A stretch of DNA of 34,850 nt from Candidatus Sumerlaeia bacterium (GTDB lineage: Bacteria; Sumerlaeota; Sumerlaeia; SLMS01). A model generated the notes under the pieces. It was not told the origin of the DNA. It worked only from the letters and a program-made list of their open reading frames with translations, and did not search any database. The translations under genes were made by a program, and so were the position numbers. The stretch is from assembly GCA_038208905.1 (NCBI GenBank), contig JBBQYG010000024.1, positions 1 to 34,850 on the forward strand, given 5' to 3'. Numbering within the stretch: position 1 is the stretch's first letter; each line of letters opens with the position of its first letter. Of the stretch, positions 1-34,850 are shown piece by piece.

Positions 1-90
1 ACACCGCGCTCGGACTTTGCGCGCCTCATCCCGGCGAGAGGGGAGTCCTTCGCGCACTGCCCGCCACCGCCGCCCTGGTTCCGCCCGGCG

Positions 91-680
91 GTAAGCGTCC
101 CGACACACCCATGGTGGAGGATCTTGCGTGGTTATGCGACCGAAGCCGGGGGGGCGGGTTGGTCAGGCGGGGTTGTTGATCTTCCAGTTGTCGGGCAGCA
201 GTTCTTCGAGGCGGTTGATAGGGTGGGACGGCAGGCGGCGCAGCAGGTCGGTGGCGTAGTCCCACAGGTTCAGGTCGGCGCGGCGGGCGGATTCGACGAG
301 GGTGAAGAAGGTGGCGGCGGCGTGGCCTCCGCGTTCGCTGCCGGCGAAGAGCCAGTTCTTGCGGCCCAGCGCGACGGGGCGGATGGAGCGCTCGACGGCG
401 TTGTTGTCGATCGGCAGGCGGCCGTCGGTTGTATAGACGGTGAGCCGCGGCCAGTTGTCGAGCGTGTAGCCGATCGCCTTGCCGAGCGGCGATTTGGGCA
501 CGACGGCGAGCTGTGCGTCCATCCACGCGCGGAGTTTCGCGAGCACGGGGAGGCTCTTGTCCTGGCGCAGCGCGGTAAGCGCGGCGGCGTCGAGCTTCGC
601 TTCCCGCGCGGTCTTCTCCACGGCATAGAGCTCGCGGATGACCGCGATGGCTTCCCCGGCGCGCGGGTCGCCGCCCTCGG
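91..680 (-). mobile_element. IS66-family element, 3' (right-end) fragment
   Basis: Begins GTAAGCGTCC at 91, the typical IS66 terminus. Contains the transposase C-terminus and stops abruptly at ~680, where the RAYT-type inverted repeat begins. Confidence 0.85.
163..680 (-). pseudogene. tnpC: IS66 transposase (TnpC) C-terminal fragment
   Basis: Motifs [54 protein letters not shown]. The frame continues upstream of 621 ([21 protein letters not shown]) to ~680; the N-terminal part is missing. Confidence 0.9.
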
Positions 681-749
681 GGAAAACCGGGGACAGGAAC
701 CGTTTTTCCTCGCTCGGCTCCGCCGTCCGTTGCTGATCGCACTCGGTTC

Positions 750-1400
750 ATGGCTCGGCTCGCTCGCTTTGTCCTGCCGGGGTTGCCTTGTCAGGTCACG
801 CATCGTGGCAACCGCCGACGGCCCCTGTTTGTAGTCGCGCGGGACCGCATTGTCTCTCGCGAATTGTTGGCGGAGTACGCGGCGACAGGAACTCCTAAAG
901 CTCCGCAGGGGGTTCGCAAGCCTGCTCAGCCGGGAGGACTCTGATGGGGCCGTTGTCCCCTGCCCGCTTTAGCGGGCAATCACCTGCCTCCGGCTTCAGC
1001 CGGAGGGTCGCTTGCCATGATGTTCCCAGCGCGCTTCAGCGTGCTTCTCCTCGGGCTTTAGCCGCGTTCTTCGCATCGACTGTGGCGCGGTCGGCGATGT
1101 CGAAGCGATTGGCTGAAGCCGTGCGCAAGCACGCTGAAGCGCGCTTGGAATGAGTGCATTCGGGCCCCTCCGGCTGAAGCCGGAGGCTAGTAGATGCCCG
1201 CTGAAGCGGGCAGTGGATTGTTGGCGCGCCGGGGGGGCGTGGGAGCGTTGGCTGGCGCTGCCGCCGGGCGAGGAGGCGGAGTTGGCCCTGCGCCGCGCGA
1301 CCAGCAGGAGGGCGCCCCTGCGGATCGGCGGAGTGGCTGCGCGGGCTGGAGCAGCACGCAGGCCGCCGCCCCGCCGCGCTCCCCGTCGGCGGGCCGCGCA
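750..1400 (+). pseudogene. REP-associated tyrosine transposase remnant
   Basis: N-terminus MARLARFVLPGLPCQVTHRGNRRRPLF matches the RAYT start (HxTxRGNxR-like). A frameshifted C-terminal piece at ~1215-1400 (WERWL..EEAELALRRATS../CGSAEWLRGLEQHAGRR) follows. The central HUH region is absent. Confidence 0.7.
960..1213. repeat. Nested REP-like palindrome (REPIN/MITE-like) of GCTT(C/T)AGC / GCTGAAGC hairpin units
   Basis: Mirror pairs: 960-978/1195-1213 (1 mismatch), 986-1007/1166-1187 (perfect), ~1028-1046/1127-1145, 1054-1063/1111-1120. Confidence 0.85.
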
Positions 1401-1553
1401 CCAGCATGGCGAAGTCCGGAGGGCGGATATGTTCAGCGAAGGAGAGAAATAGGTTCCTGTCCCCGGTTGTGGACGGTTTGGTCAGGAATGTCCCTAGCGG
1501 CGCGGCGAACTTTCCAGTTCACACACTCCGCCCGGCCAATCCACGCTTTTCCC

Positions 1554-2429
1554 ATGCTCCACCCGCCGCTGACCATCGTTGTCCCCATCTTCAACGAGAT
1601 CGGCGCGCTCCCCCGGGCGGTAGGGCGGTTGGGGGCGTTGTTGGCGCAGCTGCCGGAGGGGTCGGAGTTGTTGCTGGTGGACGATGGCTCCACCGACGGG
1701 TCCGGGGAGTTTCTGGCGGGGCTGGCGGAAGTGCCGGGGCGGCGGGTGCTGAGGCACGCGCGGAACCGGGGCTATGGGGCGGCGTTGAAGACGGGCGTGC
1801 GGGCGGCGGGGAATCCGGTGGTGGCAATTACCGATGCCGATGGGACGTATCCCCTGGGGAGAATACCGGAACTGGCCCAAGCGATGACGCGCGAGGACGC
1901 CGCGATGGCGGTGGGGGCGCGTCCGATGCGTCAGGTGGCGGCGATCCGGCGTCCGGCGAAGACGGCGCTCCGGTGGTTGGCGGAATACCTGACCGGCCAG
2001 CCGATTCCCGACCTAAACAGTGGGCTGAGAGTCTTTCGGCGGGAGGATGCGCTGCGGCTCGTGCGGCTGCTCCCCGACGGGTTTAGCTTCACCACCACGA
2101 TCACGATGGCGCTGATGACAGAGGGCGAGCGGGTTGTCTTCCTCCCGATCACCTACAGGACGCGGACGGGGACTTCCAAGATTCGGCCAATCCGCGACAC
2201 GGCGGGGTTTGCGATGCTGATCCTGCGCACGACGCTGGCGTTCCACCCGATGAAGGTATTTGGTCCGGTGGGATTCGGGTTGATGGGGTTGGGCGCCCTG
2301 CTGCTGCTGCTGAGGATGGTGCTGGACAAACCCTTCGGCCTTGCCACTACGATCACCCTTCTGGTGGGCGGGTTCCAGATTCTGGCGCTGGGCTTGCTGG
2401 CTGATCTGGTTAATCGCCGAGGGACATGA
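1554..2429 (+). CDS. Family 2 glycosyltransferase (DPM synthase-like) with two C-terminal TM helices
   Basis: IVVPIFNE, VDDGSTDGS, NRGYGAALKTG, DADG, DLNSGLRVFRR. Start placed at ATG 1554. Confidence 0.93.
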   Translation: MLHPPLTIVVPIFNEIGALPRAVGRLGALLAQLPEGSELLLVDDGSTDGSGEFLAGLAEVPGRRVLRHARNRGYGAALKTGVRAAGNPVVAITDADGTYPLGRIPELAQAMTREDAAMAVGARPMRQVAAIRRPAKTALRWLAEYLTGQPIPDLNSGLRVFRREDALRLVRLLPDGFSFTTTITMALMTEGERVVFLPITYRTRTGTSKIRPIRDTAGFAMLILRTTLAFHPMKVFGPVGFGLMGLGALLLLLRMVLDKPFGLATTITLLVGGFQILALGLLADLVNRRGT

Positions 2430-2488
2430 GGCGGGGGCATCCATGTGCCACACCCCATGCCACAACTGACCCGTAGGGAAACGATCCA

Positions 2489-3907
2489 ATGAACCAGCCT
2501 GATTCGCAGCAGGGACCGCCCGAGCAGACCCCGCCTCCCCCGCCCCAGGGCTATTCCGCCGCGCCGGGCGCCATCGAGGGCGAGCAACCCGCTCCTCCCC
2601 CGCCGTCCCAGCAGCCGCCGGTGGCCCCCGGACCGCCTCCGCCCACGTGGGGCGCGCGGCCGGCCGCCGGATTTGGCGCGCCCGGCGCGAATCCACCCCC
2701 GCCGCAGTACCGTCCACAGCCCCCACAGGCCGCCGCCCCGCGTCCGGTTTATCCGCCGACGCAGCAGCCGCCCCCCCCGTCCGGCTCTGCCGCGGCGCCG
2801 CCCCCCGGTTATGCTCCGCCCCCGCAGCAGCCCCCGTATGGCTACCGCCCCCAGCCCGCCCCGGGCTACGGTGGGTATCCACCCCCCGCGCCGCGCGGGC
2901 GCAGCCGGGCGCTTCCCATTGTGATCGGACTCGTCATTTTCTTGTTCCTGCTCGTCGGCGGCGCCGTCACGCTCGTCGCCAGCATGTCTGGCGGTAGTGG
3001 CACAACCACGGGCGGCGGGGGCTTTGGGCTTGGAGTGCTGGGAAGCCGCATCGGCATCCTCGAGATCGAGGGCGTCATCGGCGAGGGTGCCGGCTATGGA
3101 GCCAACACCGCCCTGCTGGTTCAGCAGGTGAAAACTTGGACCAAGAATTCGAGCATCAAGGCCATCGTCATCCGCGTGAACTCGCCCGGCGGCGCCGTCA
3201 GCGCGACCCAGGACCTCTTCGCCGCGCTCAATGACTTCCGCGCCTCGGGAGAGAAAGGCGCCGCGCGCCCCATCATCGTCTCCATGGGCGACATCGCGGC
3301 GAGCGGCGGCTACTATGCCGCCATGGCCGCCGACAAGGTCTTCGCCAACGAGGGCACCCTGACCGGCAGCGTGGGCGTCATCATGAGCTTCTATGACTAC
3401 CAGGGGCTTCAGGACAAGATCGGCGTCCACGGGCGCACCGTGAAGAGCGGCGAGTTCAAGGACATGGGCTCGGGATCGCGCGACATGACGGAGGCGGAGA
3501 AGGCCCTCCTGGACGAGATGGTCGGCGATGTCTATGGCCAGTTCTTCGACGCCGTCGTCGAGGCCCGCGCCGACCGAGTCCGCGAGATCCTCAACCCCAC
3601 CAGCCCGTCCTCTGTTACCATCGAGGAAGTCCGCGCGCATCTGGCCCAATACTGCGACGGTCGCATCTTCAGCGGCCAGCAGGCCCAGCGCTATGGCATG
3701 ATCGACGAACTCGGCACCCTGGACGCGGCCGTGCAGGAAGCCGCCAAGCTCACGGGCCTTTCCGCCACCGACACCCCCACCATCCGCGGCCCCGTCAAGC
3801 CCACTCCCGGCCTTTTCGGGTTGAGCGGCATGATGCAGAGGATGGAGTCGATTCCGGATAAGCTGCACGGCAGCGTGAAGATGGAGTATCGGTTTGCCGG
3901 GTTTTGA
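2489..3907 (+). CDS. sppA: Signal peptide peptidase SppA (S49, 36K type) with long Pro/Gln/Tyr-rich N-terminus
   Basis: IRVNSPGG, SMGDIAASGGYY, TGSVGVI, KSGEFKD, DGRIFSGQQA, G.IDELG; a single TM helix precedes the domain. Confidence 0.93.
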   Translation: MNQPDSQQGPPEQTPPPPPQGYSAAPGAIEGEQPAPPPPSQQPPVAPGPPPPTWGARPAAGFGAPGANPPPPQYRPQPPQAAAPRPVYPPTQQPPPPSGSAAAPPPGYAPPPQQPPYGYRPQPAPGYGGYPPPAPRGRSRALPIVIGLVIFLFLLVGGAVTLVASMSGGSGTTTGGGGFGLGVLGSRIGILEIEGVIGEGAGYGANTALLVQQVKTWTKNSSIKAIVIRVNSPGGAVSATQDLFAALNDFRASGEKGAARPIIVSMGDIAASGGYYAAMAADKVFANEGTLTGSVGVIMSFYDYQGLQDKIGVHGRTVKSGEFKDMGSGSRDMTEAEKALLDEMVGDVYGQFFDAVVEARADRVREILNPTSPSSVTIEEVRAHLAQYCDGRIFSGQQAQRYGMIDELGTLDAAVQEAAKLTGLSATDTPTIRGPVKPTPGLFGLSGMMQRMESIPDKLHGSVKMEYRFAGF

Positions 3908-4011
3908 GACGGCGGAAAACGGCCTCCACAGATTGCATGGATTGTGATTTGGTGGGGCCCCGATTCCTCTGCCAGTGACCACCGCGCCGCCACCCAAGCT
4001 GATTCCTGCCG

Positions 4012-4044
4012 TTCCCATTCCCAGTTCCCCATTCCCGATTCCCC
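4012..4044. repeat. Heptamer tandem repeat (TCCCNRT-type, STRR-like)
   Basis: ttcccat tcccagt tccccat tcccgat tcccc. Confidence 0.75.
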
Positions 4045-4052
4045 GGATCAAA

Positions 4053-5429
4053 ATGCCCTTCTCCGACTTCCCGCTGTCCCCCAAGCTGCTTGCCAGTATC
4101 GCCGACGCTGGTTTCGCCGAGCCGTTGCCGATTCAGGTGCGGGTGGTGCCTGCGTTGCTGGAGGGGCGCGACGTGATCGTGTGTTCCCAGACGGGGTCCG
4201 GGAAGACGGCGGCGTTCCTGATTCCGATTATCGAGGGCCTGCTGACGGCTCCCAAGGCGCGGCGGATTCATCCGCGGGCGTTGGTGCTGGTCCCCACGCG
4301 GGAGCTGGCGGTTCAGGTAAACGGCCACTTTGAGATGCTGGCCGCCCACACGGGTCTGAAGTCCGTGGCGGTCTTTGGCGGTGTGGACCACGGCCCGCAG
4401 GAGCGCGCTCTGCAGGATGGGGTGGCGCTGGTGGTGGCGACTCCGGGGCGCCTGCTGGAGCAGCTCGACCGCGGGGCGATCAAGCTGCGCGATGTGGCGT
4501 TCTTTGTGATCGACGAGGCCGACCGGCTGTTCGACGCGGGGTTCCAGCCGGAAGTCCGCCGTGTGGTGGACGCCGTGCCGGAGCGCCGCCAGACGATGTT
4601 GTTTTCCGCCACGATGCCCGGCGAAATGAGCCGCTTTGCGCACTCCATCGTCACCGAACCGGAGATCGTAAAGCTGGGCCTTGTCGCTCCGCCGTCCCAG
4701 ATCAAGGAATCCTTCTGGCCGGTGCCGGAGCCCCAGAAGCTGGACCTGCTAATGCGGCTGCTGGCGGAGGAGAAGGGGCTGGAGAAGGTGATCGTCTTCG
4801 TGCGCCAACGGGCACGGGCACGGATGCTGGCGCCGGAGTTGGCGCGCCTTACAAACCTGCCAACGGCGGAGTTGCACGCCGATCTGTCTCAAGCCGAGAG
4901 ACTTGACACGATAGGCAAATTCCGCAGCGGTGAAGTCCGACTCCTCGTGGCCACGGATGTCGCCTCGCGCGGCCTCGACATCGAGGAGCTTACCCACGTG
5001 GTGAATGTGGATGTCCCCGATACCCCCGATGACTATGTGCATCGCGTGGGGCGGACGGGGCGCGTGGACCGGAGCGGGGTGGCGATCACGCTGGTGAGCC
5101 CGCGCGAGTTGGCGCTGGCGGCGTCGCTTGAGGAGTTCCTCCGCCGCAAGATCCCGTGGCAGCGACTCGCTGGGTTTCCCTATGCCCCGGAAGAAGAGAC
5201 CGGCGCCGCCAAGCAGCTTATCCCCGGCAAGCGCCGCCGCCGCGCGGCCCAGCCGCTGGACCATCGTGAAACTTCCTCCACCAAGAAGGAGAGCCCCTTC
5301 ACCCGCTCCGGCAAGCTGAAGAAAAAGCACACCGATGCCGACTTCGAGGAGAAGCCCCGCCGCGGCGGTCGCAAGCGCGCGGAAAAGAAGATCAAGGGGA
5401 AGAAACTGCCGCATCAGCGGCGGAAGTAG
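4053..5429 (+). CDS. DEAD-box RNA helicase (RhlE-like) with basic C-terminal tail
   Basis: PLPIQ, QTGSGKT, PTRELAVQ, TPGRL, DEAD, SAT, HRVGRTGR. Start placed at ATG 4053. Confidence 0.96.
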   Translation: MPFSDFPLSPKLLASIADAGFAEPLPIQVRVVPALLEGRDVIVCSQTGSGKTAAFLIPIIEGLLTAPKARRIHPRALVLVPTRELAVQVNGHFEMLAAHTGLKSVAVFGGVDHGPQERALQDGVALVVATPGRLLEQLDRGAIKLRDVAFFVIDEADRLFDAGFQPEVRRVVDAVPERRQTMLFSATMPGEMSRFAHSIVTEPEIVKLGLVAPPSQIKESFWPVPEPQKLDLLMRLLAEEKGLEKVIVFVRQRARARMLAPELARLTNLPTAELHADLSQAERLDTIGKFRSGEVRLLVATDVASRGLDIEELTHVVNVDVPDTPDDYVHRVGRTGRVDRSGVAITLVSPRELALAASLEEFLRRKIPWQRLAGFPYAPEEETGAAKQLIPGKRRRRAAQPLDHRETSSTKKESPFTRSGKLKKKHTDADFEEKPRRGGRKRAEKKIKGKKLPHQRRK

Positions 5430-5511
5430 GGGATGGAACGGGGAATGGGAGAACACGCTAACTTTGGCAGGGGCTGGGTGGTCTGTTGGGGGGCTTGGCT
5501 TGACCCCCATA

Positions 5512-5581
5512 GTGGCATGGGCATCCTGCCCATGCCCGGTTGGCTAGGCTTGAAACTGCACGGGCAACATGCCCGTGCTAT
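5512..5581. repeat. Inverted REP doublet
   Basis: gtggcatgggcatcctgcccatg (5512-5534) and cacgggcaacatgcccgtgctat (5559-5581); same family as 6554-6643. Confidence 0.75.
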
Positions 5582-5605
5582 CGCGACAAACGAAAGGCAT
5601 CATCC

Positions 5606-6376
5606 ATGAGCAGCAAGATCTTCACTCGCATCGCCGCCTTCCTGCTGGCGCTGGCAATCCTGCCCGCCACACTTTCGGCCCAGGCCTTTGACAAGGGGCC
5701 GGAGCTGGACAAGTCCAAGGAGTACTATGCCCTGATCGTCACCTCGATGGGGAACGTCGCGCTGAAGCTCTATGCGGAGGAGGCGCCAATCACCGTGCGC
5801 AACTTCGTCAATCTGGCCGAGGGCACCGCCTCGTTCAAGGATCCCAAGACCAGCGAGACGACCAAGCGCCCCTACTTCAACGGCGTGCTCTTTCACCGCG
5901 TCATTGGTGGGTTCATGGTCCAGACCGGCGACCCGATGGGCACCGGCCAGGGCGGCCCCGGCTTCACCATTCAGGACGAGTTCCGCCCAGCGTTGACCTT
6001 CGCAGAGCCGGGCGTCCTGGCCATGGCCAATACGGGGCGCCCCAGCTCCGGCGGCAGCCAGTTCTTCATCACCGACGTCCCCACGCCCCACCTGAACCAG
6101 AAGCACACCATCTTTGGCAAGATCGTCGATGGCACCGACGGCCTTGCAATTGTCAAGAAGATCACCGCCGCGCCCCAGGGCGCCAATAACCGCCCGATGA
6201 AGGACATCCGCATGGAGCGCGTTCAGATCTTCCGCCTTGAGAAGGGCCTGCCCGCCAGCGACGCCGCCGCGCGGATCCTTGGCGGAGCCGCCGCCACTCC
6301 GGAGCCGACCAAGCCCGCCGAGCCGGAAGCCGCCGCCGAGCCGACGACGGCCGCCCCCACGACAGCCGCTCCTTAA
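5606..6376 (+). CDS. Exported cyclophilin-type peptidyl-prolyl isomerase
   Basis: Signal peptide; APITVRNF, FHRVI..FMVQTGDP.GTG.GGPG, LAMAN, GSQFFIT, HLNQKHTIFG. Confidence 0.96.
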   Translation: MSSKIFTRIAAFLLALAILPATLSAQAFDKGPELDKSKEYYALIVTSMGNVALKLYAEEAPITVRNFVNLAEGTASFKDPKTSETTKRPYFNGVLFHRVIGGFMVQTGDPMGTGQGGPGFTIQDEFRPALTFAEPGVLAMANTGRPSSGGSQFFITDVPTPHLNQKHTIFGKIVDGTDGLAIVKKITAAPQGANNRPMKDIRMERVQIFRLEKGLPASDAAARILGGAAATPEPTKPAEPEAAAEPTTAAPTTAAP

Positions 6377-6400
6377 GGCTGGTCCGGTTTCGTGAGAATT

Positions 6401-6442
6401 CCCCGGGTGGTCGATTTTCTCGCCGCCCGGGGCTTTTTTTTT
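6401..6442 (+). terminator. Intrinsic terminator after cyclophilin
   Basis: ccccgggtgg...ccgcccgggg stem followed by a run of 9 T. Confidence 0.8.
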
Positions 6443-6553
6443 GCCTCCGGCCTTGATAAGCAACCGGAGGCGTTCCATACTTGCCCATCATGCCGAGGTT
6501 TGAGCCCCCAACGGTGACCAGAGTGACTTCCGAAAATCCCGTCGCATTCCAGG

Positions 6554-6643
6554 GTAGCGTGGGCATCTTGCCCGCGCACCTTTGGCAACTCGGGTTCCGC
6601 GTGGCCGCGTCTTGCTGCGGCGCGGGCGAGACGCCCACGCTAC
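6554..6643. repeat. Inverted GTAG-type REP doublet
   Basis: GTAGcgtgggcatcttgcccgcg (6554-6576) ... cgcgggcgagacgcccacgCTAC (6621-6643). Confidence 0.85.
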
Positions 6644-6695
6644 TCTTTTACGGCGTTCACTCTCCCGATTTGGATTTCGAGGGGTGTTCTCCCCG

Positions 6696-8609
6696 ATGAA
6701 GTTCCTCCCCCGCCTCTTCCGATCCGCCGCGATGGCTCTGCTGATGGCAGCGGCGTCGATGGCGCTTGCCCAGGAGACGATCACCGTCACCACGCTGACG
6801 GGTGTTTCGGCCAAGGGGACGGTGGTTTCGGAGTCCAAGGACCACATCGAGATCAACTCGGCGCAGTTCGGCGCGCTGCGGTTTATGAAGCGCGACCTCA
6901 AGAATCTCGCCCGCGAGTCGGGCGCTGCCTCGAATCCGGGATTTTCACCGGACTCGGGCGGGGGCGCTTCGCCATTCGGCGGGGCAGTGGCGAATCCCTT
7001 TGGTGGTCCCTCGACCGGCGGTGGCGCGGCTCCGAATCCGTTCGGTTCAGCGGCTGCCGCGGTGGCGCCGATCAAGAAGGGCTTTGGCGGATACGGGGTG
7101 CCCGTGCGTCCCGCCGGTCTACCGATCAATGCGGGATCTGCCTTCCAGCCCGGTCCCGCGGAGCCCAACCCATTTGCTCCGGGTGGAGGGGCAGGCCCCG
7201 ATCCGTTTGGCGGAGGCGCGGCGCCCCCGCCCGGTGGTCCCAATCCGTTCGGAGCCCCGCCCTCCGGCGGCGCGCCCGCCGGGCCGGACCCGTTCGCTCC
7301 GCCACCTGCCGGCGCGCCCACTCCGGCGCCTCCCGCTGGCGGCGGCGTGAATCCCTTTGGCTTTCGCAGCGACCCCAACCCCGACAAAGACCGCGTGACC
7401 CTGGCCGGCGCCCCAACGTGGGCGCCGCGCGAGTTCCATGGCAATCCCCACGATGCCGGGCTGCCGCTTGGCGATGGAGAGCCGCGCGCCACCGCGCAGG
7501 AACCGCCGACCATCCGCCCCGTGCTCGCCGTGCCCAAGCTGGCTCCACGCACGGACCTTCCCGCGGTGAGGGCGGGCTTCGACGCCGTGCTCTTTGGCAT
7601 GACCGCCGAGCAGCCCGTCGAAATCAAGTCCACCGACGCCGACTGGGCGCCCGCGGGAGCGGATTCGCAGCTCCGCACGGGCAGCGAAGTCCGCACCAAC
7701 GAGACACGCACCTCGCGCCTGGTGCTGCGCGGGAAGAAGGACGTCATCCGGCTTCCCGAACAGAGCCACATCCAGATCGAGAAGATGACCGACGACAGCG
7801 AAGAGGTGGTGATCAACCTGAAGCGCGGAAGCGTCTATACAGAAGTCACTACGCGAGACAAGCCGGACGCCTTTCAGATTCGCACGCCGGAACTGACCGC
7901 CGGAGTCCGCGGCACGCGCTTCCGCGTGGATGCGACCGAGGGCGCCTCCGCGGTGAGCGTGTTCGAGGGCGTTGTCCACGTGACCGCCACCGCCACGGGG
8001 GCCTATGTGACGCTGAAGGCAAACGAGAAGGCCGTGGTGAGCCTGGACGGCCAGATCATGGACCTGCTGGCGGTGCCGGTGGACGAGCAGGAAATCTCCG
8101 CGAAGTGGGACCAGTGGGCGGCGGAGACCACCGGCGGCGGGGGCCTGGTTGGCGTCGGGCCCGTTGGCGCCCTGAGCCAGCGCATCGCCGAGGACAACGC
8201 CCAGTGGGAAGCAACCATGCAGGAGCACATGCGCAACGTGGCCGAGTCACGCTATCAGGATAAGCTGGACGAATACGCCGCCGCGTTCATGCGCTATGCC
8301 GCGGAGACGGGCTCGATCCCGACCGACGCCGAAGGCTGGAGCGTCCTCAAGTTCGACCCCGGCAAGCCCGGCTGGAGCGGCCCCTATGTGGAAGGCGCGA
8401 TCCCGCCGCTGGATCCGTTCAAGCGCCCGCTCAAATACGTCCTGACCAAGAATCCCGCGGGCCGCGTGTTTGGCCGCGTGTATAGCATGTGGGAGGACGG
8501 CCGGGACCAAGGGGGCGTGAATGCGACGTCTGACCGCGTGTCGCTGGTGAAGTACTTCGAGCTGGAGCGCTTCCGCGACGATCCCGCGGTGAATCCCCCG
8601 GCGCCGTGA
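6696..8609 (+). CDS. Secreted protein: NPF/DPF-repeat low-complexity region, FecR domain, C-terminal GspG(T2SSG)-like domain
   Basis: Signal peptide ending ALA|QE; FecR motif FQIRTPELTAGVRGTRFRV...VSVFEGVV; GspG-like Y..ETG.IPT..EG...L...PG..W.GPY....P.DP...YS...DG..GG. Confidence 0.8.
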   Translation: MKFLPRLFRSAAMALLMAAASMALAQETITVTTLTGVSAKGTVVSESKDHIEINSAQFGALRFMKRDLKNLARESGAASNPGFSPDSGGGASPFGGAVANPFGGPSTGGGAAPNPFGSAAAAVAPIKKGFGGYGVPVRPAGLPINAGSAFQPGPAEPNPFAPGGGAGPDPFGGGAAPPPGGPNPFGAPPSGGAPAGPDPFAPPPAGAPTPAPPAGGGVNPFGFRSDPNPDKDRVTLAGAPTWAPREFHGNPHDAGLPLGDGEPRATAQEPPTIRPVLAVPKLAPRTDLPAVRAGFDAVLFGMTAEQPVEIKSTDADWAPAGADSQLRTGSEVRTNETRTSRLVLRGKKDVIRLPEQSHIQIEKMTDDSEEVVINLKRGSVYTEVTTRDKPDAFQIRTPELTAGVRGTRFRVDATEGASAVSVFEGVVHVTATATGAYVTLKANEKAVVSLDGQIMDLLAVPVDEQEISAKWDQWAAETTGGGGLVGVGPVGALSQRIAEDNAQWEATMQEHMRNVAESRYQDKLDEYAAAFMRYAAETGSIPTDAEGWSVLKFDPGKPGWSGPYVEGAIPPLDPFKRPLKYVLTKNPAGRVFGRVYSMWEDGRDQGGVNATSDRVSLVKYFELERFRDDPAVNPPAP

Positions 8610-9520
8610 TTCCCGACTCGCCAGAGCCCCGCCGCCCCAACTGGATGGAACGCCAGTTGGGTTTCTGCGTCGCCGTGCCGCTGGTGGCGCTCGCGCTTTT
8701 CGTGCTCAGCATCGTCAACGTCCGCATTCATGTGGAGCCGCCGCCGGAGCCGCTGAAGGTGCTCTATGAAATCGCGGAGGAAACGCCGCCCGAGCCAGAG
8801 GCACCGCCCGCCCCGGCCCAGCCAATTCCCCCCCCGCCGCCGATGGAGTTGGCCGCCACGCGCACCAATTCCGACGAGAGCGGCGTCGAAATCCTGGACC
8901 CGGTTGTGGGCGAGGATTCCCCCGCCGCGCCCAACCCACTCGCCGAACTCGCCGTGCAGCAGCCCATCGCGATCCAGGACTGGATCCCCACCACCACCGA
9001 CGTGGCCGAACTCGAGTCCATCCGGGACGAGGCCCAGCGCGACCGCATGCAGCTCGAGCGCACCGCCGGCGATATCCGCGAGTTCATCATCCGCAACGAG
9101 GTGCTGAGCGCGGCGAAGGACTTCGAGTTGAACAGCGACGGCGGCACCCAGGGCGCCATCCGCCTGCTGAACCTGGAGGGCGGCTTCCCCGAGGAGATCG
9201 TGAAGCGCGTGCTTAACCGCTATGGCGTGAAGTTCGACCATCGCTACACCAAACCCGCGGCCGGACGAAACTTCCTGAACGCCGCCCAGACGACCGGCGG
9301 CAACTTCACCAATGTGGAGAAGGAGGGCTATTTCGACGTGCTGGTGCTCTCACAAAAGGCCCTTGCCATGATGACCACGCGGGAGATCGAGGCGATGCAG
9401 CGCCGCGGCTACGATCCCGTCAACACCCGCGTCCGCAAGATCGTCTTCGGCATCGTGATGCGCAACGACGGCGAGTACGACCTGGACGTGACGGCCTTCG
9501 AGGCCGAGCGGATTCGTTAG
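8606..9520 (+). CDS. Hypothetical membrane-anchored protein (TM, Pro/Glu-rich spacer, helical segment, globular C-terminus)
   Basis: GTGA overlap with the upstream gene; host-like codon usage; one N-terminal hydrophobic helix. Confidence 0.8.
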   Translation: MIPDSPEPRRPNWMERQLGFCVAVPLVALALFVLSIVNVRIHVEPPPEPLKVLYEIAEETPPEPEAPPAPAQPIPPPPPMELAATRTNSDESGVEILDPVVGEDSPAAPNPLAELAVQQPIAIQDWIPTTTDVAELESIRDEAQRDRMQLERTAGDIREFIIRNEVLSAAKDFELNSDGGTQGAIRLLNLEGGFPEEIVKRVLNRYGVKFDHRYTKPAAGRNFLNAAQTTGGNFTNVEKEGYFDVLVLSQKALAMMTTREIEAMQRRGYDPVNTRVRKIVFGIVMRNDGEYDLDVTAFEAERIR

Positions 9521-9628
9521 TCGCTTCGCGACCCACGGTTTACATGTTTTCGATTTCCAACGTGGCCCGGCGGCGTTAGTTGTTTCCCCAATATCGAGGG
9601 AAATGCCAACAGCCGGGGAGAAACGCCC

Positions 9629-11989
9629 ATGGGGCGGGGACGGGTAATCGCGGGGATTGGGCTGGGGTGCGCATTGCTGCTGGCGGTGGCGGTGGGGCTG
9701 GCGGGGGCGTTGATCTGGTGGATGTCGGGGAGGTTTTCGCCACCAACGGCGGGGGGTCCAACGGCCGGGGTGCCTGCTCCGCAGCCACCCGCTCCCGCGC
9801 CTGTCCCCGAGCTGATGTCCCAGCCCGCCGATCCGTGGTCGCAGGCGCATGTGGCGCCGCAGGGGACACTGGCGTTCATGCCGCTGCTGACGGATGGCGT
9901 GATGACGTTCGAGGGCCGCCAGTTGGCGGTGTTCATCGCCGAGCAGTGGAACATCGCGCTGCCCGACGACGTGGCGCTGGCCAACACGCTAAGGCTGGCG
10001 AATGCGCTGGCCGACATGAGCCCCTACTCCGACACACGTTCCAAGGCGACGCCGGAGGGCGTTGCCGCCATCGTCAAATTTGCCGCCGCGACCCACTGGA
10101 TGGAGGGGACGCTGACGATGACGGACACCGAGTGGATCGTGGAGGCGACCTTTCACGCGAAGGGGGAGACGCATCAGCGCCGCTTTGCCGCGCCCAAGGG
10201 CGAGCACTTCGCGCTGGCGGCGGCCATCGCCCCGTGGACGGCGGAGCTTTCGGGGTTCGAGCTGACTCCCAAGTTCCGCGGGGAACTCGCGACGCTGCCC
10301 TATGGACCCGACGTGCGCGGAGACCTGGATCCCGTGCTGCTCGCGATGGTGGACAATCCCGACCATCCAAAATGGCGAGAGCTGATGGATGGCCCCAACG
10401 CCACCCCGCATATACGGCTCCAGTATCTGCGCGTGCTGGTGCAGAAGCGGCGCGACGAGGCGCTGTTCCGCGAATCGGATCCCGGCCCCCTCCCGCTGGA
10501 CGCCGAGCCCTGGCAGCGCAAGTCGCGGTGGTTTGTGCTGAAATCCATCGACGAGCTGCCCACCGCCCGGCACGAGGCCATGATCCTGTTGGCGCGCAAC
10601 CCCGGCCAATCGGTGGAGGCCGCGCGGCTGTTCTTCGACAGTTACCGCGGGTCGGAGCGCGACGCGGAATACATCGCGACGGCGCGCCGGTGGCACGGGA
10701 TCGCCACGCCCTCGCCGATTCACGACGCCTGGCTTGGCAACGTCTATACACTCGCCGCTTGGGCCAACCGGGGTGGGGGCTATTCCAACACCGTGTCGCA
10801 GTCGGGCGCCCAGCGCTTCGAGGAGTATCACGGGGAAGCGATCAAGCTCTTCGAGAAAGTCTTCGCGGAGGCGGGGCCGATCCCGTGGGTGGGCGAGCAG
10901 CTCTGCGACGCATACGGATCCACGGGGCAGCGCGAGAAGATGCTGGCGACGCACCGCGCCACCGTGGCCGCGTTTCCCGACTATTATCGCACGTGGGACA
11001 AGGTGCTGTGGTACAGTTTGCCGCGATGGGGCGGCAGCATCGACCAGGTGGCGGACCTGATCGACGAGGCGCTTGCCGGCAGGCCGGATAACGCGCGATT
11101 CGGGCGGCTTCCCTTCACGATATATCAGGCGGAGGCGGGCGTCCTGGGCCGCGGCAACCTGGCGGAGCAGATGGAGGCCGTGTGTGCGGCGAACCCCCGC
11201 GTGCGGCCACAGCTCGATCGCGGAATCGGCATGATGGGCGACGCCAAGGCGGGCCCCCGCGACGCCGTTCACGCGCTGGTTGCCATGATGGTTCTTCGCT
11301 ATTCGGAGGACGACATCCACGATCTCGTCCGCCGCCACCCCGACATTCACCGCTTCATCGGCAACAACCTCAACGCGGCGTGGTCTGGCCGGGCCAGCTG
11401 GGAGGCGCTGATCGCGCACGCCAACATGGGCAACTGGCGCTCTGTGGACGAGATCGTGCAGGATGCCGTGAAGAACGACCCGAGGAACCGAACTGGAAAC
11501 CGCGAGGGCCGCGTGATCATGCGCACGCCGAAGTGGGACCTGATCCTGCGCGCGTATGCGGCGATCATGAATGGCCGGGAGACGGAGGGCATGGCGCTGC
11601 TGGACCAGATTCAGAATCCCGACTTCGACCTGCTGGTGAACATCACCTTCCTGAAGCTGTATGCCGACCGCGCCGATCCCGAAGTGCGCGCGCATTGCGA
11701 CGCCGCGGCCAACGCCAAGCCCGACGATTCGGACTACGCGTATATCGCGGCCTTGGCTGCGCTCCGCGCGGGCGACCAGGAGGCGGCCCGCGCATGGGCG
11801 GAGAAGGGCGACGCGATCTACAAGACCGACCAGAGCGAATCCATCCGCCGTGAAGTCCGCCGACTCGTCCTCGGCATCGACGAACCCCGCCCCGAGGACA
11901 TCGCTCCCGCCAAAATCGACGACAACGATGAGGACCCCGCGGAGGAGGATCCCGCCGAGGAGGAAACTCCGCAGGATGGGTTCCCCTGA
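9629..11989 (+). CDS. Membrane-anchored DUF4034-type helical protein, paralogue 1
   Basis: AW..RGGGY..TVS..G..RF.E and YSLPRWGGS motifs; N-terminal TM helix; collinear with 12070-14340. Confidence 0.8.
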   Translation: MGRGRVIAGIGLGCALLLAVAVGLAGALIWWMSGRFSPPTAGGPTAGVPAPQPPAPAPVPELMSQPADPWSQAHVAPQGTLAFMPLLTDGVMTFEGRQLAVFIAEQWNIALPDDVALANTLRLANALADMSPYSDTRSKATPEGVAAIVKFAAATHWMEGTLTMTDTEWIVEATFHAKGETHQRRFAAPKGEHFALAAAIAPWTAELSGFELTPKFRGELATLPYGPDVRGDLDPVLLAMVDNPDHPKWRELMDGPNATPHIRLQYLRVLVQKRRDEALFRESDPGPLPLDAEPWQRKSRWFVLKSIDELPTARHEAMILLARNPGQSVEAARLFFDSYRGSERDAEYIATARRWHGIATPSPIHDAWLGNVYTLAAWANRGGGYSNTVSQSGAQRFEEYHGEAIKLFEKVFAEAGPIPWVGEQLCDAYGSTGQREKMLATHRATVAAFPDYYRTWDKVLWYSLPRWGGSIDQVADLIDEALAGRPDNARFGRLPFTIYQAEAGVLGRGNLAEQMEAVCAANPRVRPQLDRGIGMMGDAKAGPRDAVHALVAMMVLRYSEDDIHDLVRRHPDIHRFIGNNLNAAWSGRASWEALIAHANMGNWRSVDEIVQDAVKNDPRNRTGNREGRVIMRTPKWDLILRAYAAIMNGRETEGMALLDQIQNPDFDLLVNITFLKLYADRADPEVRAHCDAAANAKPDDSDYAYIAALAALRAGDQEAARAWAEKGDAIYKTDQSESIRREVRRLVLGIDEPRPEDIAPAKIDDNDEDPAEEDPAEEETPQDGFP

Positions 11990-12069
11990 TGGCGTAGGCA
12001 CGGCAATCCGCCTCATCGGAAGGATCGGACTGATCCCCCCACCATTCACCGCAGGGCACAGGAGCGCCC

Positions 12070-14340
12070 ATGACCAGAAAGCGAATTGCCACCAGCATTG
12101 CCATCGGTTGCACCATTGGCCTGATCGCCCTGATCGCGGGCGCTGGGCTGATCGTGTGGGCGGGTGCACGGTACTTTCCCCAGCTTGGCGATTCGCTTTC
12201 GTCGCCCGGGGGTCGTGGCGCGTCCTCGCGGGGAGAGGATCGCCCGCTCCCCCCGCCCAACGCCAAGCTGATGTCCCAGCCCGCCGATCCGTGGCGGCTT
12301 CCCACGACGCCAAGCCAGGGCACGCTGCTCGTGCTGCCCTTTGTCATGGATGGCCTGATGAACCCCGTGGGGAATGATCTGGCCGGTTTCATCATCGAGC
12401 AGTGGAGCATCCTCCTGCCCGATGGCGTCGCCATCGCCGACCCAGTCCACGTGCGCCAAACGCTGGCCTCGATGAGCCCCTACGCGGGCGACAAGGCCGT
12501 CGTGCTTCCGATGAACATCACCTCCGTCGTGGGCTATGTCGGCGCGACGCACTGGGTGGAGGGCATCGTCACGGAGGCCAACGGCGAGTGGATCGTGGAG
12601 GCCACCCTTCACGTTTCCACCGCCAAGCACGAGCGGCGATTCGCGGCGCCCGTGGGCGAGCACTACACGCTCACTGCGGAGATTTCCGGATGGATCGCTG
12701 CGGAATCGGGCTTTCAGATGACCGAGGAGGAACGCGCCGACCTGGGGAGGTTGCCGCTGGGACCCGAACTGCGCGAAGGCGGAGGAGAGACAATCCTTGC
12801 AATGCGCGCCGATGCCGATCACCCGAAGTGGGCCGAGCTGCTGGCGTCGCCCCATGCGACGGTGAACGCGAGGGTGGAACATGCGTTCGCGCTTGTTCGC
12901 AGCATCAATGACGCCGCCCGGCTCCGCGCCGCCGATCCCGGCCCGCTCCCCTCCGACGCGCCGCTGTGGCAGCGCAAGGTCCGCCGCATGATCCTAACCG
13001 CGATGGACGAGCGCGTCACCGCGCAGCACGAGGTGCTGCTGATGCTGGCGCGCCATCCCGGCCACGGCGTGGAGGCGAGGCGCTACCTGCAGGACATGCT
13101 CGGTGACGGCGAGATGCGGCTGGATTATGTGGAGGCGATGCAGCGCTGGCACCAGCGCGCGCCCGCGACGGCGATGAACGACGCGCTCTATGGCAACGCC
13201 CGCCAGAATTCCGCGTGGGACTATCGCGGAACCGGCTATGCGGAAACCGTCTCGGCGCGCGGCTGGGAGCAGTTCCGCGAAAGTAACCAGATCGCGAGCG
13301 ACATGTATCGCAAGGCCATCGCCGCGGCGGGGCCGATCCCCTCGATCGCGGCAAAGCTGGCCACCGTTTATGGCGCGGAAGGCAACCGCGCGGAGATGAT
13401 CGCCCTGCACCGCGCGACCATTGCCGCCTATCCGGACTATGGCGAGACATGGACGACGATGATCTACTACACGCTTCCCCGGTGGGGCGGCAGCGCCGAG
13501 GAGGTTGCGCTCCTGATCGACGAGGCGATGGCAAGCCGACCCGACAATTGCGCATTCGGGCACTTCCCGATGCGCATCTACTACATGGAGGCGCAGTTGA
13601 CGGGGGGACGCCTGTATGACCTGATGATCATCTACGCGAAGACAAATCCCAAGGCCAAGGAGCAGATCCTGCGCGGCATCGAGCGCATGGGCTCCGAGAA
13701 GTCCACGCTGCAATATGCCGCCAAGGCCGTCGTTGGAATCGCCATGGTGGAAGGCAACGCCGACTCTGCCATCGAGATCGTCCGCAGATGGCCGGAGGTG
13801 CATCACCAATTCTCGCTCGAAGGCGAGGAGGACTGGTATGGGATCGGGATGTTCTTCGCGCTCTATTCGCACATCAATCTGGGAAACTGGAAGGCCGTGG
13901 ACGAGCTCATGGAAGTCTCACTGAGGGACGACGCGCAGTATGAGCACGACATGAATGTGATCCACAACCGCATTGTGGGAATCCCCGGTTGGCAACCGAT
14001 CCTGGCGGCCTATGCCGATATCATGAACGGGCGCCTGGAGGCGGGCCTTGCGCGCCTCGACGCCATCGCGAATCCCGAGGCCGACATGATGTCGGCCATC
14101 ACATTCCTCAAGCTGTTCGCCGGCCGCGTGGACCCCGGGGTGCGCGAGCTCTGCGACCACGGCATTGAGACAAAGCCCGAAGACGCGGGTTACCGCTACA
14201 TCGCCGCCCTCGCCGCCCACCGCCTCGGCGACAGCGCGGCCGCGAGATCGCACATCGAGGAGGGCGAGAAGGTCTTCAAGAAGGGTCACAACGAGGGATG
14301 CCGCCGCGAGGTGCGGAAGTTGGCATTGGGGGAGGAGTAG
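12070..14340 (+). CDS. Membrane-anchored DUF4034-type helical protein, paralogue 2
   Basis: AWDYRGTGYAETVSARGWEQF and YTLPRWGGS; RBS AGGAG before ATG. Confidence 0.82.
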   Translation: MTRKRIATSIAIGCTIGLIALIAGAGLIVWAGARYFPQLGDSLSSPGGRGASSRGEDRPLPPPNAKLMSQPADPWRLPTTPSQGTLLVLPFVMDGLMNPVGNDLAGFIIEQWSILLPDGVAIADPVHVRQTLASMSPYAGDKAVVLPMNITSVVGYVGATHWVEGIVTEANGEWIVEATLHVSTAKHERRFAAPVGEHYTLTAEISGWIAAESGFQMTEEERADLGRLPLGPELREGGGETILAMRADADHPKWAELLASPHATVNARVEHAFALVRSINDAARLRAADPGPLPSDAPLWQRKVRRMILTAMDERVTAQHEVLLMLARHPGHGVEARRYLQDMLGDGEMRLDYVEAMQRWHQRAPATAMNDALYGNARQNSAWDYRGTGYAETVSARGWEQFRESNQIASDMYRKAIAAAGPIPSIAAKLATVYGAEGNRAEMIALHRATIAAYPDYGETWTTMIYYTLPRWGGSAEEVALLIDEAMASRPDNCAFGHFPMRIYYMEAQLTGGRLYDLMIIYAKTNPKAKEQILRGIERMGSEKSTLQYAAKAVVGIAMVEGNADSAIEIVRRWPEVHHQFSLEGEEDWYGIGMFFALYSHINLGNWKAVDELMEVSLRDDAQYEHDMNVIHNRIVGIPGWQPILAAYADIMNGRLEAGLARLDAIANPEADMMSAITFLKLFAGRVDPGVRELCDHGIETKPEDAGYRYIAALAAHRLGDSAAARSHIEEGEKVFKKGHNEGCRREVRKLALGEE

Positions 14341-14342
14341 GG

Positions 14343-14480
14343 GGTGTAGGGGGGATTCGGGACGTATTACCCGAGTCGGCGGTACACTGAGGAGCGTACT
14401 ACTCTCTCGTTCCGAACGGGGCGATGAGGGTCGCCTGAAAGATGAGATCGGGCGAAGAAAACATGAAGTTTCCCTATGCT
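14343..14480 (+). ncRNA. Candidate multi-stem structured RNA (unassigned)
   Basis: Closing stem 14343-14354/14469-14480 around hairpins at 14354-14377, 14381-14400, 14402-14430 and 14431-14455. Non-Watson-Crick pairs are G-U on the + strand. Hand-folded only. Confidence 0.4.
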
Positions 14481-14556
14481 TGGTGTAATTGAATGGGGTA
14501 CGCTCCCTCCCGTCGGTGCATTCTGGCGGCGAAACCCAAAACGGGCAGAGTGTGTG

Positions 14557-15447
14557 ATGGACGACCCTCGCAATCATGAGTTCGGCGGTAACTGGACCTC
14601 GCAGAAACTGGGGGTACTTGAGGCCTACTTGAAGCGCTACACGACCGCGCTGAAGGAGCAGTCGTTTCGCAAAGGATACATCGATGCATTCGCTGGCACT
14701 GGTTACCGGCAGTCCATACGTGGGTTGGAATCAGGGGCGGATAGTCTGGGCCTTGCATTCCCCGAATTGGGCTCGCAGGAGCCGCAGCAGCTACTGGAAG
14801 GATCGGCACGTATTGCACTCAAGGTTGAACCCGGCTTCGACAAGTACATCTTTATCGAGAAGCGTGCAGGGCACTGCGCTGCGCTGGAGTCACTGCGCAA
14901 CGAATTCCCCGACAAAGAGGTGGTTATCAAGCAGGGCGACGCCAATGCCGAGATTAGAGAACTGTGCCAGAAAGACTGGAAGAGGCATCGGGCAGTCCTA
15001 TTTTTGGATCCGTATGGCATGCAGGTTGAGTGGGCAACGATTGAAGCAATTGCGAGGACAAAGGCCATCGATCTTTGGATCCTTTTCCCGTTGGGGATTG
15101 GCGTGAATCGGTTGCTCAAGAATTCAGGGGACATCCCCCAAGGCTGGAGAGACTGCCTGACCCGACTATTCGGAACTGCCGAGTGGTTTGATGCGTTTTA
15201 CAAGCGGGAGGAAGCACTGACGTTGTTTGGAGAAGAAACGGAACTTGTAAAGGTTCCTATGGAAACTATAGGCCGATTCTACGTGGACCGACTCAAATCC
15301 ATTTTCGCCGGGGTAATAGAGGAGCCAGGGGTCCTTCGCAATTCGTCAAATTCCCCGCTCTATTTGCTGTGCTTCGCCGCTGCGAACCCCAAAGGCGCCA
15401 AAATAGCGGTAAGAATTGCCAAGCATCTCCTGAAGGATCTCAGATAA
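14557..15447 (+). CDS. tcmP: Three-Cys-motif partner protein (SAM-methyltransferase-like fold)
   Basis: FGG.WT..KL..L..YL, YIDAFAGTG, GSARIAL, FIE, GDAN, FLDPYGMQV.W; adjacent to DUF5131. Confidence 0.9.
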   Translation: MDDPRNHEFGGNWTSQKLGVLEAYLKRYTTALKEQSFRKGYIDAFAGTGYRQSIRGLESGADSLGLAFPELGSQEPQQLLEGSARIALKVEPGFDKYIFIEKRAGHCAALESLRNEFPDKEVVIKQGDANAEIRELCQKDWKRHRAVLFLDPYGMQVEWATIEAIARTKAIDLWILFPLGIGVNRLLKNSGDIPQGWRDCLTRLFGTAEWFDAFYKREEALTLFGEETELVKVPMETIGRFYVDRLKSIFAGVIEEPGVLRNSSNSPLYLLCFAAANPKGAKIAVRIAKHLLKDLR

Positions 15448-16178
15448 TGCCTGCTAAATCCTCGATCGAATGGACCGAGTCCACTTGGAACCCCGTCACC
15501 GGATGTTCGAAAATCAGCCCGGGCTGCAAGCACTGCTATGCGGAGCGGATGGCGGCGCGGCTGAAGGCGATGGGGCAGGCGTCGTATGCCAATGGGTTCG
15601 AGGTGACGCTGCAGAGGCACGCGCTGGAGGTGCCGCTGCGGTGGAAGAAGCCGCAGATCATCTTTGTAAATTCGATGAGCGACCTGTTCCACGACAAGGT
15701 GCCCGACGAGTATATACACGAAGTCTTCGATGTGATGAACCGGGCCGACTGGCACCAGTATCAGATATTGACGAAGAGGCCGGAGCGGGTGGCGGAACTG
15801 GACGCTTCGCTCTGCTGGGCGCCGCATATCTGGATGGGCGTGAGCGTGGAGACGGCGAAGTACAAACCCCGCATCGATCTGCTACGGAGTACGGGAGCGC
15901 ACGTGAAGTTCCTCTCGCTGGAGCCACTGCTCGGCCCACTCGGAAAGCTGAAGCTGAAGGGAATCCATTGGGCAATCGTCGGCGGGGAGTCCGGCCCGGG
16001 GGCGCGCCCGATGGAGGAGGAGTGGGTCCTGGACATTCGGGAGCAGTGCCACGCGGCCAGGATGCGCCCGGCCTTATACAAGCCGGGGGGCGGAGTGAAC
16101 AACAACCCGGCCGGGCGAATCCTGGCGGGGCGCACATGGGATGAGATGCCGAGCGCGGACGCGGTCCTTCCGGCCTAA
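15447..16178 (+). CDS. DUF5131 / phage Gp37-Gp68 family protein (three-Cys, radical-SAM-like)
   Basis: SSIEWT..TWNPVTGCSKISPGCKHCYA, FVNSMSDLFH, QILTKR, LSLEPLL, IVGGESG, GRTWDEMP; TAATG coupling to tcmP. Confidence 0.93.
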   Translation: MPAKSSIEWTESTWNPVTGCSKISPGCKHCYAERMAARLKAMGQASYANGFEVTLQRHALEVPLRWKKPQIIFVNSMSDLFHDKVPDEYIHEVFDVMNRADWHQYQILTKRPERVAELDASLCWAPHIWMGVSVETAKYKPRIDLLRSTGAHVKFLSLEPLLGPLGKLKLKGIHWAIVGGESGPGARPMEEEWVLDIREQCHAARMRPALYKPGGGVNNNPAGRILAGRTWDEMPSADAVLPA

Positions 16179-16251
16179 AGGTCTCCCTTTCCCCGCTTTT
16201 CAGAAAGACTTCAGTCTCGCTCCGAGTTTACCCTCCGGAGGTCCTTCCCCC

Positions 16252-17994
16252 ATGCGCCTGATCCTCGCCCTGCTATCGCTGCTAATTCTCGCCACGGCGG
16301 GGCGCGCGGGGGTGGTGCCGCCGGTGTTGGTGAGGAAGGAGATCGCCCGGTGGGCGGAGGCTCCGGCGGGGGTGGTGTCGGTGGTGGATGCAGGGACTTC
16401 GACGACGTTCACGCTGTTTGTGCCCGACCGCATGACGAAGGCGGCGGATGGGTCCACGACGTTGACGATGCATTTCCACGGGGCGGCGTGGTTTGTGGCT
16501 CAGGAGCATGCGCGGCGGGGGGCTCGGCATCCGTTGCTGGTGGCGAACGCGCGGGAGGGCGACGCGGCGTATGAGAACGATGTGATGCGCGAAGGCGTCT
16601 TTCGGAAGGTGTTGGCGGTGGTGGAGGAGCGGGCGAAGGCGCGGGTGGCGCGGCTGGAGGTGTCGAGTTTCAGCGGTGGGTATTCGGGCGCGCGGGGACT
16701 GCTGCGCCTGCCCGCGGTGGAGCCGATGATCGCGACGCTGATGATGAACGATTCGCTGTATATATCAGACGCAACCGATTCGATGCCGGAAGACCGGCGG
16801 CCGGACTTGGCGAAGTTGCAACCGTTCGTGGACTTCGCGAAGAAAGCGGTCGCGGGGGAGCGGACGTTCCTGATGGAGCATTCGTCGACGCCGTCGCTGC
16901 GGTCGGTGGGGCCGAAGGATTGCTCCCGCGCGATCATGGCGGCGCTGGGGATCGCTCCGCGCGATGTGGCGCCGGGATCGATCCCGGCGGCGCGGGCGAG
17001 CACGGACTTTCCCCTGATCCAGCGCGCCGACGTGGGCGGGGCGCATTTCTGGTGCTATCGCGGTGAGAACATCGCGATCCATCTGGCGCATGTGCGGAAC
17101 CAAGCCGATCACTGGCGCGCGCTGGCGGGGCAAACGCCGCTTCAGGTGGAGCCGCCGGCGATGCCGAAGCGGGCGATTCGCCCGCCGGAAGCATCCTTTG
17201 GCGGAGAGTCGGTCGAGTTCGACCTCGGCACGAGCTATACGCTGTATATACCGGCGAACTACAAGGTGCCCAAGGATGGCGCGGTGGAGCTGACCATCCA
17301 CTTCCACGGGGCGGTGTGGTTTGCGATTCAGGAGCACCTGCGCCGGGGGCTCGACGCGCCGCTGGTGGCGCTGTATGCGGGCGAGGGCTCCACGGTGTAC
17401 AAGCGGCAGTTCGAGGATGCGGCGCGGTTTGGCCAGCTTCTGCGCAAGGTGGAGGCGATGCTGAAGGAACGCGGCGGCCCGGCGGAGACGCGCGTGGCCA
17501 CGGTGGATGTGACGAGCTTCAGCGCGGGCTATGGCGCCGTGCGCGAGATCGTGAAGGTGCCGGAGAACGTGGCGGTGCTGCGGCGGGTGATCATGGCGGA
17601 TTCGCTCTATGGCAGCCTGGACGAGGCGGAGCTGGCGAAGGGAAACCGGGTGGTGGTACCGGAGCACGTGGCGCCGTGGGCGGACTTCGCCCGGCACGCG
17701 GTCAAGGGCGGGAAGACCCTTGTCCTGACGTATAGCGATATACACACGCCCAGCTACGCCAGCACGCGGGAGGTCTCCACCGCCGTGGTCGCCGCGCTGG
17801 GCCTGAAGTCCGCGCCGGTCGAGCGCGGCAGCATCCCCGGAGCCACCGATCCCGACTACCCGCTGATGCTGCGCGCCGACGCGGGCTCCTTCCACGCCTG
17901 GGGCTACGAAGGGAAGGACGCCGTGGTCCACATGACGCTGGCGCGGCACATCGCGGAGGTCTGGGAGGCGCTGGATCGGGGAGGGGAACCCTGA
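16252..17994 (+). CDS. Secreted protein with two tandem alpha/beta-hydrolase-like domains
   Basis: Signal peptide; duplicated motifs HFHGA.WF..QEH.RRG, SFS(G/A)GY, DSLY, D(F/Y)PL..RAD.G..H.W.Y.G....H. Confidence 0.78.
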   Translation: MRLILALLSLLILATAGRAGVVPPVLVRKEIARWAEAPAGVVSVVDAGTSTTFTLFVPDRMTKAADGSTTLTMHFHGAAWFVAQEHARRGARHPLLVANAREGDAAYENDVMREGVFRKVLAVVEERAKARVARLEVSSFSGGYSGARGLLRLPAVEPMIATLMMNDSLYISDATDSMPEDRRPDLAKLQPFVDFAKKAVAGERTFLMEHSSTPSLRSVGPKDCSRAIMAALGIAPRDVAPGSIPAARASTDFPLIQRADVGGAHFWCYRGENIAIHLAHVRNQADHWRALAGQTPLQVEPPAMPKRAIRPPEASFGGESVEFDLGTSYTLYIPANYKVPKDGAVELTIHFHGAVWFAIQEHLRRGLDAPLVALYAGEGSTVYKRQFEDAARFGQLLRKVEAMLKERGGPAETRVATVDVTSFSAGYGAVREIVKVPENVAVLRRVIMADSLYGSLDEAELAKGNRVVVPEHVAPWADFARHAVKGGKTLVLTYSDIHTPSYASTREVSTAVVAALGLKSAPVERGSIPGATDPDYPLMLRADAGSFHAWGYEGKDAVVHMTLARHIAEVWEALDRGGEP

Positions 17995-18108
17995 GAAGCG
18001 GGGTCGCTCCACATACCAAGCGAAATTTTGAGGGCTCCAAGCGGGGTTACTTGAATTCCATCGGTGTGTCGCCTAGATGTCACGGTAACTTCAATTCGGA
18101 GGTATCCG

Positions 18109-19632
18109 ATGATACGTCTGGCGATTGGCACGGCGGCGATCTGCGCGCTTTTGGGTTCGGCCGCAAACGCGCAGTTCATTACGGCGGAGAGCGAGAACAA
18201 CAACGCGGAGTCGGGCGCGGATGGGCCGGTTGGCCCCAACATCACCGTATCTGCGGCGATCGGCAGCAACAGCGATCAGGACTGGTATTACTTCGATGTG
18301 CCGACGGCGGGAATGATCGACATCACGCTGAACCATGCCTCGGGACGGGATTTCGACTTCTTCCTGTACAAGCCGACGGGGAGCCATGTCCTGAGCGGCC
18401 AATCGAGCGCGCGCCCGGAGACGGGGAGTTATTATGCCACGGAGCCCCTGCAATACAAGATCAAGGTCACGCGCCATAGCGGGACCGGCGCCTATACGCT
18501 GAACGTGAAATTTCCCGGCGGCTCCGCGACGCCGACGCCCTCGCCATCTCCCACACCAACGGCAACGGCCACGCCCAGCCCGACGCCGGGCGGAACGGCG
18601 ACGCCAACCCCCACGCCGACGCCGACGCTGACGCCATCGCCGACCCCCTCCCCCACTCCCACGGGATTTGGACCGCGGCCAAGCAAGCCAAGCAATCTGA
18701 CGGTGTTTATCACGGGCAACGCCGCCGATTCCGCCAACCAGCCCGTGGGCGGTCCGGGTCTGTTGCTGATGGGCGGGAACTTCGACGTGGACGAGGCCTT
18801 CGTCAACCGCGCCTATCCGGTCGCCAATGGCGGGGACGTGGTGGTGCTGAGGACGTCGGGGACCAACGGCTACAACGGCTATCTGTACAACCTGACGACG
18901 GGGCCACTGAAGCCCAACTCTGTGGAGACGATGGTCGTCAACACCGTGGCCAAGGCCAACACGGCCTATGTGGAGTGGGTGATCAACACGGCGGAGTTTG
19001 TGTACATGGCGGGCGGCGACCAGTCCACCTACCTGAACTACTGGAAGGGCACCAAGGTGGAGGACGCCATCCGGACGGCTTACAACCGGGGCGCGGTGAT
19101 CGGCGGCATCTCCGCCGGGCTGGCGGTGCAGGGCGAGTTCATTTATGACCCCGACGGCGTGACGGCGGTGATCAGCAGCGAGGCCATCGCGAATCCCTAT
19201 CGCAGCTCGATGATCCTCTCCGGCGACTTCCTGAACCTGCCGCTGATGGACAATATCATCACGGATTCCCACTTCCGCGACCGCGACCGGATGGGGCGGA
19301 TCTTCGCCTTCATGGGTCGGCTCAAGAAGGACGGCACCACGCCAGCAATCACGGGTATCGGCATCGGAGAGGACACCTCGATGTTCATCGATGCCTCGGG
19401 CATCGGCACCGTGGATGGCGACAAGGACGTGTATGTACTGCGCGAAGACGGCCTGACATCGCTGGTGCAATGCGTGAGCGGCCAGCCGCTGATCTACAAC
19501 AACGTGCTCAGGACGAAGCTGAACGTCGGCGGAACCTTCAACTTCAACACCGGCGTCGGATCCAGCCCGGCGATCCGCCTGAGCCTAAACGGGGGCAACA
19601 GCACGCCGTTCTCGCCGAATCCGCCGTACTGA
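18109..19632 (+). CDS. Secreted cyanophycinase-like peptidase (S51) with N-terminal PPC domain and Pro-Thr linker
   Basis: GGAGG RBS; signal peptide; LLLMGG, AGGDQ, GISAG (Ser), DSHF..RDR.GR (His), GIGED (Glu). Confidence 0.88.
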
Positions 19633-19635
19633 TAC

Positions 19636-19751
19636 AGAAGGGAAAGGCAGGGAAGGCGGGAATACGGAGGAGGGGGGCTGAAATCCGGAGCATGCGGCGG
19701 CATTAACCGCCGTTCCCGTCTTTTCCGCTGTTGCCGCCGTTCCCCGCTTTT
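19636..19751. repeat. Opposed degenerate 9-mer tandem arrays between convergent genes
   Basis: agaagggaa aggcaggga aggcgggaa tacggagga (19636-19671) versus ccgccgttc ccgtctttt ccgctgttg ccgccgttc cccgctttt (19707-19751). Confidence 0.6.
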
Positions 19752-20484
19752 AACCTACCGGCGCCGTCACACCCGTGGGGCGGTCGATGACCTTGTCGAT
19801 GATGCCGAACTTGATGGCTTCCTCGGGCGAGAGGAAGTTGTCGCGGTCGCAGGCCTTGGTGACCTCGGCGACGGACTTGCCGGTGTGGTGGGCGATGACG
19901 TTGTAGACCATGTCGCGGACGCGCATCATTTCGCGGTACTGGATGTGGAGGTCGGTGACGGAGCCGCGCGCGCCGCCGAGGGGCTGGTGGATCATGATGC
20001 GCGCGTGGGGGAGGGCGCCGCGCTTTCCCGCGGTGCCGGCCAGCAGCAGCAGCGATCCCATGCTGGCGGCCTGCCCGATGCACACCGTGGCCACGTCGCA
20101 CTTGATGATCTGCATGGTGTCGTAAATGCCCATGCCCGACGTGATGACGCCGCCGGGCGAGTTGATGTAGAAATTCACGTCCTTGTCGGGGTCCTGGGTT
20201 TCGAGGAAGAGGAGCTGTGCCGTCACCAGGTTCGCCACGCGGTCGTCGATGTCGCGGCCCAGGAAAATGATGCGGTCCTTGAGCAGGCGCGAGTAGAGGT
20301 CATAGCGCTGCATTCCGCGGTCGGTTTCCTCGATGACCATGGGGTTGGGGACGTACCAGCGCTCGTAGTCCTCGTCCTCGGCCATGGGGGTGTTGCCGTG
20401 GACAAGGCCCAGGTCGCGGGCGCGCTCCTGCTGCTCGCGAAGGCCGCGGCGAAGTTCGGCGGGAAAGTGTTGGACGATGGACAT
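19750..20484 (-). CDS. clpP: ATP-dependent Clp protease proteolytic subunit
   Basis: [45 protein letters not shown] before ATG 20484. Confidence 0.97.
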
Positions 20485-20581
20485 GGGTGTGGTCTCCTCG
20501 GGCACAGTGTGGGGTTCCGCCGGAGTGACGGGGCAACTCTTGTTCCCGTTTGGCGGCACCGCCGGGGGAAATCCGCCGTCG

Positions 20582-22978
20582 TCACGCCGTCCGCGTCACC
20601 CAGACGGGGCTGGTCCACGCGATGTGGTCGCCGTCGAACTCCGCGCGCAGGTAGTACCAGGAGGTTCCCGAGGCCACCGCATCGTCAATGATGGTCATGC
20701 GGGTCGTGTATCCCTCGCCGCCGTACTCATACCAGTCCTCGTTGTTCTTCACCACGACGAGGCGCTGGATCCCCTCTCGCGAGGCGAGGGCGGCGCGGAT
20801 GGCGACCTTGCTTTCGCGGGTGTCGAACTCGGCGCCCATGACGTGCTCGTTCACGCGGAAGTCGATGCTGGGCTTGTTGCCCGTGGTGCCAAAGGTGCGG
20901 CGCAGGCGGAGGGCCTCGAAGATGGATTCCCGGCTGAGGTCCGGCGCCAGGACTCCGGCGCGGCCGGTGCCGAGGGCATCGCGCCGCCACCCCGCATGGT
21001 GATGCCACAGCAGGCCGTGGCAATCGGTGCTGCCCACGATGCCAAAGCGCAGCCCCCGCGCGAAGCCATCCTGCAGGAAGTGGCCGCGCAGCCCGCCGCG
21101 CGCCTTGATCGGGCGGTTGCCCATGAACTCGAAGCGCCCGTGGTTGGAGATGATCTCCGCAAAGGTCTGCACCGCGGGGTCGAAGTTCTCCCAGTCGGTC
21201 CCCGTCCAGCCGGTGTGGTGGGGCGCGACGAGGCAGTTCCACTTCTTCAGCTCGGCATAGAGCAGCGCCGTGGTGGCATACCGCTCGCGGTCGTGGTCGA
21301 AGAGGGGGACCTCGGGATTCACGCTGTAGATGCACTTGTGGCCCACGCCCTTGGGATAGCGGGCGGTGGTGTATTCCTGGGCAAAGAGCGTCGCGTATTT
21401 CCCAGGCTTGTTGAACTGCTCGGTGACGGCCTTCTGGTACTCGTAGTCCGCGGGGGAAAGGCTTCGGCCAACGAAGGTGTCGTGATCGGTCAGCGCGCCG
21501 AAGTCGTCCTCGTAGTAGTCGCGCCGCGAGGAGTAGTAGTCGTCCACGTCGCCCATGCCATCGGACATGTTGGTGTGGCCGTGGATGTCGCCGTAGTAGG
21601 TGTTGAGCGGCGTGGCGATTCCCTCGAGATCCTTCAGTTCGGGCCAGCGCCGGGGCGCGCGGACGATGTTGACCGGCGTGGCGATTAGCGTGGCGGGCGC
21701 AGCGACGGGGCGGAGGTCGGGCGTTTGCTTCTCTCCGGCGGCGAGGCCCGTGAGCTTTTGCAGCACACACAGGTTGAGGTCGCGCCGCGCGGCCCACACG
21801 TCGCCGTTTGGGGCCACGCTTGTTTCAAGATAGGTCCCGCGCCCGCCCCATCCGTCGGCGGGAATGCGGTAGAGCGGCGACCATTTGCCGCCGCGATAGA
21901 CCTGGAGGCAGAAGCTGTGGGAGGGGCGGCCCGTGACCATGACGGCGCCATTGGCGAGAATCGCGAGGCGCGGGAATTCGAAGCTCTGGTCGGTTCCCTC
22001 CTTGTCCAGGTTCATTGCGACCGGAGGAGAAGTAGGTTCATGGACCTTCCCGTCAACGACGGCGCGCAGGTAGAACCAGCGCGGCATGTCCCAGCGGTCT
22101 TCTCCGCGGATGTTTGACTGATACGCAACCCACACGCGGCCATCGGAATCCACGGCGATGGCGGGCGCCATGTTGAGCGCGGGCGCATGCGTCACGCGGA
22201 TGGGATCCTGCCACTTGGCGCCATCGTGGCGGCGTATATACACGTGGCGGACGCCCTGGCCCGCTTCCTGATCCCACGCCAGCCACATGTCGCCGCCGGC
22301 GCCGCGGGCAAGGGCTGGGCGGCGCGCGTCGGTTTCGGCGACCACGAGTTTCTCGTCCGGCACCGCGCTGCCGTCAGAGAGCCCGCCCGCGATTCCTGCG
22401 GTGCCGCCGGCGGAATCCACCGTCTCATAGGCGACCCAGCAGCGGGCGCCGTCGTGATCCGAGACGAGGGCCGGGCGATAGGCATAGACGCGGGGGGCGC
22501 CCTCCGCGCTGGCGGCGACGGCGCCGTTCTGTGCGCGGGCGATGCGGGGCACCCACTGGCCGTCGCGGCGTTCGGTCCAGGCGAGGAAGACCCCCGCCGC
22601 GGCGGTGTCCATCGCGAGCGGACCGGCGAGCGCGCCCTCCGCGCTGACGGCCAGCTCGGGGCCCAGCGCCTCGCCGTCGAAGCTCGCCAAGTAAACGCGG
22701 TCGATCTCCTCGCGCTCGCCGACCCACGCCGTATAGACGTTCCCATCCAAGTCAACGCTCACCCGCGGATGGTTGTTGCGGGGTCCCGTGCCGAGGACCT
22801 GGCGGCGGGCGAGGGCGTAGCTTTTCTCCGTTTCGAGGAGGACACTCTCCATCTCCTCCTCCCACGGGATCTGGCCCAGGGCGATGTCGCCGCCATAAAT
22901 CCACGCGGCCCCGATCGCGGCCCCGGCACCCAGCTTAAGGAACTGGCGACGGTCAAGGTGGTCGGGGCGAGTGCGCAT
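20582..22978 (-). CDS. Tat-exported DUF3604/PHP-like (CehA/McbA-type) metallohydrolase with N-terminal beta-repeat region
   Basis: DRRQFLK twin-arginine signal; GDIHGHT..SDG, LTDHD, QEY, PHH, STDCHG; C-terminal Ig-like YY.R....AWTSPVW. Confidence 0.85.
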
Positions 22979-23266
22979 CAAATTTCCTCTCCGCATGGCG
23001 GATTGAATTCTTGCAAAACGGGCGATGACGAGCAGCCTGCGGCCTGTGGGGGGTGGGTCAAGGATTGGATTTGGAGCGGGTTGGAGGCCGATCAAGGCCG
23101 TATGCGCGGCATTCCCTTCGCTCCAAACAGTTTTATTGACCCTGCCGGGTGGCGCCGAAAGCCTTTCCAACGATGCACGGCCCGCGAGGCCGGGGGGTCG
23201 CAATTAACCTGCCACCCCGGGTCGGTCTCGGGGCTTTGCCCATCCAGAAGGAAGAGGAATCTCTCA

Positions 23267-25738
<2,472 letters not shown>

Positions 25739-25768
25739 CGCGAAGGCGAAGTAAGGCAGGAAATCGAG

Positions 25769-25796
25769 GAGCGGCTCCGGAGGATCGGGGCCGCTC
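25769..25796 (+). terminator. GC-rich hairpin after hppA (possible terminator)
   Basis: gagcggctccgg-agga-tcggggccgctc, 30 nt past the stop; weak T tail. Confidence 0.45.
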
Positions 25797-25930
25797 CTTC
25801 GCGTTTCAGCATGTGGCGATATCCACACGTTAACCCAAAGTTTCCGGGGCATTTGCTCCTTGACTGGAGGGGGAGAACTTCGAACTTGCAAGGTGGCGCG
25901 CCAACGAGGTGTTTGGGCACGGGGATGGCC
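25771..25930 (+). repeat. 160-bp direct repeat, copy 1
   Basis: Ungapped match to 28218-28377; 26 mismatches in 160 by hand count. Confidence 0.95.
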
Positions 25931-26080
25931 GCGGTGCGCCGTGTGGCTCACCCCACCTCCTCCAAACCATTGCCAGAGCGCGGCCGCTGGTGGGGCGCCT
26001 GCTCGCCGTGGACCAACCCGCGAGCGATCCTGCGGCGACGCGGGGCGACGGCGTGGCTCCATGCCCCTCACCCTCAACTG

Positions 26081-26110
26081 CTGCGCCCCCCGGGTTACCG
26101 GGGGGCGCGG
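26081..26110. terminator. Strong hairpin downstream of the nuclease gene
   Basis: gcgccccccgg-gtta-ccggggggcgc, perfect 11-bp stem; no clear U tract. Confidence 0.45.
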
Positions 26111-26138
26111 GGTTGCTGCGGTTTGACTTTGCGACGCT

Positions 26139-27764
26139 TTAGAAGCTGGCGGTCGCGGTTAGGTTGACGGTAGAAGCGGTGTAGCCGTTTACGGAGACGT
26201 ACCAGGTGCCGGTGCTGAGGGCGGGGGATGTGGTGGTGGAGATCGTCACCGATTCCGCAGAGCCGTTCAGGTAGGGGCGGAAGTCGTAGCTCGTCGTGGT
26301 GGCGTAGCCGGTTTTCTTCACATAAAGGTCTCCGTCGCCGGAACCTGTCATGTTGATCAGCACGCTCTTGGCGCCGGAGGGAACGGTGATGGTGTAGTTT
26401 TTCCAAGCGCCGGAGGCGACGCTGACGTTTGACACGCTGAGGAGGGTGGTGCTACCCGGCGTGGCGGTGGGGGTGGGCGTAGGTGTGGGTGTGGGCGTGG
26501 CCGCGGAGCCCGTGGTGATCGTAGCGCTGAGGGTGAAACTGGAGGCGGTGTAGCCGTTGACGCTGATGTACCAGCGACCGCTGGACACGGCGGGCGAAGT
26601 GGTGCCGGTTACGGTAACAGTCTCTGCGCTGCCGCCCGCATAGGGGCGGAAGTCATAAAGGCTGGAGGTCGGTTGACCGGCCTTGCGCACGTAGAGATCG
26701 GCGTCCCCCGTGCCGCCCTGCACGATTTGGAGCTGGGTGGCGTTGGAGGGGAGGTCAATGTAGTAGTGGACCCAGCCGGCGGCAGCGACGGAGCCGGAGA
26801 CCTGGACGCCGCTGCTGAGGGCGCCGCTTGCGGGAGTCGGGGCGGGGGTGGGCGTTAAAGTCGGCGTCGGGGTGGGTGTGAGGGTCGGCGTCGGGGTGGG
26901 TGTGAGGGTCGGTGTGGGAGTTGGCGTGGGGGTGGAGCTGCTGCCGCCGAATATAGCGGGTACCCACTCGGGGCGGTCGATGAAGGGGTTACGGTTGTTC
27001 TGCCAGTTGGTGTAGATGAGGTGGTTGCGGCGCTGTTCGCGGGCATTCACGGGATCGTTGGTGTTCCACTGGAGAAGGGTGGAAAGGACCGCCATTCTCG
27101 GCTGGCCCGTGGAGGGAAGGGTCTGGCCGAGAACGAGGTCGGGCTCGTTGGAAACGTCGCCGCTGTAGCGCAAGTCCATGTAGAACATGGAGCGGGCGAC
27201 ATCGCCCTTCACGTCGTCCCAAGGTTCGAAGCGGCTGTTGCCTTGACGGTTGACTGTGCCGGCGGGGGCGTTGAAAACGGGGTAGGTGTTGCCGCCGACA
27301 ACGATGTCGAACACGAAGTTATTGCGTGTCGAGTTGATGTTCTTTTCGCAGGCATAGAGGTGGTGCAGGTCGGTGTAGGCGGGATAGCTCTCCACGTCGA
27401 AGCCGTAGGACTTGGGCCAGGAGTGCTCGCGATTCCAGACGATGCCAGTGGCGGAGCCGTCGCGCTGGGTCTTGGCGAGGGAGCGGTTGCTGTAGATACA
27501 GCGGATGTTGCTGGCGTTACTTGGATCTTCGTCGATCTGCTGCAGCGCCGTCCAAACTGTTGCGTAGGTCTTCTTGCTGTGGTTGTCGATGATGTCGTGC
27601 AGGGATTGGCGAAGAGCCGAGCCAGACTGGCCTTCGGCGGCGGTGTAGTATCCGGCGGGAGGAGCGTACTGGGCGAAGCCCGTGGCGGGGAGGGAACTCA
27701 AAGCAAGGAGAGCGAAGGCGCATAATGATGAGCTGCGCTTGGCACAGGACACGAGCGAGTACAT
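26139..27764 (-). CDS. Secreted endonuclease I family (Bsn-like) nuclease with Pro-Thr linkers and two PPC domains
   Basis: WNREHSWPKS, TDLHHL, NSTRNN, EP.D..KGDVAR..FYM..RY, E..RN, NRNPFIDRPEW; PPC motif GD.DLYV....T...YDFRPY..GS.E twice. Confidence 0.93.
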   Translation of the reverse strand: MYSLVSCAKRSSSLCAFALLALSSLPATGFAQYAPPAGYYTAAEGQSGSALRQSLHDIIDNHSKKTYATVWTALQQIDEDPSNASNIRCIYSNRSLAKTQRDGSATGIVWNREHSWPKSYGFDVESYPAYTDLHHLYACEKNINSTRNNFVFDIVVGGNTYPVFNAPAGTVNRQGNSRFEPWDDVKGDVARSMFYMDLRYSGDVSNEPDLVLGQTLPSTGQPRMAVLSTLLQWNTNDPVNAREQRRNHLIYTNWQNNRNPFIDRPEWVPAIFGGSSSTPTPTPTPTLTPTPTPTLTPTPTPTLTPTPAPTPASGALSSGVQVSGSVAAAGWVHYYIDLPSNATQLQIVQGGTGDADLYVRKAGQPTSSLYDFRPYAGGSAETVTVTGTTSPAVSSGRWYISVNGYTASSFTLSATITTGSAATPTPTPTPTPTATPGSTTLLSVSNVSVASGAWKNYTITVPSGAKSVLINMTGSGDGDLYVKKTGYATTTSYDFRPYLNGSAESVTISTTTSPALSTGTWYVSVNGYTASTVNLTATASF

Positions 27765-28217
27765 TGGAGAAGGACTCCGGGGGAGGTGATTTACTTCGGA
27801 ACGTTTCAGCCTCCATGGATCGCTGTGGAAGTAAAGTGACAATTCGCACGTTGCCAACTTTTTTTGGAGGCCCCCAAGAATGCCGTTTTTTTGGCAGAAT
27901 CGGCCAAAAAGCGGGGCTTTTCCCCCCTCCGATCCGGACATTGCCAGCCTTTCTGGCCCTGCTCTTCGCTGCCGCCACTGCTACCGCCCAATCGGCCATT
28001 TTTCTGCTCGGCGGCCCGGGCGCTGTCCGGTGCTCGGCCACAAGCTCGCCCAACCGCGTCCGGCCTCACCAAGCGCGAAATCGCGCGACTGCAAGGGTGC
28101 CGCACGCGATTGACGGCGGATGACTGCAATGTCGGCGCGGCGGTGGATGTTGCGGATGCGATTCGGGCGTTTGATTGATTGGGCGGGCTTTTAACCCGTG
28201 TGGTTGAGTGCGAGGGG

Positions 28218-28377
28218 GCGGCTCCGGAGGATCGGGGACGCTCGTTTGCGTTTCAGCATGTGACGATATCCACGAATTAACCCAAGATTGTCAGGGCTTT
28301 TGCCCTGTGATCGGAGGGGGAGAATTTCGAATCTGCAACGTGGCGCGCCAGCGGGACGTTTGGGCACGGGGATGGCC
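28218..28377 (+). repeat. 160-bp direct repeat, copy 2
   Basis: See copy 1; ends 57 bp before the DUF4394 start codon. Confidence 0.95.
28259..28376 (+). promoter_or_regulatory. Putative sigma-54 promoter with upstream activator site
   Basis: GGGCACGGGGATGGC (28362-28376; GG-N10-GC). TGT-N10-ACG at 28259-28274 is a perfect TGT-N10-ACA in copy 1 (25812-25827). Confidence 0.5.
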
Positions 28378-28434
28378 TTGGAAGGAGCGCTTGGTTTGTT
28401 GAGCGACATCCACTCCCGAAAGGACGCCTTCCGC

Positions 28435-30495
28435 ATGAAGAACGATCCCCGACGTATTGTACCCCTTGGCGTGCTTGCGGCCCTAGCCCTGGCAGCGTCG
28501 CAATCGCAGGCGGAGACGTTGGCGGTGCTCCGCGCGGGAAATTTGATCTATCGCGTGGACACGTTGAACGCCGCATTGGCCTCTCCGGCGGTGGCGTTGG
28601 TTGGCTTTGTGGATTCCGGGGAGCAACTGGACTCCATCGACGTGCGCCCGGCGACGGGGGAGCTGTATGGCGTGAGCAACCGGGAGCGCATCTATCGCAT
28701 CGATGTGGCGACGGGCCGCGTGGCGCCGGTGATCGAGGGTCGTTTCTCGGCGACCAACTTCTCTCCCTATAACATAGACTTCAACCCGGTGGTGGACCGC
28801 ATTCGCCTGCTGGGTGCCGGGGGCAAGAACCTGCGCCTGCATCCCGATACGGGTGTGCAGGTGGCCGCGGACGGCGACATCGCGTATCAGGAGTCCGGCG
28901 GTGTGACTCCGAGAATCGCGGCCATTGCCTATGACAACAACCGGGCCGACGCGACGGTGACGACGTTGGTGGGCATCGACACGGCGACTCGGCAATTGGT
29001 GACGATCGGTTCCCGTGGGAGCGCGCCGATTTCACCCAATTCGGGCACGGTGATTCTGGCGGGCCGCGCGGGTATCAATCCGGTCGGGGGCCCGGGCTTT
29101 TCGGCGTTGGACATTTCTGGCGCAACCAACGCGGCGTACTTTACCAATAATCCCTTTGGCGATACCGCCGACCTGTATGTGATGGACACCGCCAAGGGCG
29201 GAGTCCGGCACATCGGCACGCTGCCGGGCGATATGCGCTCGCTGGCGGTGCTTCCCGCGGTGCCGCGCGAAGTGATCGCGGCAATCACCCAGGATGGCCG
29301 GCTGATCACCTTCTATTCGGACTTTCCCACCTCGCTCCTGTCGGATGATTCCATCACGGGCCTCGCGGGCGGAGTCGTTCTCGGCGATCTCGACCTGCGG
29401 CCCGCGACGGGCGAGCTGTTCTCCATCGGCAGCGACGACCGGCTCTATCGCGTGTCGCCCACGGGCGTTGCAACCGCGGTTGGCGGGCCGATCATTCCAA
29501 GCCCGACGGAAGGCCTGGCGGGTTTCGACTTCAACCCGAGCGTTGACCGCATCCGTGTCTCGGCGGCCAACGGCATCAACCTGCGCCTGAATCCGAATGA
29601 TGGCCTGCTCGTCGCCCAGGACACGTCGCTGGCCTATGCCAACGGCGATCCCAATGCGGGGGATTCGCCCACCGTGGTGGGCGCGGCGTATTCGGGCAAT
29701 GTGCCCGCCTCGCCCATGACCACGCTGTATGTGATCGACAATGTGCAGGGCGTCCTGGCGCGGCAGGGTTCGATGGGCAGCGTGCCCGTCTCGCCGAACG
29801 CGGGCCAGCTCTTTACGGTGGGATCGCTCGGCGTGGAACTGGACGGCAACCTCGGGTTCGACATCTCCGGCAGCAGCGGCATCGCCTACCTTGCCGCGGG
29901 AACGTTGGGGCTCGCCGGTGGAACCTCCGCGTTTTTCCACCGGGTTAACCTGCAAACGGGGACGCCGATTCCCGTGGGCCTGATCGGCGAGGGAGAATCC
30001 ATCGCCGGCATGACCGCCATGACAACGCCGAGCGGCAACCCCGTCGTGGTGATCGCCGCCCTGGGCCCGACGCAGTGGACGCCCACCACGGTGAGCCCCT
30101 TTGCGCCGCCGTTCTTCGACGCGGAGGATGGCCTGATCATCGGCTCCTTCGCGAATCCGGAAAACACCTTCGGCTTCTGGCAGACCTCTCGCGAGCTGGC
30201 GGCACTTCCCATCGGGCGCTATCGCATTCGCATGGAACTCGCTACGCTGCCCGCCACCGAAGGCGCACGGCGTCCCGAGCTGCGCGTTCGCCTGTTCAAT
30301 GCGGACAATACACTGAGCAGGTTTGCGCTCCTCGCCAATCCGATCCCCGGCGACACCGCGCCGACCTTCCTCAACGTGTTGTGGGAGAGCGACGGCACAA
30401 CGCCGTGGCGCATCGCGCTGGACCTGCTTTCCTTCCAGCCCGACATCCAGGGCGGCTATCGCATCACGGCGATCTCCGTGTCTGCGCTGGAGTAG
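28435..30495 (+). CDS. Secreted protein with two DUF4394 domains and an unassigned C-terminal domain
   Basis: Twice D.RPATGEL, DFNP.VDRIR, NLRL.P..G, AY, TTL..ID, F...DISG; signal peptide; AAAGGA RBS. Confidence 0.88.
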   Translation: MKNDPRRIVPLGVLAALALAASQSQAETLAVLRAGNLIYRVDTLNAALASPAVALVGFVDSGEQLDSIDVRPATGELYGVSNRERIYRIDVATGRVAPVIEGRFSATNFSPYNIDFNPVVDRIRLLGAGGKNLRLHPDTGVQVAADGDIAYQESGGVTPRIAAIAYDNNRADATVTTLVGIDTATRQLVTIGSRGSAPISPNSGTVILAGRAGINPVGGPGFSALDISGATNAAYFTNNPFGDTADLYVMDTAKGGVRHIGTLPGDMRSLAVLPAVPREVIAAITQDGRLITFYSDFPTSLLSDDSITGLAGGVVLGDLDLRPATGELFSIGSDDRLYRVSPTGVATAVGGPIIPSPTEGLAGFDFNPSVDRIRVSAANGINLRLNPNDGLLVAQDTSLAYANGDPNAGDSPTVVGAAYSGNVPASPMTTLYVIDNVQGVLARQGSMGSVPVSPNAGQLFTVGSLGVELDGNLGFDISGSSGIAYLAAGTLGLAGGTSAFFHRVNLQTGTPIPVGLIGEGESIAGMTAMTTPSGNPVVVIAALGPTQWTPTTVSPFAPPFFDAEDGLIIGSFANPENTFGFWQTSRELAALPIGRYRIRMELATLPATEGARRPELRVRLFNADNTLSRFALLANPIPGDTAPTFLNVLWESDGTTPWRIALDLLSFQPDIQGGYRITAISVSALE

Positions 30496-30522
30496 CCTGT
30501 CCACACGGCGGCACCAAAATCG

Positions 30523-30561
30523 ACGAGCCCCGGAATGACAATCGGTCATTCCGGGGCTCGT
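30523..30561. terminator. Bidirectional hairpin between convergent genes
   Basis: acgagccccggaatgac-aatcg-gtcattccggggctcgt, perfect 17-bp stem. Confidence 0.7.
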
Positions 30562-30579
30562 AGTGTTCGGTGGCGGCGG

Positions 30580-31164
30580 TTATTCCTTCTTCAGCGCGCT
30601 ATCCAGTGCGGCGATCAGCTCGGGGCTGTCGGGCTTCACCTTGGATGTGAAGCGGTTGACAATGCGGCCGTTGCGATCAATCACGAACTTCTCGAAGTTC
30701 CAGCCGACCTCTCCGGGGAAGGGAGACGTCGTGCCGGTGAGCGCGGCATACAGGGGGCTCTTGCCATCGCCCTTGGTCGGCATCTTGGCCTTCAGCGGAA
30801 ACGAGACGTTGTACTTCGTCGCGCAGAACTCCGCGATGTCGGCGTTCGAGCCGGGCTCCTGTCCGCCATAGTCGTTGGAGGGGAACGCAACGACCACCAG
30901 GCCTTGGTCCTTGTAGCGGCGATAGATCGTTTCCAGCCCCGCGTACTGCGGCGTATATCCGCACTTGGAGGCGGTGTTCACCACGAGGACGACCTTGCCG
31001 GAATACTCCTGGGCCAGGGTACCGCTGGTGCCGTCGGCATTTACATAGGGGATCTTGGTGAGGAGGTTGTTGGTGGGCATGGTGGCGACGACTTCTCCGG
31101 GGGCGAGGGTAGGCGAGATCACGGCGAGCAACGCAAGTACAGCGACACAAAGCAGGCGACGCAT
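30580..31164 (-). CDS. Exported Cys-type glutathione peroxidase family protein
   Basis: VNTASKCGYTPQY, FPSN.YG.QEPG, WNFEKF; signal peptide. Confidence 0.95.
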   Translation of the reverse strand: MRRLLCVAVLALLAVISPTLAPGEVVATMPTNNLLTKIPYVNADGTSGTLAQEYSGKVVLVVNTASKCGYTPQYAGLETIYRRYKDQGLVVVAFPSNDYGGQEPGSNADIAEFCATKYNVSFPLKAKMPTKGDGKSPLYAALTGTTSPFPGEVGWNFEKFVIDRNGRIVNRFTSKVKPDSPELIAALDSALKKE

Positions 31165-31345
31165 GGGAGAGGCTCCGCAGGGTGGCTAGTGCAGGCGGGG
31201 GAATGGTGAGAGTAGGGTGGCTTGCCGGGCAAGGGGGGAGATTCGCATGCCGGAAACGGCACTTCGAATCCCCAAGCTCCAGCATCCCCGATCCCCCTTG
31301 CAGGTGGGGCGGTGTTTCGCCTTTCATTCGACATAACACGACGAT

Positions 31346-32689
31346 ATGCCACCGCCCGCCGACATCCGCTCCCGCCTTGACCTGCTTGCCTCGCGCAAGC
31401 GCCAGCGCGACGTGCTGATCGACGAGGTGCGCGGGGGCGCCATCGCGGGGATCAGCACGGCGGCGGAGTTCTTTGCCGGGCGCGCCGAGCAGGGGCGCGA
31501 CGCGCGCGCCACCCTCGTGGAGGGCGCGGAAATCGCCGAGGGCCCCGGCGGGCGGTGCTTCGTCGTGCGCGGGGAGTTCGCCCCCAACGGCGACGGGTTG
31601 CCGATGGCGGGCTGCGCGCCGGTGGATGGCGCGGGGCTGCCGTTGCTGACGACGGGGGAGGTCTCCTCACCGCTCGCGGAGACAGACATCGCGTTTGTCG
31701 ATACGGAGACGACGGGCCTGGCGGGCGGCACGGGCACGGTTGCGTTTCTGGTGGGCGTGGGCTGGTGGGAACAGCGCGGTGGCGAGTCGCGCTTTGTGCT
31801 CGAACAATTCCTGATCGACGATTTCCGCCACGAGGAGGCGATGCTGTCGCGCCTCGTCGCGCGGCTGGCGCCGTTCCGCGCGCTGTGCACCTACAACGGG
31901 CGCCGCTTCGACGTGCCGCTGCTGCGCGCGCGCGCGGTGATGCACCGCATTGCGCCGCGCGCGTGGAGTCGGCCCCAGATCGACCTGCTGGATTTTTCGC
32001 GTCGGCTGTGGAAGGGGCGCATCGGCTCGGTGAGCCTGAAGAACGTGGAGCGCCACATCCTGGGCATCGACCGCGGAGAGGACATCGACGGCGGCCTGAT
32101 CCCGGAGGTTTTCTTTCGCTGGGCGCGGACGGGCGAGGCGCCGTTGATTCCCGCGGTCCTTCGCCACAATGCCCAGGACATCGTGACGCTGGGCGCGTTG
32201 CTGGCCCGGGCATCGCGTATATGCGCCGATCCGATGGGTTGCGGGCTGCTGAATCACCACGCGGAGTTTGCCGCCGCGGCGAAGTGGTTTGAGAAGCGCA
32301 AGGATCCCGCCGCCGCGCGCGCCGCGTGGGAGCGCGCCCTGGAGGCGAGCCGCGGATCGCAGGAGGAGCGCCCGCTGCTCCATCGCCTGGCGCTATATCA
32401 CAAACGCCACGGCGACCGCGAGGAGGCCGCCGCGATCTGGCGCGGGCTTCCGGGGGACAATGACGCCACCATCCAGCTTGCGATGCATCTGGAGCACCGG
32501 CGCCGCGATCCGGCGGAGGCGCTGCGCATCGTGCGCGGGTTGCGCCAGCGGCTGGAGTGGGAGGCCGACATGGCGGCGCTCCGCGATGGCGGAAAAGCGG
32601 CCTCCGCCGCGGCGCTCGCCGATTTGATCAGGAGAGAAGAACGCCTCCTGCGCAAGTCCACCCGATCGGGGGATTCGGCGCGTGGCTGA
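31346..32689 (+). CDS. YprB/MrfB-like RNase H-fold exonuclease with C-terminal TPR-like helices
   Basis: FVDTETTGL.GG.GT.AFLVG, TYNGRRFDVPLL, IDLL..SRRLW, L..VE..ILG..R..DI.G..IP, HN.QDI. Confidence 0.9.
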   Translation: MPPPADIRSRLDLLASRKRQRDVLIDEVRGGAIAGISTAAEFFAGRAEQGRDARATLVEGAEIAEGPGGRCFVVRGEFAPNGDGLPMAGCAPVDGAGLPLLTTGEVSSPLAETDIAFVDTETTGLAGGTGTVAFLVGVGWWEQRGGESRFVLEQFLIDDFRHEEAMLSRLVARLAPFRALCTYNGRRFDVPLLRARAVMHRIAPRAWSRPQIDLLDFSRRLWKGRIGSVSLKNVERHILGIDRGEDIDGGLIPEVFFRWARTGEAPLIPAVLRHNAQDIVTLGALLARASRICADPMGCGLLNHHAEFAAAAKWFEKRKDPAAARAAWERALEASRGSQEERPLLHRLALYHKRHGDREEAAAIWRGLPGDNDATIQLAMHLEHRRRDPAEALRIVRGLRQRLEWEADMAALRDGGKAASAAALADLIRREERLLRKSTRSGDSARG

Positions 32690-33455
32690 GACTCCGCAAT
32701 CGCAACCGTGGTACCACGCCGCATTCGGCGAGGACTATCTGGCGCGCTATGCCCACCGCGACGACGCGGAGGCGGCCCACGCGGTTGCGCTGCTGACCGC
32801 CAACGCGGGACTCGCAACCGGCGCGGCGGTGTTGGACCTGTGCTGTGGCGCGGGGCGGCACCTTGCCCACCTGGGGCGCGCCGGGCTTGCCGCCGTGGGC
32901 GGCGACCTTTCGGAAAAACTCCTCGCCGTCGCCAAGGTCAACGCGGGGCGCCCGCTGGCGCGGCTAGACATGCGGCACCTCCCCTTCGCGGCGGGGTCCT
33001 TCGACCTGGTCGCCAACTTCTTCACCGCGTTTGGCTACTTCCACGGCGATGCGGAGAACTTTGCCGTCTTTGCCGAGGTGCATCGCGTGCTCCGCCCCGG
33101 CGGCTGCCTCGCGCTCGACTTCCTCAACGCGGAGGCGGTGCGCCGCCAGCTTGCGGAAATGCCGCCGGAGGAAGTCATGGAATGCGACGGCGGGGACGCG
33201 TGGGTAATTAGCCGCGGCCTTTCCGCCGATGGGCGCCGCGCGGAGAAGCACCAGTGGCTCCTTCGCGGCGGGCGTTGCGTCCGATCCTTCCAGGAAAGCG
33301 TCCGCCTCTTCTCCCCGGCGGAGATCGACGCGGCGCTCGAATCGCGCGGCTTCGCGATCACGCACCGCTGGGGAAACTACGCTGGCGATGCGTTTGATGC
33401 GGAGGCGAGTTCGCGGTATTTTGCGATGGCGCGGAAAGAGGGGAGTGGGGAATAG
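32682..33455 (+). CDS. Class I SAM-dependent methyltransferase
   Basis: VLDLCCGAGRH, GDLS, DMR.LP, FTAFGYF, LRPGG; overlaps the upstream stop. Confidence 0.93.
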   Translation: MAETPQSQPWYHAAFGEDYLARYAHRDDAEAAHAVALLTANAGLATGAAVLDLCCGAGRHLAHLGRAGLAAVGGDLSEKLLAVAKVNAGRPLARLDMRHLPFAAGSFDLVANFFTAFGYFHGDAENFAVFAEVHRVLRPGGCLALDFLNAEAVRRQLAEMPPEEVMECDGGDAWVISRGLSADGRRAEKHQWLLRGGRCVRSFQESVRLFSPAEIDAALESRGFAITHRWGNYAGDAFDAEASSRYFAMARKEGSGE

Positions 33456-33532
33456 GGAATAGTGCTCTCCCGGGGAGTCTCAACCTGCCCGAGGCTCGAA
33501 TCAGTGCCCATTCCCCATTCCCCTTTCCCGAT
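33441..33532. repeat. Opposed heptamer tandem repeats (STRR-like)
   Basis: gggagtg gggaata gggaata (33441-33461) and tgcccat tccccat tcccctt tcccgat (33505-33532). Confidence 0.7.
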
Positions 33533-33632
33533 CGCAAAGCGATGTCGCGCAGCGGGTGTCGCCTCCCTCGCGCGCGATGTTGTGGATGACGCCGCGGCGC
33601 AGTGGCCGCAGCATCGCCGAAGGTACACGATC

Positions 33633-34463
33633 ATGGATTCTTCCATCGCCGCCACCGCCCTTGCAGAGTTGCGCCGCCAGTTTGACGCGGAGGCGGAGCA
33701 TCCGGACTGGGATGCGATCAGCCGCGCGGCGGGTGTGTCTCGCCGCCAGGTGGAGCGCGCGTTTCGCGCGACGCACGGGACGAGTCCCGCGCGATACTGG
33801 GCCGAACTGAAGGCGCGCGAGGCGGAGCGCCTGCTGCACGCGGGGGCCGACGTGCTGAGCGCGGCGGCGCAGTCCGGCCACAGCGGTCCGGGCCGCCTTC
33901 ACGATGCGATGATTGGCCGGCGCGGCATGACACCCGGCCAGATACGCGCGCGCGGCGCGGGCGTGTCTATGCGCTATGGATTGTTCGAGTCGACGCTCTG
34001 CACGGTGCTGATTGCGGCGACGGATCGCGGGCTCTGCGCGCTGCGGCTCTGCGGAATGCACTCGCCCGAGTGGTGCCTGAATGAGCTGAAGAGCGAGTGG
34101 CCCGGAGCCGAGTTCGCCGAGGACGCGTGCGCGGTGCAGCACTACGCAGACGAACTTGCCGCGTTCCTCGAGCGCCGCTCGGATCGCTTCCTCCCCGACA
34201 TCGACGTGGAGGGGACGCCCTTCCAGCGCGAGGTGTGGGCGGAGCTGCGCAAGCTCCCGCCCGGCGAGACCGCCACCTACTCCGAAATCGCCCACCGCAT
34301 CGGCCGCCCCCGCGCCGCCCGCGCCGTCGGAGCAGCCTGCGCCCGCAACGGCATCGCCATCGCCATCCCCTGCCACCGCGCCGTTGGCAAGGATGGCGCG
34401 CTGACGGGATACCGATGGGGCGTGGAGTTGAAGAGGAAGTTGCTGGAGGCGGAGGGGGAGTAG
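33633..34463 (+). CDS. AraC-HTH + O6-methylguanine-DNA methyltransferase (Ada-like, no Zn domain)
   Basis: GTPFQREVW, TYSEIA..IG.P.AARAVG.AC..N, IPCHR, GYRWG...K..LL..E; N-terminal HTH with R.F....GTSP and GRLHD. Confidence 0.92.
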   Translation: MDSSIAATALAELRRQFDAEAEHPDWDAISRAAGVSRRQVERAFRATHGTSPARYWAELKAREAERLLHAGADVLSAAAQSGHSGPGRLHDAMIGRRGMTPGQIRARGAGVSMRYGLFESTLCTVLIAATDRGLCALRLCGMHSPEWCLNELKSEWPGAEFAEDACAVQHYADELAAFLERRSDRFLPDIDVEGTPFQREVWAELRKLPPGETATYSEIAHRIGRPRAARAVGAACARNGIAIAIPCHRAVGKDGALTGYRWGVELKRKLLEAEGE

Positions 34464-34464
34464 C

Positions 34465-34802
34465 ACGGGTAAGCCAAAGTGGTACAGCATTGGGGTTGAA
34501 TCCCCACTTGGGTTGATCATGGTCCAGAAGGAACGGCTCGCCTTGGCGGCGGACAGCACCGACTGACGCTCGCGAGGCGGGAGCGCGGCGAGCGCGGCTT
34601 CGAGGCGTTGCGTCACGGTCTCCGCCGCCTTGGGCAGTGGGATGGCGACGGGTGCGCGCGGCTTCGGCTTTATCGCGGGGATCAGCTCCGCCACGCGCTC
34701 GGTGGATTGCACCTGTGTTCGATTGAACCCGGTGGGCCGATACGCCATCCACAGGTAACTCACCACTAGCAATGCAAGCACCACGGCGGCACCGATGAGC
34801 AA
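34465..34802 (-). CDS. Partial or remnant membrane-anchored hypothetical protein
   Basis: TM-like LIGAAVVLALLVVSYLW followed by a protein-like stretch. The 5' end is lost at the fold-back and the frame runs antisense into the Ogt gene. Confidence 0.35.
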
Positions 34803-34850
34803 TCGGCGTAACTTGCTAGTGGTGAATTACCTGTGGATGGCGTATCGGCC
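34735..34850. repeat. 38-bp inverted repeat reaching the last base of the window
   Basis: 34813-34850 is the reverse complement of 34735-34772 with one mismatch. Confidence 0.9.

Follow-up and report, generated by a model that had tools for sequence, protein, structure and literature searches.

We found that the 138-nt multi-hairpin stretch at 14343-14480 on the + strand, which lies inside the 34.85-kb window (the whole stretch of DNA that was analyzed), is best explained not as a unit of its own but as the left junction of a strain-variable insert, together with the first part of that insert's 198-nt untranslated leader. Its hairpins are real, and on balance we think it probable that the stretch is junction and leader sequence private to this strain, its multi-hairpin shape following from base composition and from the joining of insert and flank. 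An earlier, sequence-only reading had proposed an RNA that serves the two genes immediately downstream, tcmP and a DUF5131 gene. If true, that idea would provide an RNA partner for an uncharacterized radical-SAM-like defense pair and hence a hint about its substrate. Our results argue for the opposite: other genomes have the pair but no such RNA, and the structure owes part of its form to where the insert happens to meet the chromosome. The features of the locus are as follows.

12070..14340, + strand: upstream gene, 756 aa, with a weak DUF4034 match (Pfam) and the stop codon TAG at 14338-14340
13918..14577, − strand: antisense ORF of 219 aa that spans the spacer and overlaps both flanking genes
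14328-14361, + strand: run of G tracts, a four-tract G-quadruplex pattern by regular expression, which spans the stop of the upstream gene and overlaps the 5′ arm of the enclosing stem
14343-14353 with 14470-14480, + strand: enclosing stem, 11 bp by RNAfold
14343-14353, + strand: 5′ arm of the enclosing stem, native flank common to the sister strain (contig L112)
14354-14377, + strand: hairpin 1, −11.4 kcal/mol, 8 bp with an 8-nt loop; native flank in its first 5 nt, strain-specific thereafter
14381-14400, + strand: hairpin 2, weak, −5.7 kcal/mol
14402-14430, + strand: hairpin 3, 12 bp with one bulge and a GAAC loop, −14.9 kcal/mol
14431-14455, + strand: hairpin 4, 8 bp with a 9-nt loop, −10.8 kcal/mol
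14470-14480, + strand: 3′ arm of the enclosing stem, within the insert, carrying an in-frame ATG at 14476
~14359-16245, + strand: strain-variable segment composed of the 198-nt leader, tcmP, the DUF5131 gene and a 67-nt tail; left edge from contig L112, right edge from metagenome run X4
14557..15447, + strand: tcmP (three-Cys-motif partner protein), TIGR04474 E 2e-60 and PDC-M41A E 1.9e-119
15447..16178, + strand: DUF5131 gene (phage Gp37/Gp68-type, radical-SAM-like), PF07505 E 2.2e-93 and PDC-M41B E 5e-111
16179-16245, + strand: 3′ tail of the insert, C/T-rich, with one unit of an 11-12-nt motif that is found in tandem elsewhere in the genome
16252..17994, + strand: downstream gene, native, with likely start ATG 16252 and a signal-peptide-like N terminus

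The stretch lies within a gap of 216 nt (14341-14556) between the stop codon of the 756-aa gene and the start of tcmP. That start is best placed at ATG 14557, since alignment to the TIGR04474 and PDC-M41A profiles sets in at residues 3-12 of this reading and homologues have their starts 3-8 codons earlier; the in-frame ATG at 14476 appears unlikely as a start. The ATG of the DUF5131 gene at 15447 overlaps the stop codon of tcmP (TAATG), an arrangement that implies translational coupling of the two genes.

Folding of the isolated 14343-14480 segment with RNAfold returned the same drawing as the sequence-only reading, namely four hairpins and an enclosing stem at the same coordinates. The + strand reached an MFE of −60.0 kcal/mol, against a mean of −43.5 (SD 3.72) for 200 dinucleotide shuffles, so that z was −4.44 and 0/200 shuffles folded equally well. 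The − strand gave −41.7 kcal/mol, 18 kcal/mol above the + strand, with a z of −2.85 and 2/200 shuffles as good. Taken without the enclosing stem, hairpins 1-4 (14354-14455) folded at −47.1 kcal/mol (z −3.98, 0/200), with an MFE structure frequency of 0.44, and the same z of −3.98 was obtained for the 200 nt upstream of tcmP at this locus. The G-quadruplex pattern at 14328-14361 has loops of 7, 4, and 4 nt; only three of the tracts are present in the sister strain, the fourth being part of the insert.

The claimed architecture did not survive intact when pair probabilities in the isolated 138 nt were set against those in four wider contexts of 241 to 701 nt. Hairpins 1, 3, and 4 held. Hairpin 1 had a probability of 0.998-0.999 in the three contexts that include its own 5′ arm, and hairpins 3 and 4 stood at 0.99 and 0.92 in all contexts. 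The mean pair probability of the enclosing stem, on the other hand, fell from 0.87 in isolation to 0.00-0.004 in the four wider contexts, and that of hairpin 2 from 0.98 to 0.00-0.006, both being displaced in longer transcripts by a long-range helix between 14389-14400 and ~14496-14509. Hairpins 1, 3, and 4 are therefore thermodynamically robust on the + strand, and formation of hairpin 2 and the enclosing stem requires an RNA with its ends precisely at 14343 and 14480.

How exceptional such a fold is in this genome was gauged by fitting MFE on dinucleotide counts over 6030 windows of 138 nt drawn from it at random. The composition-adjusted residual of the stretch was −2.86 SD, and 42 of the 6030 windows (0.7%) were equally good; since the tail of this background is partly made of real palindromic repeats, the 0.7% overstates pure chance. 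On a fixed 23-nt grid over both strands of the 34.85-kb window, 37 of 3020 windows, at 13 other places, equaled or beat the stretch, the grid windows being placed without boundary optimization and the coordinates of the sequence-only reading being boundary-optimized. Some of these places are palindromic repeats or unique spacer palindromes, and three lie within Pfam-supported genes, at 12490-12627 in the upstream gene, at 23162-23299 in an H+-PPase gene and at 29165-29302 in a DUF4394 gene. Because background windows match the stretch, shuffle z values near −4 cannot be called rare in this genome, which has 66% GC and a G skew, and we caution that such a value arises about once per few kb here.

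As to strand, it had been pointed out that every noncanonical pair is G·U on the + strand and would be a mismatch on the other, and the G·U pairs are indeed real, making up 11 of the 46 pairs in the + strand MFE fold. However, G exceeds C strongly in this part of the locus (skew +0.36 to +0.38 at 14225-14449), a bias that on its own promotes G·U pairing on the + strand, so the G·U asymmetry is not independent evidence of selection at the RNA level.

With composition corrected for, several intergenic segments of the window fold better than the stretch, at 34708-34845, 1013-1150, 30430-30659, 25991-26151, and 19620-19780 (residuals of −7.5, −4.9, −4.5, −3.3, and −3.5 SD, respectively). In the first three, both strands have similar scores, as is typical of DNA palindromes. 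The segment at 1013-1150 has relatives on contigs C30 and C12 of the same genome, and 19620-19790 holds a 45-nt motif that is present on five other contigs.

Strains were compared by means of a metagenome contig, L112, and of Logan contigs of four metagenome runs aligned to 11500-19000. Contig L112, from a sister strain, is 99.18% identical over 4270 nt and diverges at 14358/14359, the upstream gene being 99.2% identical up to 14358. This breakpoint falls within hairpin 1, so that one half of the enclosing stem belongs to the native flank and the other to the insert. Past 14358, L112 continues with a repeat of ~310 nt with long inverted arms and then with a MITE of ~146 nt; the contig ends inside this MITE, so the alternative allele is seen in part only. 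In run X4, a 1544-nt contig with nine differences fits 12893-14344 and is followed by 92 letters that are unlike the window, depth is 0 at 14512-14762, and another contig fits 16246-16583 with 100 unfitted letters on its left side, which places the right breakpoint at 16246 on the evidence of a single short contig from a single run. The near-identical contigs of runs X1 (one difference and one gap over 14131-14566) and X2 (identical over 14436-15277) were the only other copies of the hairpin region to align.

The segment 14359-16245 is thus a candidate for a recently acquired two-gene insert that fills a short native spacer between two native genes, although the sister lineage would look the same if mobile elements had inserted at 14358 and the DNA up to 16245 had then been deleted. 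Between 14375 and 15574, GC content is 0.49-0.59; it rises to 0.61-0.70 in the 3′ half of the DUF5131 gene, and the flanks have about 0.65-0.70, so that the insert leader and tcmP are lower in GC than their neighborhood. When the leader was confined to the insert (14359-14556), z was only −2.81 and 1/200 shuffles was as good. Whatever becomes of the hairpins, the comparison yields a precise map of a strain-variable defense-cargo slot between two native Sumerlaeota genes.

On the left of this slot lie two adjacent paralogues of about 770 aa, at 9629-11989 and 12070-14340, which share 44% identity over the C-terminal 349 aa and a weak DUF4034 match. Within the order, homologues of the upstream gene reach no more than 34% identity and occur in 9 of 24 genomes, so the two paralogues represent a lineage-specific duplicated family. 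On the right, the edge at 16246 lies 6 nt before ATG 16252, which is likely the true start of the downstream gene to judge from its predicted N terminus. Orthologues of this gene were found in 3 of 10 genomes of the family, aligning from residue 40-58 of the long ORF; their neighborhoods share no other gene with the window, and an empty site was not found by synteny in them. No recombinase was found among the neighboring genes scanned.

The repeats of the sister allele are common in this genome. The ~146-nt MITE (L112:4582-4703) has terminal inverted repeats of ~23 nt, and a 122-nt piece of it gave 41 blastn matches in this genome, of which ~30 are full-length at 97-100% identity, so the element appears to have been active recently. 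Many of its copies lie at contig ends, and it is probably the cause of many contig breaks in the assembly; at C46:25724-25988, there are two tandem copies 143 nt apart, and a diverged relative is present at 6510-6693 of the window. The ~310-nt repeat (L112:4269-4577), each inverted arm of which is itself palindromic, sits where this genome has the tcmP-DUF5131 insert, and copies with 77-89% identity occur on six contigs (C121:5193-5502, C5:19696-19914, C191, C18, C200, and C26). The 11-12-nt C/T-rich motif of the insert tail, at 16186-16203, recurs in tandem at C248:1-33, C188:1-80, and C19:36925-36990, once adjoining a copy of the 146-nt MITE.

The two genes of the insert correspond to the PADLOC candidate system PDC-M41, as both component profiles match and the genes are adjacent on the same strand; PDC-M41 is listed in PADLOC as a candidate defense system only. 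The pair is patchy among relatives, being present in 11 of 60 with at most 51% identity, and it is widespread beyond them: 225 stretches of species-representative genomes from many phyla encode a relative, and the best 80 of these 225, at 53-64% identity, come from Acidobacteriota, Nitrospira, Myxococcota, Gammaproteobacteria, Planctomycetota, and others. Viral contigs contained only four tcmP relatives, at 34-37% identity. The core of the DUF5131 gene (15465-15700) attracted a pile-up of many foreign contigs from all four metagenome runs, with a summed depth of up to 164, and these communities therefore contain abundant DUF5131 genes that are conserved in DNA sequence. Searching the PDB by sequence gave no relative of TcmP and only chance-level hits for the DUF5131 protein. 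As judged by titles and the beginnings of abstracts, no experimental study of the pair or of an RNA partner was apparent in the literature; the name PDC-M41 was not found in the literature search, and the name DUF5131 occurs in one paper, PMC9477430.

At 19 of 74 homologue loci, a same-strand ORF ends within 30 nt of tcmP on a crude stop-to-stop ORF map, which would leave no room for such an RNA there. We scanned 11 of these upstream ORFs, and eight matched a Pfam family; the set comprised six N6/N4 DNA methylases, one type III Res endonuclease, one DUF5131 protein, one AbiEii-like ATPase, and two ORFs of no family. The methylase genes (loci L035, L052, L065, L073, L076, and L107) and the type III Res gene (L074) lie 2-14 nt upstream of tcmP. 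Because the pair often follows a type III-like methylase or Res gene in other phyla, its gene neighborhoods suggest that TcmP and the DUF5131 protein may be an accessory of restriction-modification systems that acts on DNA. That the pair often sits behind type III-like restriction-modification genes is in itself an observation of use.

The hairpins had no counterpart at the other tcmP loci examined. The 231-nt spacer gave nothing better than E 0.27 by blastn and nhmmer against 80 tcmP loci, and the best blastn match of the stretch in 60 relatives was 27 nt long (E 0.01). A covariance model, built from the single sequence and its MFE structure, recovered itself with 170.6 bits in a search of the window and 90 tcmP loci; there were two spurious hits in all, of 22 and 18 bits, the former on the wrong strand and lacking hairpins 3 and 4. 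The best hit of the model in 100 relatives had an E value of 0.8, and the 74 other genomes of the phylum gave no hit. These searches yielded no homologue to align and hence no compensatory base changes in support of the helices, covariation being one of the checks that the sequence-only reading had named. Folding told the same story: the 200 nt upstream of tcmP at the first 45 homologue loci had a mean z of −0.11, the same as 45 control windows, and among all 78 homologue leaders only one fell below −3 (L099, −3.4), which is a plain terminator of the preceding gene. The leader at this locus folds more strongly than 77 of the 78 homologue leaders and than all 45 control windows. The sequence comparisons thus show that the hairpin sequence is unique to this genome and that other tcmP loci lack a counterpart. 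Of the proposal that the stretch is a leader, guide or substrate RNA, what stands is its position in the untranslated region upstream of tcmP, at the left edge of the strain-variable segment; the tie to the SAM-using pair is not supported.

Known element types were searched for in parallel. In agreement with the statement that the stretch matches no recognized family, Rfam 15 returned no match at gathering thresholds over the whole window, and at E ≤ 10, the region 14200-14700 gave three hits only, of 9.6-10.9 bits against thresholds of 41-145. Neither a tRNA, a tmRNA nor a remnant of an integration target was found. No intrinsic terminator or sigma-70-like promoter was detected on the + strand outside genes between 13800 and 16600, and a T-run is absent after each of hairpins 1-4; we rejected an intrinsic terminator of the upstream gene, as 14341-14556 holds no terminator-like site and no T-run follows the hairpins. 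The 4.24-Mb assembly contains a single match and no second copy, and short-word blastn added nothing beyond chance matches of 13-18 nt. As the assembly consists of 301 contigs and has a completeness of 93.9%, unassembled repeats could escape this search. A MITE- or REP-like repeat was rejected because the stretch is single-copy, its strands fold asymmetrically (z −2.85 versus −4.44) and the 5′ arm of its outer stem is native flank. Sites of the attC type carry the core motifs R″ (RYYYAAC) and R′ (GTTRRRY), which flank an imperfect palindrome. Both motifs are absent from 14300-14600 and 16150-16270 (the motifs are reverse complements of one another, so that the + strand scan covered both strands), and an integron gene cassette was rejected on this ground.

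A pseudogene remnant was also rejected, in the spacer by blastx of 14301-14600 against 21 ORFs upstream of tcmP homologues (best E 0.054), in the leader by tblastx against 90 tcmP loci (best E 0.033) and in the insert tail, where a match to locus L012 with an E value of 0.008 reflects low-complexity C/T-rich sequence. Phage and plasmid records gave no blastn match at E ≤ 1. Inverted or direct repeats or target-site duplications joining the left and right ends of the insert were sought, and none was convincing; when the enclosing stem is read as DNA, just 6 of its 11 positions match.

We propose that the insert places a putatively coupled tcmP-DUF5131 pair, the candidate PDC-M41, between two native genes. 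The region would be transcribed either by read-through from the upstream gene or from an unrecognized promoter; neither a terminator nor a sigma-70-like promoter was found between the upstream gene and tcmP, and of 17 sequencing runs listed as carrying this DNA, none is registered as RNA. The stem-loops would have no dedicated function and would at most give the tcmP mRNA some generic secondary structure, in its spacer or leader, that might slow exonucleolytic decay or damp translation initiation. Their multi-hairpin shape would be a by-product of the G-rich composition and of the joining of insert and flank.

Among the alternatives, the one to which we give the most room, while still holding it to be unlikely, is a functional, lineage-private cis-acting leader of the tcmP-DUF5131 mRNA, made up of hairpins 1, 3, and 4 and the long-range helix between 14389-14400 and ~14496-14509. 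Such a leader would act on the stability of the mRNA, on tcmP translation or on read-through out of the upstream gene, and the short upstream ORFs at 14442-14489 and from 14491 onward might contribute in an attenuator-like manner. The local folds are strong, well defined and confined to the coding strand, and two architectures compete according to the extent of the transcript; the 3′ arms of hairpins 3 and 4 have GGGCGA in common, and each could pair with the 5′ arm of hairpin 4; and the leader belongs to the same strain-variable segment as the genes and resembles tcmP in GC. Yet conservation was seen at 0/90 tcmP loci, homologues do without such a leader, some of them directly abutting the preceding gene, and no hairpin is followed by the U-tract of a terminator. 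Hairpin 1, moreover, needs 5 nt of native flank, and the leader limited to the insert reaches a z of just −2.81. Far more improbable, in our judgment, is that hairpins 1, 3, and 4 form a structured RNA private to this strain, which either came in with this copy of TcmP-DUF5131 or was co-opted for it; if true, this would be a sensor-like leader or an RNA that is modified or bound, and the locus would be the first PDC-M41 locus with an RNA component. Equally hard to credit is an independent small RNA that would act as guide, scaffold or substrate of TcmP-DUF5131, by analogy with retron and DRT noncoding RNAs. It would have the right place, directly upstream of the pair and on the same strand, a compact multi-stem fold with a z of −4.4, and two uncharacterized proteins without a PDB relative by sequence to serve. 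Against it stand the 225 loci of the pair across many phyla, with none of the 90 examined by sequence and covariance model, nor any of the 78 folded leaders, showing such an RNA; several homologues have no upstream spacer at all; and the closed architecture, which vanishes in wider context, depends on native flank that is not part of the segment carrying the genes.

The stretch might instead have acted, if ever, as DNA, as the relic of a REP- or MITE-like palindrome or of a recombination site at which the cassette, or an earlier occupant of the spacer, entered, which we regard as doubtful. The position is a hot spot, holding in the sister strain the ~310-nt MITE-like repeat and then the ~146-nt MITE; intergenic palindromes abound in the genome, and this window has several; and the element coincides with the very edge of the variable segment. 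But it resembles no repeat family of the genome, and its − strand folds much worse, whereas true DNA palindromes in the window score alike on both strands. The 6 of 11 matching positions of the enclosing stem, the lack of an inverted or direct repeat linking the left and right ends, the missing attC core motifs at both ends and the lack of a recombinase among the neighboring genes scanned all count against it as well. The related suggestion of the sequence-only reading, a structured end of the mobile unit that delivered the pair, is not supported: the breakpoint cuts the structure, so that the unit includes neither the enclosing stem's 5′ arm nor the first 5 nt of hairpin 1, and there is no matching right end, flanking repeat or second copy.

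Set beside known systems, the stretch recalls retron msr-msd and DRT-type noncoding RNAs in being a multi-stem candidate directly 5′ of a defense-type operon and on the same strand. Those RNAs lie upstream of defense enzymes, are conserved with the enzyme and show covariation. Here, in contrast, there is no counterpart at 90 homologous loci, and no reverse transcriptase domain was found in the 12 ORFs of the window that were scanned. With REP- and MITE-type palindromic repeats (cf. REPIN-RAYT systems), it shares an intergenic location, the ability to form hairpins and the site of a MITE insertion in the sister strain, but it is single-copy, folds asymmetrically on the two strands and has neither terminal inverted repeats nor family members. 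The downstream genes agree with PDC-M41 in matching both component models and in their patchy distribution as mobile cargo; PDC-M41 as catalogued consists of two proteins and has no RNA component, and the hairpin stretch occurs in no other locus examined. The likeness to structured 5′ UTRs of acquired operons is drawn by analogy: as in ordinary structured 5′ UTRs and intercistronic spacers, the stretch is noncoding, lies on the coding strand between same-strand genes, forms stable local hairpins and is found in this strain only.
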